IMG/VR virus record: IMGVR_UViG_3300026521_000471
Location: 124,001-188,000 of that record
Length of the DNA stretch: 64,000 nucleotides
Strand: one strand, 5' to 3'
Under the pieces are notes generated by a model that was not told where the DNA came from, ran no database searches, and worked only from the letters and a program-made list of their open reading frames with translations. A program made the position numbers and the translations under genes. Shown one piece after another: positions 1-64,000 of the stretch; positions within the stretch are counted from its first letter, which is position 1; each line of letters begins with the position of its first letter.

Positions 1-228
1 GAATACGATTTAAAAGAGTTTGAGTGGGATATTAATCCTAAAGAAGATGAAGTGTACGGAGTGCTATGGGAATTTAAATTACACTCTAACAAATCTTGGA
101 CGGATTGTGGTTATGAATATGATAGTGAGATAGAAACTATTAATTTAACTTTTGATCTTTTTGACTTAGAAGCTACTAATAGGGTTTTAAATGATGAAAG
201 ATATTTTAGCTTTGAAGGAGATAATTGA
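1..228 (+). CDS. partial hypothetical protein (3' end)
   Basis: Frame 1 is open from base 1 to TGA at 226-228 (EYDLKEFEWD...FEGDN*). Confidence 0.7.
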   Translation, partial: EYDLKEFEWDINPKEDEVYGVLWEFKLHSNKSWTDCGYEYDSEIETINLTFDLFDLEATNRVLNDERYFSFEGDN

Positions 229-668
229 TGATATGCCCAATTTGTAATAAAGGTAAGGCATTACCAAATGAAAAACAACCTCAGCCTGGAACACATGCTT
301 ATACCATAGTTTATGATTGTGGTACAAAGATTGATTATGCTTATGGGTATGATGATTATGAAGAAGTTACAGTTAAATGTACCGATAAAAAAACCAATTC
401 AAATGAAAAACCAAAACCACAAGAAAAAAATAATAAATTATCTTCAATAATATTTGAACACAAAGGTTTATTTCCGGAATCGGATATACATTTAGTTCAT
501 AAAGTTTTAGGATTTATGGTTGAAGCTATTGAAGATGCCCCTAAAAATAAAAGAGATATTCAATCTTTAAATGGTTCGGAGTTAATGAAAGAAGTTATGA
601 AAAAAGGTAAAGGATCACTCAATCCAAACACAGTTGAAAAAATTATTAAATTTATTAAGGAGATATAA
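225..668 (+). CDS. hypothetical protein with N-terminal CxxC and a GatB/YqeY-like C-terminal helical tail
   Basis: CPIC at the N-terminus; LMKEVMKKGKGSLNPNTVEKII resembles the GatB/YqeY tail. Confidence 0.45.
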   Translation: MMICPICNKGKALPNEKQPQPGTHAYTIVYDCGTKIDYAYGYDDYEEVTVKCTDKKTNSNEKPKPQEKNNKLSSIIFEHKGLFPESDIHLVHKVLGFMVEAIEDAPKNKRDIQSLNGSELMKEVMKKGKGSLNPNTVEKIIKFIKEI

Positions 669-670
669 TA

Positions 671-1192
671 ATGAAATTAAAAGACTTAATCAATGAAGAA
701 AAAGAAACTAAAGGGACTTATGCAGGTGTATTACTTAGTCAAGACGATGAAGATAAAATCATCTCAATAGTGAAAGAAATGGGAATACCTAATCCTATTC
801 CTCGAAAAGATATTCATATTACACTTTTGTATAGTAGAAAGGTACTACCAGATTATAAACCAAATGAAAATTTAGATATTTGGGCATATCCGACTGAATT
901 TCATATTTTTAATGGTGGTAATGGTAAAGATATTCTTGTATTAAAGATTGACTCTCCTGATTTAGTTAAAAGACATAAAGAGTTGATGAAAGAACATGAA
1001 GCTACTTATGATTTCCCAGAATATATCCCACATATCACATTAAGTTATGATTTAGAAGATTATTTAAATACAGAAGATGATAGACTTAAAGCCATTAATG
1101 AAAAATTTAAAAGTTTATTACCTAAAGAGTTTCATTTAGTTAGAGAATACGTAGAAGATTTAAATTTAGATTGGGAGAATAGTAATGACTGA
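671..1192 (+). CDS. acb1: anti-CBASS 2H phosphodiesterase Acb1 (T4 57B-like)
   Basis: Two HxT motifs (HITLLYSR, PHITLSY); PNPIPR, ATYDFPEY and C-terminal REYVEDLNLDW are colinear with T4 57B. Confidence 0.85.
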   Translation: MKLKDLINEEKETKGTYAGVLLSQDDEDKIISIVKEMGIPNPIPRKDIHITLLYSRKVLPDYKPNENLDIWAYPTEFHIFNGGNGKDILVLKIDSPDLVKRHKELMKEHEATYDFPEYIPHITLSYDLEDYLNTEDDRLKAINEKFKSLLPKEFHLVREYVEDLNLDWENSND

Positions 1193-2132
1193 AAATCTGT
1201 TAAATTATATTAAAGAGTTATCACTTAATGATAAAAAAACTTTAATTCAAAAAGTCACTAAGCTATTTGAAGAAGGTGGTGAACTTTCTAAAGTAGTTTT
1301 ACCATTTGAAGGAGCTTATGCTACAAATCATAGAGTAGTAAACAAACAAAAGATTCTTGAAGAATGTGCTGATGTTTTTCTAGTAAACCAAAGTATAATG
1401 TATAGTGCCGGGTTTACTGATGAAGAATTCAATGATATGGTTTTAAAGAAAGCTCAAGTATGGAATGGATTACAAGTTAAAGAAGATAGAGCATTAGCAA
1501 AAAGTGATTTGATGCCTTATGAAATTCATATTACAGTTAATGCTGAAAATGGCATTGATATAGAACAATATAAAAAAGATTGTAAATTTATCGGTGTTAA
1601 ACCTATTGTACTTGATTTACAAGATAAATCCGGTGAACCTGTTATGGATGATGTAATGACTTCATCTAAAATTGTTGGTAATAATGGTGAAGCATTTGAA
1701 GAAATGAAAAGAATTTCTAATCATCTAACTTCACTAGGTTATAATGTAATTAGAGAAAAGATTGAAGCCAGTTATTGGCATACTAAAGCACCTTTTAAAA
1801 TTGATGGCGATACAAAAATGCCAGAGGGATGCTATTTTGAATGCCACCTAAACGTTTCTTGTACAGATGAAAAATTACCTCTACTATCAACTATAGCAAA
1901 AAATACAAATTGTCATCTTTCAAAAAATAAATTTAAAGTATTTGATGATGGAAGCTTTACAATTATGATGACTTATCGAAGCTATGACCAAATGTTTGAA
2001 GATTTTGAAGATAGTTTAAAATGGATTAAAAAATGTTTAATTACAGATAATTTTGAATTAGAAAAAGAAGTAGTGGAATTTAGTATCTATGATACAAAAA
2101 TTACTCATGACTCAAAATGGTTGGAAGCGTAA
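1185..2132 (+). CDS. MazG-like NTP pyrophosphohydrolase fused to an internally duplicated ExH domain
   Basis: KLFEEGGEL and LEECADV MazG motifs; C-terminal repeats YEIHITV..REKIE and FECHLNV..KEVVE. Confidence 0.6.
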   Translation: MTENLLNYIKELSLNDKKTLIQKVTKLFEEGGELSKVVLPFEGAYATNHRVVNKQKILEECADVFLVNQSIMYSAGFTDEEFNDMVLKKAQVWNGLQVKEDRALAKSDLMPYEIHITVNAENGIDIEQYKKDCKFIGVKPIVLDLQDKSGEPVMDDVMTSSKIVGNNGEAFEEMKRISNHLTSLGYNVIREKIEASYWHTKAPFKIDGDTKMPEGCYFECHLNVSCTDEKLPLLSTIAKNTNCHLSKNKFKVFDDGSFTIMMTYRSYDQMFEDFEDSLKWIKKCLITDNFELEKEVVEFSIYDTKITHDSKWLEA

Positions 2133-2475
2133 ATTGAATACTAATCTTCTTGAGAAAAAAGCTGATGAATTAATAGACAATGCAGGAATTGTTTGTTTAT
2201 GCGGTAGTACAAAATTTAAAAAAGAATTTGAAATAGCTACTTCAATATTATCCAAAAAAGGCTTTATTGTATTAAGTGTTGCACAATTTTCCCATCATGA
2301 TAATTTACCTTTAACCGAATTTGAAAAAATAACTTTTAATAAGTTACATTTTAAAAAAATAGAATTAGCAGATTTAGTTTATATTGTCAATCCAAATAAT
2401 TATATTGGTGAATCTACAAAGGATGAAATTGAATATGCTAAATCTCTAAATAAAAAAATACAATATATGTTTTGA
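2089..2475 (+). CDS. nucleoside 2-deoxyribosyltransferase-like protein
   Basis: VCLCGS..F, HFKKIELAD, YIGEST..EIEYA pattern; start codon uncertain. Confidence 0.55.
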   Translation: MIQKLLMTQNGWKRKLNTNLLEKKADELIDNAGIVCLCGSTKFKKEFEIATSILSKKGFIVLSVAQFSHHDNLPLTEFEKITFNKLHFKKIELADLVYIVNPNNYIGESTKDEIEYAKSLNKKIQYMF

Positions 2476-2506
2476 ATTTGTATAATATAATAAAAAAAGG
2501 AAGAAT

Positions 2507-2665
2507 ATGGATCATAAAATTCGAGAATTATTAGAAAAAATCCAACATTTTACAAATAAAGCCGTAGGTTTACTACAAGAAGAAAAATATGATGAAGCCG
2601 CTTTTTTCTTTAATCTAAGTTCTAGTTTAAATTCTGAAATCGCATTACTAATAAAGAGAGATTAA
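2507..2665 (+). CDS. small hypothetical protein (52 aa, not in ORF track)
   Basis: AAGGAAG RBS and upstream TATAAT; MDHKIRELLEK...LLIKRD*. Confidence 0.65.
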   Translation: MDHKIRELLEKIQHFTNKAVGLLQEEKYDEAAFFFNLSSSLNSEIALLIKRD

Positions 2666-2667
2666 TA

Positions 2668-3999
2668 GTGATTACATTAGAATATGTTGCTAGTGCTTGG
2701 ATGAATTTTAATTTCCTAAATTCAAAAGACCCGGAATTATTAAAATGGGCATCTGAAAATTATACTGCAAATTTAAAATATATGATGAGTAAATTAGAAA
2801 ATAATATTTTTGAATTTTCCGGACTTTATAATGCTTTTTATGAACCCGAACAATATGAGCGTATTTTAGAATGTGGAATAAGTGATCCGAGTTGCGGACA
2901 TAAACATGTTTATGCTGATAGTGGTGGTCTTCAGATGATGAAGCAAAATCTAAATATTACTGAAGAGATTAAAAAAAATATAATGCAAAATCAAGCAAAA
3001 TACTCAGATTTTGCATTTATTTTTGATGAAATACCATCTTATAATGTTGATGATACACGAGTATTTGTGAATGAATGGGTAAAACCTTACGGTGAAAGAA
3101 CAGGACAAAATTTAAATACATTATTAAAAGTTATAAAAGATAATAATTCTCATACAAAAGCAATACCTATTGTTCAAGGTAGAGGAAGAGAGCAAATAAC
3201 TGAATTTACAAACGCAATGTTATCTCAAATATCAAAGAACGATTTAAAATATATTGAAGCTTTTGCTATGGGTAATGCCCATGGAAATGGTTTTGGTTTA
3301 TTGCAATCTACTAGTACTTTTTTATCTATGAAAAATATCGATAATAAATTTAAAAAACACATTCACTTACTTGGAGTAACAGGTTTTGATAGGATGATTC
3401 CAATTCTTCAATTAGTAAAAAATGGTTTATTTGAGCATACCGAAAAGATTTCATTTGATAGCAGTTATCATGCTAAAACCTATGCTTTTGGCAATCTTCA
3501 AAAAAGCGTTGAATGGTGTATTAATGGTATGCAAGATGATAAATTAGGTTTAAAAAGAAATAAAATGACAGAAGACTTTTTTAAAGAATTAGATGATTTT
3601 TGGAAAAATTCTCCCACGTATAATATTGATGAATTTGATGACTATTTTAAATATTCATCATGGGATAAAGATAAAATCAACACACCAAATAGACAATTAG
3701 CTGAGCGAGACGTAGAAGCATATAAAAAAAATGTAAATATTATTCAAAATTATATTTTCTTAAATATGTACAAATATTTTGAAGTTTTAAATAAATTTAT
3801 GACTGATGAACTTACTATGGAGCAGATTCTCCATAGTAAAAAAACTCTAAAGATATTCCAACCATTACAAAATGTATATTCACTTGATGAATTATATGAT
3901 TGGGAAAATTATGCCGCATCAAATTATAAAGTTCAAGTTAGTAGCTCTATCGATAAAGCACCTTTTGACATTGATAAAGTAACTGATGTTTTATTTTAA
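2668..3999 (+). CDS. TGT/DpdA-like guanine transglycosylase, paralogue 1
   Basis: YADSGGLQ, FDEIP, PIVQG, HLLG and SFDSS occur in TGT order; no zinc-binding CxCxxC seen. Confidence 0.75.
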   Translation: MITLEYVASAWMNFNFLNSKDPELLKWASENYTANLKYMMSKLENNIFEFSGLYNAFYEPEQYERILECGISDPSCGHKHVYADSGGLQMMKQNLNITEEIKKNIMQNQAKYSDFAFIFDEIPSYNVDDTRVFVNEWVKPYGERTGQNLNTLLKVIKDNNSHTKAIPIVQGRGREQITEFTNAMLSQISKNDLKYIEAFAMGNAHGNGFGLLQSTSTFLSMKNIDNKFKKHIHLLGVTGFDRMIPILQLVKNGLFEHTEKISFDSSYHAKTYAFGNLQKSVEWCINGMQDDKLGLKRNKMTEDFFKELDDFWKNSPTYNIDEFDDYFKYSSWDKDKINTPNRQLAERDVEAYKKNVNIIQNYIFLNMYKYFEVLNKFMTDELTMEQILHSKKTLKIFQPLQNVYSLDELYDWENYAASNYKVQVSSSIDKAPFDIDKVTDVLF

Positions 4000-4011
4000 T
4001 AGGAAACATTT

Positions 4012-5322
4012 ATGACAACAAATTTAGAATTCGTTTTTTCAGCTTTTCCTCATTATATGAAAATGTGTAGGCAACAGGGTGAGATGTATAAAGCAACAGC
4101 CCAGTCAGTCCAAACATCAATAGCATATATGAGATCAAAACTCAAAGATAATGTATCTGTAAGTGCTTTATTTAATGCATATACAGAGGAAGATTGTGCT
4201 AGAAATGCATCTAATAGATTTACAGGTATGAAATCCATTATTGGTAGTAACCTCTATGCTGATAGTGGTGGATTACAAATGATGACTTTAGGACATACAG
4301 TTGATGAAGCACAAAGAAAAAAAATTTATGAAACCCAAATAAAATATGCGACACATGCTATGAGTTTTGATGAAATTCCCGGTATTTTCATTGATAAAAA
4401 AAAATATTATAAACCAGATACCGTATATAACTGTGGCGTTATTTCTGGGGGAAATTTACTTGAACAGTATAATTTTTTCAAAGAGGCTAGATCAAATACA
4501 AAAATTGTGCCAATTATTCAGGGATGGGGTTATAAAGATACAGATCTATTTACTCAAGGTTTGATGACAAATTGTAAAAATATTTGGAACGAATTTGATA
4601 TGTTAGCTGCTGGATTTCAAAGTTCATCAATTTGGGGAACGGCTCAAAGAGCAATAGATATATATACAAATCCATTACTCAAAAAACAATTTTTAAATCA
4701 TTATCACATGCTTGGTATGAGTGGTTATAAAAGAATAATCCCTATGATAATGATACTTAAAAGCGGATTAATAAAAGATATGAAGACACTTTCATTTGAT
4801 AGTTCCTCAATATCTATGACATATGTAATGGGCAACGTTATAAAATCGACTGATGATTTAATCAATAATAGAAAATATGAATTGGGGAAAGAAAGAACTA
4901 AAGAAGTTGAGGATTACTATAAAGAGCTGTATGAATTCTGGAAAGATGCACCCAATTGCAATTTTAAAGATTGGGAAGACTTATTAGAAAATTCTCAATG
5001 GAATAGTAGGGGTGTTAAGAGTGCAAAAGCTCGTCATGATGAAACCAATGATATTAATGAATCATTAAAATATCTGACACAAGAACAATATTTTATTTTC
5101 TATAATGTATATAAGTATGCTATGGTTCTTGAAGATTTTTTAGAGGGTAATATAGAATTATCAGATATATTTAAAGGTAAGGATTTAGAATTATTCAGTC
5201 AATTAGAAAAAATAGATAATATAGATGATTTCTATGAATGGCAAGATTATGTAAATAAAACACAAAATATAAAATTAGAAATATTTGAGAAAGATAATGA
5301 TTTTTCAAATATTTTATTTTAA
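4012..5322 (+). CDS. TGT/DpdA-like guanine transglycosylase, paralogue 2
   Basis: YADSGGLQ, FDEIP, PIIQG, HMLG and SFDSS; colinear with the upstream paralogue. Confidence 0.75.
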   Translation: MTTNLEFVFSAFPHYMKMCRQQGEMYKATAQSVQTSIAYMRSKLKDNVSVSALFNAYTEEDCARNASNRFTGMKSIIGSNLYADSGGLQMMTLGHTVDEAQRKKIYETQIKYATHAMSFDEIPGIFIDKKKYYKPDTVYNCGVISGGNLLEQYNFFKEARSNTKIVPIIQGWGYKDTDLFTQGLMTNCKNIWNEFDMLAAGFQSSSIWGTAQRAIDIYTNPLLKKQFLNHYHMLGMSGYKRIIPMIMILKSGLIKDMKTLSFDSSSISMTYVMGNVIKSTDDLINNRKYELGKERTKEVEDYYKELYEFWKDAPNCNFKDWEDLLENSQWNSRGVKSAKARHDETNDINESLKYLTQEQYFIFYNVYKYAMVLEDFLEGNIELSDIFKGKDLELFSQLEKIDNIDDFYEWQDYVNKTQNIKLEIFEKDNDFSNILF

Positions 5323-5335
5323 TTTAAATATTTTA

Positions 5336-5343
5336 TATAAATA
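5336..5343 (+). promoter_or_regulatory. T4-type late promoter TATAAATA (representative site)
   Basis: The same octamer lies 15-40 nt before starts at 18247, 20575, 24295, 27822, 31078, 39485, 54368, 63638 (+) and 48311, 60517 (-); AATAAATA variants at 10063, 23508, 33329 (+) and 35684, 58051 (-). Confidence 0.7.
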
Positions 5344-5372
5344 ATATTAATCAGAATAAAAAAGGGAATAAT

Positions 5373-6434
5373 ATGAAATTAATAGATGTTATTATGGATA
5401 ACTCATTAGAAATTGATGAAGGTTTTATCTTAGAACTAGAGGAATTGGATTTACTTGAAAATATAGTAAATGAATTAGAATTATTAGAAGCTAGAAATAT
5501 AGCAACTACAAGCAATGAAAATATAGTGTATGTTAAATCACTTAAAGCATTGCGTGAAAAAGCAAGAAAAATCATTAAAGATGCTATGAAAAAAAATCCA
5601 AAAACTAGAGCTGAATTAATAGCAAAAGTAAGATACTTAACAGGTAGAGGTAAAAAAGAACAACGTATTAAAGATGCTGCAAAAGGAATATATAAAGGTG
5701 GTAAACCAGTTGAAGATAGCGTATATAATATTACTAAAGCGGATTTAGAAATCATAAAGAAAAATGAAGCAGAAGGTAAATCTAAACCTAAAACATTATC
5801 TCCTAACCAAATTACTTATAAAGCTAGCCAGACACCAGGTGACTATAAAACATTAACTTTAACTAATCTTTTTGCTATAAAAATTAAAGATAAAGTTTAT
5901 ACAGTTAAATCGGCAGAAGATAAAATAGAAAAATATGCAACTGATGCAGCAAAAGTTGTAGTTGAAGCTAGAAATAAAACTGCAAAAATTTGTAAAGAGT
6001 TTGGGTTAAAAGAACCTTTCATTCCAAAATCAGAGGAAGAAGCTAAAAAATATATCATTGATGTATTGATTAAACCTATGTCTAAAGCTGCAAGAAATGC
6101 TAAAGAAAAAGCTAAAGAAATGTTAAATCGAAAAATGGCTGGTGAATCATTACCAAAAAATGACTATGTAATTAAAATTGATTCTTATAGACATGGTAAA
6201 GTTACAGTTCTTGTTCAACTACATCTTGATAAAGTTGTTGAATCATTAGGTTTAGAAGGTATAAAAGCAAGTGAAGTTCCAGATTCATGGTCAGGCACTA
6301 AAGCTGCATGGGGGAAACAAGTAAAACAGTACAAGGCAGAAATTCAAGATAAGATTGAGTCAATAGCTGGACCAAATGCTACAGTTTCAATCGGTAATGC
6401 TGGTGGTTGGATTACTATTAGATTTACTAAATAA
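5373..6434 (+). CDS. late hypothetical protein, possible internal virion protein with acidic propeptide
   Basis: Late promoter; acidic L/E-rich first 40 aa ending in LLE, then a Lys/Ala-rich basic body. Confidence 0.5.
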   Translation: MKLIDVIMDNSLEIDEGFILELEELDLLENIVNELELLEARNIATTSNENIVYVKSLKALREKARKIIKDAMKKNPKTRAELIAKVRYLTGRGKKEQRIKDAAKGIYKGGKPVEDSVYNITKADLEIIKKNEAEGKSKPKTLSPNQITYKASQTPGDYKTLTLTNLFAIKIKDKVYTVKSAEDKIEKYATDAAKVVVEARNKTAKICKEFGLKEPFIPKSEEEAKKYIIDVLIKPMSKAARNAKEKAKEMLNRKMAGESLPKNDYVIKIDSYRHGKVTVLVQLHLDKVVESLGLEGIKASEVPDSWSGTKAAWGKQVKQYKAEIQDKIESIAGPNATVSIGNAGGWITIRFTK

Positions 6435-6485
6435 TAATACTATAAGGTTGTTTTTTGTATAATTACAATTATACAGGAGACAACC

Positions 6486-7379
6486 ATGACAATAGCATTT
6501 ATTTCGGATATTCATCTTGATTTTTGGATACCTATAAAATTAAATGGAACTAAAGAAGATTTACGATTAGACAACTTTATATCAAACACTTTAAAACCGA
6601 TAAAAGCTGATGTACTCATTATCGGTGGTGACAATTCCCACTATAATCAACAATTTAAAAAACTCCTTATAAAACTAGCAGAATTAAAATTATTTAAAAA
6701 GATAATTATTACTTATGGTAATCATGATATGTATTTAGTTTCAAATAAACAAATACACGATTATAAAATTTCGATCAATAAAATCACAGAAATGAAAAAA
6801 ATATGTACTGATATTGATACTGTTGAATTTTTAGATGGTAATATAATTGAGGTAGATGGAATAAAAATCGGAGGTTGTGCTATGTGGTATGATTATTCAT
6901 ATGCTAAAAAATTCTTTAATATGAATGATTTCCATATGCTACAAAAATGGAAACAGGTTATGAATGACGCCAACTATATTTATGGTACAGATCACTTAGG
7001 GTTAAATGAAGTTAGATCAATGTATTCATATGGAAAAACTAAAATTTATACTTTTGATCCATTGCTATTTTTTGAATCGGAAAAAGATAAACTATTAAAA
7101 ATAATAGATAAGGTAGATATTTTTGTTTCGCATTTTGGTCCAGCTATACCACCCAATTTGGAATCAAAATATATGAATATTGATACAGGTTTTTATTATT
7201 TTGATGGCGAACATTATCTTTGGGGTGAAAAAGCACCTAAATTATGGATTTTTGGACATACTCATACAAAATATGAATGGAAAGTTAATAATACATGGAT
7301 GGTATCAAATCCATTAGGATATAAATCTGAAAATACTGGAACATCTATTGATATAATAGAGTTAGACGACCTTTATTAA
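6486..7379 (+). CDS. calcineurin-like metallophosphoesterase
   Basis: SDIH, GGD, GNHD, SH and FGHTH motifs. Confidence 0.85.
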   Translation: MTIAFISDIHLDFWIPIKLNGTKEDLRLDNFISNTLKPIKADVLIIGGDNSHYNQQFKKLLIKLAELKLFKKIIITYGNHDMYLVSNKQIHDYKISINKITEMKKICTDIDTVEFLDGNIIEVDGIKIGGCAMWYDYSYAKKFFNMNDFHMLQKWKQVMNDANYIYGTDHLGLNEVRSMYSYGKTKIYTFDPLLFFESEKDKLLKIIDKVDIFVSHFGPAIPPNLESKYMNIDTGFYYFDGEHYLWGEKAPKLWIFGHTHTKYEWKVNNTWMVSNPLGYKSENTGTSIDIIELDDLY

Positions 7380-7382
7380 ATA

Positions 7383-7404
7383 TTAAGTTATATTTAGATA
7401 TAAT
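7383..7404 (+). promoter_or_regulatory. host sigma70-type promoter WTAAG-N11-TATAAT (representative site)
   Basis: Identical spacing at 6442, 7383, 11745, 12907, 26739 (TATTAT variant), 30036, 41538, 48320, 51292, 55834 and 58079, each just upstream of a gene start. Confidence 0.75.
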
Positions 7405-7433
7405 TATAATATTAAAATAAAAAGGTATTATAT

Positions 7434-8234
7434 ATGAACGATAAAACTTTCGATGAAGAAATTGGTGAATTTTCAGGATTTAGTGAAGCAGATTATAATT
7501 TAACTGAACCTATGAAATTAATAGCTAAAATGGAGATGAAAGCACTAAATGTTATTTGTGGTGAAAATAATGTTGGGAAAAGCCTAACAAATAAACTTCT
7601 CTGGGCTAGTACATTTTTTATGAATTTAAAAATTACTCAAAGTTTTAATTCATTACCTAAAGAACAAATGTCTGATGAAGAAATATTAGAATTAATATTA
7701 AATAATACATTTGATGATCAAAGTTTTGAAGGTACTATCAATTATTCATCAAGAGATGAAATAGTAAAGGTGGCTTTTTATAAATTAGAATATAGATTAG
7801 AAAATGGAAAAGTATGCGATCTTGTTATTGATTTTCCTAATAAAGCTAAGCCTATGGGTCCTATTATTTACCTTTCAAAAGAAGCAAGAGATTTTTCTAA
7901 TATTGAAAAATATTTAAAGATTAAAAAATTATTAAATATACACGAAATAGAATCTTGGGACAGTATTACTGCTTTATCTGACTTTTTCAAAATCTATGAT
8001 ATTTTAGCTATAGAATCACTTTTACAAAAGTTTGATAATGCTAGTGAATTTATCACTCTTATAAATCAAATGCCAGGTGGTAATGAATTACTAGATGATG
8101 ATTTAGTCGATATAAAATTAGATCATGAAAATTCTGAATTATATTATATTGATAAAAATAAGAATCAGAAACGTTTAAGTACATTAGGTGCTGGAACACA
8201 ATCTATAATATTAATGCTTCTTTCCGCAGTATAA
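7434..8234 (+). CDS. ABC/AAA_15-type ATPase fragment
   Basis: Walker A GENNVGKS; ends shortly after the signature-like LGAGTQS, with no Walker B. Confidence 0.55.
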   Translation: MNDKTFDEEIGEFSGFSEADYNLTEPMKLIAKMEMKALNVICGENNVGKSLTNKLLWASTFFMNLKITQSFNSLPKEQMSDEEILELILNNTFDDQSFEGTINYSSRDEIVKVAFYKLEYRLENGKVCDLVIDFPNKAKPMGPIIYLSKEARDFSNIEKYLKIKKLLNIHEIESWDSITALSDFFKIYDILAIESLLQKFDNASEFITLINQMPGGNELLDDDLVDIKLDHENSELYYIDKNKNQKRLSTLGAGTQSIILMLLSAV

Positions 8235-8280
8235 AAATTTATTTAGCCTTTTTGTATAATAATTATAAAAAGGCTTTATT

Positions 8281-8634
8281 ATGTTTTATATTTTATACTC
8301 TAACAAAACAATAAATAAATCTCCTGAAATATCCTATGCTAATGGCACTACTCTACCCTTTAAGGAAGGATATTTTTTATTTGATGACAGCGATAAATCT
8401 ATAAATTTTTGGATTAATGAATCATCTAATTATATCGAATTTGAAGGTAACAGATTTAAAATTGATAAAAAATTAAAATTCAAAAATAAAAATCATGCTA
8501 CAATAATCCTTAATTCTTTAAAATTAGCCGAATTGAAAAAAAATGGTGGTGACTTCTTCTTCCCGAATACGTTTAAAAATATCAAAAATACCTTTGAACA
8601 ACTTATAAGTACCTACCCCGAATATTCCATTTAA
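8281..8634 (+). CDS. hypothetical protein (C-terminal YPEYSI)
   Basis: ORF with RBS and promoter. Confidence 0.6.
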   Translation: MFYILYSNKTINKSPEISYANGTTLPFKEGYFLFDDSDKSINFWINESSNYIEFEGNRFKIDKKLKFKNKNHATIILNSLKLAELKKNGGDFFFPNTFKNIKNTFEQLISTYPEYSI

Positions 8635-8674
8635 AAAATTGTAAAATAAGTATAATATATCACAAGGAGTAAAA

Positions 8675-10048
8675 GTGAGTGAAATTTTTAATGTACCAGA
8701 AATAATAGAAAATATAAGTGGTGAAAAAGTAAGTTCTTATCTTGAAGCAGAGCATAGAAGTTTTGCAATTTATACATTGCAGCAAAGAGCAATACCTTTC
8801 TTTAATGGGATGAAGCCCGTTCAACAAAGATGTCTTTGGCAATTAAGAGGAACTAGTAAATATGAAAAAGTCGCAAAACTAACCGGACAAGTTATGAGTA
8901 TTCACCCACACGGCGATGCTTCAATTGCAGATTCAATAAACCAAATGGCCGGACCATATTGTAACAATATTTCATTTTTTGATGGTCATGGTGCTTTTGG
9001 AACAAGAATTAATCCAACAGCATTTGGTAGTCCAAGATATGTATCAGCAAAATTTAGTTCATTTGCAAAAGAAGTGATCTTTAAAGATTGGGAAATTGTA
9101 GAATTACAACCAACATACGATGAAACTGATATGGAACCAACATTACTTTTGCCATTAATCCCACTTTTATTATTAAATGGTATTCAAGGTATTGCTACAG
9201 GTTATTCTACAACAATTTTACCTAGAGACCCTAAAGATGTAATTGATAGACAAATAAAAGTTTTAAAAGGACAAAAGATTGATAATCCTTTACCATACTC
9301 TAAACCTATTGATAACTGGGCTATCCGACATGAAGATAATCCTAACAAATATACATTCTTAGGTGAATGTGAGATCATTGATACGAGTAGTGCAAAAATC
9401 ACTAAATTGCCATTTGGTATGACTCATGCTAAGGTTGTTGAATCATTGGCGAAAATGGTTGATAAAGGGCAAATTGTTGATTATACAGACAAGTCTAAGA
9501 CTGATATTGATATTACAGTAAACTTTAAACGAGCAGCTCTCAAAAATAAAAGTGGGGAATTTGCTGCAAGAAAATTAAAACTTTCCGCAGGTATGACTGA
9601 AAGAATAATTGTCTTGGATTCAGAAGAATCTAAAGCAGTCGTAGAATATGATGATGCTGCACAATTTATTAAGGATTATACAGAATGGAGATTAAGTTTT
9701 TTTCCAAGACGATATGAACGATTTATACAATTAAATCTAGCAGAAATCAGTAGATTAAATGATATAGTTTTGGCAATCGATAATAATTTAGGTGGTCAAG
9801 CTAAAAATATTAAAAATAAAGCAGATTTAATTACATTTATTGAGGGTATTGGAGTTATCGATATAGAATATATCGCATCTTTACCAGTTTATAGATTTAC
9901 AGAAGAAGAATATGATAAAGCTAAAGCAAAAATTGCCGAATTAGAAAAACAAAATATGGAATATAATAACATTATTGATGATGTAGATCTCCAAAAAAAT
10001 ATTTTTATAAATGAACTAAAAGAAGTCAAAAAGAAATTTGCCAAATAA
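8675..10048 (+). CDS. type II DNA topoisomerase, GyrA/ParC-like subunit (T4 gp52-like)
   Basis: GMKPVQQR, HPHGDASI, SPRY active-site Tyr, NGIQGIATGY; no C-terminal pinwheel. Confidence 0.92.
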   Translation: MSEIFNVPEIIENISGEKVSSYLEAEHRSFAIYTLQQRAIPFFNGMKPVQQRCLWQLRGTSKYEKVAKLTGQVMSIHPHGDASIADSINQMAGPYCNNISFFDGHGAFGTRINPTAFGSPRYVSAKFSSFAKEVIFKDWEIVELQPTYDETDMEPTLLLPLIPLLLLNGIQGIATGYSTTILPRDPKDVIDRQIKVLKGQKIDNPLPYSKPIDNWAIRHEDNPNKYTFLGECEIIDTSSAKITKLPFGMTHAKVVESLAKMVDKGQIVDYTDKSKTDIDITVNFKRAALKNKSGEFAARKLKLSAGMTERIIVLDSEESKAVVEYDDAAQFIKDYTEWRLSFFPRRYERFIQLNLAEISRLNDIVLAIDNNLGGQAKNIKNKADLITFIEGIGVIDIEYIASLPVYRFTEEEYDKAKAKIAELEKQNMEYNNIIDDVDLQKNIFINELKEVKKKFAK

Positions 10049-10096
10049 TATTTATTAGTAGTAATAAATAAAGTAAAAATATCAGCAGGTTTATAA

Positions 10097-11284
10097 ATGG
10101 CAATTACACAGATAGCAGACTCAAATAATAATATAGGTACATTATATGAAGAGGTATTAAAACCTCTTTATGGTGATGATGCAGATAGAATTTTATCTAA
10201 TACAATATTAATCAGAAGTTTTTTTTTAAATATTATTAAAAAATTTGTTGATTCTGAAAATATGATTAATATTCGAGAATTTTCAACGGATCCTATTATG
10301 TATTACTTAACAAGTGGCGAGTACAACTATGATATTATTAAAGATTATATTACCGACTCAATAGTAATTCCCAATACTACTGATCTAAGTATGTTAAATA
10401 ATCAAATTAATAATTTGGAATATAAATTACCATTAGTAGTCGAAGCTCTATCATACAATAATGTTACTGAAGAATTATGGGATCAATATTTGGATGATAT
10501 TTTTTTATACTACGCTGATGATGCAAATAATCCAGTTCATAAAATTATAATTGAAGATGTCATATCGGTATTCAAGTTATGGAATGATACATCAAATACA
10601 AACCAAAAAGAAATGCTAAAAGCATACAATGCAAATAATAATATTTCGTATGATACTAATACTTTTTGGTTTGAACCATTTAATTCCATATCTAGTAAAT
10701 ATTGGGAAAAGTTTTCATTCGCTTTAACTATTAATGATTATGATATTTATGATTCTAATAATGATACGTATCTAGATATTATAGCGAATGAGTATTTCAC
10801 CAATGGATATTTTGATGAAATAATAATAAAAATAAACTACTACTATTGGTTTGATAATTTTCAAAAAATTACTGATTGGGTTGAAAAAAATCTAAAATCT
10901 GCTCTGGTTTCATATAGATTCAATACAATATTTTCAATTTCTAATAGATATGCAACTACTGAAGAAGCCGAAAAATATAATGACATCGTACGTCTAAATA
11001 CTGAAGATGAGGAATTAACTATGTATAAAGAACGATTACCAATACTCCTTGATACTATTCTTAAAAACCCTCAAACATATGGCTTTGAACTTATTGGTGG
11101 ATATTTTGGTAAAGAAGGATATAGTAATAATGCTGTTGATCAATCAATTTATGATAATGAGTTCAAAGATTATCTATGTGATATAGCTAATAGCTCACCA
11201 TTTAGCAGTTTAAATGATATGTATGTTAGAGTATTTAATGATCCAAATAAAAAAATTTTTATTTGTATTGATAATACCCCTTAA
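10097..11284 (+). CDS. acidic hypothetical protein, possibly structural
   Basis: 395-aa ORF after AATAAATA. Confidence 0.55.
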   Translation: MAITQIADSNNNIGTLYEEVLKPLYGDDADRILSNTILIRSFFLNIIKKFVDSENMINIREFSTDPIMYYLTSGEYNYDIIKDYITDSIVIPNTTDLSMLNNQINNLEYKLPLVVEALSYNNVTEELWDQYLDDIFLYYADDANNPVHKIIIEDVISVFKLWNDTSNTNQKEMLKAYNANNNISYDTNTFWFEPFNSISSKYWEKFSFALTINDYDIYDSNNDTYLDIIANEYFTNGYFDEIIIKINYYYWFDNFQKITDWVEKNLKSALVSYRFNTIFSISNRYATTEEAEKYNDIVRLNTEDEELTMYKERLPILLDTILKNPQTYGFELIGGYFGKEGYSNNAVDQSIYDNEFKDYLCDIANSSPFSSLNDMYVRVFNDPNKKIFICIDNTP

Positions 11285-11293
11285 AGGTAAATT

Positions 11294-11731
11294 ATGAGAA
11301 TAAAAAAATATTACAATAATGTAATTGTGATTTTTGAGACTATTAATGACAATATAATAATTAAACATGAATCAGTTATTTTTGATATAGTATCTACTTT
11401 TGAGGAAACAGCTTTATTAAATAAGAATATTGAATTTGATAAGTTAATTAAATTACAACAAAAAAACCCTAGACATATTTTAATACCTTATAATACAAAA
11501 CCACTAGACAATATACGTATTATGTTAAAAATGTTAAATAATTTTCTAAGAGTTACTAATCAATCTTATGATTTTATAATCGAAAGTATCATTGTACAAA
11601 ATGATATTGAAATATTAGCTTATGGTCATGAAATATATCTTAATTCTATAAAAGATATTACATTTTCACCATTAGCTCGATCGAAATGGTCAAATCCTCA
11701 ATTAATAGCTAAAATATGTAATGTAGATTAA
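11294..11731 (+). CDS. hypothetical protein
   Basis: ORF with AAGG RBS. Confidence 0.55.
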   Translation: MRIKKYYNNVIVIFETINDNIIIKHESVIFDIVSTFEETALLNKNIEFDKLIKLQQKNPRHILIPYNTKPLDNIRIMLKMLNNFLRVTNQSYDFIIESIIVQNDIEILAYGHEIYLNSIKDITFSPLARSKWSNPQLIAKICNVD

Positions 11732-11788
11732 TATTTATTTAAAATTAAGTTTTATTTTAATATAATTATCGAAAATAAAAGGATAATT

Positions 11789-12442
11789 ATGGTTAATAAG
11801 CTCACAATAGAAAATGCTTGGAAGCAAGATCCATTTAAATCATACTATGTTATACAAAATCCAAAAATCGATAAAAAGAAGCAAAAAATATCTGGACTAA
11901 GTATTAAATACGTTGAATATCGTGTTAAAGATTGGGATGATAAATTTGTACGTTTTGAAAAAGTAAATAAACTTAAAAATAAACGATTCGCAGATATTAT
12001 ATCATTCGATAAACGCTATCCTGATGCTGAAAATGAAGTATATGCTGAAAAAGTTTCAAAAGCAAAAACTAAACCGGATACTTATGTTTCGTATGGTATT
12101 TTTATCGACCCACAAATGGCTACGTATCACAAATTAATTAGATTACATAGACTGGCAGAAGATATGGCTGGCATATATAAAGCCTTAAAAAATAATGAAA
12201 TTAATAGTGTAGATAATGAAACTAATAACTCTTTAAAATCTAAAAAGAAAAAAACAGATACAAGTGATAAAGGTGAAGTTATATCTAAAGAAGCGGAAGA
12301 TGATATTAAGTCGGGAGTTAGTAATAAAGTGACGTTTAGCATAGATGAGGTTAAAAAATATTTTGAAGAAATCCAAAATACTGATTACTTTACTAAATTA
12401 GAGGATATTCAAATTGAAAATCCAGATTTAGCTACAAAATAA
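11789..12442 (+). CDS. hypothetical protein
   Basis: ORF after a sigma70-type promoter and AAGGA RBS. Confidence 0.65.
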   Translation: MVNKLTIENAWKQDPFKSYYVIQNPKIDKKKQKISGLSIKYVEYRVKDWDDKFVRFEKVNKLKNKRFADIISFDKRYPDAENEVYAEKVSKAKTKPDTYVSYGIFIDPQMATYHKLIRLHRLAEDMAGIYKALKNNEINSVDNETNNSLKSKKKKTDTSDKGEVISKEAEDDIKSGVSNKVTFSIDEVKKYFEEIQNTDYFTKLEDIQIENPDLATK

Positions 12443-12452
12443 GGAGATAAAA

Positions 12453-12899
12453 ATGGCTAAGGTAACATCTTGTGGTATTGTACCAATAAGAAATAATAAT
12501 GGGCATATCGAAATTCTTTTAGGACAACCAATTAATGGCGGTTTCTATGGTATGGGATTTTTAAAAGGTCAAGTAGAAAATAATGAAACTGATTTAACCG
12601 CTGCATTACGTGAATTTGCGGAAGAAAGTGGCGATCTGGATATTGAATTGATAGATAAAGAGTTGTTTTTTACACAAAATAATCCAAAAAAATTAATTCA
12701 TATTTGGCCTGCAACAGTTCTTGATACGGCGCACAACAAGTCAAAAATTAGAAATGATGGGGTCGTTGAAGATCATGATGAAGAAAATGATTATATTCAA
12801 TTCTTCGATATAAATGATTTACCTATGGTTTTTAGAAATCAACAAGATATTCTCGATGAATTATTACTATTCATCGAAAAGAACAAAAATAAATTTTAA
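12453..12899 (+). CDS. NUDIX hydrolase
   Basis: Nudix box KGQVENNETDLTAALREFAEESG. Confidence 0.88.
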   Translation: MAKVTSCGIVPIRNNNGHIEILLGQPINGGFYGMGFLKGQVENNETDLTAALREFAEESGDLDIELIDKELFFTQNNPKKLIHIWPATVLDTAHNKSKIRNDGVVEDHDEENDYIQFFDINDLPMVFRNQQDILDELLLFIEKNKNKF

Positions 12900-12961
12900 T
12901 CTTAAATTAAGATAGTTTAGATTATAATACATTATTCAAAAACAATATAAGGAATTAAAAA

Positions 12962-14176
12962 ATGAGTCAATTAAATGCGAGTAAGTTTGAAAATAGTTCT
13001 CAATTAGAGAATCTGTATAAAGTAGCGTGTGATACAAGTGTATCTGTTATTGTTGAAGGTGATCATGGAATTGGTAAATCTGAAAGTGTTTATGCGTTTG
13101 CTAAGAAAAATAATTTTCATGTGGAACCCTTATTTCTATCACACCAAGAAGTTGCCGATTTAATTGGTATTCCAACACTTGAGAGAGATGAAAATGGACA
13201 GCCACTTACAACATGGTCAAAACCTATTTGGCTTCATAGAATGGAAGAAGCAGCTGCAAGAGGACAAAGAACCATTCTATTCTTAGATGAATTAAATAGA
13301 GCACAGACTGAAGTAAGACAGGCTGCTCTACAACTTGTACTTGATAAAATGATTCATGAGCATAAACTACCAGATACTGTTGTAAATGGAGTAGCTTTCC
13401 AAGCATTTGTTGTTGCGGCAGTTAATCCTGCAGATGGTTTCTATCAAGTTGATGAACTTGATCCAGCACTAATGGATAGATTTTTACATTTTAAACTTAC
13501 AGTAAACGCTGATAGTTGGTTAGATTGGGCTTCTGAAAACGGAGTACATAAAACTATTATCAGTTATATCGCTAATAGTAAAGATAAGTTATATGTGCGT
13601 GATGAAAATGCTGCAATCTTTCCAACACCAAGAAGTTGGACAAAGTTAAGTGAGCTTCTTCTTTCGTATGAAGATAAAAATATTGACAATCAAGCATTGA
13701 TGCATAATCTTATTACTGGTAAAATTGGATATACTGTCGGTGCACAATTTATGACATATTACAAAGAAAATTCTGTAATTGTTTCAGTTGAAGATATTGA
13801 AAAAATTACTAAAAAAGCATGGCCTTCTGCTGTTAAAAAATATGGTGATGCTACGGTTGAAGCATGTGATATGGTAGCTAAGAAAATATCAAAAGAGATT
13901 GATGAATTGGAAATTCCACTTCTAAAAGAGTTAAGTGCAAACTTAGTAGAAAAGTATCTTAATGATGAAGGTAAAGTTAAGTTTGAAGATGCAAGACCGT
14001 TAATTTGTTATCTACATGCACTACCAATTGAACAGCTAGCAGCAGTTATTAAAGAAATCCAAGTTGAGGATGAAGAAAATAATTCTAAAAGATATGATAA
14101 CCTTGCAGAAATTACACCTCAAAAAGAAATTTTTAGAAGAATTGTGAAAAGAGTTAAAAAACTTTCAATCGACTAA
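12962..14176 (+). CDS. MoxR-like AAA+ ATPase
   Basis: GDHGIGKS, LFLDELNRA, AVNP, LDPALMDRF, PTPRSW. Confidence 0.85.
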   Translation: MSQLNASKFENSSQLENLYKVACDTSVSVIVEGDHGIGKSESVYAFAKKNNFHVEPLFLSHQEVADLIGIPTLERDENGQPLTTWSKPIWLHRMEEAAARGQRTILFLDELNRAQTEVRQAALQLVLDKMIHEHKLPDTVVNGVAFQAFVVAAVNPADGFYQVDELDPALMDRFLHFKLTVNADSWLDWASENGVHKTIISYIANSKDKLYVRDENAAIFPTPRSWTKLSELLLSYEDKNIDNQALMHNLITGKIGYTVGAQFMTYYKENSVIVSVEDIEKITKKAWPSAVKKYGDATVEACDMVAKKISKEIDELEIPLLKELSANLVEKYLNDEGKVKFEDARPLICYLHALPIEQLAAVIKEIQVEDEENNSKRYDNLAEITPQKEIFRRIVKRVKKLSID

Positions 14177-14187
14177 GATTTTTTTAA

Positions 14188-14209
14188 TAGTGGGGATTTC
14201 CCCCCACAT
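14188..14209 (+). terminator. GC-rich hairpin after the AAA gene
   Basis: GTGGGG-ATTTC-CCCCAC stem-loop. Confidence 0.5.
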
Positions 14210-14240
14210 AAATAAGTATAAACCAATAGGAGATAGTATT

Positions 14241-14426
14241 ATGTCTTTAGAAAATATAAGATTCCAAAAAATTTCACTTAATAAGTTTTCTGATAATGAG
14301 AAAGCTGATTTAGTTAAAGAACTTAAAAAACGTAATATTTCTCATCGTTTAACTTCAACATCAATTTTATTTGATGAAAGATATTTAAAACAAGTTAAGG
14401 ATTTGGTTCCACCTTCTTTAAGATAA
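14241..14426 (+). CDS. small hypothetical protein (start probably 14241, not 14190)
   Basis: AGGAG RBS precedes ATG at 14241; the 14190 start lies inside the hairpin. Confidence 0.55.
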   Translation: MSLENIRFQKISLNKFSDNEKADLVKELKKRNISHRLTSTSILFDERYLKQVKDLVPPSLR

Positions 14427-14535
14427 ATCTTTTAAATTACTTTTAATTATTAATTTTGTATAATAATTAAATTACTACTAAAAAAGTACCATATAACTTT
14501 ATATATGGAAAAAATACAAATGGATAGAATCAATT

Positions 14536-15321
14536 ATGAATATTACTCAACCCGAACCTAATTTAAATACACCTCCAAAGAAAAGAAGAGGACGTTTAAA
14601 AAAAGGGGAAAAAGTTACTGCTAGTGGTTATAAAACTATGACTATGGAAGAAGCTTATAAATCTGTTGAAGGTATGAAATATAAAATAGCAAATAAATAT
14701 AAAGTTTTTTGTAACGCAAGTGTTTCATATGAAGATTTAATTGGAGCAGCAAATATAGGGCTTGCATGGGCATATAGAGATTGGGATGCAAATACTGCTA
14801 AATTTACTACTTTCTCACACAATAGAATTGAAAGACAAATTGACCTATACTTATGTGAAATGCTACCAAAATATAAAAACAATGTAGATGCTAAAAATTG
14901 GCTAAGAAGAAAAAATGATGAAAGCTTTAAACAACTTCAAGAAAGAAAAGTAACTAAAGACCCAGAATTTAATGAATTGCATGGTTTAGATGGTAAAAAA
15001 GAATTCACCAAAGAATTATATAATTTATATACTCAAAAAATGGCTAATAAACTATATAACAATGGACAACATCTAATTGTTACTTCGGCAAGTGGTTTTC
15101 AAAATGGCGATAATGAAGATTTCAATATTTTTGATGCTCTTAATGATGATAATGACAATGTTGATATAGAAGAGGAATTTGATATTAATGAATTAGAAGA
15201 TGTAACGCAAAAAGAAATAGCTTCTATGATTCTTGAAGGGTATTCTATTCAAGAAATTGCTAAAAAATTTGGCGTTTCAAAAGCTAAATTAATAAATTTA
15301 GCGGGTGTAAAGGAATTTTAA
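14536..15321 (+). CDS. sigma70-family-like transcription factor
   Basis: Region-2-like YEDLIGAANIGLAWAYRDWD..AKFTTFSHNRI; C-terminal HTH GYSIQEIAKKFGVSK. Confidence 0.7.
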   Translation: MNITQPEPNLNTPPKKRRGRLKKGEKVTASGYKTMTMEEAYKSVEGMKYKIANKYKVFCNASVSYEDLIGAANIGLAWAYRDWDANTAKFTTFSHNRIERQIDLYLCEMLPKYKNNVDAKNWLRRKNDESFKQLQERKVTKDPEFNELHGLDGKKEFTKELYNLYTQKMANKLYNNGQHLIVTSASGFQNGDNEDFNIFDALNDDNDNVDIEEEFDINELEDVTQKEIASMILEGYSIQEIAKKFGVSKAKLINLAGVKEF

Positions 15322-15566
15322 TGTTACCTTCTATAAATGAAAATCAAGCTGATTATGTATTAAGTTTAGTTAAAAATGGTTTGAACGATCTTATTTCACA
15401 TACAGAATTAGATGAAAGTAAAGATTCAATAAAATTTACTCTACAACCAGATTTAATAGAAAAATTTTCTAATAAATTTCCAGATGCGAATTTAGTAGAT
15501 TTGGATAATGTTGTTACTTGGATACTTTATAAATCTATGATGTTTAAAAAGGAAGATGATGGATAA
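15321..15566 (+). CDS. hypothetical protein
   Basis: Translationally coupled ORF. Confidence 0.55.
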   Translation: MLPSINENQADYVLSLVKNGLNDLISHTELDESKDSIKFTLQPDLIEKFSNKFPDANLVDLDNVVTWILYKSMMFKKEDDG

Positions 15567-15954
15567 TACTGTAACTATTAATGCTCCAGATTATACAATA
15601 GATGGAGATTTAAATATTTTAAGTACTACTTTACATAGTGGATCTTGGCAATCGCCATTATTTGATAATGCTACAATCGTATCAGGTAACAGTAATCCAC
15701 TAATTATTGGGGATAAAGATCCCAATGAACAAGAAATTTATATTGTGGAAAAATGGCAAACCAAAGCACCAATTATTATTGATGCCGACTTAATAATATC
15801 ATTAAAAAAAGATATTTTAAGTGAAGATGAATTATATAAAAAAATAATGGATAAAATCAATAGTGATTATCCAGAAGTAGCTCTTAAAATTGGAGCTAAT
15901 AAACTAAGAATTAGAAAATTATCAATACCTATTGAAATAAAGGACAATCAATGA
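15556..15954 (+). CDS. hypothetical protein
   Basis: Coupled ORF with RBS. Confidence 0.55.
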   Translation: MMDNTVTINAPDYTIDGDLNILSTTLHSGSWQSPLFDNATIVSGNSNPLIIGDKDPNEQEIYIVEKWQTKAPIIIDADLIISLKKDILSEDELYKKIMDKINSDYPEVALKIGANKLRIRKLSIPIEIKDNQ

Positions 15955-16319
15955 CACTTTTAGAAATTATGAATGAAAATAATATAGATCCAAATTGGAT
16001 TTTTACACATGCTAGATTACATGATAAAGAAGGATTATTTTTCTTTGAATCCATTATAAAAGAAAATGATGAAGGTGAGGATGAACATTATTTTGATACA
16101 AAATGTATGCTAATTGATGGAGCTCGTCTTGATTATTCCGATGATATGGAAAAAAATTTAGAGCTCAATAGTAAAGATGGTATGATTATCTTATCTCGTA
16201 TAGATGGAGCATCATTGACACTTAAAAAAAGCGATTTTGAAAATTTACCCTTTAAAGTAACGGAATTTGGCTCAAAAATAAATCATTCAAAACCTAATGA
16301 ATTTATTAAAATCGATTAA
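15951..16319 (+). CDS. hypothetical protein
   Basis: ATGA overlap with the previous gene; RBS. Confidence 0.6.
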   Translation: MTLLEIMNENNIDPNWIFTHARLHDKEGLFFFESIIKENDEGEDEHYFDTKCMLIDGARLDYSDDMEKNLELNSKDGMIILSRIDGASLTLKKSDFENLPFKVTEFGSKINHSKPNEFIKID

Positions 16320-16328
16320 AGGACCATT

Positions 16329-17381
16329 ATGGGATGTTGGAATGAAACATGTGGACTCTCACAAAAATCTATTAGTTATGGTGAAGCAGTATATGCCGTA
16401 ATCATTCTAAATGAAAATGCAGTATATAAATCATGCTATGCTAATGGAATGGCTAGACCTTTTTCTTTTTTAATAGAAGGAACCTATGATGATTATGGCT
16501 CTATCGAAAATATTAAAGATACATTTGCAGCAAAATCTTTAGTTTTATTATTCAATGATCTAATAAATGAAAATAAACTTATTATATCGGATGAAGTTAT
16601 GAATCAGAATTACTTTAATAATGAAGAAATTGGCTATGATGGTAAATACTTTGCCCATCCAGAAGCAATTTTTAAATTTATTGAAAGAGGGTATCTAAGC
16701 CTAAGTACAAATTCTTTCGACGGTGGAAAAAATGAACAAACATTTTCTTTTACTCTTTTTGATTGTGATGCATATGATGCCATGAAAGAAGTAATTGAAT
16801 ATAGAGAAGTAAAATATATAGATCTTCAATATGATGTACAAGAATTTTTAAATACCCTATTAAACAAAAATAATATCAATTTAAATAAGGCTGAAATAAG
16901 AGAAAAATTAAAAGATGACAATTTGAGTGATGAAGAAAAAGATATACTTATTGAACTTTTATTCCAGGACCGTAATTCATTATGGGGTGGTGAGAAATTA
17001 AAGTCTAAAGCATCTAAATGGGGAAACATGTTGTCATATTTAAGAAGTTATGAAAGTGTTAATCGAGATGCATTTAATAAACTAGAAAAAATAGTAAGAT
17101 CAACATATAATCAAAATAACAATAACGACATCAATACAACTATATCAGATTTTATAATAACACTCTTGATATTTAATACTTTTAGAAAATCTTGGGCACC
17201 ACAAGGTCATGCATCACAGGATGATAATCTTATTGAAATAATTGATTTCACAGAACGGTTTTTAAGAAAATTATACAAGAAGAGAGATATTTTAAAAGAA
17301 GAAGGCTACTATGAAGATGAAAATGAAGTTATAGGTAGTGTTTCAATATTAGATGAAAAGAAATTACTATGCAATTCGTAA
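16329..17381 (+). CDS. hypothetical protein (MGCWNETC N-terminus)
   Basis: 350-aa ORF with RBS. Confidence 0.65.
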   Translation: MGCWNETCGLSQKSISYGEAVYAVIILNENAVYKSCYANGMARPFSFLIEGTYDDYGSIENIKDTFAAKSLVLLFNDLINENKLIISDEVMNQNYFNNEEIGYDGKYFAHPEAIFKFIERGYLSLSTNSFDGGKNEQTFSFTLFDCDAYDAMKEVIEYREVKYIDLQYDVQEFLNTLLNKNNINLNKAEIREKLKDDNLSDEEKDILIELLFQDRNSLWGGEKLKSKASKWGNMLSYLRSYESVNRDAFNKLEKIVRSTYNQNNNNDINTTISDFIITLLIFNTFRKSWAPQGHASQDDNLIEIIDFTERFLRKLYKKRDILKEEGYYEDENEVIGSVSILDEKKLLCNS

Positions 17382-17866
17382 ATGTATTTGACTTGGATTG
17401 TACCCTAATAGATAGTTCACACAGAATAAATAAATTTGGAGATCCAAAAAAAGGTCTAGATTTAGACTATTGGATCGACCATTCAATATCAGAATTCATA
17501 AATAAAGATAAGCTCTTACCTTTAGTAGAAGTTTTTCAAGAATTTAAGAAAACAAATTTTTCAAACATCGCTGTAACTGCAAGAGAAATGACTAACGCAG
17601 ATTATGAATTTTTAAAACAGCACGATTTACATTTTGATATGATATTACATAGAGAAGATAGCGTTGAATTAGATCACATACTTAAAAGTAGAAAATTAGA
17701 TGAATTATTTGCATCCACAAACTTAAAGCCTTTTTTAGCGTTTGATGATAAAGAAGAGAATTTAGAAATATTTAAAAAATTTGGTTTTACATGTATTAAT
17801 GCTATCGAAATTAATACTATTATGTTAGGCATATCATTAAAATGCAATGCAGAAAAAAATAATTGA
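17369..17866 (+). CDS. HAD-family phosphatase (PseT 3'-phosphatase-like)
   Basis: FDLDCTL motif I, VTAR motif II, K, FDD motif IV. Confidence 0.75.
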   Translation: MQFVNVFDLDCTLIDSSHRINKFGDPKKGLDLDYWIDHSISEFINKDKLLPLVEVFQEFKKTNFSNIAVTAREMTNADYEFLKQHDLHFDMILHREDSVELDHILKSRKLDELFASTNLKPFLAFDDKEENLEIFKKFGFTCINAIEINTIMLGISLKCNAEKNN

Positions 17867-17890
17867 AATAGGATCTTCCCTATTTCAATT
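17861..17890. terminator. bidirectional terminator hairpin
   Basis: AATTGAAATAGG / CCTATTTCAATT 12-bp inverted repeat between convergent genes. Confidence 0.75.
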
Positions 17891-17925
17891 TTTTCCTTTT
17901 TATAGGCAAGGTAAAGGTGTCCACC

Positions 17926-18228
17926 TTATTCTTTTGAAAAAATTCGTTCTGCAAATTGAGTAACAGGTCCTCTAAGAACTTTTTGTAATTCTATACCAAA
18001 TAGATTTACTTCTTCATGTTCTTCTTTTGTAGCATTTAAAAGGGTGGTTAAACCATTAGTATATCTTGTAATATACTGATTATCAATCTGTCTATTTGAA
18101 CCTAATACAATAACTTTACAAGAAGAATCAATACGACTTAATACTAGTTGTAATGTAGAATTACTCATATTTTGAGCTTCATCAATAATTACAATAGCAT
18201 CTGAAAGTGTTCGACCTCTCATACTACC
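17926..18228 (-). pseudogene. orphaned duplicate of the phoH 3' end
   Basis: (GS)MRGRTLSDAIVIIDEAQN...IFSKE closely matches the last ~100 aa of 19010-20437; similarity stops at the Gly codon near 18228. Confidence 0.85.
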
Positions 18229-18279
18229 AAAACTTTTTAATAATTGTATAAATAATATAAAAGGATTAAGGACAAATTC

Positions 18280-19017
18280 ATGATATATACCATATATAAA
18301 ATCACAAATAAACTAAATAATAAAATATATATAGGAGCCCACACAACAGAGGACATTTCCGACAATTATATGGGTTCGGGAGCAATATTAAAAAAAGCTA
18401 TTGAAAAATATGGGTTAGATAATTTTTATAAAGAGGTGTTATATACGTTTACAACCGAAGAAGAAATGTATTTAAAAGAAGCAGAGTTAGTTAATGAAGA
18501 ATTTATTCAACGAGATGATACTTATAATTTAAAGGTCGGTGGATATGGAGGATGGTCTTATATTAACGAAAATAAATTAAATAATACAGAAAAAAATAGA
18601 TTATCAAGATTAAAAAATTTGGAAAAAGCAAATGAAGCAAATAAAAAATTAGTTGCTGAAGGGAAGCATAGAAAAGGCTTTAAGATTAGTGCGGAAACAA
18701 AATTGAAAATGTCGTTAAATAAGAATCGGTCATTTCCTGGCGAAAAAAACCCTCAATATGGGAAAAAATGCGTTAATAAAAATGGTAAAAATTTGATGAT
18801 ATTAAAAGAGGAAGTAAATGACTATATTAAAAAAGGTTGGGAGTTAGGTCAAATACAAAATAAACCAGATACCAAAGGAAATAAAAATGCGTCCTTTGGT
18901 AAAAGCTGGTACACAAATGGTGAAGAAAGTAAATTATTAAGCCAAGAAGAGTCAATTAAATACATTTCTTTAGGTTGGACAAAGGGTAGAACATTGAAAA
19001 AAAGTAAGACTAGCTAG
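18280..19017 (+). mobile_element. free-standing GIY-YIG (Seg-like) homing endonuclease
   Basis: TIYKITN..KIYIGAH, YMGSG, YNLKVGG; NUMOD-like C-terminal repeats; own TATAAATA promoter at 18247. Confidence 0.85.
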
Positions 19018-19024
19018 TCTTACT
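19003..19024. repeat. perfect 22-bp palindrome carrying the stop codons of both convergent genes
   Basis: AGTAAGACTAGCTAGTCTTACT; both proteins end S-K-T-S-stop. Confidence 0.9.
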
Positions 19025-20437
19025 AAAAATTTTTTCCGCAAATGTTGTTATAGGTCCTCTTAATACTTTCTGTAATTCTATACCGAATAAACTTACTTCT
19101 TCATGTTCTTCTTTTGTAGCATTTAAAAGTGCAGTCAAACCATTCGTATATTTGGTAATATATTGATTATCGATTTGTCTATTTGAACCCAATACAACAA
19201 CTTTACAAGAAGAATCAACCCTAGTCAATGTTAGTTGTAGTGTACTAGTACTCATATTTTGAGCTTCATCAATAATTACAATAGCATTAGATAAAGTTCT
19301 TCCGCGAAGTGCACCAGTCCACATAGTTTCAACTTGATAACGTTCTACTAACTCTTGGACTTTTTCAGATATTCGTTCTTCAGTTACAGTTTCTCCCTTA
19401 CCAGGCTTATTTTCTTTTGATTTTTTTAACATTTGACCCGCAATATAAGCAAGAGTATCAAATAATGGGAAATTATATATCTCAAATTTTGCTTCATTCG
19501 TTGAAAGATAACCTACATCTTCTCCTTTAGCTAACGATTCAACTGAGTTTCTAATATAGACTATACGTTGATATTCTTTACACTTAATCAATTCCATTGC
19601 TGCACTAATAGCTAAAAGGGTTTTACCAGAACCAGCTTTAGCTTCAGCTACAACGATATTATAATGATTATTAAGTAATGCATTACTAAAAAATAATTGT
19701 TCGGCATTCATAGGATTTACATTTTGTTTACGTAATTCTTTTTCATCTAAAAATTGTATTTTATTATTAATTATATAAGCAAGTATTTTTTGCCCGTCTT
19801 TATTAAAAATATAATTAAAATTATTTGGTTTGTGTTCGGAGTTAAAATCTAAAATATTATCTCCCTCTCGAACTTCCTGTCCATTTAAATTAATTTCTTT
19901 AATAAAATCTAAAGAAATCTCTTTATTTCCTAAATTTAATGGTTCTGTCTCCAGTCCTAAACTTATAGCTCTTGTTCTAGCCATCACATCTAATGATATA
20001 AATTTAATATGTTCATAATTTATATCCTCTGTATTATGTATTAAATCCAATGTAATTTCTAAGATCTTTCTATCATTTCTTATACTATTACTCGTATTAT
20101 CAGAATCAGCTTTATATACTTCCTTGGATATAATATGAATAACAGTATCATCTACTTTAGTTTCGATTAAAACTATATCAAATGATTTATTGTTGTCGCT
20201 ATTTGCTTTTATAACTCTTTTATCTTTAATTTCCGCATCAAATAACATTCTACCGAACTCTCTGGCTTGGAAATTTATTTCATCCCAACCACTTTTTTTA
20301 CTATCTATTTCATCTAATACTGTTTCTGGTAAAATAATAAGATTTTTACCATTATCCGATAAAGTGAATAGATTTTTTGCGTCGTCAAGTATTATATTTG
20401 TATCTAAACAAAATACTTTTTCAAATTTTTTAGTCAT
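19010..20437 (-). CDS. phoH: PIN-PhoH ATPase
   Basis: N-terminal PIN (LDTNIILD, VLDEID, NDRKIL); AKAGSGKT; RGRTL; IIDEAQN. Confidence 0.9.
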   Translation of the reverse strand: MTKKFEKVFCLDTNIILDDAKNLFTLSDNGKNLIILPETVLDEIDSKKSGWDEINFQAREFGRMLFDAEIKDKRVIKANSDNNKSFDIVLIETKVDDTVIHIISKEVYKADSDNTSNSIRNDRKILEITLDLIHNTEDINYEHIKFISLDVMARTRAISLGLETEPLNLGNKEISLDFIKEINLNGQEVREGDNILDFNSEHKPNNFNYIFNKDGQKILAYIINNKIQFLDEKELRKQNVNPMNAEQLFFSNALLNNHYNIVVAEAKAGSGKTLLAISAAMELIKCKEYQRIVYIRNSVESLAKGEDVGYLSTNEAKFEIYNFPLFDTLAYIAGQMLKKSKENKPGKGETVTEERISEKVQELVERYQVETMWTGALRGRTLSNAIVIIDEAQNMSTSTLQLTLTRVDSSCKVVVLGSNRQIDNQYITKYTNGLTALLNATKEEHEEVSLFGIELQKVLRGPITTFAEKIFSKTS

Positions 20438-20604
20438 AAATAAAGTCTCCTTTTTGACATTTAAACGGATAGGAATAATTCCAATCTCATTTTTATTTAT
20501 GAAATATTTCCCCCACTTACACCTTTTTCAAATATTTAACTATTAACAAACAATAAAAATTACTACGTACACCATATAAATAAAAAGAAAATAAGGCATT
20601 AAAA

Positions 20605-21048
20605 ATGAAAATAAGAAATATTCTATTAGAAGCTAAAAAAAGAAGATGGAAAGGTCTAAATAATCATATCGTAGAAATTTTACCAAATAAAACGGGTTTC
20701 GGAACTGGTTCTGGTAAGTTTAGAATTAATAAAAAAGATGATAATGAAATTTGGACAATAAAAGTTGGACCAAATAGTACAAAATATTATATATATCTTG
20801 GTATAAGTCCTAATGCTAAAAAAATTGGATTTCGTATCCAGCCAAATAAAATAAATAGTGGAGTTGATGGTCATAAATTATTTAACAAAATTAAAAAATT
20901 AACAGATACTTTCAATAATCAAATAATTTATCCAAAAAATAATAATACTGTAAATGAAGATTTTATTGATGAATTAATTAAATTAAATACTAATTTGTTT
21001 AATGAAATCAATAAAGCTGTGATAGATTTAAAAGAAAACTTTAAATAA
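20605..21048 (+). CDS. late basic hypothetical protein (MKIRNILLE leader)
   Basis: TATAAATA at 20575. Confidence 0.6.
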   Translation: MKIRNILLEAKKRRWKGLNNHIVEILPNKTGFGTGSGKFRINKKDDNEIWTIKVGPNSTKYYIYLGISPNAKKIGFRIQPNKINSGVDGHKLFNKIKKLTDTFNNQIIYPKNNNTVNEDFIDELIKLNTNLFNEINKAVIDLKENFK

Positions 21049-21053
21049 TTTTT

Positions 21054-22463
21054 TTATTTAAAGTTTTTTAATTCTATTTTTTCAACCTCAAATGGGTATT
21101 GAGCCTCTTTATAAAAATCTTTTCTAGATTTTATATGTTTTTTATCATATTTTAAATTAGATGTTATATCAATTACTGTAACATGTTCTTTCTGTCCAGA
21201 TTTTCTTCTAAGCCCTCTTCCAATCGATTGTATAACTTTTGTAAAACTTTTTCCAGGTGTAGGTGCAAGAATTAAGTTGTTAATATGTACAATATCAATT
21301 CCAGTACTAAGTAATGAATATGTTCCAACTGTTACTAAATTACCACCATAAACGAATTCATTAAATTTCTCTTGTCTTTTATCAACCGTTAATTTTGAAC
21401 TAATATAACCACACTCTAGAAATTCTGATAAATCTTCAGCCGGATCTATATTCTTCATCAATATCAATGTGTTACCTTCTAATGAATCAACAATGGCTTT
21501 CATTAATTTTTGAAACATTTCATTACTTTGTAAAAAAACAGTCTCTTCATGCCAGTCAATAAATGAGCCTAAATATTCTTTAGGGTAAACCAATTCAAAA
21601 ATATTAATATCTATTGAAGATAATATATTTCTCTTTTGTAATTCATGTGCTTTTACATCATAAACCACAGGACCAAAACCAGCTGTTAAATTAGCTTTGT
21701 CTAAAGGATCTTTTGGCACAGTACCCGTCAAACCTATTCTCAAATATGAATTTTTTGCCTCATTCATAATTTGTTGAGCTACATATGCTTTAGCGCCATG
21801 TACTTCATCCCATATCACACATTCAAAATCTCGTATAAAATGTTTATTATTTTGTAGTGTTTGCCAAGTAGCCACAATATTAATTTCATTATCTTTTTTA
21901 CCACTACCAAACATACCGACAGGAATATCAAATTGTTTTATATAATCAAATGTCTGTTTTAACAATGATGATGATGGTACAATGACAATCGTTTTCATAT
22001 TTAGTTTATTGGCATATTTAACGATAGCTGATGTCAATAAGGTATTATGATGAACTGTTCCATTTGCTATTTGATATAAATGATTTTCAGAATTAACTTC
22101 GACATCATATAATAAACCCTGTTCATTTAGATTCTCTATATTTGTAACTACTGCCATATGTTTTTCATCAACATTATATAATCTATCACCTATAGACAAT
22201 TCATTGACTTTTTTTATAGTTTGGTCATCTAACATTAAGATATGATTATCAGTAGTTATTATATTCTCTATTGCATCAATCTCTAGCTTTATTAAATTAT
22301 CCTCTTTTACAATAAGACCTTTAATATCAACCCATTTACCGACCTCATCTTGAATTTGAATTGGTGTACGTTGAAAATATTCCTCATCTCTACGAAATGC
22401 AATATCTTCTTCTAACGATATTATTTTAAATAATTGTTCAAAAGTTAATTCTATTTCTTCCAT
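21054..22463 (-). CDS. uvsW: UvsW-like SF2 helicase, C-terminal half, preceded by split-intein IntC (aa 1-140)
   Basis: Intein blocks B (TTDNH), F (YDVEV) and G (VHHN/T); then helicase motifs Ia VPSSSL, DEVH, GLTGT, TGIDI, QSIGRGLR; no Walker A lysine. Confidence 0.9.
   Translation of the reverse strand: MEEIELTFEQLFKIISLEEDIAFRRDEEYFQRTPIQIQDEVGKWVDIKGLIVKEDNLIKLEIDAIENIITTDNHILMLDDQTIKKVNELSIGDRLYNVDEKHMAVVTNIENLNEQGLLYDVEVNSENHLYQIANGTVHHNTLLTSAIVKYANKLNMKTIVIVPSSSLLKQTFDYIKQFDIPVGMFGSGKKDNEINIVATWQTLQNNKHFIRDFECVIWDEVHGAKAYVAQQIMNEAKNSYLRIGLTGTVPKDPLDKANLTAGFGPVVYDVKAHELQKRNILSSIDINIFELVYPKEYLGSFIDWHEETVFLQSNEMFQKLMKAIVDSLEGNTLILMKNIDPAEDLSEFLECGYISSKLTVDKRQEKFNEFVYGGNLVTVGTYSLLSTGIDIVHINNLILAPTPGKSFTKVIQSIGRGLRRKSGQKEHVTVIDITSNLKYDKKHIKSRKDFYKEAQYPFEVEKIELKNFK
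22044..22463 (-). mobile_element. split intein C-fragment (140 aa, no endonuclease)
   Basis: Ends His-Asn at 22044, followed by Thr+1; lacks block A. Confidence 0.88.
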
Positions 22464-22574
22464 TTATAGTCCTAAGAATTTATATAATATATTAATTATA
22501 CATTTTATGTTAATAAATATTTAAAGTATAATAGTGTATAATAATAACTTATTACCATAAAAAGGGATTTTAAC

Positions 22575-23516
22575 TTGAAATTTTTAATTAGTTTTTTATT
22601 TATCATAACACACTTACAAGCACTAAGTACAGAACAAATAAATAAAATAAAATCAACCTATAAAATAGGAATGGAAATAAAAGCGTCAGATGGGATGACA
22701 TTTGGTTATAGTTTAGCAAGTATTATGGGACAAGAAAGTTCTTGGGGACGATACGTTGTTGGTGATAAATGGGCAAATGGAAAATTAAAGCCTCTTTATG
22801 ATTCATCGTTAGGAAACTTTCAAGTAAAATTAGAAACAGCAAAAATAACAATTAAAAAATTTCAACATTTAAAAAAGAAATATGCATATTTAATTTATGA
22901 TGGAAGAATAAATTATGATAAATTTGCTAAATATAAATCGGATTATATATATCTAAAAACTATTACTAAAGATGGTTTTAATAGTTATTTTGAAGCTAAA
23001 TCTGTACATTTATTAAATAATAAAAATTATGACAAAATATTATATTATGAATCAATATTAAATAATCCTATTTGGATTAAAAGATATAACTCTGAGGAGA
23101 AAAGAGCTATAAGAACTTTTAAATGGGCAAAAAAAGAATTAAAATACCATAAAAATATTCATAAAAATAATATTAAAAAATTGAAGATTAAATTAAAAGA
23201 ACAATACCCACAAGATTTAGCACACCTTAAAGAAGTAAAAATCCAATATATAAAAATGAAAAGGAAAGTAGACAAAGATGTATTGATGGTTAATAAATTA
23301 TTAAGTGATTTTAATTTTGGTGCTGAAATTGCTGGACACTATCTCCTTTTATGTTATGAACAAGCTAAGAAAAAACATTTTAAAAATCCTCTTAAAAAAG
23401 CAATAGGACGATATAATGGTGGGTGGAATAATACTCAATATTATCTAAAAGTCAAAGAACGTATGAAAGTTGTTAAAAAAGTTATCAATAATAATTTAAA
23501 TACAATGAATAAATAA
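22575..23516 (+). CDS. secreted lytic transglycosylase-like protein
   Basis: Signal peptide; IMGQESSWG (catalytic Glu), GNFQV and AIGRYNGG, with a long basic insertion. Confidence 0.65.
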   Translation: MKFLISFLFIITHLQALSTEQINKIKSTYKIGMEIKASDGMTFGYSLASIMGQESSWGRYVVGDKWANGKLKPLYDSSLGNFQVKLETAKITIKKFQHLKKKYAYLIYDGRINYDKFAKYKSDYIYLKTITKDGFNSYFEAKSVHLLNNKNYDKILYYESILNNPIWIKRYNSEEKRAIRTFKWAKKELKYHKNIHKNNIKKLKIKLKEQYPQDLAHLKEVKIQYIKMKRKVDKDVLMVNKLLSDFNFGAEIAGHYLLLCYEQAKKKHFKNPLKKAIGRYNGGWNNTQYYLKVKERMKVVKKVINNNLNTMNK

Positions 23517-23540
23517 AAGAAAAATAAGGATGAAACATTC

Positions 23541-23894
23541 ATGGTTATAAATTTTGATAAACAAATAGACCCAAATATAACAGATATTAAAGTAGCTGGA
23601 CAAGACTTTGAAATGATTAATCTTGTAACTGGTGGATCAATGGGGTGGAGTATCGATATTGATCTAAATATTATCAGTTTTCTGGGAACAACAGATGTTC
23701 AAATTACTTTTAATTCAGCATCTTCATTAGAACTTTACTCTAAACAAATAGAGTTGGCTACTAGTACACCATATAATCCATATACACATGGATTAGCAGA
23801 AGATCCTCATTATGATAAAATACCGACAGGTCAAATTCAAACACATACATATACTGATACAGATATTGAACAAGACTTGATCAATAATAATTAA
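23541..23894 (+). CDS. late hypothetical protein, tail shared with the next gene
   Basis: C-terminal HTYTDTDIEQDLIN. Confidence 0.6.
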   Translation: MVINFDKQIDPNITDIKVAGQDFEMINLVTGGSMGWSIDIDLNIISFLGTTDVQITFNSASSLELYSKQIELATSTPYNPYTHGLAEDPHYDKIPTGQIQTHTYTDTDIEQDLINNN

Positions 23895-23910
23895 ATAAAG
23901 GAATTAAATA

Positions 23911-24285
23911 ATGGTTAGATTAGAATTTGTTAAAGGACAAGGTGGTGTTGCAAATATCATTAATGGTAATCTAAGAGATACTGATAGAGAAGAATTATTA
24001 GATATTGAAGATGCAACACGAGTTATAGTTAATTTCTATTCAGCTATCGCTATAAATGATGATTTAATTGCTATGGAGATATCTGGGTATATTATTGTTT
24101 TTGAGTCATTAGAAGATATGGAACCATATCTAACACAAATAGATTTATTAGATGGTGAAATTTTTAATCCTGGTATTAATGGAATAAAAACTCCGGATTG
24201 GGATGTAGCAAGTAGAGATAAAACCGAAGGTATTGTAGAACATACATATGAAGATACCGATATTGAAAAAGATCTAATAAATTAA
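23911..24285 (+). CDS. hypothetical protein, tail shared with the previous gene
   Basis: C-terminal HTYEDTDIEKDLIN. Confidence 0.6.
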   Translation: MVRLEFVKGQGGVANIINGNLRDTDREELLDIEDATRVIVNFYSAIAINDDLIAMEISGYIIVFESLEDMEPYLTQIDLLDGEIFNPGINGIKTPDWDVASRDKTEGIVEHTYEDTDIEKDLIN

Positions 24286-24329
24286 TATATCACATATAAA
24301 TAAAAGTGTAAAAAAAATAAGGAGTTACT

Positions 24330-24539
24330 ATGAAATTAGGTGAACTATTAAACAAAAATACAATAAATGAAAATTCAAATATTACTGAAGATGTTTTAAG
24401 ACAAGCAATGGCAGAATCAGGTAAAACTCGAGCGAATGACCTAAAAGCATACTTAAAATATAAATTTCCAGATATGCCTTTTACTGCTAAAGAACTAACA
24501 GCTATTGTAAAAGAGTTTAGAACAACTCTAGATTATTAA
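24330..24539 (+). CDS. small late protein (MKLGELL leader)
   Basis: TATAAATA at 24295 and AAGGAG RBS. Confidence 0.65.
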   Translation: MKLGELLNKNTINENSNITEDVLRQAMAESGKTRANDLKAYLKYKFPDMPFTAKELTAIVKEFRTTLDY

Positions 24540-24541
24540 TC

Positions 24542-25141
24542 TCAATTATAAGGTTCTATATTAAATTCTTCAAATAGAACCTTAAGCCCAACAGTTAATT
24601 TTCCCGACTTTGGAAAGTCAGGAAATTTTTTCTTTCGTCCACTCAATCCATATTCTTTTTTTAATTTATTATAATTTCGTTTAGATACCTTTTGAGCTTT
24701 TGGTTCTTCTGATGGATGTATATAAAAATTTCCTTCTTCATCTTGATATGCACCAGCTTCTAAATAATCTGCTAAATTTCGTAAAAAATCTGGCAAACTG
24801 ATCGGGTGGTTAGTTTCATCTGCTCCGAAATATCTTTTCCAGTTATTTGTGATTTTTCCTTCCATTGCATTTGCCCTAAACTCTAAAGCATTTCTAATCG
24901 TACCTTTTTGTTCAGAACATTCTTCATTTTTTAATTTATGAATATGATCTAATACCATTTTATCGAGTTCAACCTCAATTCCTAATAATGGACATATTTT
25001 ATTATTTTCTAACCATAATTTTTCTTTTAATTCTTTTATATTTTTCTGTTTTAATTGTATTAATTGTTTCATAGTTTTATTTATATGATAAAAATTGTAA
25101 AATTGATATAAAAAAAATAAGGTTTTGTAATGGATGAGCAA
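24542..25141 (-). CDS. recombination endonuclease VII-like nuclease (true start probably 25072)
   Basis: CPLLG..VLDHIH..GTIRNAL..ANAMEGKI His-Me finger pattern. Confidence 0.7.
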   Translation of the reverse strand: MLIHYKTLFFLYQFYNFYHINKTMKQLIQLKQKNIKELKEKLWLENNKICPLLGIEVELDKMVLDHIHKLKNEECSEQKGTIRNALEFRANAMEGKITNNWKRYFGADETNHPISLPDFLRNLADYLEAGAYQDEEGNFYIHPSEEPKAQKVSKRNYNKLKKEYGLSGRKKKFPDFPKSGKLTVGLKVLFEEFNIEPYN

Positions 25142-26551
25142 ATAGATGATACAGAATATGAAGACGCTTTAGCCGAATTAGAGGCAGAATCATCTTCAAA
25201 AAAGAAAAAGAAGAAAAAAACAGTTGAACATTCAGAAGGCAAACTATTAGATATTGAAGATAAAGAACGAATTTTACTTGCTCAACTTATTAATAACCCA
25301 GAATTATTTGTTAAAGGTATAACTTTTCTAGATAAAGATTTCTTTGAATCAAAAATTAATAAATTAATTGTGGAATTTATGATTGATTATTATGATTTAT
25401 ATAAAAGTATCCCGCCTGAAGATGCTATACTATTAGAATTAAATTTAGATAACGTACATGATGATTGGTTAGATATAAATAAACCTTGGCCAACAGAGTA
25501 TCTTGAAGACTATTTAAATGCGTTTATAAAAAATATGAGTATGAAAGGTGCTATCGAAGATAGTATTGAATTACTAGAAGAAGAAGATTATGGAACTATT
25601 GAGAAGAAGATTAAAGATGCTGTAAACGTTGATATTGATACAAAGTTAGGTGTAACCATAGATACTGATAAAGATAATTTTCGTGACTTATTTAAAATGC
25701 TAACATCAACTGAAGCTACAATTCCAACTGGATGGTGGAACGTAGATGATAAATTAGATGGTGGTGTAACAATACCAAGTTTAAATTATTTATTAGCTAA
25801 ATCTGGTGGTGGTAAATCAATAGGTTTAATAAATTTAGCATGGAATTATATTCAGATGAAAAGGGATGTTATTTATATTTCTCTAGAACTAAAGGAAGAG
25901 AAAATCATGAAGAGGTATATAACCCACTCAACTAAAATTCCGACCCATCAAATTGAAAAGTCTGAGATGGAAATTTATAACCATCTAAAGAAATGTGATA
26001 ATAAGGGGTATGGTCGATTTACTGTTCATTTCTATCAACCCAATACACTAAGTGCAATGAAGTTGGAATTATTTGTAAGAAATTATTTACAAAAATATAA
26101 TACAGTACCTATTATTATTCTAGATTATGCAGGTTTAATGACACCAAATGGTAAAAATTGGCAAGGTATGTTTGAAAAAGATAAATATGTTTCTGAAGAA
26201 TTAAGAGCTGTGGCAACGTTATTTGATACGATCGTTTGGACAGCAGACCAATATAATAGATGTATATCATTTGGTGAACAGGTAATAACACCGAATGGTA
26301 AAAAAAATATTGAAGATGTTGAAATAGGGGATAAAGTTCTTGGGGGCAATAATAGTTATCGTACTGTAACAGCGATAACGGAGCCGGAAGAACAAGAAGT
26401 ATATAAAATTACTTTAAAAAGTGGAAAAACTATCAAAGTATCAGGAAGACATATCTTCCCAAAAGTTTTAGAAGATGGGAAATTAGTAGAAGATTGCATA
26501 TTATCTTCATTAAGTATAGGTGACAAGTTGGTGGTCTCCGATAAAATATGA
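25130..26551 (+). CDS. T4 gp41/DnaB-like replicative helicase, N-terminal part, ending in split-intein IntN
   Basis: AKSGGGKS Walker A, YISLEL, IILDYAGLM, WTADQYNR, then CISFGEQV intein block A. Confidence 0.9.
   Translation: MDEQIDDTEYEDALAELEAESSSKKKKKKKTVEHSEGKLLDIEDKERILLAQLINNPELFVKGITFLDKDFFESKINKLIVEFMIDYYDLYKSIPPEDAILLELNLDNVHDDWLDINKPWPTEYLEDYLNAFIKNMSMKGAIEDSIELLEEEDYGTIEKKIKDAVNVDIDTKLGVTIDTDKDNFRDLFKMLTSTEATIPTGWWNVDDKLDGGVTIPSLNYLLAKSGGGKSIGLINLAWNYIQMKRDVIYISLELKEEKIMKRYITHSTKIPTHQIEKSEMEIYNHLKKCDNKGYGRFTVHFYQPNTLSAMKLELFVRNYLQKYNTVPIIILDYAGLMTPNGKNWQGMFEKDKYVSEELRAVATLFDTIVWTADQYNRCISFGEQVITPNGKKNIEDVEIGDKVLGGNNSYRTVTAITEPEEQEVYKITLKSGKTIKVSGRHIFPKVLEDGKLVEDCILSSLSIGDKLVVSDKI
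26261..26548 (+). mobile_element. split intein N-fragment (96 aa)
   Basis: Cys1 block A; IEDVEIGDKV; block B VSGRHIF; ends LSIGDKLVV with no block F or G. Confidence 0.88.
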
Positions 26552-26736
26552 AAAATGGAACATTCAGATTAAAAACTAGATTATTTATCTTTCCAAAATC
26601 ATTCTTTGGTATTGAGAAGTGGGGCATTCAAAAAGTATATCAACGTTTTTGGAAAGACTATGTTAATTATGAAGAGCCAGACTTTGCATGTTGGGAAGAT
26701 TACTGCTGGGATAATCAAATAGAAAGATTAATTTGA
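26548..26736 (+). CDS. small hypothetical protein
   Basis: ATGA-coupled to the helicase gene; no intein or helicase motifs. Confidence 0.5.
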   Translation: MKNGTFRLKTRLFIFPKSFFGIEKWGIQKVYQRFWKDYVNYEEPDFACWEDYCWDNQIERLI

Positions 26737-26787
26737 TTTTAAGGTTAATTTAGATATTATTTTTAAATATAATTCAAGGAGAATAAT

Positions 26788-27312
26788 ATGCTAGTTATTA
26801 AAGCTATACAATTTGCAGCAGAAAAACATAAAGGTCAAGAACGAAGATGTTCTGGATTACCCTATGTAACACATCCAATTATTGTATCTCAACTAATTGC
26901 AAAATATAAAAATGGCTCTAAAAAGCTAGATGAATTACAATGTGCTGGATTACTCCATGATGTTTTAGAAGATACAGATTGTACATATTCTGAGTTAGAG
27001 CGGGAATTTGGTCCATTAGTAGCTTCAATAGTCGTTGAATTAACGTCAGATCCTGTAGCAATTAAGCAGCTAGGTAAGAATGAATATTTAAAGCAAAAAA
27101 TGATTAAAATGTCTAAATATGCTTTTATCATAAAATTAATAGATCGACTTTCAAATGTTTTAGACAAACCTGGAGAGTCATATGTTAAAAAGACGTTAAA
27201 TATGATGGAATTTCTTAAAAAAAATCGTCCTGATATAACTGAACGGCAATTAAGAATTATAAATGAGATAGAAAATGTGTGTCTGGAGTTTCAAAAAAAT
27301 GAGTGTAAGTAA
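26788..27312 (+). CDS. HD-domain (p)ppGpp hydrolase-like protein (small alarmone hydrolase/Mesh1 type)
   Basis: AAEKHKGQER, PYVTHP, LLHDVLEDT, IKLIDRLSN; no synthetase domain. Confidence 0.85.
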   Translation: MLVIKAIQFAAEKHKGQERRCSGLPYVTHPIIVSQLIAKYKNGSKKLDELQCAGLLHDVLEDTDCTYSELEREFGPLVASIVVELTSDPVAIKQLGKNEYLKQKMIKMSKYAFIIKLIDRLSNVLDKPGESYVKKTLNMMEFLKKNRPDITERQLRIINEIENVCLEFQKNECK

Positions 27313-27817
27313 ATTTGAATATCAACTATTAGAAGATGAATTGAAAAAAACTAAACGTGAGTTAAACCAATTAAAAAATATGCAAGAATTTGAATATCTA
27401 GTAGGTCAAGAATTTAAAATGCCTATGAAATTTGGTTTTGATATTACAGAGTCAAATATTAAATCACTAAAAAGTGATTTAGGATTCATTTTATGGGCAC
27501 TTATAAAAAATAACCATTTAACTCCAGAAGATTTTGATGATGAAGTAATGTCAGCTGTTGAAAAAATAAATCAAATACGTCCAAAAAATTACGTAGAATT
27601 TAAAGCAGCAATATCGTTTAGTAGATTACGTCAATCTAATAAATATGGTAGTACCTATATTGAAGAATTTCAAACACAAATTTTAAATGATGTTTATTGG
27701 TTAGGAATCTGGTTTTATATTAAAAATCCACAAGAATTTTTATTTGAATATAATAATAAAATTATGCAATTAAACACTAAAAATTTTTCATTTGTAAACC
27801 CCCAATTATTTGTTTAA
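27275..27817 (+). CDS. hypothetical protein (C-terminal NPQLFV; start probably 27299)
   Basis: ORF; GGAG RBS precedes ATG at 27299. Confidence 0.55.
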   Translation: MCVWSFKKMSVSKFEYQLLEDELKKTKRELNQLKNMQEFEYLVGQEFKMPMKFGFDITESNIKSLKSDLGFILWALIKNNHLTPEDFDDEVMSAVEKINQIRPKNYVEFKAAISFSRLRQSNKYGSTYIEEFQTQILNDVYWLGIWFYIKNPQEFLFEYNNKIMQLNTKNFSFVNPQLFV

Positions 27818-27850
27818 TAGTTATAAATATTTTAAAAAGTAGGTTTAAAT

Positions 27851-30028
27851 ATGGATGTTAAATATTTTTTAGAAAAATTAGGAAGTTTATTAATTATTGG
27901 ATTTGTTATTATATCCACGTCTATTATACTTTATTTTAGCTATAAGTCAAATAATAAAGATATTATGGATGACATTGACAATAATTTACGCCACGAATTG
28001 ATTATTTTATCTATTGCGTCCGAAGATTTGTTTAACAAATATAACAATATACTTACAATGTTAGGGGATAATATTTTATCCAAAGATAATAAACAAAAAT
28101 ATTTAGATACAGCATTAAAATTAGAAACTGATGCAGTGGGCTATGGTTTTATATCACCCGAAGGTAATATATTAATTAACTCCTCAAACGTCGATATAAA
28201 GAAGATCTCTAATTTTATCTCCAACCCCAAAACTAAAGGAACATTTCTTAAAACTATAAAATCAAAATCATCAATTTTAGGACGGTCATATTTATTTAAA
28301 CCGACAAATCAATTAATTGTACCAATAAGAAAAAGTATTAGGAAAAATTCAAAAGTATATGGTGTACTAGCGGTAGGCATTAATATAAATAAGTCGTTTT
28401 CTAATTTATTTACAAATAAAATACATAACAATTCTATAATTTTATTAATCAAAAATAACTCAGCTAGAATTCAATATTCAAACGATAATACGTTCGAAAT
28501 AGATTCTATTTTAAAAACCGATAATCCTCGACTTTTTAAAACTATAAATCAAATGACATTGACTAATACATCATTAAATAATATAAAATATAGGGTAGGT
28601 GTAAAATTTATTGAAAAATACAATCTATGGCTTGTTATAGGCTTTCCTTCAAAAGTTATATCTTCATTAAAAAATGAATGGTTAATAAATGCTGTATCTA
28701 TATGGTTTGTTTTTAACGTAAGTTTTATTATAATGATATTAATTATTAATAAGATTAATAACGATCGGAAAAATGAATTGGAATATATTTCTATACATGA
28801 TCCATTAACACATATTGGAAATAGATATTATTTAAATAAGAAAATAGTCGATTACGAAGAATATAGTATGCTATTTTTAGATCTAGACAATTTTAAATTT
28901 ATAAATGATAACTTCGGACATAATTACGGAGATAAATTTTTAGTTTCTATAGCAACAGAACTTAAAAAAAATATTTCTGCTGATGATTTATTAATACGTT
29001 TTAGTGGTGATGAATTTATAATTATTACTAGGGAAATGAATAAAGATAAATTATTAAGTTTTGCTAAAAGATTATTGAATATGACTAATGAGAAATTTAA
29101 ATATGAGCATAAGACAACCATGAGTATTGGTATTGCACAACGAGAGGGATCTGAAGATCTACATAATGTAAAATATAAAGCAGATTTAGCTTTATATATA
29201 GCAAAAGAAGAACTAAACACCATTATATTCTATGATAAAAATATAGAAGAATCATTTAAAGAAGAACATTTAATAGAAAATGAACTATTAGAAGGTATTA
29301 TTTTAAAAGAAATTTTCATGGTTTATCAACCACAATTAAATACTAAAAATAAAATCGTAGGAATAGAAGCATTAGTTCGATGGAATAATTCAAAGTTAGG
29401 TTATATAAATCCCGAGACATTTATCAAAATCGCTGAAAAAAATGGAAATATGATAATTTTAGGTGATCATATATTAAATCAAGTTTTTAGTGATATTAAT
29501 ACATTTAAAAATATAATTCCAGATAATTTTAATATATCTATTAATATTTCTGTTAAACAATTTATGGAAGATAACTTTGTACAAAAATTAAAGGATAAAT
29601 TATACCAATATAAAGTCAATCCAAATAATATCACATTAGAAGTAACAGAAAATATATTTATTTTAGATTTAAACTATATGGAACAAATAATAAATGATTT
29701 GCATACATTGGGTGTAAAAATTTCTATTGATGATTTTGGAACAGGATACTCTTCTTTATCTTCTGTTAAACATCTGACTATTGATGAAATAAAGATTGAT
29801 AAATCTTTTGTAGATAATATTGAAAACGACCATAGTTCCAAAAGTATGGCTGAAGTAATTATTAAAATGAGTAAAATTTTTAATACCATTATTTTAGCTG
29901 AAGGTATAGAAAATATCAAACAAAAAGAAATTCTTGATAACTTAGGGTGCGATTTCTACCAAGGATATTACTTTTCAAAACCTTTACCATTAACAAAATT
30001 AAAAGAGTTCATAAAAAATAATATTTAA
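27851..30028 (+). CDS. membrane Cache-GGDEF-EAL c-di-GMP enzyme
   Basis: Two TM helices flank a Cache-like domain; HDPLT, DLDNFKFINDNFGH, RFSGDEF; GIEALVRW, EVTE, DDFGTGYSS, EIKID, AEGIE, QGYY. Confidence 0.92.
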   Translation: MDVKYFLEKLGSLLIIGFVIISTSIILYFSYKSNNKDIMDDIDNNLRHELIILSIASEDLFNKYNNILTMLGDNILSKDNKQKYLDTALKLETDAVGYGFISPEGNILINSSNVDIKKISNFISNPKTKGTFLKTIKSKSSILGRSYLFKPTNQLIVPIRKSIRKNSKVYGVLAVGININKSFSNLFTNKIHNNSIILLIKNNSARIQYSNDNTFEIDSILKTDNPRLFKTINQMTLTNTSLNNIKYRVGVKFIEKYNLWLVIGFPSKVISSLKNEWLINAVSIWFVFNVSFIIMILIINKINNDRKNELEYISIHDPLTHIGNRYYLNKKIVDYEEYSMLFLDLDNFKFINDNFGHNYGDKFLVSIATELKKNISADDLLIRFSGDEFIIITREMNKDKLLSFAKRLLNMTNEKFKYEHKTTMSIGIAQREGSEDLHNVKYKADLALYIAKEELNTIIFYDKNIEESFKEEHLIENELLEGIILKEIFMVYQPQLNTKNKIVGIEALVRWNNSKLGYINPETFIKIAEKNGNMIILGDHILNQVFSDINTFKNIIPDNFNISINISVKQFMEDNFVQKLKDKLYQYKVNPNNITLEVTENIFILDLNYMEQIINDLHTLGVKISIDDFGTGYSSLSSVKHLTIDEIKIDKSFVDNIENDHSSKSMAEVIIKMSKIFNTIILAEGIENIKQKEILDNLGCDFYQGYYFSKPLPLTKLKEFIKNNI

Positions 30029-30085
30029 GTTAATTATAAGTTTATTTTGTATATAATAAAACCTAATAAAAATTTAGGAGTTAGA

Positions 30086-31009
30086 ATGGAAAAACTTATG
30101 AAGACCATTGGATGGTCAGTAGTACTAGGTATTGGCCTTGTTATAATCTTAGGATTTATGGCAATCACAAAAACTGGATTTGCAATTGTAAATGACGGTG
30201 AAAGAGGCGTTATGAAAACAGGTACAAAATATGATATGACGGAAGTACAACCCGGTTATCATTTCTTTATACCAATCTATCAGAGTATTGAGATAGACAC
30301 GATTCGTCCAAAACTTATTAATTATTCAAGAACAGAAGCAAACAAAGAAGATTCTGAATTACTTATTTTTGAACCGGTTCTTAAAGGTTTAGATAAAAAA
30401 GGTATTCCTATTGAGTTAGCTTTAAGTATTGAAGTAAAACCCGTAGCAGATCAACTAGCTGAAATGTATAAGAATGATGGTGATTTTGAAAATGCATTCT
30501 ATAAAAAAGTTAAGCAGGTAAATAGAGAGGCCGTACAAGCTACAATTTCTAGATTTAGTGTTGATACTATTATGGATAAAAGACCTGAAGTTGAAAAGTA
30601 TCTTACAGAAAAACTTAATGAAAGTTACTCTAAAAACCCATATTTTAAATTGGTAAATATCAATCTTAAAGATATTATAGTGCCAAAAGAGATCGCTGAT
30701 AAGATGTTAGAAGTTCAATCGGCTAAACAAGATGCTCTCAAATCACAAGAGTTAATTAAGAAAGCACAAAATGAAGCTAAAGCGAGAGAAGCTAAAGCTC
30801 AAGGTGAAGCTAATGCAGTTAAAATTGCGGCACAAGGTAGAGCTGATGCTATTTTAGTCGAGGCTAATGCCCAATCAAAAGCTAATAAATTACTTAGTGC
30901 ATCATTAACTGATAAGGTTATTAAAATTCAAACCGTTGAAAAGTGGAATGGTTCTGTACCTACTTATGTTGGTGGAGAAAATTCACAATTTATTATGGAT
31001 ATGAAATAA
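30086..31009 (+). CDS. SPFH/band-7 (prohibitin-like) membrane protein
   Basis: TM helix, GERGV, PGYHFFIP, AEA-type coiled coil, EKWNG..P; AGGAG RBS before ATG at 30086. Confidence 0.85.
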   Translation: MEKLMKTIGWSVVLGIGLVIILGFMAITKTGFAIVNDGERGVMKTGTKYDMTEVQPGYHFFIPIYQSIEIDTIRPKLINYSRTEANKEDSELLIFEPVLKGLDKKGIPIELALSIEVKPVADQLAEMYKNDGDFENAFYKKVKQVNREAVQATISRFSVDTIMDKRPEVEKYLTEKLNESYSKNPYFKLVNINLKDIIVPKEIADKMLEVQSAKQDALKSQELIKKAQNEAKAREAKAQGEANAVKIAAQGRADAILVEANAQSKANKLLSASLTDKVIKIQTVEKWNGSVPTYVGGENSQFIMDMK

Positions 31010-31023
31010 TCCTTACAACTAAA

Positions 31024-31046
31024 TATCTAGGTTTTTAACCTAGATA
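31024..31046 (+). terminator. terminator hairpin
   Basis: TATCTAGGTT-TTT-AACCTAGATA. Confidence 0.65.
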
Positions 31047-31099
31047 CCTCTCTTTATACTAATCCCTAATAAACCCATATAAATAAATTAAAAATATGG

Positions 31100-31303
31100 A
31101 TGTATAGAATGAAAAAACAATTTACATACCAAAATAATATTTTAGCATTTCCTTGCGGTATTGAAGTTGAAATCAACAAACAGAAACTCAAAGACATTTA
31201 TAAAATCTTTAAATTGGAAAATGAATTTGAAGAAATGATTAAAATAGGTTATAGTGAAATACCCCAATGGGCTGCTTCTCAAATTAGACAATATCTAACA
31301 TAA
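31100..31303 (+). CDS. small late hypothetical protein
   Basis: TATAAATA at 31078. Confidence 0.45.
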   Translation: MYRMKKQFTYQNNILAFPCGIEVEINKQKLKDIYKIFKLENEFEEMIKIGYSEIPQWAASQIRQYLT

Positions 31304-31341
31304 AAATTGTATAATAAAAAGAAACAATTAAGGAGTATATT

Positions 31342-32457
31342 TTGGCTTTACCAAAAAAGAAAAAAATTTTTTCTATCCCACTTAACCCGTACACTTCAAA
31401 AGAAGACTTTGAAAACATCTTTGTTCCATTCTTAAAAAAGAATGCCGATTGGATTTATGATGTATATTTTACAAGTAGAATCCCACCATTTATGCAAGAT
31501 GCAATGGGAGCAAATTTTGATAATAATTCATTAGTACAAATTTTTAATAATGCTATGGCATTAGAACAAGCTACAGGAGTTAGAGTTTCAGCAACTTTCA
31601 ATAATGTTAATGTTCCACCTACTGCAGAGAATTTAGAAATATTTTGTTCAAATCTACAATTTTTATATGATGCAGGACTCAGAAGCATGACACAACCACA
31701 CAATCATTGGATGATGACCGGTGTATTTAAAGAAAAATTTCCCGAATTACAAGTAAAGAATACAGTTTTAAAAAGAGTTGCTACAGCACAAGACTTTTGG
31801 ACTGCATGTGAAGCAGGTTATGATTATATTAATATTGATAGAATTCTTTTGCGTGATGAAGAAATGCTAAAGAGAATTAAAAAAGCCCAACTTAAATTTG
31901 AAAAAGAAACTGGAAAATATGTACCTATCGCATTACTTGCTAATGAAGGGTGTAGAGGTAAATGTCCGGTAATGAATGAACATTATACAATTAATAATGC
32001 TAGTGGTAGCAAACAACCAGGAACAGACAAACCATATTTTTATCAAAAAATTAGTGAAGTTAGTTGCCCTAAATGGAGATTAGAAGATCCTGCTTATTCA
32101 TTCAAAATAGGCAACATACCACCATATCGAGAAGATTTTGAAAGACTTTTAGAGTATGTAGATGTAATAAAAACTCATGGTAGAGAAGGGTTTGGACTAC
32201 TAAATGATACTATCAAATTCATTGAGAGTTATATTAATGGTGATGAAGAATTACATGACATTTCAATTAGAGGTCAAATTGAAGATTTAAAAGTCGACCA
32301 AAATAAATTGCAATTATGGCGAAAACATATTAGAACGTGTCAATTTGAATGTTGGGATTGTCATCTTTGTGATGAACTAGTAGCATCAGCTCAAAAAAAG
32401 AAGGATAAAGATTTAGGTACATCAATAGATGATTTAATAAATTCATATGAAGGATAA
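31342..32457 (+). CDS. peptidase U32-family (Fe-S hydroxylase-like) protein
   Basis: LLANEGCRGKCP..EH, SC, DVIKTHGR, C-terminal CxxxCxxCxxC. Confidence 0.65.
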   Translation: MALPKKKKIFSIPLNPYTSKEDFENIFVPFLKKNADWIYDVYFTSRIPPFMQDAMGANFDNNSLVQIFNNAMALEQATGVRVSATFNNVNVPPTAENLEIFCSNLQFLYDAGLRSMTQPHNHWMMTGVFKEKFPELQVKNTVLKRVATAQDFWTACEAGYDYINIDRILLRDEEMLKRIKKAQLKFEKETGKYVPIALLANEGCRGKCPVMNEHYTINNASGSKQPGTDKPYFYQKISEVSCPKWRLEDPAYSFKIGNIPPYREDFERLLEYVDVIKTHGREGFGLLNDTIKFIESYINGDEELHDISIRGQIEDLKVDQNKLQLWRKHIRTCQFECWDCHLCDELVASAQKKKDKDLGTSIDDLINSYEG

Positions 32458-32719
32458 CATTATGATTAAGATAATTTCAAAATATGATGATAATTCATCA
32501 TTAGATTTTTTAGCGACTAAATGTAATTATGAAGTTGTTATAAGTACTATTGATGATACAACACAATCCACTATATGTGATGGTAAAGATGCAGGACTAA
32601 AAGCATTAGAAGTAATTGATCAATATAAATTGCTTTCTGATAGTAATCCTCCTTTCCCATTCATAGAATCGACAATAGTAAAATATCTTGCTCCATTAAT
32701 TAATAAGATAGGTTTATAA
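32447..32719 (+). CDS. hypothetical protein
   Basis: Coupled ORF. Confidence 0.55.
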   Translation: MKDNIMIKIISKYDDNSSLDFLATKCNYEVVISTIDDTTQSTICDGKDAGLKALEVIDQYKLLSDSNPPFPFIESTIVKYLAPLINKIGL

Positions 32720-32721
32720 TT

Positions 32722-33333
32722 ATGAGTGTTTTACTTGGAAGTAAGATTATAGAAGAAGTATCTAATGGGAAAATTATCATTGAACCATTCAATAAATCTT
32801 TTGTAGGACCAAATTCTATTGATATAACATTAGCTAATAAACTAATTACATATGAACATTGTGAAATTAGAAAAATTGATGGGGAATATACTGTTGTACC
32901 CGCAAAAATATTTGGTTATCAAGAGCCTATTATTGATATGGCTAAAGAAAATACAACGTATGAATTAAAAATTCCGGAAGAAGGATTAGTACTTTCTCCA
33001 AATATTCTATATTTAGGAAGTACAAATGAAAAGGCAGGAAGTGATTATTATGTCCCAATGTATGAAGGTCGTAGCTCAATGGCTCGATTAGGAATACAAT
33101 CTCATGTTTCTGCAGGATTTGGGGATATTTTTTTTAAAAGTAATTGGACCTTAGAAATAACAGTAGTACATAAAACAAAGATATACCCAAATTGTCGAAT
33201 TGGACAAGTATATTTTCATGAAGTAAATGAATTAGAAAGAAGAGATTTAATTAAAATGAAAAAATACTACCAAGGAAAATATTCAGACCAGATAGGTCCT
33301 CAAAAATCTAAATCATATTTAGATTTTCAATAA
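32722..33333 (+). CDS. dcd: dCTP deaminase
   Basis: PNSIDITL, EGRSSMARLG, AGFGD, WTLEI, IGQVYF, KYSDQ. Confidence 0.88.
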   Translation: MSVLLGSKIIEEVSNGKIIIEPFNKSFVGPNSIDITLANKLITYEHCEIRKIDGEYTVVPAKIFGYQEPIIDMAKENTTYELKIPEEGLVLSPNILYLGSTNEKAGSDYYVPMYEGRSSMARLGIQSHVSAGFGDIFFKSNWTLEITVVHKTKIYPNCRIGQVYFHEVNELERRDLIKMKKYYQGKYSDQIGPQKSKSYLDFQ

Positions 33334-33357
33334 ATAAAATAAAAAAGGAGATTTACT

Positions 33358-34272
33358 ATGGCAGTAATTCAAAATATATTCAAAAATCTTGAATACAAAT
33401 TAAATATGACCGAAGAAATAAAACTTTTCAAATGGTCAAATAAAAATATTAAAGAAAAATTAGCGGAATTAATGGATTGGAATGAACAATATTCACCAGA
33501 AGCAGTTATTGTTAAAGCAGCTGAGCAAATTTTAGAATTAAATTATCCTAATGATTATTTAAAGTATTCTGCTATGCAGCAAAAATTTAAACACTCACAT
33601 CCATTTTATATTGAAAATACCGTTGATGATGTATCGGGATTTATTGATTGGGTGAATAGTGTATTTGACCATTTTGATGGGCTTCAAGAAGGTTTATTAG
33701 GTGGATTAGTAGTAACTCCAGCTATTGAGGGGTCTATGATTTCATGCGAATATGAAAAAGGGAAACTTGTAAGAGTACTTAACAAGGGTGATGGAGATGA
33801 CGCAGAGATGATTATTAATATGATGGATTTATCATCAATCCCACAAGAAATTTCAGTTAAGAAAAATATAGCTGTTAGAGGAATAGTCACCCTTAAAGAT
33901 CCAAATAAAAAGAATAAAGGACAAACTGTTACATCGGCTGTTAATTCAATAATGTTTGCAGATAATGCTGATGATAGTAATCTAGTATTCATACCTAATG
34001 AATGGCTTGCTGCTGACGGTAAATGGCAGAATACTTCAAAAACATATCAAATACTTAAAGATAATGGATTTATTGTTCCAGCAGTACATAAGGCTGCACA
34101 AGTTATTGAGGCTCTTGAAAAATATGAAGAATACATTGCAACAGATTTTGGTTATGAATTAATGGGTTGTAGAATTGAAGTAGAAAAATCAGATACAATT
34201 AATGAGCTTATTGACATTATGAAAGAAGAAAATCTTTCAGATTATCAACATAAAATAATTTTGATGGGATAA
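33358..34272 (+). CDS. degenerate NAD-dependent DNA ligase adenylation-domain homologue
   Basis: VTPAIEG..ISCEYEKGKLVRVLNKGDG..E, IPQEI, AVRGIV; motif I Lys absent; no OB, HhH or BRCT domain. Confidence 0.6.
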   Translation: MAVIQNIFKNLEYKLNMTEEIKLFKWSNKNIKEKLAELMDWNEQYSPEAVIVKAAEQILELNYPNDYLKYSAMQQKFKHSHPFYIENTVDDVSGFIDWVNSVFDHFDGLQEGLLGGLVVTPAIEGSMISCEYEKGKLVRVLNKGDGDDAEMIINMMDLSSIPQEISVKKNIAVRGIVTLKDPNKKNKGQTVTSAVNSIMFADNADDSNLVFIPNEWLAADGKWQNTSKTYQILKDNGFIVPAVHKAAQVIEALEKYEEYIATDFGYELMGCRIEVEKSDTINELIDIMKEENLSDYQHKIILMG

Positions 34273-34291
34273 AGGTTTTATACCTTTATCC
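34269..34291. terminator. hairpin between convergent genes
   Basis: GATAAAGG-N7-CCTTTATC. Confidence 0.55.
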
Positions 34292-34567
34292 ATTATATCT
34301 GAATGGTTCACTATCAATCGTTATTGTCCCTTCAGATGAATCTGTATCTCCTGCAAATAATGAATCCTCTTTATTTTCACCATCTTGAATGAATGTCCAT
34401 ATTAATGTATTACCTTTAGTTTTAAATTTCAAATTTTTAATTTCGATACCTAATTCTTCAGCATACTCAATTAAACTATCTTTTATATCAGCCTTAACCG
34501 CTTCCAATCCCTTATAATCATTTTTAACTTCTACACTATTACTCTCTAGTAAATCCTTTAATTTCAT
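34286..34567 (-). CDS. small protein (MKLKDLLE leader)
   Basis: AGGAG RBS; coupled in a minus-strand operon. Confidence 0.65.
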   Translation of the reverse strand: MKLKDLLESNSVEVKNDYKGLEAVKADIKDSLIEYAEELGIEIKNLKFKTKGNTLIWTFIQDGENKEDSLFAGDTDSSEGTITIDSEPFRYNG

Positions 34568-34854
34568 TTGTTCTTCTCCTTATTTAATTTTTTATTTTTA
34601 CCCCATTTTTTAAAAGTTTTAGCTAGGGTCGCTCTTTTTTTTAATAATACCGCTTCATCATGATCTTTCTTTGAAGCTTTAGGATTATTTATAATTTTAT
34701 CAGCTTTTTCAATAGCTGTTTTAATACAATCATAAGATGTTTTTCTAAATCCCATATCTTCACATTGTTGAGTAAAAGCTCCAACTGTTCCTTTTTTCTT
34801 CATAGATTTAGCTACATCTTGAGCCCACCATTCATTTAATTGTTTTAATTTCAC
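34564..34854 (-). CDS. small basic protein (MKLKQLNE leader)
   Basis: GGAG RBS, GTG start. Confidence 0.65.
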   Translation of the reverse strand: MKLKQLNEWWAQDVAKSMKKKGTVGAFTQQCEDMGFRKTSYDCIKTAIEKADKIINNPKASKKDHDEAVLLKKRATLAKTFKKWGKNKKLNKEKNK

Positions 34855-34863
34855 TTTGTACTC

Positions 34864-35418
34864 CTAAAATATAAATATTTCTTTAATTTCTGGCATTAAC
34901 TCAGCAATATCACTACTAACAATCTCAGTCAAATTCTTATCTACATAATTAATAAACTCGTTAATAAGTATTTTTGACTCCTTAATCATTTTATTTACTT
35001 GTTCTTCTTCAGGTTTATCCTCTATACCTTCAAATAAATAAAGGGCTGAAGTATCCAATTTATTATATATGGCATTCATAATTTGGTTATTTGTTTTTGA
35101 ACCTATTTTAGAACCAAACATTAATGAACCTTTCAAATATCGTTCTCCAGGCGATCTAAAAGCAGACCCCATCCTAGTAACTGATATACCAAATTTAAAA
35201 TATATTTGTAATGGATTCTTATCTGGAAATGCTGAAAACTCATAAATTATATCTAATGTATCATTCCAACCTGTTCTAAGTTCTATTGCTTCGATACTAA
35301 TACCATAATCTTTAAAAGAATTATCTATTTGAACTAAAAATTCATCTTTTGATTTTTTTAAATAAAAATATTGTATATCCTTACTGGGAAACATACCCAA
35401 ATTATTGATAAATTCCAT
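34864..35418 (-). CDS. hypothetical protein
   Basis: Coupled ORF. Confidence 0.6.
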   Translation of the reverse strand: MEFINNLGMFPSKDIQYFYLKKSKDEFLVQIDNSFKDYGISIEAIELRTGWNDTLDIIYEFSAFPDKNPLQIYFKFGISVTRMGSAFRSPGERYLKGSLMFGSKIGSKTNNQIMNAIYNKLDTSALYLFEGIEDKPEEEQVNKMIKESKILINEFINYVDKNLTEIVSSDIAELMPEIKEIFIF

Positions 35419-35660
35419 TATATTTCCTGGATTATTATAGTATTCATACCTAAATAAGAGATACTATATTTTCTCATTAGAGATGGTATAGAATTCATAT
35501 CATCAACTATATTTTTAACTCTTTTCGATGGTAATGATACATCAATTTCGTACCCATTTGACTTTTTAAAGTATTTAACTTTTAAATTATTATTTTTAAA
35601 ATATTCTTCAATATCACTTATTTTAGATTCATTTATCTTCAATATATTCTTTAATAGCAT
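35418..35660 (-). CDS. small protein (MLLKNILKINE leader)
   Basis: AATAAATA at 35684-35691 on the minus strand. Confidence 0.55.
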   Translation of the reverse strand: MLLKNILKINESKISDIEEYFKNNNLKVKYFKKSNGYEIDVSLPSKRVKNIVDDMNSIPSLMRKYSISYLGMNTIIIQEI

Positions 35661-35769
35661 AGTATTTTAACCTTTTTTTCTTTTATTTATTAAAAAATTA
35701 CTTTTTAGTACCAAAATTATAATTAATTTTGTAAAGTAATCTAAAAGAACTATATTTTAAAGGCATAAT

Positions 35770-36324
35770 ATGATAATTAAAAAACATAGAAATAATTTAA
35801 ATCTATTGAACTGCTCTAAAGAAGAAATGGAAAAGATACTTACTTTTCTAGAAAATGATATGGATACTTCACTAAAAATAGAAGAATATCCGACATGGGA
35901 TAAATGGAGTGATCATATTAATATTATGGATCATGCCAATTCTTTAGGCGATATTTCCGAATTTAAACGTTCGGGAGTATATAAAATATACCATAAGAAA
36001 AAACTTATATATATTGGTGAAACTAGATGTGATGGTTCATTAAGTACTAAAGATCATAAAGTTAGAAATGGTATGTGGGCTAGAAGAGGAGATTTTAGAA
36101 GTACAGCGTTAAGTAATGGGACTGTTAAAAACCCATATGGTAATGCTTTATCATTTCTTGAAAAGTTTGGGGTAGATGAATTAAAAAATGTAACTCATAG
36201 ATTCCATGTTGTATCACCAGAATTTTGTCTTGAAGCTGAAACAGATTTATTACAGCAATATTATGATAAACACAAAACATTACCAATATTACAAACCGAA
36301 ATCGATTATAAGCGTGTTCAGTAA
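35770..36324 (+). CDS. GIY-YIG-like nuclease domain protein
   Basis: SGVYKIY..LIYIGET..R..E pattern. Confidence 0.55.
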   Translation: MIIKKHRNNLNLLNCSKEEMEKILTFLENDMDTSLKIEEYPTWDKWSDHINIMDHANSLGDISEFKRSGVYKIYHKKKLIYIGETRCDGSLSTKDHKVRNGMWARRGDFRSTALSNGTVKNPYGNALSFLEKFGVDELKNVTHRFHVVSPEFCLEAETDLLQQYYDKHKTLPILQTEIDYKRVQ

Positions 36325-36372
36325 TTTTTAAATAAAATGTAAAATATTACTATAATCAATTAAAGGCTTAAA

Positions 36373-37398
36373 ATGAAATATGAATGTATAATGGATTTTG
36401 CATTAACCGATAATAAGGTTGGCGATATAGTAAATATTGAAAAAACGAATGCCGGATACTTAGTAAATGATATTGAAATATTAGATTCTGAATCAACATA
36501 CAAATATTTTAAAAAAAGAAAAATCCCAGGTTTTAACCATGCACCATTTAGCCATTCAAAAATGGAGACATGGGCTAGTTGTCCTAAAAAATTTGAATTT
36601 AATTACATCATTCGTCCACCTAGGGAATCTACACCCAACCCTATTTTAGAAAAAGGAACTTTATTTCACGCTGTTTTAGAGTTTGATATGGTAGATAAAC
36701 TTGATGATTTTGATATTCCTGATAATTTTGAGGCTCTGTCTCGTGATGATTGTGGAAAAATTATTACTCAAGCATTAGAATTTTCAGAAAATTCAGAAAT
36801 TTACCAATGGATTAAAAATCTAAAAGGTAAAAAAGTACCAGAACAAGAAATGTTCCTTGGACCAAATCTTGAACCTGTAGAATGTTTAGAAGATTCTTTA
36901 ATACGAGGCTTTATAGACTTAATAATTTGGGATGATGAAACTGGTTCGTGTTATATATTTGATTGGAAAACAGGCGGCAAATCAAAAGAGGCTCTAAAAA
37001 AGTGGCCTAAATCAAAAGACCAATTAGAATTATATGCCATTTGGGCTCATGAAGTTTATGGTGCTAGTTATATAGAAACTGCGTTTGTTTATGTAGAACA
37101 TAATCATATGGCTAAATATACATTTGAATCTAAAGATATTCCTATACTCAAAAAAAAGTTTTTAAATAAAATAAATAATATTGAAAAAGATAAAACTTTT
37201 AATAAATCTATATCACAACTTTGTGCATGGTGCGATTTTAAAGAATTATGCTTAGGTATTCCAGCAGATAAAAATCCAAGAGAAATAACTAAGGATGAAA
37301 TATTTTCCGCAGCTAAAGGTACACCTAAAAAAAATAAATCAAATTCTAAAAATACTGCTTTCTTAAATAAAATTAGAAAAGGTCGAAATAAAGAATGA
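36373..37398 (+). CDS. Cas4/RecB-like PD-(D/E)XK exonuclease
   Basis: SHSK..CPKKF, GTLFHAVLE, RGFIDL, DWKTG, QLELYA, CAWCDFKELC. Confidence 0.85.
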   Translation: MKYECIMDFALTDNKVGDIVNIEKTNAGYLVNDIEILDSESTYKYFKKRKIPGFNHAPFSHSKMETWASCPKKFEFNYIIRPPRESTPNPILEKGTLFHAVLEFDMVDKLDDFDIPDNFEALSRDDCGKIITQALEFSENSEIYQWIKNLKGKKVPEQEMFLGPNLEPVECLEDSLIRGFIDLIIWDDETGSCYIFDWKTGGKSKEALKKWPKSKDQLELYAIWAHEVYGASYIETAFVYVEHNHMAKYTFESKDIPILKKKFLNKINNIEKDKTFNKSISQLCAWCDFKELCLGIPADKNPREITKDEIFSAAKGTPKKNKSNSKNTAFLNKIRKGRNKE

Positions 37399-38003
37399 AA
37401 CTCGAAACATTAATTTCAACAGTTAAAGATAAAATTATATACAAAATGGATTTCTATCAATCTATTATTATTATTAATGTTCCAAAGCAAAAAATTTTAA
37501 ATAAAGGTACTATAATTTTTTTGCTAAATAAACAATCAGGTGTATTATCTGGAGAATGGTTTAATAATAAAAATAGCAATATAAAATTATTTGGAATTCT
37601 AAATAATAAATTTATAAAATCCATATTAAAAAATAAAAAATTAAGATTATTAAATAGTATCTTACCTGATGTATTAGTCAATAAAGATTTTATAATAGAA
37701 TATAAATTTCTTTCACCAGAAGAGAAAAAATTATTGAAAGAGTATATAATATCTTCTGAAGAACAAATACACAACAAGTATATGACATTTGATAATAAAT
37801 TTAATAAAGTCTCTTGGGAACAAAGCATTAAACTATCTTCTAACTATTTTGTAGAATGGTGTAAAGATAGCTCAAATATACAAGATTGTATTAAAAATGC
37901 AATCAACATTGCTAATAAAAATTTAGATATAAATTTAAAACGCAGAGCAATTTTAAATAAATGTTTTATAGATATTAGAAAATGGAGAGAAAAAAATGGC
38001 TAA
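37395..38003 (+). CDS. hypothetical protein
   Basis: ATGA-coupled ORF. Confidence 0.55.
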   Translation: MKLETLISTVKDKIIYKMDFYQSIIIINVPKQKILNKGTIIFLLNKQSGVLSGEWFNNKNSNIKLFGILNNKFIKSILKNKKLRLLNSILPDVLVNKDFIIEYKFLSPEEKKLLKEYIISSEEQIHNKYMTFDNKFNKVSWEQSIKLSSNYFVEWCKDSSNIQDCIKNAINIANKNLDINLKRRAILNKCFIDIRKWREKNG

Positions 38004-38544
38004 AAAAAAGAAAAATATACCTATCCATATTACAAAACGTGATTCATCAACATTTGTTTTAAATAAGATTTCGTCTAGTATGTTATATCATGTACAACAA
38101 AAATTCGCATATTTACCACCAGGTTATAAATTTCAACCTAGATTTAGACTTATGGGTATTAAAGGTGTACAAGTTAAGCTAGTACACGCAGATGGTTCAT
38201 TCCCAATGGGATTATTTTCAGAAGTTGTAGAATATTTAACAGAGGTGCAAAAAAAGAAAGTTACTATGAGCAGTGAAGTAATGGAACATTTTTTACCACT
38301 AACTGATTTTTTTGAAGATGGTATAAAAGATGATATATTCTCAGACTATGAATTCGATGGTAATCCTGTAATATTAAGAGATTATCAATTAGGTGCAGTT
38401 GAAGCCGCTTTTGAAAATAGAAACGGCTTATTAAATTTATCTACTGGTGCAGGTAAGTGCTTAGGTGGTGAAACTAAAATACGAGTAAAATTAAGTAGTG
38501 AACTAATTAAAAAATATAAAGTTATTATAAAAGGCGAATTATGA
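37996..38544 (+). CDS. uvsW: UvsW-like helicase, N-terminal half, ending in a 28-aa split-intein IntN
   Basis: PGYKFQPRFR (UvsW N-domain), Q-motif LRDYQ, Walker A STGAGK followed directly by CLGGETKI. Confidence 0.9.
   Translation: MAKKKKNIPIHITKRDSSTFVLNKISSSMLYHVQQKFAYLPPGYKFQPRFRLMGIKGVQVKLVHADGSFPMGLFSEVVEYLTEVQKKKVTMSSEVMEHFLPLTDFFEDGIKDDIFSDYEFDGNPVILRDYQLGAVEAAFENRNGLLNLSTGAGKCLGGETKIRVKLSSELIKKYKVIIKGEL
38458..38541 (+). mobile_element. atypical short split intein N-fragment (28 aa)
   Basis: CLGGETKIRVKLSSELIKKYKVIIKGEL contains block A only. Confidence 0.85.
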
Positions 38545-38831
38545 AATTATGGATGAATGGATATGATACGACCATAGATGATTTTCCACAAATCATCTAT
38601 AAAAATAAAATTTTATCATATGAAGAACAAGCCTTTTTAACTAATAAAATTTTTGGCTTATTTCAATTAACACATCGAGATAAATTTAAAGAAATAAATG
38701 AAATAAAATTAAATACAAATGAATTACCATTTAAAAAATTATATCAATTAATTCATTCAGATGATAAATATGAATTTGAAGCTGAATATATGGTATATCT
38801 ATTAAATTATTTCTCCGTGGAACTAGATTAA
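38541..38831 (+). CDS. hypothetical protein
   Basis: ATGA-coupled ORF. Confidence 0.55.
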   Translation: MKLWMNGYDTTIDDFPQIIYKNKILSYEEQAFLTNKIFGLFQLTHRDKFKEINEIKLNTNELPFKKLYQLIHSDDKYEFEAEYMVYLLNYFSVELD

Positions 38832-39034
38832 TGATAACTGAAATTATAAGATTTAACTGTCATGTATTAAAGGTAAATAAATATAACAAAATAACTCCTG
38901 ATGAATTGTTATTAGAATATAAAACTCGTAACAACCTTATTTTAGAAAATACGGAAGTATATGTTGAAAGCTGTAAATGGGCTGCTGGAAGTACTAGTAC
39001 TATTATAACAAAAGTGAAAAGGATAGAAAAATGA
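38831..39034 (+). CDS. small hypothetical protein
   Basis: Coupled ORF. Confidence 0.5.
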   Translation: MITEIIRFNCHVLKVNKYNKITPDELLLEYKTRNNLILENTEVYVESCKWAAGSTSTIITKVKRIEK

Positions 39035-39480
39035 CTTATGCTCAAAATAAAAAGGCTAGATTTAATTATGAAATCATAGAAATATTTGAAGCAGGGATTG
39101 TACTAACAGGTGGTGAAGTAAAATCTGTAAGAGATAGTACAATTTCTCTTAAAGAAAGCTATGTTAAAATAAAAAATAATGAATTATTTTTAACTCAAGC
39201 TCATGTTTCAGTCCCTACATACATACCATCATATGCAGTATTTGATGAAGTCCAAGATAGAAAATTGTTAATGCATAAAAGAGAGATTTTAAAACTTAAA
39301 AATAAATTGAAAGAACAGGGTTTGACTTTAATTGTATTATCAATTTATCAACGTGAAGGCACAAAAAAGATAAAAGTACAGTTGGCATTAGCTAGAGGTA
39401 AAAAATTATATAATAAAAAACAAACTATCAAAGAACGTGATATTAAACGAGATATGGAAAGAACATTAAAAAAATTCTAA
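39031..39480 (+). CDS. smpB: SsrA-binding protein SmpB
   Basis: NKKARFNYEI, EAGIVLTGGEVKSVR, RKLLMHKREI, ARGKKLYNKKQTIKERD. Confidence 0.95.
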   Translation: MTYAQNKKARFNYEIIEIFEAGIVLTGGEVKSVRDSTISLKESYVKIKNNELFLTQAHVSVPTYIPSYAVFDEVQDRKLLMHKREILKLKNKLKEQGLTLIVLSIYQREGTKKIKVQLALARGKKLYNKKQTIKERDIKRDMERTLKKF

Positions 39481-39520
39481 TAGGTATAAATAATTATAAA
39501 ATAATCTTAGGAGCAATAAA

Positions 39521-39814
39521 ATGGCAAGAAAGAAAAAGATTCAAGAAGAAGTAGAAGTACCAGTTGTTGAAGTAACTGATGAAGAGATTCAAGAAGAAGT
39601 AGAAGTAGAAGTAGAAGTACCAGTTGTTGAAGTAACTGATGAAGAGATTCAAGAAGAAGTAACTGATGATTTTGATAATATTGCAATTACTGATTATGCT
39701 ATGGTATCAAATGAATTAGCAAAAAAAATACTTGAGAAAAAAGGTAAAAAAGTATTATTTGAAGAGCCAGAAGACGTTCAATCTAGCTTTCATATGAAAC
39801 CATTAAAAAAATAA
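39521..39814 (+). CDS. late acidic repeat protein
   Basis: TATAAATA at 39485; IQEEVEVPVVEVTDEE repeats. Confidence 0.65.
   Translation: MARKKKIQEEVEVPVVEVTDEEIQEEVEVEVEVPVVEVTDEEIQEEVTDDFDNIAITDYAMVSNELAKKILEKKGKKVLFEEPEDVQSSFHMKPLKK
39537..39669 (+). repeat. in-frame tandem repeat (~48-bp unit, about 2.5 copies, with GTAGAA expansion)
   Basis: AGATTCAAGAAGAAGTA occurs three times; CCAGTTGTTGAAGTAACTGATGAAG occurs twice. Confidence 0.85.
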
Positions 39815-39851
39815 TTTTTTATTGTAAAATAAAATTATATTAAATAAAAAA

Positions 39852-40011
39852 ATGACTTTAAATTTTTAAGTGTTTAGTCATCACTTCATTAAATCAAAAT
39901 ATATTATGTTAGTCTCTGTATGTTAATAATAAAGTATATTCGTTAATATACGGAGGTTAATCCTCAAAAATATTTTTATAGACTTAAAAAATAATTGTGT
40001 TAGTCTATCAC
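39852..40011 (+). promoter_or_regulatory. candidate structured 5' leader RNA (three hairpins)
   Basis: ATGACT..AGTCAT, TTAGTCTCTGTAT..ATACGGAGGTTAA (with G-U pairs), ATAGACT..AGTCTAT. Confidence 0.45.
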
Positions 40012-40023
40012 AAAGGAAAAATC

Positions 40024-40812
40024 ATGTATAACAAAAAATTAATAGCTTGTATAAAAGCTGATGGTAAAATTTTAAGAGAACAGGGTGAAAACGTATATCT
40101 CCCATTTGGTACAGAGTACCAAATTTTTCTTAAAAATGAAAACGATAGAAAGGTTGAAATATCCATAACTATTGATGGTGAAGATGTTTTAAATGGTAGT
40201 AAACTATTATTATCTCCAGGTAAAAATATGGAACTAAAAGGTTTTATTAGAGATATAAATGGTGGTGAAGATAATAGAGCTTTTAAATTTATAGAAAAAA
40301 CTCAAGAGATTAGTGAATTTAGAGGTGATAAACCAGAAGATGGTCTTGTTAAAATTACTTATCAATTTGAACAAGAATCTATTACTAATAAACTTAGGGA
40401 TTTTTGGTATTCTGATGATAGAATATATACAAATCATACTAACCCAAGTTTTGGACCTGGATTTATTGAAACATCGACTACACCTACATATGGAACAACA
40501 AGTATATCATCAAATGAAGTATTTTGTAGTACTGAGATGGTATCCAACAATATTAGTACAAATGCTTTAAGAAATAATGATATGGGTATTACCGTAGAAG
40601 GTACTGCTACTAATCAAAAATTCCAAGAAGGTAATATCGGATATTTAGAAAATGAAACACATTCGATAATTCTTAAGCTAGTTGGTGTAAATGGTAATGA
40701 AAAGATTTCTGAACCTATAACTGTCAAAACAAAAAAGCAATGTCCATCTTGTGGACGAAAATATAAAAGTTCATTTCAATATTGTCCACAAGATGGGACA
40801 TATTTAAGATGA
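40024..40812 (+). CDS. hypothetical protein with C-terminal zinc ribbon
   Basis: AAGGA RBS before ATG at 40024; CPSC..YCPQDG. Confidence 0.7.
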   Translation: MYNKKLIACIKADGKILREQGENVYLPFGTEYQIFLKNENDRKVEISITIDGEDVLNGSKLLLSPGKNMELKGFIRDINGGEDNRAFKFIEKTQEISEFRGDKPEDGLVKITYQFEQESITNKLRDFWYSDDRIYTNHTNPSFGPGFIETSTTPTYGTTSISSNEVFCSTEMVSNNISTNALRNNDMGITVEGTATNQKFQEGNIGYLENETHSIILKLVGVNGNEKISEPITVKTKKQCPSCGRKYKSSFQYCPQDGTYLR

Positions 40813-40839
40813 TTTGTATAATATATAAAAAGGATCAAA

Positions 40840-41106
40840 ATGAGTTATAAATTAGATTTATTAAATTCTACAAATAATAGTTTTTTGGGTTATATTGGTG
40901 CAGCTGTTTTAGGATACATTCTAAGTCTAATGTTTAATTTGGTATTATCCAATCAGGTGGGGACTGCCATAGTATTATATACTACCTATATGATATTTAT
41001 CATAATTAGTCAAGTAATGTGTGAGAAAAATATTAAATATTTATGTCAATTTAATGAATTTTGGTATTCTCTAGAACAATTAATCATTAATAAATTACAT
41101 AGATAA
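40840..41106 (+). CDS. small two-TM membrane protein
   Basis: Two hydrophobic segments. Confidence 0.55.
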   Translation: MSYKLDLLNSTNNSFLGYIGAAVLGYILSLMFNLVLSNQVGTAIVLYTTYMIFIIISQVMCEKNIKYLCQFNEFWYSLEQLIINKLHR

Positions 41107-41114
41107 AATTTAAT

Positions 41115-41534
41115 ATGGCGTTAATTCAGAATCAATTCTATTCACAAATATCATTAGCAACAATTAGTAAAATTGCTAAAAAACAACCATATAAACAGAA
41201 ATTAGAATTTTGGGAATGTGATGTTAGATTTAATTTAAAAAATTCCAATTTTAATTTTGAAGTTATAGAGCCAAAAATTAATTTTGCTTTATATTCCGAT
41301 AATACAAATAATGTGACTTTTGATAATACAGTTTATAATACTGAATTAAAACGTTTCTGGACAAAAGAAGAAGCTGAAAATTTTATTATTTTCAGCTTAA
41401 TGCAAGTTTTTAAACCATTAAACAATTATATTTTAAATAATAAAATTGATAAAAAATTTACAAATATAATCGAAAACAACCCTGACAAAATATTAAAAGA
41501 AATAGAATCTGGATATAAATGGTTTATTAATTAA
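41115..41534 (+). CDS. hypothetical protein
   Basis: ORF. Confidence 0.5.
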   Translation: MALIQNQFYSQISLATISKIAKKQPYKQKLEFWECDVRFNLKNSNFNFEVIEPKINFALYSDNTNNVTFDNTVYNTELKRFWTKEEAENFIIFSLMQVFKPLNNYILNNKIDKKFTNIIENNPDKILKEIESGYKWFIN

Positions 41535-41588
41535 TTTTTAAGTTTATTTCTTTTATAATTATGTATAAAATTATATAAGGAATATTAT

Positions 41589-42842
41589 ATGGCTATTTTA
41601 CAGCTCCATTCTGATGATCCAAATTTTGGATACATTATCAAAAAAAACCCAAATTCATCTATGCAAATAAGAAGTATACGTAAAGGTACTGCTTTTACAT
41701 GGTATTCTCATAATGGTACCGACTTTAATATTTATTTTAAAGATGCTGATAATGATGTATCGTTTGGATCGCAAGAATTCGATTATCTAAATATTTCTAA
41801 ATATAATTCACCGATGTTTATTATCAATGCAATAAGTGAGTTTTTTTCAAGTACTGTTAGAGAAGAATCAGAATTAGATATAAAAAGTTCAAAATATTTT
41901 TATATTAACTTACTTGAAATCAAAAGAATAAAACAATTAATGGATTTTAAGAAATATTTCCCTGATTTTGAAATTGAAATTACCGAACAAGTTGGGAAAA
42001 ATTATACTATTAAAGTAATAACTGAAAATAGTTGGTTTATGTTATTAAATTATATTAATCTTATGATGATTTTTATTGCATTATCAAGTAACGACTACGT
42101 ACATTTAGATAGTTCAAATATTGAAAAATATCTAAATGCTATGAATCGATTGGATGCACCATTTTTTATACGTTATTTAGTAAGTAGAAATCTTATTAAA
42201 AGTAAAAACCAATTTAAAAAATATAAACAATTACTTGAAAAATCAAAAAGATATAATATCAATATGGCATATGGTAATACGGCTATGCAACGGAAAGACA
42301 AAATAGAACGTTTATTATCATTTGATAAATCGATTCTTGATATTGGGTGTGGAGAAGGTTTTTATGCTATAGATTTTTCTAAAAAAATAGAAAAATATTC
42401 TTATAATGCCATTGACATTAATCCTAATCTATTAGAGTCGATCAAGATAAAAGCTTCAAAAAAAGAAATTACAAATATTAATCTCTTTAATAGTCTAGAA
42501 GATTTTATAAAGATTTACAATGATGAGTTAGTAGATATAATACTAACTGAAGTTATTGAACACATGCCAAAAGATGAATCAAAAAGATTAATAGAGACAG
42601 TATTGATGTCTATTAATTTTAATACATTCATTATTACCGTACCAAATAAAGACTTTAATATTTTTTATGAATTAGGTGATGAAATGAGACATGATGATCA
42701 TGACTGGGAACCTACATTTGATGAATTTAAAAATTTTATAGCTAATTTTAATAATGATGGTTTATCTTTTGAATTTATAGAAATAGGTGATACTATCGAT
42801 GGTATCTCTACAAGTATCGGTTGTATAATTAAAAAGGTATAA
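41589..42842 (+). CDS. hen1: Hen1-like RNA 3'-terminal 2'-O-methyltransferase
   Basis: N-terminal FGYIIKKNP; LDIGCGEG, TEVIEH, TVPNKDFN, RHDDHDWE. Confidence 0.85.
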   Translation: MAILQLHSDDPNFGYIIKKNPNSSMQIRSIRKGTAFTWYSHNGTDFNIYFKDADNDVSFGSQEFDYLNISKYNSPMFIINAISEFFSSTVREESELDIKSSKYFYINLLEIKRIKQLMDFKKYFPDFEIEITEQVGKNYTIKVITENSWFMLLNYINLMMIFIALSSNDYVHLDSSNIEKYLNAMNRLDAPFFIRYLVSRNLIKSKNQFKKYKQLLEKSKRYNINMAYGNTAMQRKDKIERLLSFDKSILDIGCGEGFYAIDFSKKIEKYSYNAIDINPNLLESIKIKASKKEITNINLFNSLEDFIKIYNDELVDIILTEVIEHMPKDESKRLIETVLMSINFNTFIITVPNKDFNIFYELGDEMRHDDHDWEPTFDEFKNFIANFNNDGLSFEFIEIGDTIDGISTSIGCIIKKV

Positions 42843-42844
42843 AA

Positions 42845-43729
42845 ATGCTATTAACATTTGGAGGATATGGTGGTGAATATTGCTGTGGTGAACTCAGTAA
42901 GCTTCATATTAACAATATAAAAGAACTACTTAGACGTTTTGAATACGAAGATATTATTGGACATTTCGATACAATTTTTAGTAGTAGTGGATGGGAAAGA
43001 CAATATTATGATTTTGATGATATTGAACATATTTCTAGCTGTGCCATTGATGGTAGTATTTCTATTAATCCTAATGAACGCGAACATACAAAGTATGATT
43101 CTATTAATATTAGTGATTTAACTATCAATATCAATGATGATGACTTTTTATCTGATGGTTGGTATATTTCATCAGCTTCCATAGAAAAAGGTATTTTTTT
43201 TGAAGCAGAAATTTTAGATGATGTCAATGAATTTAATAAAGATTTACTGATCATAGATGCAAAAGATACAGATTATATTGGTACTGGAGACATTTTAGTT
43301 ACTGATGTTTTTTACAATAATAAAGTCCTCGAAATGAACTATGATGTTATGGATACATTCGGTAAAGGTTTCTATCAAAGTATTTTTCATGTTAAAGATA
43401 GGATACATTATGACGGAAAGGAAAAACTCCTAGACGATTTTAAAAACTCTTTTAATATTATTGAAATGGTTGGTATGGATCGTGAAGATATAATCTTTGA
43501 ATATTTAGAATATGTAGAAGCTGCAAATAATAAGCATTTAATAAAAGATGATCGAATTATAGTTTGGGCTAGTCCATTCTTATATGAACATTTTGAAAAA
43601 GAAGATGTAGACCTTTTATGGATGACTGAAAAGAATATTAAATTCGCATTGAAAAATGGTTTAAAAGATGAAATACCACCAAATATTTTTGAACGTATTA
43701 TTATGAGGTTTCCAGAATGGCTAATTTAG
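42845..43729 (+). CDS. acidic hypothetical protein (C-terminal FPEWLI)
   Basis: ORF. Confidence 0.6.
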   Translation: MLLTFGGYGGEYCCGELSKLHINNIKELLRRFEYEDIIGHFDTIFSSSGWERQYYDFDDIEHISSCAIDGSISINPNEREHTKYDSINISDLTININDDDFLSDGWYISSASIEKGIFFEAEILDDVNEFNKDLLIIDAKDTDYIGTGDILVTDVFYNNKVLEMNYDVMDTFGKGFYQSIFHVKDRIHYDGKEKLLDDFKNSFNIIEMVGMDREDIIFEYLEYVEAANNKHLIKDDRIIVWASPFLYEHFEKEDVDLLWMTEKNIKFALKNGLKDEIPPNIFERIIMRFPEWLI

Positions 43730-44007
43730 TATATGGTATTACCATTGATAGAAAATTATTTCATGGCAAAATTATAAAATCCAGTTTGAAATCTATGATT
43801 TCTATTAAGACAGTTGATAATAGAATTTTAAATTTTCCTAAGTCTCATAAATTATTTAAAACAAAAGAAGAACGAGATATAGAAATTTTTTTAAATAATA
43901 ATAATTTAAGCATAGATAAAGTTGCAGAGTTATATAATATTAACAAAAAAGAGGCAATTTTAGCTTACCAATCAGCTATTAAAAAATTTCCCGAAAAATT
44001 TATATAA
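43717..44007 (+). CDS. hypothetical protein (C-terminal FPEKFI)
   Basis: Coupled ORF. Confidence 0.6.
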   Translation: MANLVYGITIDRKLFHGKIIKSSLKSMISIKTVDNRILNFPKSHKLFKTKEERDIEIFLNNNNLSIDKVAELYNINKKEAILAYQSAIKKFPEKFI

Positions 44008-44016
44008 AGGATCATT

Positions 44017-44610
44017 GTGAATATTAAAAGCAATATAAAATCTAACATTAAAGGTAAATCCTTAATAAGAACAAAATCTTACATTATACCGACTACTGTA
44101 ACATTTCTTATAGGTTGTTTTATATGGTTATTAGATGGTAGCTGGGGAGTATATTTAACATTTTTAATTATAGGTATCATTACCCACTTTATTTATGTAG
44201 GTATAAATGAACATTCAAGATATAATCATGATCTGCATTGGGATAATGAAGCCTATTATAATTGGTTTGCCATTGTTGGTTTACCAATGATATTAATTGG
44301 TATTTTTTACCCATTTGCTATATCCCCAGCAATCCACGACTATTATCATGCAGAACGAATTGATGAAGAAATACCTATCGACAAAAATATTTCTCTTATG
44401 TACAATGACTACCATAGTACATTTATATTAATGGTTGAAGGAGAAAAACAACCTCTTCTAATTGATAAAGGTGGTTCTAGCGATACTTACAATCGTATGA
44501 AAGCTAGCTATCTTGATAAAAAAATAAAAGTAGTTAAAAAAAGATATAAATCTTGGACTGATGACGAAATTCAAACAGTTTATCAGTTAGATGGTTACAC
44601 ATTCAAATAA
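44017..44610 (+). CDS. three-TM membrane protein
   Basis: Hydrophobic segments at about aa 22-60 and 82-101. Confidence 0.6.
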   Translation: MNIKSNIKSNIKGKSLIRTKSYIIPTTVTFLIGCFIWLLDGSWGVYLTFLIIGIITHFIYVGINEHSRYNHDLHWDNEAYYNWFAIVGLPMILIGIFYPFAISPAIHDYYHAERIDEEIPIDKNISLMYNDYHSTFILMVEGEKQPLLIDKGGSSDTYNRMKASYLDKKIKVVKKRYKSWTDDEIQTVYQLDGYTFK

Positions 44611-44619
44611 AGGATTTTT

Positions 44620-47310
44620 ATGAATAAAATTAAAACACAAGTACATACTATAATAATGCTTATTGGACCTAGTGGTTCTGGTAAAACAACATTCGCTAAT
44701 GAAATTCTAATACCCACATTACAAGAATATAAAGGTAGTGGAAATGACAATTTAAAAACAAATATACAATATATTAGTTCTGATGATATTAGAAAAGATA
44801 TTTTAGGATATAATTATAGTAAAATAGATGAAATTATGACTGAAAGTTCAACACAAGCATTTGAAATATTATTTACAAAATTAAGAGCTGTTACTAGTTA
44901 TCCAATCAATGCTGAATTTGTTATTTTAGATACAACTGGATTAAGTGAAAAATTTAGAAATGATGTTTTAGATATAGCAAAAGATAATAATTATAATGTC
45001 GATATTATAGTTTTCGATTATAAGAATATTGATGAATATCAGAAAAATTTTTCTGATGAAGTTTATCAACAACCTAGTACTAATGGCAAAATTATTTCTA
45101 AGCATATAAAAAGATTAAAAACAGAAACATTAAAAACATTAAAAAAAGGTGTATATAAAAATATTCATAAAATTAAAAATAAAGATTTTCTTTTAGAAGT
45201 TGAACAGGAGAATCCATATGATTTAACACCTACTATGTTAAAACCTCTTTATAGTGTAGATGTATGGGATTGGAAAAAATATACTGATAGAATATTAAAT
45301 AGTACTTATGATTGGATTACTATTGGTGATGTTCATGGATGTATTCATGAATTAAAACAATTACTTGAAAAATATGGTTTTATAATTGAAGACAATGAAA
45401 TCATAGATACAAACAAAACAAAAAATATAGGATTGATTTTTGCAGGTGATTTAATTGATAAGTCGTCAGAAGAAGATTTAACTGAAACTATAAGATTTAT
45501 ACATAAAAATATGATAAAATTTCAAGATCGTTTTCAATTAATATTAGGTAATCATGAAGAGATGGTCTGGAAATGGATAACAAATCATAAAGATTTAGAA
45601 ATTACTCCAGAACGATTGGATCAGAAAAAAAGATACTATAATACAGCAATTTTACTAGAGAAAAATGAAGAGTTAAAATCTATGTTTTTAGATATTTTTC
45701 ATAATATGAAAGGTTGGGTTAAATTTATAGGATTAAACAAAAGAAGTTTTGTAGTTACACATGCACCATGTGAGGTTAAATATCTCGAAAAAATGGATCG
45801 TATTTCATTAAAACGTCAATATAAATGCGCTAGTAGAAGTAAAAACAAAGATAAGACTAATGATGAACTAACACCATATTTAAAAGAAGAAGCAGTTAAT
45901 AACCATCCAGTTCACATATTTGGTCATATGGGACAATCATCTGTTAGATCTTTTAAAAATAAAGTTTGTATTGATACAGGCTGTGTATATGGTGGAAGAT
46001 TAACTGGATACAGTATAGGATACGGTAAACCATTTATTCAAAGTGTAAAATCATTATCTCCTAAGAGTGCAAGAAACGACTTTGGAAATAATCTATTTGA
46101 AGATATAGGTAAAGCTATAAAAGAAGTATCTATTGAAGATTTAAATCCATACAACCAAAAAAGATTAGATTATATAGTAAAAAATGGCATAGGATACATA
46201 GGAGGTACAATTTCACCTTCAAATAAAAACATCGAAAAAAATTCACTAGAATCTTTAGATAGTGGACTTAATTATTTCAAAGATAAAGTAGATAGTGTAG
46301 TTCTACAACCTAAATATATGGGGTCTAGAGCACAACTGTATCTCTTTAAAGATAATATTGAAAAATGCTATGCTACAAGTAGAAATGGATATAAAATTAG
46401 AGAGGACTTAACTGATTTATTCTCATCTAAATTAATAGAATACAAGCATATTTTTGATATGTATAATGCTGATGAGATAATTATAGATGGTGAATTATTA
46501 CCATGGGCTCTTTTAGGAAAAGGTTTGATAGAAACACATTTTAAAACTGCGGATATAGCTATCCAAACAGAAATCGACTTTCTGGATGATAATGGGTTTG
46601 ATAAGGCTTTTTTAAGTTTAAAGGATGAATTTAATGAATCAGAATTTTTAAAAGATAAAAATATTTTAGCTAAAAAAGAATTAGCTAAAAAATATGGTCA
46701 CAAATATCACTCTTATAAAGATTTAAAATTTGAAATTGATAGATTCATACCTTTAAGTAAACACAAAAAAGCTTGGAAAATTTTCAATAAACAAATAACC
46801 CTTTATGGAGATGATACAAATACAGATTTTAAAGGTTTTAGATTATTAAAAGTAATATCAAATAACAATATAATCGATTTGGATCTAACCCCTAGCGAAC
46901 ACTTTAAACTATTAAATTCAGATGATATTCATATTGTTGATTTCAATGATAAAGACTATTTAGTTAAAGCTGAAAGATGGTATGATGATTTAGTGAGTAA
47001 TCAAAATATGGAAGGTTGTGTAATAAAACCGGAAGTAAAGTTATTAGAATCTTGGATTGCTCCATATTTAAAAGTAAGAAATGAAGAATATCTTTCTATC
47101 ATTTATGGGTATGATTATAAATTCCCTGTCAAATTTAATAGATTATTAAATCAAAAAAATATTTCTAAAAAATTAAGACTCTCTATATCAGAGTATAAAT
47201 TAGGAGAAGAAATGCTTAAAGCTCCTATGGGTAGTAAAGAACAAATACAGATTATAGCCAATCTATTATTTGAAAATGAAAAAGAAGAAAGCGTCGATCC
47301 AAGATTATAA
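44620..47310 (+). CDS. pnkp: bacterial-type Pnkp (kinase-phosphatase-ligase) RNA repair enzyme
   Basis: GPSGSGKT kinase; GDVHG, GDLID, GNHE, FGH, IDTG phosphoesterase; QPKYMGSR, DGELLPW, EGCVIKP, KVRN ligase; C-terminal VDPRL. Confidence 0.92.
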   Translation: MNKIKTQVHTIIMLIGPSGSGKTTFANEILIPTLQEYKGSGNDNLKTNIQYISSDDIRKDILGYNYSKIDEIMTESSTQAFEILFTKLRAVTSYPINAEFVILDTTGLSEKFRNDVLDIAKDNNYNVDIIVFDYKNIDEYQKNFSDEVYQQPSTNGKIISKHIKRLKTETLKTLKKGVYKNIHKIKNKDFLLEVEQENPYDLTPTMLKPLYSVDVWDWKKYTDRILNSTYDWITIGDVHGCIHELKQLLEKYGFIIEDNEIIDTNKTKNIGLIFAGDLIDKSSEEDLTETIRFIHKNMIKFQDRFQLILGNHEEMVWKWITNHKDLEITPERLDQKKRYYNTAILLEKNEELKSMFLDIFHNMKGWVKFIGLNKRSFVVTHAPCEVKYLEKMDRISLKRQYKCASRSKNKDKTNDELTPYLKEEAVNNHPVHIFGHMGQSSVRSFKNKVCIDTGCVYGGRLTGYSIGYGKPFIQSVKSLSPKSARNDFGNNLFEDIGKAIKEVSIEDLNPYNQKRLDYIVKNGIGYIGGTISPSNKNIEKNSLESLDSGLNYFKDKVDSVVLQPKYMGSRAQLYLFKDNIEKCYATSRNGYKIREDLTDLFSSKLIEYKHIFDMYNADEIIIDGELLPWALLGKGLIETHFKTADIAIQTEIDFLDDNGFDKAFLSLKDEFNESEFLKDKNILAKKELAKKYGHKYHSYKDLKFEIDRFIPLSKHKKAWKIFNKQITLYGDDTNTDFKGFRLLKVISNNNIIDLDLTPSEHFKLLNSDDIHIVDFNDKDYLVKAERWYDDLVSNQNMEGCVIKPEVKLLESWIAPYLKVRNEEYLSIIYGYDYKFPVKFNRLLNQKNISKKLRLSISEYKLGEEMLKAPMGSKEQIQIIANLLFENEKEESVDPRL

Positions 47311-47367
47311 TAGTATTTTTGTATAATTCTAATAAATAATTAGTCATATCGACAAAAGGAGATAATT

Positions 47368-47430
47368 ATGTTACATTCAATTAGTAGATCTTATTTAAAT
47401 TTTATTCTTACTCGGATAGCATTTACGTAA
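47368..47430 (+). CDS. candidate micro-peptide MLHSISRSYLNFILTRIAFT (20 aa)
   Basis: AAGGAG RBS at normal spacing; TATAAT and AATAAATA upstream. Confidence 0.4.
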   Translation: MLHSISRSYLNFILTRIAFT

Positions 47431-47482
47431 ATACATTTATTGAATCTTCTATAAAAAATATCTTTGATTTAGGTGGTGATTT

Positions 47483-47536
47483 ATGAGTTTAATAATCATC
47501 TCCTATATAATAAAATGGTATAAAAAGAAAAAATAG
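47483..47536 (+). CDS. candidate micro-peptide MSLIIISYIIKWYKKKK (17 aa)
   Basis: AGGTGG RBS held in a 12-bp stem, with ATG in the loop. Confidence 0.3.
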   Translation: MSLIIISYIIKWYKKKK

Positions 47537-47585
47537 AAGTCAAATCACTATGGTAACATGATTTGTATATTTATCGGATGAAATT

Positions 47586-47924
47586 TCATCTAATTTGATT
47601 ATCATCCGATATTAAAGGGTTTACTCGATAACCTTTGTAAATTTTATTTTTTAACGAATCATTCACACAAGCATCATACTTTTTTAAAAACTGATTTGAT
47701 ATTTCTAAATATCTATTTTGTAATTCATATGATTTTACATTATTAACTTTATTTAAAAAATTTATTACTTCTTTTTTATATATTAAACATGAATCTTTAA
47801 TATTTCTTTGATCAATTATAATTATTTTATTTTTGATATATGAAATCCCTTCAGATGCATTATACCATTGATCATCAGCGTTTAAAAATATTATACTAAT
47901 TAATATTATTAATATCTTTTGCAT
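47586..47924 (-). CDS. exported protein with signal peptide
   Basis: MQKILIILISIIFLNA leader; overlaps the upstream gene. Confidence 0.55.
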   Translation of the reverse strand: MQKILIILISIIFLNADDQWYNASEGISYIKNKIIIIDQRNIKDSCLIYKKEVINFLNKVNNVKSYELQNRYLEISNQFLKKYDACVNDSLKNKIYKGYRVNPLISDDNQIR

Positions 47925-48289
47925 TGTTCAGTATCCTCCATTAATCTTTCTATCGGTTCCCATTTAGCATTTGTACTGATTTTTTTATATTTTTTCTTGA
48001 GAGATTGTAATATACTATAATTTTCTAAATACTCATCCCATTCCGTATCACTTACTGCACATGGATTATGTTCAGAACGACGCACTATATCTTTCAATAT
48101 CATCATTTGAGTAATCTCTATTCGTTCAGTATTTTCCGATATACTATCTAATATACCCTCATAACTAATATACCCACCAATACCGACTGTAATAACAAAA
48201 GATAAAAATCCGTATAAGGCAACGACTGTATTCGTCATTTTATTAAATTTATCAAAAAATGAATTATTATTTTCTTTATTTTTAGACAT
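47909..48289 (-). CDS. late single-TM membrane protein (possible lysis accessory)
   Basis: One TM helix plus coiled segment; TATAAATA at 48311 on the minus strand. Confidence 0.5.
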   Translation of the reverse strand: MSKNKENNNSFFDKFNKMTNTVVALYGFLSFVITVGIGGYISYEGILDSISENTERIEITQMMILKDIVRRSEHNPCAVSDTEWDEYLENYSILQSLKKKYKKISTNAKWEPIERLMEDTEQCKRY

Positions 48290-48429
48290 TTTATTACCTC
48301 TATTTTTCTTTATTTATATTTAAGTATTTTTTTTGTATAATATAATATAAATAAAAACACACTTTGTGTATTATTAAAACTGTTATTGGATCTAACACAA
48401 GTTAGAATGAATAACTAAGGAGAACTAAT

Positions 48430-49068
48430 ATGAAAAAAATACTTATAGTAGTAGACTACCAATTTGACTTTGCTAGCCCAACAGGGGCTCTATCAGTACC
48501 CAATGCTGATAAAATAGTTGATAACATCCAATCTTATATCAATGATAAATCGTATGAAAATATAATTTATACTTTTGATACTCATACATCTGATAAATAT
48601 AATGGTTCTGATGAATCTAAAATTTTTCCTTCAATTCATTGTGAATTTGGAACAATCGGTTGGAATTTTTATAAAATTAAACCCAGATATAAAAATTGGG
48701 ATAATTTTATTGCAAATCGTGGAATCGATGAAGGTACAGTACCTTTTAACACCTTTATAGTTGAATCGGAAATGTTTTTTACAAAAGATGTTTTTGATAT
48801 TTGGCAAGGAAATTCAATCTTTAAATCTATTTTTACAAATACCTTTAAACCAAAGGACACAATTATAGACATTGTAGGTGTAGCTACAAATTACTGCGTA
48901 TTTATGAATGTTATGGGTCTAGTAAAAAATGGTTATACAGTTAATGTTCTTTCAGATGCTGTTGAAGGGATTAAATCATTTCCAGATGGATCAATAGATG
49001 ATAGTTTTCAAACAAATATCAATGTTATGAAAAATAAAGGTGTAACTTTTTCTGGAGACATAAAATGA
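48430..49068 (+). CDS. pncA: nicotinamidase
   Basis: VVDYQFDF, GALSV, DTH, HC, K, VGVATNYCV. Confidence 0.85.
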   Translation: MKKILIVVDYQFDFASPTGALSVPNADKIVDNIQSYINDKSYENIIYTFDTHTSDKYNGSDESKIFPSIHCEFGTIGWNFYKIKPRYKNWDNFIANRGIDEGTVPFNTFIVESEMFFTKDVFDIWQGNSIFKSIFTNTFKPKDTIIDIVGVATNYCVFMNVMGLVKNGYTVNVLSDAVEGIKSFPDGSIDDSFQTNINVMKNKGVTFSGDIK

Positions 49069-49961
49069 TTATGAAAGTAATAGAAAGTTCAGAAGAGAAT
49101 GTTTGGAAATATATTTTTAATGATAATGAAATAGTTTTGGAAAGTGTATTATATAAATACGGTTCATTCGATAAAAGAACTGTTATTTGTTGTTCTGTAC
49201 AAAGTGGTTGTCCGGTTGGATGTACATTTTGTGGAACAGGTGCAAATTTCTTAAAAAATATTTCATCAGATCAAATAGTTGAGCAAATAACAACTATTTT
49301 TAAAGATAAAAATATCGAGGATATAAACAGTAGATGTGAAAAGCTTCAAATAATGTTTATGAGTATGGGTGAACCATTTCTTAATTACAAAAATGTTAAA
49401 GAAGCAATAATTAAATTGAATAAATTATACCCTAATGCCGACTTATTAATATCTACTGTTGGTATTAATGATGATAAAATTTTTAAAGATTTTATTTCAT
49501 TATCTAAAATGATTAAAAAAGTTGGTTTACAATTTAGTATTCATAAATCAAATGATACAGATAGAGATAAATTAATACCCTTTAAAAAGAAATATACACT
49601 TAGGGAAATCAGAGATAGAGGTACTATTTGGCATAAAGAAACAGGGAGACAAGTATATCTCAACTACTGTGTTGATGGTACAAATAATAGTCAAAATGAT
49701 ATTGAGAATCTTAAGAATCTCTTTTCTCCAATTATTTTTAATATGACATTTAGTGTTATTTGTGAAGCAGATGAAACAATGAAAGATAGTTCATGTAGAA
49801 ATTTGAATACGATTAGAGATTTTGAAAAATCTTTTATTGAAGAAGGGTATAATACCAGAATATTTGATCCTGCTGGACAGGACGATATTGGTGGAGGATG
49901 TGGCCAATTATGGTTCGTTCAAGATTATCTTAAAAATAAAAAAATGAAAGCAGAGGTATAA
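49065..49961 (+). CDS. RlmN/Cfr-like radical SAM RNA methyltransferase
   Basis: SVQSGCPVGCTFC, FMSMGEP, ISTVG, FSIH, DIGGGCGQL. Confidence 0.8.
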   Translation: MIMKVIESSEENVWKYIFNDNEIVLESVLYKYGSFDKRTVICCSVQSGCPVGCTFCGTGANFLKNISSDQIVEQITTIFKDKNIEDINSRCEKLQIMFMSMGEPFLNYKNVKEAIIKLNKLYPNADLLISTVGINDDKIFKDFISLSKMIKKVGLQFSIHKSNDTDRDKLIPFKKKYTLREIRDRGTIWHKETGRQVYLNYCVDGTNNSQNDIENLKNLFSPIIFNMTFSVICEADETMKDSSCRNLNTIRDFEKSFIEEGYNTRIFDPAGQDDIGGGCGQLWFVQDYLKNKKMKAEV

Positions 49962-49965
49962 AATT

Positions 49966-50919
49966 ATGGAAAAAATAGAAACACTAACCGATATGGTAGA
50001 AGTAATCAGAGAAATAAAAACACCGACAAGTCAAAAAGCTAATATGGTTGTAGGAAATATTAGAGCACAAATTAAAAATTACGTACAACGTAATAATCTT
50101 AAATCACTTGTAGTAGGTGTGAGTGGGGGTCTTGATTCAGCTGTTGTAGCGGCTCTTTGTCAAGAAGAATTTACAGGAGTACCTCTAATTGGTCTTTCTA
50201 TTCCTATGAGTTCAACTAACGCTCACAAAGAACAGGCAGAATGGGTAGGTAATACCTTTTGTACGGCTTTTGAAGAATTCAACTATTGGGATGAAACTTT
50301 TCAGTACAATGAAGAAGAAGGTACTGATATGATGAGTGAAGTATTTAATACCGTTTCAGCAACAGATAAAGTTGCTGAAAAAGCAGGATTTAAAACGGAA
50401 GATTTTCCAAAAAATGTTCTTCAAGGTAATATTAAAGCGAGGCTTAGAATGATAACTCTTTATGACCTTGCAAGAAAAACAAACGGTATGGTTCTTTCAA
50501 CAGATAACCTTTCTGAATTTCAAATGGGATTTTGGACTATTTGTGGTGATGTAGGTGATTTTGGACCTATCCAAAATGTTGGTAAGGGGTTTGAGCTTCC
50601 AGCCATAGCAAGAGCTCTTGGAATAAGAGCAGATATTATCACTCAATCGCCTAGTGATGGACTAATGGTAACTGAAGAAAATACAGATGAGGCTCAACTT
50701 GGAGCTAATTATGAGGAAGTTGATACTATTATGAGTATTTATCTTGGCAATATCAATAAACCAAAAGAAATTATAGATAAACTTAAAAGTAACCTATTTA
50801 ATATTATTAATGATAAAAAGAGTGCTAAGAAAATTTCAAATGTAATTACACGTTATGAAAATTCACACTTTAAACGTAATGGTACAATCAACCTTACAAG
50901 AGAACAGATCGGAATCTAA
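49966..50919 (+). CDS. nadE: NH3-dependent NAD synthetase
   Basis: GVSGGLDS, GNIKARLRM, STDNLSE, GD, PSDGL, TDEAQLG, HFKR. Confidence 0.9.
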   Translation: MEKIETLTDMVEVIREIKTPTSQKANMVVGNIRAQIKNYVQRNNLKSLVVGVSGGLDSAVVAALCQEEFTGVPLIGLSIPMSSTNAHKEQAEWVGNTFCTAFEEFNYWDETFQYNEEEGTDMMSEVFNTVSATDKVAEKAGFKTEDFPKNVLQGNIKARLRMITLYDLARKTNGMVLSTDNLSEFQMGFWTICGDVGDFGPIQNVGKGFELPAIARALGIRADIITQSPSDGLMVTEENTDEAQLGANYEEVDTIMSIYLGNINKPKEIIDKLKSNLFNIINDKKSAKKISNVITRYENSHFKRNGTINLTREQIGI

Positions 50920-50944
50920 ATTCCGATCAAAAAAAAGGATATTT

Positions 50945-51289
50945 ATGGTTTACCGTTCTAAAGCTGATTTAGAGGAAATTAGAAAGTCACAAAATAATAT
51001 TAAATTATATGCTGTATATTCACATCTTGCATTACCCGTATTTAAAATCAAATCATTAAGTAAAAAATATGTATATTGGGAAGATAATTCAAAACATCCA
51101 TATCCTAGTAATTCAGCAGGTTATATATTAACAGACAATTTATATGAAGGTTGGAAAATATATAAAGATACTTATAATAAACGGAAAAAATTTATTGAAG
51201 ACCAATATAAATCAGAAATACAAAAATTAACAATGGCAGAATCTATACTAGATTCTCTTTCAAAATCAAATCCAGAACTTTTTATCTGA
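50945..51289 (+). CDS. hypothetical protein (C-terminal NPELFI)
   Basis: AAGGA RBS before ATG at 50945; the track start at 50855 overlaps nadE. Confidence 0.6.
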   Translation: MVYRSKADLEEIRKSQNNIKLYAVYSHLALPVFKIKSLSKKYVYWEDNSKHPYPSNSAGYILTDNLYEGWKIYKDTYNKRKKFIEDQYKSEIQKLTMAESILDSLSKSNPELFI

Positions 51290-51318
51290 TTTTAAGTATA
51301 ATTCCATTATAATCCACT

Positions 51319-51639
51319 ATGTTAAATAATTTAAAATTAAAGTTCATTTATACATTTATCAATTTTAAAATACAAAGGGTAGGACATATGTTAAATCTCA
51401 AAATAGATCCAGATAATAAATCCATAAAATTATCTATTTTATTACTTGGTGAAGATGAACCATTAGATATAGATATTAAATCTTATGAACTAATAGAAGA
51501 AAATAATAAATCTTATATAAAAATAAATGATGTAGAAACTAGTAAAACATGGATGAATATCCTAATATTAGAATTTGTTGAAAATAATAAGATAGAAATT
51601 TCAAATAAAATTTCAAAACTATTGAAAATAATTATATAA
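51319..51639 (+). CDS. hypothetical protein
   Basis: ATG directly after a WTAAG-N11-TATAAT promoter (possibly leaderless); alternative start at 51388. Confidence 0.55.
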   Translation: MLNNLKLKFIYTFINFKIQRVGHMLNLKIDPDNKSIKLSILLLGEDEPLDIDIKSYELIEENNKSYIKINDVETSKTWMNILILEFVENNKIEISNKISKLLKIII

Positions 51640-51652
51640 AAAAGGACATAGC

Positions 51653-51856
51653 ATGACACATAATGAATTAACAAAATTAAATAATTTAGTAGAAAACCTA
51701 AATACAAAATTTAATGAAAATAAAACATTAGAGGGTTTTATACGTTTTACGAAAAAAATTAATATGGTTGAGACAGTTTCATTTAAACAAGTTAAGTATG
51801 AGATTGATTTAATGTATGAACGTCTTTTAGAAGAACAAGAAGAAAATACATGGTAA
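51653..51856 (+). CDS. small hypothetical protein
   Basis: AAGGA RBS. Confidence 0.55.
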   Translation: MTHNELTKLNNLVENLNTKFNENKTLEGFIRFTKKINMVETVSFKQVKYEIDLMYERLLEEQEENTW

Positions 51857-51865
51857 AGGATAACT

Positions 51866-53005
51866 ATGAAAAAAAGTATGAGAGAAGAATCTTTAGGAAC
51901 TAGACTTAAAGGTTATGAAAGAGAGTTTGAATCAGTAATCGATCCAAAGGATTTTATTATTTGTAGAATTGATGGACATAAATTTAGCAAATATACAAAA
52001 GGTATGAAAAAACCATTTGATAAAATGTTGTCAAATACAATGGAGGAAACTACTAAAGACCTTGTTGAAAAATTTGGAGCCGTAACGGGCTATACGCAAT
52101 CTGATGAAATTTCATTGGTTTTTGTCCCTCAATTCAAAGAAAGATTAATACCTATTGAAACCAAAGAATTATTTGTTCTTAATGATGAAGAAGCAACCTA
52201 TAAAGTTTATGACAAAGAATACAACTTGCTAGGTTCATTAGATATTAGTTATGAAGATATGGATGATGAATATTTCAGTATTAACTTTTGGGTAGTTTCT
52301 GATACTAATGATGAAATTATCGATCAATGTTCTTGGCAAAATAGAAACTCTAAAACTGAGGCTAAAGCATTAGAAACGCTTTTAAAGTATATCATTAAGA
52401 AAGTTGAAATAACAAATGAGCAAATTTTTGGAGGAAGAGTTCAGAAATTAACTTCTTTGATTGCGGCATATACTACTATGCAGTTTAATAAACACTTTTC
52501 TAAATTTTTAGAAAAAACATACGAAGATTATGAAGAAAAATTAGAAAAGGGCGAAATCGATACGAATAGTTTAGAGGCCATGAAATACCTTAAAACAATG
52601 GATGAAAAAGTAGGTAATGCTTGGTTTGATGCTAGAGTTTATGGCGTATCATCTAAAGAAGAAGCATTTAACAGTATTATGTGGCGAATTCGTGATGCCG
52701 AGAAGAACTCTAGATCAATGTTTGCACAGACATACTGCTCTCATAAATCGCTATTAGGAAAAAATGGTCTTGAACAGGTTGAATACTGTAAAGAAACTAC
52801 TGGTAAAGATTGGGAAGAAGTTGAAGATAAATACAAATATGGCATTTTAGTTAAAAAAGAAAAATATCTTAAACCTATTTCTGAAGGGACTATGGATTAT
52901 GCTCAAAATGATTTTGTAGAAAGATCCAGAATTATTAGTTGGGCTGAAAAAATTACTACTTTCTCTGGTGAAAAAGTTGAAATGGTTGTTAGGAAATATA
53001 AATGA
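51866..53005 (+). CDS. Thg1-like 3'-5' nucleotidyltransferase with internal insertion
   Basis: CRIDGHKFSKYT, KPFD, GYTQSDEISL, FGGRVQKL, FDAR, WRIRDAEKNS. Confidence 0.88.
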   Translation: MKKSMREESLGTRLKGYEREFESVIDPKDFIICRIDGHKFSKYTKGMKKPFDKMLSNTMEETTKDLVEKFGAVTGYTQSDEISLVFVPQFKERLIPIETKELFVLNDEEATYKVYDKEYNLLGSLDISYEDMDDEYFSINFWVVSDTNDEIIDQCSWQNRNSKTEAKALETLLKYIIKKVEITNEQIFGGRVQKLTSLIAAYTTMQFNKHFSKFLEKTYEDYEEKLEKGEIDTNSLEAMKYLKTMDEKVGNAWFDARVYGVSSKEEAFNSIMWRIRDAEKNSRSMFAQTYCSHKSLLGKNGLEQVEYCKETTGKDWEEVEDKYKYGILVKKEKYLKPISEGTMDYAQNDFVERSRIISWAEKITTFSGEKVEMVVRKYK

Positions 53006-53268
53006 TTTCTAATCCTCCAGAAGATTTAGTAGAGGTTGTGAAACTTCTACTAACAGATAATCTTAAAGATTTTAAACCTTTAGATGATTTTATTAAAACA
53101 GATGAAAATGATTTGATAAAATATCATTTTAGTTTGGGTATGGAGTTAAGAAATCATTATAGTTTATGGACGAAAAGATTCGAAGATAAAAATGGCTTTG
53201 AAATTCATCCAGATGACGTATCATTTGAATTTATAAAATATGCTCATACACAATTAAAAATTAATTAG
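53002..53268 (+). CDS. small protein, DUF6794-like
   Basis: HFSLGMELRNHYSLW..HPDDVS. Confidence 0.5.
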   Translation: MISNPPEDLVEVVKLLLTDNLKDFKPLDDFIKTDENDLIKYHFSLGMELRNHYSLWTKRFEDKNGFEIHPDDVSFEFIKYAHTQLKIN

Positions 53269-53276
53269 GAAAATTT

Positions 53277-53705
53277 ATGAAACCTACGTCTATTGGAATT
53301 ATTCCCTATCGGTTTTCTGAAAACGGGGTATCTATTCTTTTAATGCGGTCTTCTAAGAAAAATGATAGATTCGATTTTGTTAAAGGTAAGATAGAACCTT
53401 ATGAAACTAGAGTAGACTGTTGTTTACGAGAAGTTCAGGAAGAAATAGGTGTTTCACTTTCCAAAGAAGATTTAGACTTTTCTGTTAAGCAATACAATAA
53501 GAAGAAAAATATTGAATTATTCTTTATTCATTGGGATAAATATTTGTATAAGCAATTTAAATTAGATGAACGAGAAGTTTTTGAACTAAAATGGTTTAAT
53601 TTGAATGAAATACCTACAATTTCTCAGAACCAACGTTTGATTATTACGAAAATAAATGAAAGATTTAACAAATTACATCAACTACTAAGGAGTAACTATG
53701 TTTGA
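53277..53705 (+). CDS. NUDIX hydrolase
   Basis: KGKIEPYETRVDCCLREVQEEIG. Confidence 0.85.
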   Translation: MKPTSIGIIPYRFSENGVSILLMRSSKKNDRFDFVKGKIEPYETRVDCCLREVQEEIGVSLSKEDLDFSVKQYNKKKNIELFFIHWDKYLYKQFKLDEREVFELKWFNLNEIPTISQNQRLIITKINERFNKLHQLLRSNYV

Positions 53706-53843
53706 TGAATTAAAAATTACTTGTCTTAAAACTGGCGAATTTAAAATACTTAATATATGGGAAAGTAGACTATCTATTCATGACCTCAATATTATAACAT
53801 TGTTTTACAAAAATCATAAAGATTTTACTATTGAAGTTGTTGA

Positions 53844-54365
53844 ATGAACGCCTTGTTCTTAGATATTGATGGAGTTTTAAATAATTACCATCTTAAAGAA
53901 CCATTTACTTTTCCAAACGGTTATACACAGCAACCAGTTAAAGGCACTCAAAATAAATGGAATGGTTTAATGGGTATGGATTATGATAAAGTTAATTTAT
54001 TAAATGAAATACTTGAAAGTAACGAGTGGAAAGTAATAATATCAAGCTCTTGGTATTATTCGGATAGTACTGTTAATGCGTTAAAACATTTTGGTTTTAA
54101 ATATTCAGATAGAATTATTGGTGGTACAAATAGAAAATCATATGGTAGAGGAAAACAAATCCTAGATGCTGTTGAAGATTTTAAAGTAACAGATTTTATT
54201 ATTTTAGATGATGAACTATTTGATATTACTGGAAACTCTGAATTTGTTAGTAATAATATGCGAGAAATATTTAGAGATAGAGTGTTTAAAACAAATCCAT
54301 ACATAGGTTTAACTGAAAAGACAGTCTCTAATATTTTAAAAAGATTAGACTATTTTATAATTTAA
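53844..54365 (+). CDS. HAD phosphatase of the RNA-repair (Swiss-army-knife) type
   Basis: LFLDIDGVLN, VIISSSW, RGKQI, FIILDD, GLT. Confidence 0.75.
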   Translation: MNALFLDIDGVLNNYHLKEPFTFPNGYTQQPVKGTQNKWNGLMGMDYDKVNLLNEILESNEWKVIISSSWYYSDSTVNALKHFGFKYSDRIIGGTNRKSYGRGKQILDAVEDFKVTDFIILDDELFDITGNSEFVSNNMREIFRDRVFKTNPYIGLTEKTVSNILKRLDYFII

Positions 54366-54403
54366 GGTATAAATATATTAAAAATAGAATATGGAGAATA
54401 TTT

Positions 54404-54658
54404 ATGAAATTTTCAACAGTAAAAGAAATGGAAGAGACATTGAAAAAAATTAAATCAAAAAAAGAATTATCTCAAGATATATCATTTAGAAGTCAAGGTG
54501 AAGAAATTTTTCTTGAATTTATAGGTGAAGGAACAAGACAAAATCTTAAAGATATGATATGGATAGGTAGAGAAACAGCAGATAATCTAAGGATTTCATT
54601 TGATGATAATGGCGATGATTCAATTAATATCCTAGAATATTCTTTAAATAGAGGATAA
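54404..54658 (+). CDS. small late hypothetical protein
   Basis: TATAAATA at 54368 and GGAG RBS. Confidence 0.6.
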   Translation: MKFSTVKEMEETLKKIKSKKELSQDISFRSQGEEIFLEFIGEGTRQNLKDMIWIGRETADNLRISFDDNGDDSINILEYSLNRG

Positions 54659-54662
54659 TAAA

Positions 54663-55814
54663 ATGCGAGTTGATAATATCTTAATAAAAACAGAGTATGG
54701 AGATATAGAAATCTCAGGAAGAGTAGATAGCGGTGAATTTATTCCAGATGATTTAGATATTTCAACGGAATTAGGTGAATTTTTAGGAAAATGGATTGAA
54801 GCTGGAAATTTATTTTTTTCAGATAATGAAATTGATATGGTCGGTCAAGATATTGATGATGATTTAATCGATGAATTAAAAAATTTCGTTACATTGAGTG
54901 ATTTTTCAGATCCTATGAGAGCATTAGCTTTACATCAACATACAGGATACGATTTTACAAATATTGATGAAGATAGAAACCCATACACATTTACATCTGG
55001 AAGAGAAGAATATATGGTTTTGACCGATGATGAAGCTGATGAAATGGCTAAAGAACGGGTTGAAAATTTATTAGATGATGTAGGATTTGATGGATTTAGT
55101 GATTGGGCTAAAGATCATGCATTAGATAATTTTATTGATACTGATTGGTTTGACGATGCAAAAATTGAAATGAGTATGAGCTATGCTGAAGATATTAAAC
55201 ACGAGGGTGCAAATTCGGATGAATACATTAATAGACTACATGAAGAAATGGTAGAATTAGGTGTTCTTTTTGAACCGGAATGGCCTGAAGAACCAGATGA
55301 ATCAGATTATACCTATGAAAGAGAGGAATTTGATAGTTCAGATTTTTATGATAATGAACCAGTAGAAGATGATTATGAAACTGAAGAAGAATGGGAAGAA
55401 GCACATAGTAAATGGGAAGATGATTTATCAAATGCTGAAAAAGAATGGGAAGAAGAACAAGACCGTTTAGAAGAAGAAGCTCAAGAAGAATATGACGATG
55501 CGATTGAAGCTTGGGAACGTGAAAAAGAAGAATATGAATCAGATTTAGAAAATGATATAGATAATAATATTGAAGAGTTTGCTGAAAAACGTGTAGAAGA
55601 TGAAGACGGCATCGAATATTGGAAAAATAATATTGGTGATATTTCCGATGTAGTAAAAGAACAAGGTTTATTAGACGAAGACGCTTTTATAGAATGGATT
55701 GTTGAAACTGATGGTAGAGGTACTAATATTGCAACTTATGATGAGGCGGAGTACGAAGAAACTGTAACCTTAAATGGTGAAACTGAAGATTTTTATATTT
55801 ACAGAACCGAATAA
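54663..55814 (+). CDS. extremely acidic hypothetical protein
   Basis: 383 aa, D/E-rich with periodic W/Y. Confidence 0.7.
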   Translation: MRVDNILIKTEYGDIEISGRVDSGEFIPDDLDISTELGEFLGKWIEAGNLFFSDNEIDMVGQDIDDDLIDELKNFVTLSDFSDPMRALALHQHTGYDFTNIDEDRNPYTFTSGREEYMVLTDDEADEMAKERVENLLDDVGFDGFSDWAKDHALDNFIDTDWFDDAKIEMSMSYAEDIKHEGANSDEYINRLHEEMVELGVLFEPEWPEEPDESDYTYEREEFDSSDFYDNEPVEDDYETEEEWEEAHSKWEDDLSNAEKEWEEEQDRLEEEAQEEYDDAIEAWEREKEEYESDLENDIDNNIEEFAEKRVEDEDGIEYWKNNIGDISDVVKEQGLLDEDAFIEWIVETDGRGTNIATYDEAEYEETVTLNGETEDFYIYRTE

Positions 55815-55884
55815 ATTACCACTTTATATTTTTTTAAGACTCTTTTAGATATAATTATTATATATTAAATAAAGGGGTCTTAAA

Positions 55885-57288
55885 ATGGCTTTATTAACTT
55901 ACGATGAAGTATTAGAAATCACAAAAATAAATGAAACTTTTAAAATGAAACACCAAAAAATAGGTAACACAGAAATTGCAATGTGTACTTATTTTTTAGC
56001 AAATGCAGGTGATTTTTTTGATGCAAAATTAGATGGCTCTATGGTTAGAGCCACAGAATTAAGAGGTATAACATTTGTAAAAGCTCCAAATTCAGACTGG
56101 AAAACATATTTGTTTATCGATAAATTTTTTAATATCGGTCAAACAAATGGAACTAATATAACAAATATGGAACTTTCTATCAATGACTCAACTGAAATTT
56201 GTAATATTAATAAACTTTTTATCGATGAAAATGAGAAAACATATCGTGCAATAGATTTAAAGTTAAATATGATTGTTGCTGAATTTGATAGAAATACTGA
56301 AACTCATGGGGATTTTTTTCAAATTTTATCACTAGATAAAAAAGTTTTACCTACATTGAAACCTGAAAATTCTTGGATGTATGAGGATGTAAAAGATTTA
56401 GAAATTGTAAGAATTGCAAATAAAGAAGATGGATCCGCAATAAGATTTCTTTTAATTGAAGGAAAATTAGTGGCTAAAACAAAATTTTCTTTTGAATCAG
56501 AACAATGCAAATTAGCTATGGAAATAGTTGAAAAAGATCCTAAACTTAAAGCATTTATTTTAACAACTTTAGAGTTTGGATATGCAGCAATTTTTGAAAT
56601 AGTTTCACCATTTAATAAAATCGTTTTAACATATCCAGAAACATCTCTTAGATTGTTGCAACTAAGAGATGAAAATAATGATGGGTTATATCTAAATATA
56701 TATGATAATACATTAGTAAAAGCATTTAATATCTTGACTGCCAATCAAGAACCTTTATACACACTTGATGAGTTACTTAAATTAAAAGAAACCGTTGAAG
56801 ATAAAGAAGGTTGGGTAATTACATTTGAAAATGGAAAAATGGCAAAGGTAAAAACTGATTGGTATATGTCACTTCATGGTATTTTAACTGATGGGTTAAA
56901 AGAACATAAAATAATTGAAAAGGTTTTAGACGAAACGATTGATGATACTATAGCAATGATACCAGAAGAAAATATTGAAGAACGAGATTTTATTGATGGT
57001 ATCTCTGAAATTATAATTAATCATGTAAATCATTTAGTGTCAGATGCAGAAGCTAAATTTAAAAATTCATGGAATGGAAATAAAAAAGAGTTAGCACTAA
57101 AATTTAAGGATGATAAACGTGCTTTTCCATATATAATGAGTTTTGCAAATGGAAAAAATATTGAAGAAATTGAAAAACAAGTTATAGATAGAGTTAAATT
57201 TGAATGTAGACGTTTAGAAATGGCTAAACAATACCTTAAAAATTTAGGTTTTGACAAAGAACTCGAAATAAAAATTGAGGATGATTAA
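55885..57288 (+). CDS. T4 Rnl1-like RNA ligase with insertion
   Basis: ELRG, KFFN, motif I KEDGS, FEIVSP.N.IV..Y, EGWV, KVKTDWY..LH. Confidence 0.85.
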   Translation: MALLTYDEVLEITKINETFKMKHQKIGNTEIAMCTYFLANAGDFFDAKLDGSMVRATELRGITFVKAPNSDWKTYLFIDKFFNIGQTNGTNITNMELSINDSTEICNINKLFIDENEKTYRAIDLKLNMIVAEFDRNTETHGDFFQILSLDKKVLPTLKPENSWMYEDVKDLEIVRIANKEDGSAIRFLLIEGKLVAKTKFSFESEQCKLAMEIVEKDPKLKAFILTTLEFGYAAIFEIVSPFNKIVLTYPETSLRLLQLRDENNDGLYLNIYDNTLVKAFNILTANQEPLYTLDELLKLKETVEDKEGWVITFENGKMAKVKTDWYMSLHGILTDGLKEHKIIEKVLDETIDDTIAMIPEENIEERDFIDGISEIIINHVNHLVSDAEAKFKNSWNGNKKELALKFKDDKRAFPYIMSFANGKNIEEIEKQVIDRVKFECRRLEMAKQYLKNLGFDKELEIKIEDD

Positions 57289-57290
57289 TC

Positions 57291-57458
57291 ATGAAATACG
57301 GTTTTAGTTTATTTGAATTAATTATTGTAGTTGTAATATTGGGAATTCTAGCAGCAGTTGCTATTCCTAGATTATCAAATTCTTCATCAAATAATGATAA
57401 AATTTCATACAAAAAAATAATTTTTACTAATGGTGATGGTGGATCCGCCGAGAATTGA
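57291..57458 (+). CDS. mini prepilin-like peptide (55 aa, not in ORF track)
   Basis: MKYG/FSLFELIIVVVILGILAAVAIPRL class III signal (G-1, F+1, E+5); GAGG RBS. Confidence 0.75.
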   Translation: MKYGFSLFELIIVVVILGILAAVAIPRLSNSSSNNDKISYKKIIFTNGDGGSAEN

Positions 57459-57818
57459 ACTCGGGTCTGCCACTACTTCCATTTAAATCTCATTTACAAG
57501 TTTAGTTTGATTTTTAATACTTTAATACTTAGATAACCAAACAAATCGGTATTAAAGGCACTTGATATAATTTTCGTCTAAAGGTATCAAGTTTAACTTT
57601 AGCTTATCTATTTTTTATTATACACTCTGTATTTATTAGTAAATAGACAACTAATAAACTGAGTGATTCCGGGCTCCCAGAGGGAGGATTAAGCAGCTAC
57701 TCTCGCAGTCTGTGGAATATAAAGTTTTGTGTTTGCATTTAAGCTTTTTTGATGATTAAGTCATCACTCTACTTGCAATTTAAATTTCTTATAGCAACAT
57801 CGATCCCAATTCGGACCC
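57437..57818 (-). ncRNA. ssrA: tmRNA
   Basis: 5' GGGTCCG pairs with 3' CGGATCC-ACCA with a G3-U wobble; T-arm CCGAG-TTCAATT-CTCGG; tag ORF ANTKLYIPQTARVAA* at 57736-57689. Confidence 0.93.
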
Positions 57819-57825
57819 ATAAAAA

Positions 57826-57856
57826 ATATCAGTATATAGAAATTATATACTGATAT
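57826..57856. repeat. 13-bp inverted repeat next to the tmRNA 5' end
   Basis: ATATCAGTATATA-GAAAT-TATATACTGATAT. Confidence 0.7.
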
Positions 57857-58136
57857 GATAATATCCTTTATTTTATACCCAAGGTAACAAAGAACCCTTT
57901 ACATAAAAAAACACATACGATATTAATTTATCTTTTTACTTGTAAGTAAATTAGAGCGTTATCAATTAAGATAAATACGTTCCATAAGAGTTATTTTCTC
58001 TAGGTCAATCTCTAAGATAAAATTTTAAAGAGTAATTTAAATCTCTTATATATTTATTTTACAATTTTTAATTTAATTATAAGGTATTTTTTGATATAAT
58101 ATATTACAAATTTTAAATAATTAAGGAGATTGTCCT

Positions 58137-59636
58137 ATGGCAAAATTTAACCAAGGTACTAAAAGTATCCCAAATAGTAAAAATATGGCTGGAGGGGTAT
58201 CATATGATCGCCCAATAAAAAAAGAGGTTGCGACTGTTGTTTTAAACTCTATGCTTAATGGTGATTCATATTATGAAAAAGAAGGTGAACGTTTAAAACG
58301 AATTGAAACTCTTATCACTACATCAAAGTCTGATGCTGAGTTTGTAGCAAAAGCTATGGTGTTTACTAGAACAAATGGTCGTCTTAGAAGTATTTCACAT
58401 TTCATGGCAAATATTTTAGCAGAAAATGTAAAAGGTAGTGACTTTTTACGTTCAGCATTAACAAAAGCTATTGTAAGACCGGATGATATGACAGAAATGT
58501 TATCACTTTGGGATACAAGAAATCCAAATAAAATGGTTCCGAATTCACTTAGAAGAGCCTTTAAGAAAGCTTTGGAAACTAAATTTGATGAATATCAATT
58601 TCGTAAATATGCTCAACCAAAATCAAAAGTGAAACTAAAAGATGTCGTTAAACTAGCACATCCTTCACCTAAGAATTTTGATGATGAAACTATTTTTAAA
58701 AGAGTTATCGAAGATCAATTAAAGGCTGTTGAAACAGCACAAACTATCAATGCATCTAAAACTGGTGAAGATCGAGTTGAAGCATATATGAAAGAAATTA
58801 AATCTGGTAAAATGGGTTATATGGCAGCATTAAAAAATATTAGAACATTGATGGAAAATAATATTTCAGAAGATGACTTAAAACAATGGTCTAATTTTAT
58901 AACTGATCCTAAAAGGGTACAAAAATCAATGGTACTTCCATTTAGATTTGTTGATGCATGGAATGCTGTAAAAGATTTACCTATTAATGAATTTAAGAAA
59001 AATATTGTTAAGAAAGCACTTGAGAGAGCTTTTGCCCTATCAGCTGGAAATACAAATATTGCTTCTGATGATGAAAAAGTGGCTATTTTACTTGATGAAT
59101 CAGGTTCTATGGGCGGATATTCAAATAATGACCGTAAAACACCATTTTATATTGGTAAAGTATTATCAGCTGCGATGAAAGTAGGTATGGATGATGATAA
59201 GTGTCTGTTTTATACTTGGGCAGATACATGTACAAGAAGAGATATAAAAGGTTTGTCATCTTTTGATTTTATCAATAATTTAAATACTAGAGGTGGAGGT
59301 ACTGATGTATCAGCTCCTTTAAAAGAGTTAATTAAAACAAAAACATTTGTTGATAAAATTATAATCTTTAGTGATATGCAGATGTATGGTGGATGGGGAA
59401 ATATTGGAGATCAACTCAAAAATTATTTAAAAACATATCGTAAAGAAGTCAATCCAAATGTAAAAGTATTATTTTGGAATTTAGAAGGATATGGTGGTGG
59501 TTCACCATTAGATATTGAAAAAACATCTGATATTTTTGAAGTAGCTGGTTTTTCAGATAGCATGCTTCAAATTATACCTAAATTATGGAGTGATAAAGAT
59601 TTTTTAATTAAAGAGATTGAAGCTATATCACTTTAA
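58137..59636 (+). CDS. Ro60/TROVE-domain RNA-binding protein with vWA domain
   Basis: NMAGGVSY, SYYE, RPDD, FDEYQFRKY, LKDVVKLAHP, LPFRF, DESGSM, GGTD, FSDMQ, VAGFSD. Confidence 0.9.
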   Translation: MAKFNQGTKSIPNSKNMAGGVSYDRPIKKEVATVVLNSMLNGDSYYEKEGERLKRIETLITTSKSDAEFVAKAMVFTRTNGRLRSISHFMANILAENVKGSDFLRSALTKAIVRPDDMTEMLSLWDTRNPNKMVPNSLRRAFKKALETKFDEYQFRKYAQPKSKVKLKDVVKLAHPSPKNFDDETIFKRVIEDQLKAVETAQTINASKTGEDRVEAYMKEIKSGKMGYMAALKNIRTLMENNISEDDLKQWSNFITDPKRVQKSMVLPFRFVDAWNAVKDLPINEFKKNIVKKALERAFALSAGNTNIASDDEKVAILLDESGSMGGYSNNDRKTPFYIGKVLSAAMKVGMDDDKCLFYTWADTCTRRDIKGLSSFDFINNLNTRGGGTDVSAPLKELIKTKTFVDKIIIFSDMQMYGGWGNIGDQLKNYLKTYRKEVNPNVKVLFWNLEGYGGGSPLDIEKTSDIFEVAGFSDSMLQIIPKLWSDKDFLIKEIEAISL

Positions 59637-59638
59637 TA

Positions 59639-59660
59639 TTAGATAGGGAAACCTATCTAA
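59639..59660. terminator. hairpin between convergent genes
   Basis: TTAGATAGG-GAAA-CCTATCTAA. Confidence 0.7.
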
Positions 59661-60487
59661 TCAATGGGTGACAAATCAACTAATTCTTGATTTCCTTCTT
59701 CATCAATTTCAATCTCAAATTCTCTACCTTCTAAATTTTCTTTAGCATACTCATCACTATAATAATAGTCCCACGAAGTTTGTAAAGAGTTTTGTAATGT
59801 ATCATAATGTTCTTCTAAAAGATTATTAACTTCTTCAACATAAAGCTCTATTTCATTTTCTATTTGACTTTCTATTTCAGCTCGTATTTCAGAAGTTAAA
59901 TCATAAAATTCATTCAAATCCATATTATAAACATCTTGAAAAAACATTTTTGATGCTTTAATGCCATCTTTAATACTATTCAATGAGTCTTTATATTCCG
60001 GTTCATAACCTAATTCATTTAACCATTTTTCAATTGACTGTTCAACTTCAAAAACTATTTCGATTTGTTCTCCATCCTCTAATGGATCTAAAAAAATCCT
60101 TGATTCGATTTCACTATCTATAACATCAGTATCGATATAATAATCTTCAGTTTCTAATTCATAATTTTGAAAACTATATGGAAGATCATAAACAAATGAT
60201 TCTTTTTCAAATTCATCCAAACGAGATGACTTAATTTCTTTAATAGATTTATGACCATCATCGATTGTACCTCTATATTCTAATTCATTTCTATAAAGGT
60301 CGAATGTAAAACTATCTTCATCTATATCTATCCCAAATTCAGTTTTCATAGTATTGACAAAATCATCAAAAATCCACTCATACCAATCTTCAGGAACTAA
60401 AAATTCATCTTCCTGAAAATTAACAATTATTTCTTCTTTTAATTTTTGAGGTAAATCCTCAAATTTTACAATTTCAGTTTTAAACAT
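59657..60487 (-). CDS. late acidic hypothetical protein
   Basis: TATAAATA at 60517 on the minus strand; GGAG RBS. Confidence 0.65.
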   Translation of the reverse strand: MFKTEIVKFEDLPQKLKEEIIVNFQEDEFLVPEDWYEWIFDDFVNTMKTEFGIDIDEDSFTFDLYRNELEYRGTIDDGHKSIKEIKSSRLDEFEKESFVYDLPYSFQNYELETEDYYIDTDVIDSEIESRIFLDPLEDGEQIEIVFEVEQSIEKWLNELGYEPEYKDSLNSIKDGIKASKMFFQDVYNMDLNEFYDLTSEIRAEIESQIENEIELYVEEVNNLLEEHYDTLQNSLQTSWDYYYSDEYAKENLEGREFEIEIDEEGNQELVDLSPID

Positions 60488-60532
60488 AATATCTCCAATT
60501 AAGTTTTTATTATGTTTATTTATACCTTATTT

Positions 60533-60808
60533 CTAATCATTACGGATGATACCAAATATTTCATCCATTTCAATAATTAATAATTTTTCTTTATCTAATT
60601 CAATTTCAGTACCAGAAAATTTTCCAAAAACAACTGTCGTACCAATATCTACACCGAAATCTTCTTTAGTATCATCGTTACATGCTACAATTTTTCCAAA
60701 AGATGGAGTTTCTTTTGATGAATCAGGTATAATAATACCACTTGCTGTTGTTTTCTGAGCTTCCTCTACTTTTACCGCTACTCTAGTTCCTAATGGTTCA
60801 AAATTCAT
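60533..60808 (-). CDS. groES: co-chaperonin GroES
   Basis: FEPLGTRV, TTASGIIIPDSSKE, VVFGKFSGTEI. Confidence 0.92.
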   Translation of the reverse strand: MNFEPLGTRVAVKVEEAQKTTASGIIIPDSSKETPSFGKIVACNDDTKEDFGVDIGTTVVFGKFSGTEIELDKEKLLIIEMDEIFGIIRND

Positions 60809-60832
60809 TTTAATTCCTTATTTTTTATTTTA

Positions 60833-61123
60833 TTATACAAATTTTTCAGGGTATTTTTCTAACATTTTAGTAAACATTTTATGAAGATCATTAATATTTA
60901 CTTTAAACTGCTCTTCTATAACCTTATTAATACTTAATATAGTTTTTAACATGGCTTCATCTTCTGATTTTTCTAATAAATGTTTAGATTTTCTTTTTGT
61001 ATTTCCTCGACCAACATCAATAATACAAAACTTATTTGTAATCCTTAAAATTTTTCCAGTAGAAATTTTTCCAGACCACTCATCTTGATACCAAACTTGC
61101 ATACCTATTTCAAAATCTTTCAT
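60833..61123 (-). CDS. small SH3-like hypothetical protein (C-terminal YPEKFV)
   Basis: FEIGMQVW..GKILRI beta-barrel pattern. Confidence 0.55.
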   Translation of the reverse strand: MKDFEIGMQVWYQDEWSGKISTGKILRITNKFCIIDVGRGNTKRKSKHLLEKSEDEAMLKTILSINKVIEEQFKVNINDLHKMFTKMLEKYPEKFV

Positions 61124-61160
61124 TTAAAACCTTATTAAAAAACTTATATTATATATATTA

Positions 61161-62234
61161 TTATACAATGAATGTAGCAATAAATGCCCATATCAATAAT
61201 AAAATCTGCCAACCAATTATAGCTTCAAAATAACGACGTATTGGAGTACCAAAATACCCACTACCAATAGATAAACATTTATGCATCGGTGATATATTAT
61301 AGGCAAAAAATTCAAGAACTAAAAACCATACTAAATATTGTACACCATAAATGGTTGTTAATAATGCTACAATTCCTGCAAACTTTCCACTACTACCCAT
61401 TAACCAGCTCGAAATAAATGCGAAGCTACTTATCGCTATTAATCCAGACATAGTACTAATATCAAATATATTTTTATGACTATTAATAAATTCTATAATT
61501 TCTGTATTGTGACTTTTAAAAAATACTGATAACATTAGAATTACACTCAATAATAAAACTAACCACCAGTTTACATACCCAAATAACTCTTTAATATTAT
61601 ATGATTTTGTTAGTATGATATAATAAATTGTAAGAATACCAAATATTATGGCTCCATTAAAACCGAATGCTAATAATCCAACACCTACAATCAAAGGTAT
61701 TGCACCAGTTATGAAACGTTTAATATCATATTTATCAAAAATTGACGCATCTAATATTATATCACTTTCGTCAAATTTCCAAAATATATACCATACGATA
61801 TATAAGAAAGTGATTAAAATTAATGGCCACACATACCCTATAAATGCTCCCCAACTTAATCCTAAAGCTGCCATCGGTAAAATTACTGTTTTCTCTAAAG
61901 GAGACCATAGATAATAATGATGTGTTGATAAATAATCTATAATACCAAATTTAGATCTAGATTTCCTACATTTTCTTTCGCCTTGATTACAATTATCCTT
62001 ACTGCAACATGGGGCTAAATTTGATAATATACCTGCAGAAACAGTCACTCTACCAGGTATCGGCAATATACCACCGATAAATGATATTAAAGCAATTACA
62101 CCCCTTTTACTTGGAATTTTTTCAGATATATACTTAAATACATCCACCATCAAATTATGTGTTTTCATAATTCCTGAACTTATCATTACACCGATAAGAA
62201 AAATTAAATATGTTTGTACTAATAAATATGACAT
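61161..62234 (-). CDS. multi-pass membrane protein, putative ion/solute transporter
   Basis: About 10 hydrophobic segments; GGILPIPGR, SPLEK and SPMHKC re-entrant-like motifs. Confidence 0.6.
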   Translation of the reverse strand: MSYLLVQTYLIFLIGVMISSGIMKTHNLMVDVFKYISEKIPSKRGVIALISFIGGILPIPGRVTVSAGILSNLAPCCSKDNCNQGERKCRKSRSKFGIIDYLSTHHYYLWSPLEKTVILPMAALGLSWGAFIGYVWPLILITFLYIVWYIFWKFDESDIILDASIFDKYDIKRFITGAIPLIVGVGLLAFGFNGAIIFGILTIYYIILTKSYNIKELFGYVNWWLVLLLSVILMLSVFFKSHNTEIIEFINSHKNIFDISTMSGLIAISSFAFISSWLMGSSGKFAGIVALLTTIYGVQYLVWFLVLEFFAYNISPMHKCLSIGSGYFGTPIRRYFEAIIGWQILLLIWAFIATFIV

Positions 62235-62313
62235 ATTTCCTCCTTTTGTATTAAGTATTTTACAAATTATGATATTTTATATAATAAATATACTTAAAAT
62301 TAAGGAAAATTTA

Positions 62314-62535
62314 ATGTATTTTGCAATAATTAATGAGAAAAATGAATATCTAAAAGTAGAATTTGTCGATAATATATTTTGTTTAAATAATAAAGGGGTG
62401 GTCTTTACTAGTAGTTCATTAGAAGTAATAAAAAAAGTATTGGATGGGGGTGAGGGTACATTAGAAATACCCTCAAATAGTTTTAAAAATCTTAAAGCTG
62501 TACAATTAGCAATTAATATAACAGCCGAGTATTAG
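62314..62535 (+). CDS. small hypothetical protein
   Basis: AAGGA RBS before ATG at 62314. Confidence 0.5.
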   Translation: MYFAIINEKNEYLKVEFVDNIFCLNNKGVVFTSSSLEVIKKVLDGGEGTLEIPSNSFKNLKAVQLAINITAEY

Positions 62536-63572
62536 AATTCATCCCAACCATCAACAGCAGAAGATTGATTATATGATGTTACAGTAGATTCAAAGAAATT
62601 ACCTTTAACATCACCATCACCTTCTGTATCGGCAATTTTTTCTAAATGCCCATAAGGATTTTTTTGATATTTTTCATCTAAATAAAGTTTTGGGGCACCA
62701 ATAGCTTCTAATCGTTTATTTGCCATCCATTTTGTGTATCTATCTGTACTTTCTTCACTTATTCCCAAAATATCATTTCCAATAATATGGTTAGTCCATT
62801 GAATTTCTTGATTTGTTGCAATTTCAGTCATTTCTAAAATTATACCAACATTATACATATCTGGAAATTCTTGCTTTATAGCATATATAATATTTTCAAA
62901 TAATACACAATGCGTTAATTCATCACGATTAATATAACGAATTACATCCGATGATCCGGGCATTAAGTTTCTACTAGCTAAATTATAAAAAAAGTTAAAA
63001 CCATTATAAAAATAAAGCCCTTCTAATAAGTAATTAGCAATAAGAACTCTAAAATAATTTTCATCAGAAGGATCATCGATAAATTTTTGATAAATTTCAG
63101 CGATATATTTATTTCTTGTTAATAACACATCATCGCTTCTCCAAAAATCATAAATTTTTTCTCTCTTATTTTTAGGTATTACTGTTTCTATTGTATATGC
63201 ATATGATTGTGAATGGATTGCTTCTTGATATGTTTGTATGCTCAATACCAATCCAACTTCGGGAGCAGTTATCATATCACTAATATTTGGTAAATTATTT
63301 ACTTGAATACTATCCAAAAAAACTAAGAATGATAAAATACCATCATATGCTTTTTGTTCAGCTTTAGTAAGCTTCTTATAATCATTTGAATCAATACTCA
63401 AATCAACTTTTTCTGGAATCCAAAAATTAGCCATCATACTTCTATAAAGTTTATTCGCCCAAGTATATTTAACATCATTTAAATTAAATAAATTAGTTGG
63501 ATCCCCTTTAATAATTGTTCTACTTTGAATACTATCATCACCTAATGGATTAAATAATTTTTTCTTTTCCAT
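62532..63572 (-). CDS. nrdB: ribonucleotide reductase class I beta subunit
   Basis: FWIPE, FLDSIQ, QEAIHSQSY (radical Tyr), LEGLYFY, RDELTH, NFFE. Confidence 0.93.
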   Translation of the reverse strand: MEKKKLFNPLGDDSIQSRTIIKGDPTNLFNLNDVKYTWANKLYRSMMANFWIPEKVDLSIDSNDYKKLTKAEQKAYDGILSFLVFLDSIQVNNLPNISDMITAPEVGLVLSIQTYQEAIHSQSYAYTIETVIPKNKREKIYDFWRSDDVLLTRNKYIAEIYQKFIDDPSDENYFRVLIANYLLEGLYFYNGFNFFYNLASRNLMPGSSDVIRYINRDELTHCVLFENIIYAIKQEFPDMYNVGIILEMTEIATNQEIQWTNHIIGNDILGISEESTDRYTKWMANKRLEAIGAPKLYLDEKYQKNPYGHLEKIADTEGDGDVKGNFFESTVTSYNQSSAVDGWDEF

Positions 63573-63665
63573 TTATTATCCTTCTGTTATTATTTTAATA
63601 TTATTTTACATTTTTTCAATAATCTATTCAAAACTACTATAAATACTTTTAAAATAGGAGATAAT

Positions 63666-64000
63666 ATGAAAATAATAGATGAAATAGTTAAAAAACTTAA
63701 TCCAGGTGGTATTAGTTATTATGCTGATAGGAATAATACTTATGACCAAAAGACTATTACTGATACAACAGCTGAATTTGATAAATTTATTAAAAATGAA
63801 AAAAATTGGGGAGAATTAATTAGTGCTATATATAGTACACACTCTGATTTTAAATCGGGTAAATATGCTGTAGCACCGTCAAAGCAGAAAGGTGTATTTA
63901 CTGTGATTAATACAAAAAATCCAAAAGAACCAGCTTTTGATGTTAAAGTTGAGGTTGTTAAAAATACATTAGTTATTAATAATCTTAAATCCAAATCTAA
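63666..64000 (+). CDS. late hypothetical protein, runs off the window end
   Basis: TATAAATA at 63638, AGGAG RBS, open frame MKIIDEIVKK... to the end. Confidence 0.65.
   Translation, partial: MKIIDEIVKKLNPGGISYYADRNNTYDQKTITDTTAEFDKFIKNEKNWGELISAIYSTHSDFKSGKYAVAPSKQKGVFTVINTKNPKEPAFDVKVEVVKNTLVINNLKSKS

What the first reader, a model, noticed from the sequence alone, without database searches (positions are those of the whole stretch)
57291..57458. Unannotated 55-aa mini-pilin overlapping the tmRNA 3' end
Seen: a clear class III signal and alpha-1 helix (G/FSLFELIIVVVILGILAAVAIP) with an RBS. Only about 29 residues follow, with no globular head, and the last 22 nt are antisense to the tmRNA acceptor end. 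Known: this helix is what prepilin peptidase and T4P/T2SS/competence machines recognise. Inference: a headless decoy pilin that blocks pilus assembly (superinfection exclusion or blocking DNA uptake), or the remnant of a host pilin gene captured along with ssrA.
Basis: partly seen in the sequence, partly recalled or inferred. Interest (0 to 1): 0.62.

Follow-up and report, generated by a model that had tools for sequence, protein, structure and literature searches.

The report
Headless pilin gene of vent phages
A giant phage from hydrothermal-vent bacteria carries a real, conserved 55-residue gene that copies only the membrane-anchoring front end of its likely host's pilus protein, probably to tamper with the host's pili or DNA-uptake fibres; the idea is already in the literature for other phages and has not been tested by experiment.

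Summary
Window 57291-57458(+) is an intact 55-codon ORF with an RBS. It has a class III (prepilin) signal scoring above the Pfam and NCBIfam cut-offs. Its last 22 nt are antisense to the 3' end of a complete phage tmRNA.

It is not a stray remnant. Eight variants of 48-72 aa sit downstream of the orthologous Rnl1-type RNA ligase, or of its companion ORF, in related AT-rich vent phages. All keep Gly-1, Phe+1, Glu+5 and Pro22. Their first 26 codons are near saturation at synonymous sites but differ little in protein (pN 0.05-0.19). All share a short C-terminal motif, [FY]xx[TIV][IV][FY].

The helix is 77-92% identical to the pilin of a Campylobacterota contig from the window's own metagenome. 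The nearest named relatives are Sulfurimonas and Sulfurovum pseudopilins.

The tmRNA overlap is a late accident. In relatives L144, L142 and L138 the gene ends at its own stop, clear of any detected tmRNA.

"Captured together with ssrA" is rejected. [quoted passage not shown] is the best reading, but the function is untested.

Truncated PilA-like proteins in virulent Pseudomonas phages were noted in 2026 (PMC12952977). This is therefore a new member of a known but uncharacterised kind.

The parts
57291..57458 (+). Mini-pilin ORF: 55 codons plus TGA stop
   Evidence: ORF list and sequence. PF07963 26.7 bits. TIGR02532 30.1 bits. An identical protein is called on 7 contigs from at least 5 samples.
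57277..57281 (+). Shine-Dalgarno GAGGA, 9 nt before the ATG, inside the last codons of the RNA ligase gene
   Evidence: Sequence. Identical in L092 and L136. No terminator-like site was found between the ligase and the ORF.
57291..57302 (+). Four-residue leader M-K-Y-G. The predicted prepilin-peptidase cut follows Gly4.
   Evidence: Sequence. Gly-1 is invariant in all eight family members. Cleavage itself is inferred, not shown.
57303..57368 (+). Alpha-1N segment: mature residues 1-22 with Phe1, Glu5, Gly14 and Pro22
   Evidence: HMM matches. hhalign against Campylobacterota pilins gives probability 99.8% over columns 1-35. AF2 pLDDT is 80-96 here. Purifying selection.
57369..57407 (+). Polar Asn/Ser-rich linker (residues 27-39), variable in length and sequence among relatives
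   Evidence: Alignments. In-frame indels of 3, 9 and 6 nt against L092.
57408..57425 (+). C-terminal motif YKKIIF (residues 40-45), the window's instance of the family motif [FY]xx[TIV][IV][FY]
   Evidence: Present in all eight family members and aligned in one register by MAFFT. Shuffled tails show it in 0.1-0.4% of trials. The motif was defined post hoc.
57437..57458 (.). 22-nt overlap: the last nt of codon 49, codons 50-55 and the stop are antisense to the tmRNA acceptor/T-arm 3' end
   Evidence: Coordinates. The overlap occurs only in window, L092 and L136. It is absent in L144 (108-nt spacer), L142 and L138.
57437..57818 (-). Complete phage tmRNA (tag ANTKLYIPQTARVAA), convergent with the mini-pilin
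   Evidence: ARAGORN. Rfam RF00023, 115.5 bits, model positions 1-374. Conserved in L092, L136, L144, L142, L094 and L084.
55885..57288 (+). T4 Rnl1-type RNA ligase directly upstream, probably co-transcribed with the mini-pilin. It is the synteny anchor for the family.
   Evidence: PF09511. Orthologues precede the mini-pilin in L092, L136, L144, L138 and L142.
58137..59636 (+). Ro60/TROVE + vWA protein, the downstream synteny anchor
   Evidence: PF05731 and PF25045. Used to fetch the relatives.

Best explanation
The ORF is a functional phage accessory gene for a 'headless pilin'. It consists of a prepilin-type signal, the transmembrane alpha-1N helix copied from the pilins/pseudopilins of the likely host (vent Campylobacterota of the Sulfurimonas/Sulfurovum kind), a variable polar linker, and a six-residue C-terminal motif.

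Proposed mechanism; every step here is inferred.
1. It is transcribed with the RNA ligase operon and inserted in the inner membrane like a pilin.
2. It is cut after Gly4, and Phe is N-methylated, by the host prepilin peptidase. The phage record encodes none.
3. Through Glu5 and alpha-1N it enters the host type IV filament assembly platform (type IV pilus, competence pseudopilus or T2SS pseudopilus) in competition with the host subunits.
4. Lacking the globular domain, it either poisons or caps assembly or yields defective fibres.
5. This removes a receptor for superinfecting phages and/or shuts down DNA uptake in the infected cell.

Shown: the gene is real, conserved, short by design and under purifying selection on the pilin-specific residues.

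The tmRNA overlap is a derived by-product. The spacer present in L144 is missing, so the frame reads on into the tmRNA until the first stop.
For: - Signal and helix score above the curated cut-offs.
- The family has eight variants of 48-72 aa. Six lie in sequenced synteny downstream of the orthologous RNA ligase or its companion ORF119/120: window, L092 and L136, L144 with ligase 77% and Ro60 78% identical to the window's, L138 and L142. L145 shows a likely ORF120 homologue upstream, judged by eye from the C-terminus only. P0173 lies on a 531-nt contig with no context.
- Invariant in all eight: M1, K2, Gly-1, Phe+1, Glu+5, Gly14 and Pro22.
- Selection on the 26 codons from Gly-1, between phage lineages: pS 0.59-0.92 against pN 0.05-0.19. 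Binomial p is 4e-4 for L138-L142, 6e-5 for L092-L142 and 3e-7 for L142-L139.
- Window against L092: the indels inside the ORF are 3, 9 and 6 nt, while the indels in nearby non-coding DNA are 1-2 nt.
- The C-terminal motif is conserved in all eight.
- The helix is 77-92% identical in protein, but only 69-79% in DNA, to pilin P0012. That pilin lies on L143, a bacterial contig from the window's own metagenome (Ga0256828) that carries Csd3_N and PGBA_N genes.
- The nearest named relatives are Sulfurimonas, Sulfurovum, Sulfuricurvum and Campylobacterota 'type II secretion system' pseudopilins.
- Host-type pilin mRNA is abundant in vent metatranscriptomes.
- No prepilin peptidase is found in the phage record.
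- Precedent: prophage FimU mimics give anti-phage defence, and truncated PilA of about 60 aa occurs in six virulent Pseudomonas phages (PMC12952977).
- PHROGs holds short pilin-like phage families with profiles of 59-72 positions.
Against: - No functional data of any kind exist. Translation, cleavage, membrane insertion and any effect on pili are all untested.
- No RNA contig covers the ORF in the two metatranscriptomes laid.
- Over the whole ORF the three closest variants give omega 0.24-0.5. The excess of synonymous changes is not significant there (p = 0.09), so the linker is only loosely constrained.
- The deep-divergence selection signal would partly reflect evolution in host genes if lineages had re-acquired the helix independently. 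L139 sits at another locus.
- Two more distant relatives lack the gene (L094, L084), so it is dispensable.
- The host is inferred, not shown. Which filament system it has is unknown.
Confidence: 0.5

Rival explanations
1. It is a generic small inner-membrane protein, for example a holin/antiholin-like, injection-blocking or membrane-anchored peptide. It happens to have been built from a pilin transmembrane helix and needs neither the prepilin peptidase nor the pilus machinery.
For: Only one helix plus a short tail is present. The tail has no detectable homology to pilins. Other small phage membrane proteins that act on pili, such as PfsE, which binds PilC, are not pilins (PMC8764522).
Against: A plain membrane anchor does not need Gly-1, Phe+1, a buried Glu+5 and Pro22. 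All are invariant across eight variants while synonymous sites are near saturation. The helix tracks the candidate host's pilin at 77-92% identity.
Confidence: 0.2
2. Like prophage P-FimU, it is incorporated into otherwise working filaments. It changes their surface or tip so that competing phages cannot bind, without blocking assembly.
For: P-FimU works this way. The same paper proposes that truncated P-PilA might still incorporate while lacking phage-binding sites (PMC12952977). The conserved C-terminal motif could be a contact element.
Against: There is no globular domain to pack in a filament. No evidence exists for incorporation. The complex prediction with the candidate host pilin gave no verdict, which counts neither way.
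Confidence: 0.15
3. It is a decaying remnant of a host pilin gene picked up with, or truncated by, the neighbouring ssrA (tmRNA) gene, and has no function.
For: The ORF runs into the tmRNA and ends at the first stop there. The linker is low-complexity and evolves fast. Isolated truncated pilin fragments do occur in metagenomes.
Against: - The tmRNA predates the gene's present arrangement and occurs in relatives without it.
- L144, L142 and L138 have short versions with their own stop, clear of any detected tmRNA.
- The frame is open in all eight variants.
- There is strong purifying selection on alpha-1N and a conserved C-terminal motif.
- A simulation at the observed divergence keeps the frame free of stops in only about 15% of trials for one pair.
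Confidence: 0.05
4. Its main role is RNA-level: convergent transcription of the ORF gives an antisense RNA against the 3' end of the tmRNA and so regulates tmRNA maturation or level.
For: A 22-nt antisense overlap with the acceptor end. No terminator-like site was found on either strand between the two genes.
Against: The overlap exists only in window, L092 and L136. L144 has a 108-nt spacer and L142 a whole gene in between. Selection acts on the protein sequence.
Confidence: 0.04

Closest known systems
Truncated PilA-like proteins (about 60 N-terminal residues) of virulent Pseudomonas phages, noted by Sztanko et al., Cell Rep 2026 (PMC12952977); probably the short PHROG families phrog_13280, phrog_11263 and phrog_10597
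   Same: Phage-encoded, with only the signal and N-terminal helix of a pilin and no head domain. They recur in several phages. The proposed roles are to incorporate without phage-binding sites or to inhibit assembly. The function is untested. The window protein matches these PHROG profiles at E 1e-5 to 1e-7.
   Different: A different host phylum (inferred Campylobacterota) and a different phage clade (jumbo, AT-rich, from vents). The PHROG matches cover only the helix. This family has its own C-terminal motif and a fixed place next to an RNA-repair/tmRNA block. I could not fetch the Pseudomonas proteins to compare them directly.
Prophage-encoded FimU (P-FimU) and P-PilA pilin mimics (PMC12952977)
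   Same: A phage copy of a host type IV filament subunit that is used against competing phages.
   Different: Those are full-length pilins with globular domains, shown to be incorporated into working pili and expressed from prophages. This one is headless, and no integrase was found in the record.
Type IV pilins and T2SS/competence pseudopilins (PF07963, TIGR02532), specifically the 105-126-aa Sulfurimonas/Sulfurovum-type 'type II secretion system protein' family
   Same: The same leader length, Gly-1/Phe+1/Glu+5, Gly14, Pro22 and hydrophobic alpha-1N. hhalign probability is 99.8% over the first 35 columns.
   Different: No alpha-1C and no beta-sheet head. Homology stops at about residue 35.
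Naturally short pilins: Geobacter PilA-N and Flp/Tad (type IVc) pilins (named from general knowledge and PMC6904877 / PMC11067988 titles and abstracts)
   Same: These are filament subunits that lack the usual globular domain, so a headless subunit is not in itself incompatible with assembly.
   Different: They are bacterial, not phage genes. Flp pilins have a different signal motif and their own peptidase, and no Flp_Fap Pfam match was listed at E <= 1. Geobacter PilA-N keeps a full-length alpha-1 and a partner gene downstream, whereas here the downstream neighbour is a tmRNA.
Small phage inhibitors of type IV pili that are not pilins, e.g. Pf4 PfsE, which binds PilC (PMC8764522)
   Same: A small phage protein that suppresses type IV pili for superinfection exclusion.
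   Different: PfsE is not described as a pilin or a prepilin-peptidase substrate. Its target, PilC, was shown by two-hybrid assay, whereas nothing is shown here.

Membership tests
Type IV pilin / pseudopilin superfamily (class III signal, PF07963 / TIGR02532) | Short basic leader ending in Gly (or Ala), then Phe/Met at +1 and Glu at +5 | tested here: met
   The leader is M-K-Y-G, followed by Phe5 and Glu9 of the precursor. These residues are invariant in eight variants.
Type IV pilin / pseudopilin superfamily (class III signal, PF07963 / TIGR02532) | Profile match to the N-terminal methylation/cleavage domain above the curated cut-off | tested here: met
   PF07963 scores 26.7 bits against 21.2. 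TIGR02532 scores 30.1 bits against 16.3.
Type IV pilin / pseudopilin superfamily (class III signal, PF07963 / TIGR02532) | Long alpha-1 helix (about 50 residues) packed on a C-terminal globular alpha-beta domain | tested here: not met
   The whole protein is 55 aa. AF2 gives one helix, confident only to about residue 30. Homology to pilins ends at column 35. The full-length equivalog models (GspG, PilA, ComGC) score far below their cut-offs.
Type IV pilin / pseudopilin superfamily (class III signal, PF07963 / TIGR02532) | Cleavage and N-methylation by a prepilin peptidase, and assembly into a filament | not testable with these tools
   No peptidase A24 gene is in the phage record, so a host enzyme would be needed. 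This requires biochemistry.
Phage-encoded truncated ('headless') pilins (PMC12952977; short PHROG pilin-like families) | Encoded in a phage genome, not in flanking host DNA | tested here: met
   The window lies inside a 224-kb IMG/VR virus record. It sits among phage topoisomerase II, helicase, PhoH, PNK and RNA ligase genes. The same synteny is found in five further contigs.
Phage-encoded truncated ('headless') pilins (PMC12952977; short PHROG pilin-like families) | Only the N-terminal 50-70 residues of a pilin, recurring intact in several phages | tested here: met
   Eight variants of 48-72 aa, all with open frames.
Phage-encoded truncated ('headless') pilins (PMC12952977; short PHROG pilin-like families) | Sequence homology to the described Pseudomonas-phage family beyond the shared pilin helix | tested here: inconclusive
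   PHROG short-family matches (E 1e-5 to 1e-9) cover only residues 1-35. tblastn against cultured phages returned nothing, which I attribute to the low-complexity filter. The paper's Table S3 is not held.
Phage-encoded truncated ('headless') pilins (PMC12952977; short PHROG pilin-like families) | Interferes with, or is incorporated into, host type IV filaments | not testable with these tools
   The complex prediction gave no verdict. This is also untested for the published family.
Flp/Tad (type IVc) pilins | Flp-type signal and Flp_Fap profile match | tested here: not met
   The Pfam scan at E <= 1 lists only N_methyl and a sub-threshold DUF6715. The motif here is GFxxxE, not the Flp type.
P-FimU / P-PilA full-length phage pilin mimics | Full-length fold superimposable on the host pilin | tested here: not met
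   There is no head domain.

The most novel reading that the evidence does not exclude
These jumbo phages of vent Campylobacterota carry a dedicated family of headless pilins, made of alpha-1N plus a conserved C-terminal peptide motif. After processing by the host peptidase, the protein acts as a dominant-negative subunit. It would shut down the host's type IV filament (pilus or competence pseudopilus) within the infected cell. The helix would be kept matched to the host pilin and the C-terminal motif would dock on a periplasmic machine component. This would be a general, sequence-programmable anti-pilus strategy of virulent phages, parallel to the uncharacterised truncated PilA of Pseudomonas phages.
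Probability: 0.35. Interest if true: 0.6.

Novelty: new member of a known kind. Interest (0 to 1): 0.42.

Why it matters
Phage copies of pilus subunits have only just been shown to work as anti-phage devices, and headless versions have been noticed but never tested. This family adds an independent example from a different host phylum and an extreme habitat. It comes with unusually clear evolutionary evidence: strict conservation of exactly the residues that the prepilin peptidase and the assembly machine read, a free linker, and a short conserved C-terminal motif. That gives a compact, testable design (signal + alpha-1N + motif) for how a phage might switch off pili, competence or type II secretion. 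It also gives a marker for predicting hosts of uncultured phages, because the helix tracks the host pilin. The tmRNA overlap that first drew attention is incidental.

Tried and rejected
- **Cultured phages.** tblastn of the window protein and of P0002 against 50,697 phage records returned nothing, even at E = 10. I attribute this to BLAST's low-complexity filter on the hydrophobic helix. It is not evidence of absence.
- **IMG/VR.** The scan gave 80 loci, but these are ordinary 131-175-aa pilins that match only the helix.
- **Species genomes.** The scan gave 14 loci from many phyla, with helix-only matches, so it did not help with the host.
- **Exhaustive HMM search.** It returned 20,313 pilin-type hits. 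Only P0001 and P0002 matched over the whole length. The wider family emerged only after a profile search and context look-ups.
- **A 'GDGGSA' string shared with pilin P0009.** I considered it as a trace of a microhomology-mediated deletion and rejected it. L092 and L136 lack the 'GD', the 'GGSAEN' residues are dictated by the tmRNA antisense sequence, and it adds only about 4 bits.
- **Tail similarity of L138 to the window by local alignment.** It was not significant against shuffles (p 0.05-0.5). Only the six-residue motif is shared.
- **Whole-ORF dN/dS among the three closest variants.** It was not significantly below 1 (p = 0.09).
- **Terminators.** There is no intrinsic terminator between the ligase, the ORF and the tmRNA.
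- **Y RNA.** There is no Rfam hit between the tmRNA and Ro60.
- **Complex prediction** (candidate host pilin P0012 residues 6-116 with mini-pilin residues 5-55): no verdict, score 0.02. It counts neither for nor against binding.
- **RNA evidence.** The two metatranscriptomes are held only as contigs. None covers the ORF exactly. The signal at 57325-57377 comes from host-type pilin mRNAs, not from the phage gene.
- **Supplementary table** of PMC12952977: not held.
- I re-ran the same test by reference.

Full report
**1. What is in the sequence**

Window 57291-57458(+) is an ATG-initiated ORF of 55 codons ending in TGA. GAGGA at 57277-57281 lies 9 nt upstream of the ATG. The preceding gene, a T4 Rnl1-type RNA ligase (55885-57288, PF09511), stops 2 nt before the ATG. 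No terminator-like site lies between them, so co-transcription and translational coupling are likely. This step is inferred.

The product begins with M-K-Y-G, followed by Phe, with Glu at +5. Then comes a 21-residue hydrophobic stretch with Gly14 and Pro22 in mature numbering.
- Pfam N_methyl scores 26.7 bits against a cut-off of 21.2.
- NCBIfam TIGR02532 scores 30.1 bits against a cut-off of 16.3.
- The full-length GspG, PilA and ComGC models match only the first 25-35 residues and fall far below their cut-offs.
- AlphaFold2 predicts a single helix, confident only to about residue 30, and no globular part.

A complete tmRNA lies at 57437-57818(-). ARAGORN and Rfam both find it (115.5 bits over the whole model). 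The last 22 nt of the ORF are therefore antisense to the tmRNA 3' end.

**2. Where the window comes from**

The window is bases 124001-188000 of a 224,467-nt IMG/VR virus record, estimated 85% complete, with 27.9% G+C.
- The window carries topoisomerase II, helicase, PhoH and polynucleotide kinase/phosphatase genes.
- Around the ORF lies a block of RNA-repair and quality-control genes: Thg1, NUDIX, an HAD 'Swiss Army Knife' domain, RNA ligase, tmRNA and Ro60/TROVE-vWA.
- The record has no tyrosine integrase and no prepilin peptidase.
- The ORF is the only prepilin-type motif in the record.
- The same phage, with a 100% identical ORF, occurs on seven contigs from at least five samples.
- Public runs that hold it are labelled hydrothermal vent, epibiont and biofilm metagenomes.

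**3. Relatives**

I fetched relatives using Ro60 and the exact-protein index.

| Locus | Identity to the window | Mini-pilin | Relation to the tmRNA |
|---|---|---|---|
| L092, L136 | ligase 93-94%, Ro60 92-95% | 57 and 54 aa, same place | same tmRNA overlap |
| L144 | ligase 77%, Ro60 78% | 66 aa, directly after the ligase | own stop; tmRNA(-) 108 nt further on |
| L138 | ligase C-terminal part 58% | 48 aa, after ligase + a 120-aa ORF | own TAA stop; no tmRNA in the remaining 276 nt |
| L142 | ligase C-end 62.5% | 72 aa, after ligase + a 119-aa ORF | homing-endonuclease-like ORF between it and the tmRNA(-) |
| L145 | no anchor gene on the contig | two in tandem, 52 and 64 aa | 1-kb contig, no tmRNA detected |
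| P0173 | 531-nt contig, no context | 51 aa | not known |
| L139 | several proteins 31-54% | 59 aa, different tail | at another locus |
| L094 | Ro60 70% | none; a 116-aa ORF on the other strand | keeps the tmRNA |
| L084/L095 | Ro60 68% | none; purM instead | tmRNA inverted |

Three conclusions follow.
- The tmRNA is older than, and independent of, the mini-pilin.
- The space between the ligase and the tmRNA is a variable slot.
- The overlap seen in the window is a derived state. The spacer that L144 has is missing in the window lineage, so the frame reads on through the tmRNA end to the first stop. The final residues G-G-S-A-E-N are thus dictated by the tmRNA.

**4. Is it a gene under selection?**

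*Invariant residues.* All eight variants of the main family are open. M1, K2, Gly-1, Phe+1, Glu+5, Gly14 and Pro22 are invariant.

*Indels.* Between the window and L092, flanking genes have dS 0.42-0.47 and omega 0.06. The three indels inside the ORF are 3, 9 and 6 nt, whereas indels in the adjacent non-coding DNA are 1-2 nt. Two of the three ORF indels lie in trinucleotide or hexanucleotide repeats, so this argument is suggestive only.

*Whole-ORF rates.* Over the non-overlapping part, omega is 0.5, 0.30 and 0.24 for the three close pairs. A parsimony count gives 10 synonymous against 23 non-synonymous changes, p = 0.09. The linker is therefore loosely constrained.

*The helix.* The 26 codons from Gly-1 tell a clearer story at greater depth. 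pS is 0.59-0.92, near saturation, against pN 0.05-0.19. Binomial p is 4e-4 for L138-L142, 6e-5 for L092-L142, 5e-3 for window-L138 and 3e-7 for L142-L139.

*The C-terminal motif.* All eight share [FY]xx[TIV][IV][FY] 3-10 residues from the end: YKKIIF in the window at 57408-57425, YNKVIF, FPITIF, FPHTVF, FPHTIY, YPNTIY and FPNIIY. MAFFT aligns them in one register although the linker length varies by more than 20 residues. Shuffled tails contain the motif in 0.1-0.4% of trials. I defined the motif after seeing the sequences, so that figure is descriptive.

*The antisense frame.* The 58-codon antisense frame seen in the window is not open in L092.

Together this shows a protein-coding gene whose pilin-specific N-terminus and short C-terminal motif are maintained while the middle drifts.

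**5. Relation to host pilins**

The exhaustive profile search found 20,313 pilin-type proteins, but similarity stops at about residue 33. hhalign of the family against 45 full-length relatives gives probability 99.8% over columns 1-35 only.

The nearest named relatives are 105-126-aa 'type II secretion system protein / GspH / GspG' pseudopilins of Sulfurimonas, Sulfurovum, Sulfuricurvum and unclassified Campylobacterota.

One of them, P0012, lies on L143, contig Ga0256828_1000404, from the same metagenome as the window's phage (Ga0256828_1000004).
- L143 is plainly bacterial: it carries rpsL, rpsG, fusA, flagellar rod genes and priA.
- It has three pilin genes in a row.
- It carries Csd3_N and PGBA_N domains. 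Taking these as typical of the Helicobacter/Campylobacter lineage is my own knowledge.

The mini-pilins are 77-92% identical in protein to P0012 over the helix, but only 69-79% identical in DNA. This is long-term matching at the protein level, not a recent capture.

In two vent metatranscriptomes the signal at 57325-57377 comes from host-type pilin mRNAs that run on into '...AATRDDA...', one at k-mer depth 149. It does not come from the phage gene.

The host assignment (vent Campylobacterota) is an inference from these points and from the low G+C.

**6. Mechanism**

Shown: a conserved phage gene for a prepilin signal + alpha-1N + linker + C-terminal motif, and no peptidase gene in the phage record.

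Inferred, from established knowledge of type IV filament systems: the class III signal is what prepilin peptidases recognise, and Glu5 and alpha-1N mediate docking and subunit packing. On that basis the peptide would insert in the inner membrane and be processed by the host enzyme. It would then compete with host subunits at the assembly platform. Without a head domain it would poison or cap the filament, or yield defective fibres.

The benefit would be loss of a receptor or entry route for competing phages, loss of DNA uptake in the infected cell, or both.

Sub-variants and rivals:
- Incorporation without blocking, as for P-FimU.
- A generic membrane peptide.
- An antisense regulator of the tmRNA.
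- A dead remnant.

The last two are poorly compatible with the comparative data.

**7. What is known**

Sztanko et al. (PMC12952977) showed that prophage FimU mimics are built into Pseudomonas pili and block tip-binding phages.

The same paper reports full-length PilA-like genes in Xylella prophages. [quoted passage not shown] It proposes either incorporation without binding sites or inhibition of assembly, without experiments.

PHROGs holds several short pilin-like families (profiles of 59-72 positions, function unknown) that match the window protein over the helix. PfsE of Pf4 is a small non-pilin protein that blocks pili through PilC.

The window's gene is therefore a new member of a known, uncharacterised kind. 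It differs in host phylum, phage clade, C-terminal motif and fixed genomic neighbourhood.

**8. Verdict**

- Confidence that this is a real, selected gene encoding a headless pilin mimic: about 0.9.
- Confidence that it acts on the host type IV filament machinery as described: about 0.5.
- Interest: moderate (0.42).

Noticed in passing
window 57437-57818 (-): The phage-encoded tmRNA has an unusual tag (ANTKLYIPQTARVAA). Related tags occur in L092, L136, L144, L142 and L084. A biofilm metatranscriptome holds an exact 326-nt contig of it (57453-57778) at k-mer depth 240, against about 7 for flanking phage genes. This suggests strong expression, but the data are contigs only, so it is not proof.
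   Followed up: partly
window 51866-59636 (+): A contiguous RNA-repair/quality-control block: Thg1-like, DUF6794, NUDIX, HAD 'Swiss Army Knife' domain, two unknown ORFs, Rnl1-type ligase, tmRNA, and Ro60/TROVE with a vWA domain. No Y-RNA family hit lies between the tmRNA and Ro60 (57780-58160). That spacer is 94% identical to L092 where flanking genes have dS of about 0.42-0.47. L136 carries two deletions in it.
   Followed up: partly
L092:3748-5327 vs L136:772-2342: The ligase genes are nearly identical (dS 0.015), but from the first codons of the mini-pilin onward dS jumps to 0.30. This indicates a recombination breakpoint at the ligase/mini-pilin junction, so the mini-pilin is exchanged as a module.
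   Followed up: partly
L084:1986-2816 and L142:683-1600 (-): Homing-endonuclease-like ORFs populate this locus in relatives. In L084 a 276-aa ORF sits before the C-terminal part of the ligase; it looks GIY-YIG-like by eye, with no family scan run. In L142 a NUMOD3-bearing ORF lies between the mini-pilin and the tmRNA, and its 3' end overlaps the mini-pilin's.
   Followed up: no
L145:462-816: Two mini-pilin genes lie in tandem (52 aa and 64 aa) on a 1-kb contig. Only the second has the C-terminal motif.
   Followed up: no
L139:1397-1576 (P0045) and P0084: A second mini-pilin subfamily (58-59 aa, tail ending ...TALGK) sits next to a Band_7 gene in a distant relative of the same jumbo-phage clade, at a different locus. 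This suggests repeated or mobile use of headless pilins in these phages.
   Followed up: partly
window 57437 joined to 58533, DNA run X3: One low-depth contig of an epibiont metagenome joins the exact tmRNA 3' end to the opposite strand inside a diverged Ro60 gene. It is probably a relative with a rearranged tmRNA segment, comparable to the inverted tmRNA in L084. A 219-nt skip (57177 to 57397) in run X4 has only 25 letters on its shorter side and is unreliable.
   Followed up: no
L143:10001-11367: The candidate host contig, from the same metagenome as the phage, carries three consecutive pilin genes (116, 150 and 150 aa). Two have Ala instead of Gly at -1. They lie between flagellar rod genes and priA, with no assembly genes nearby.
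   Followed up: no
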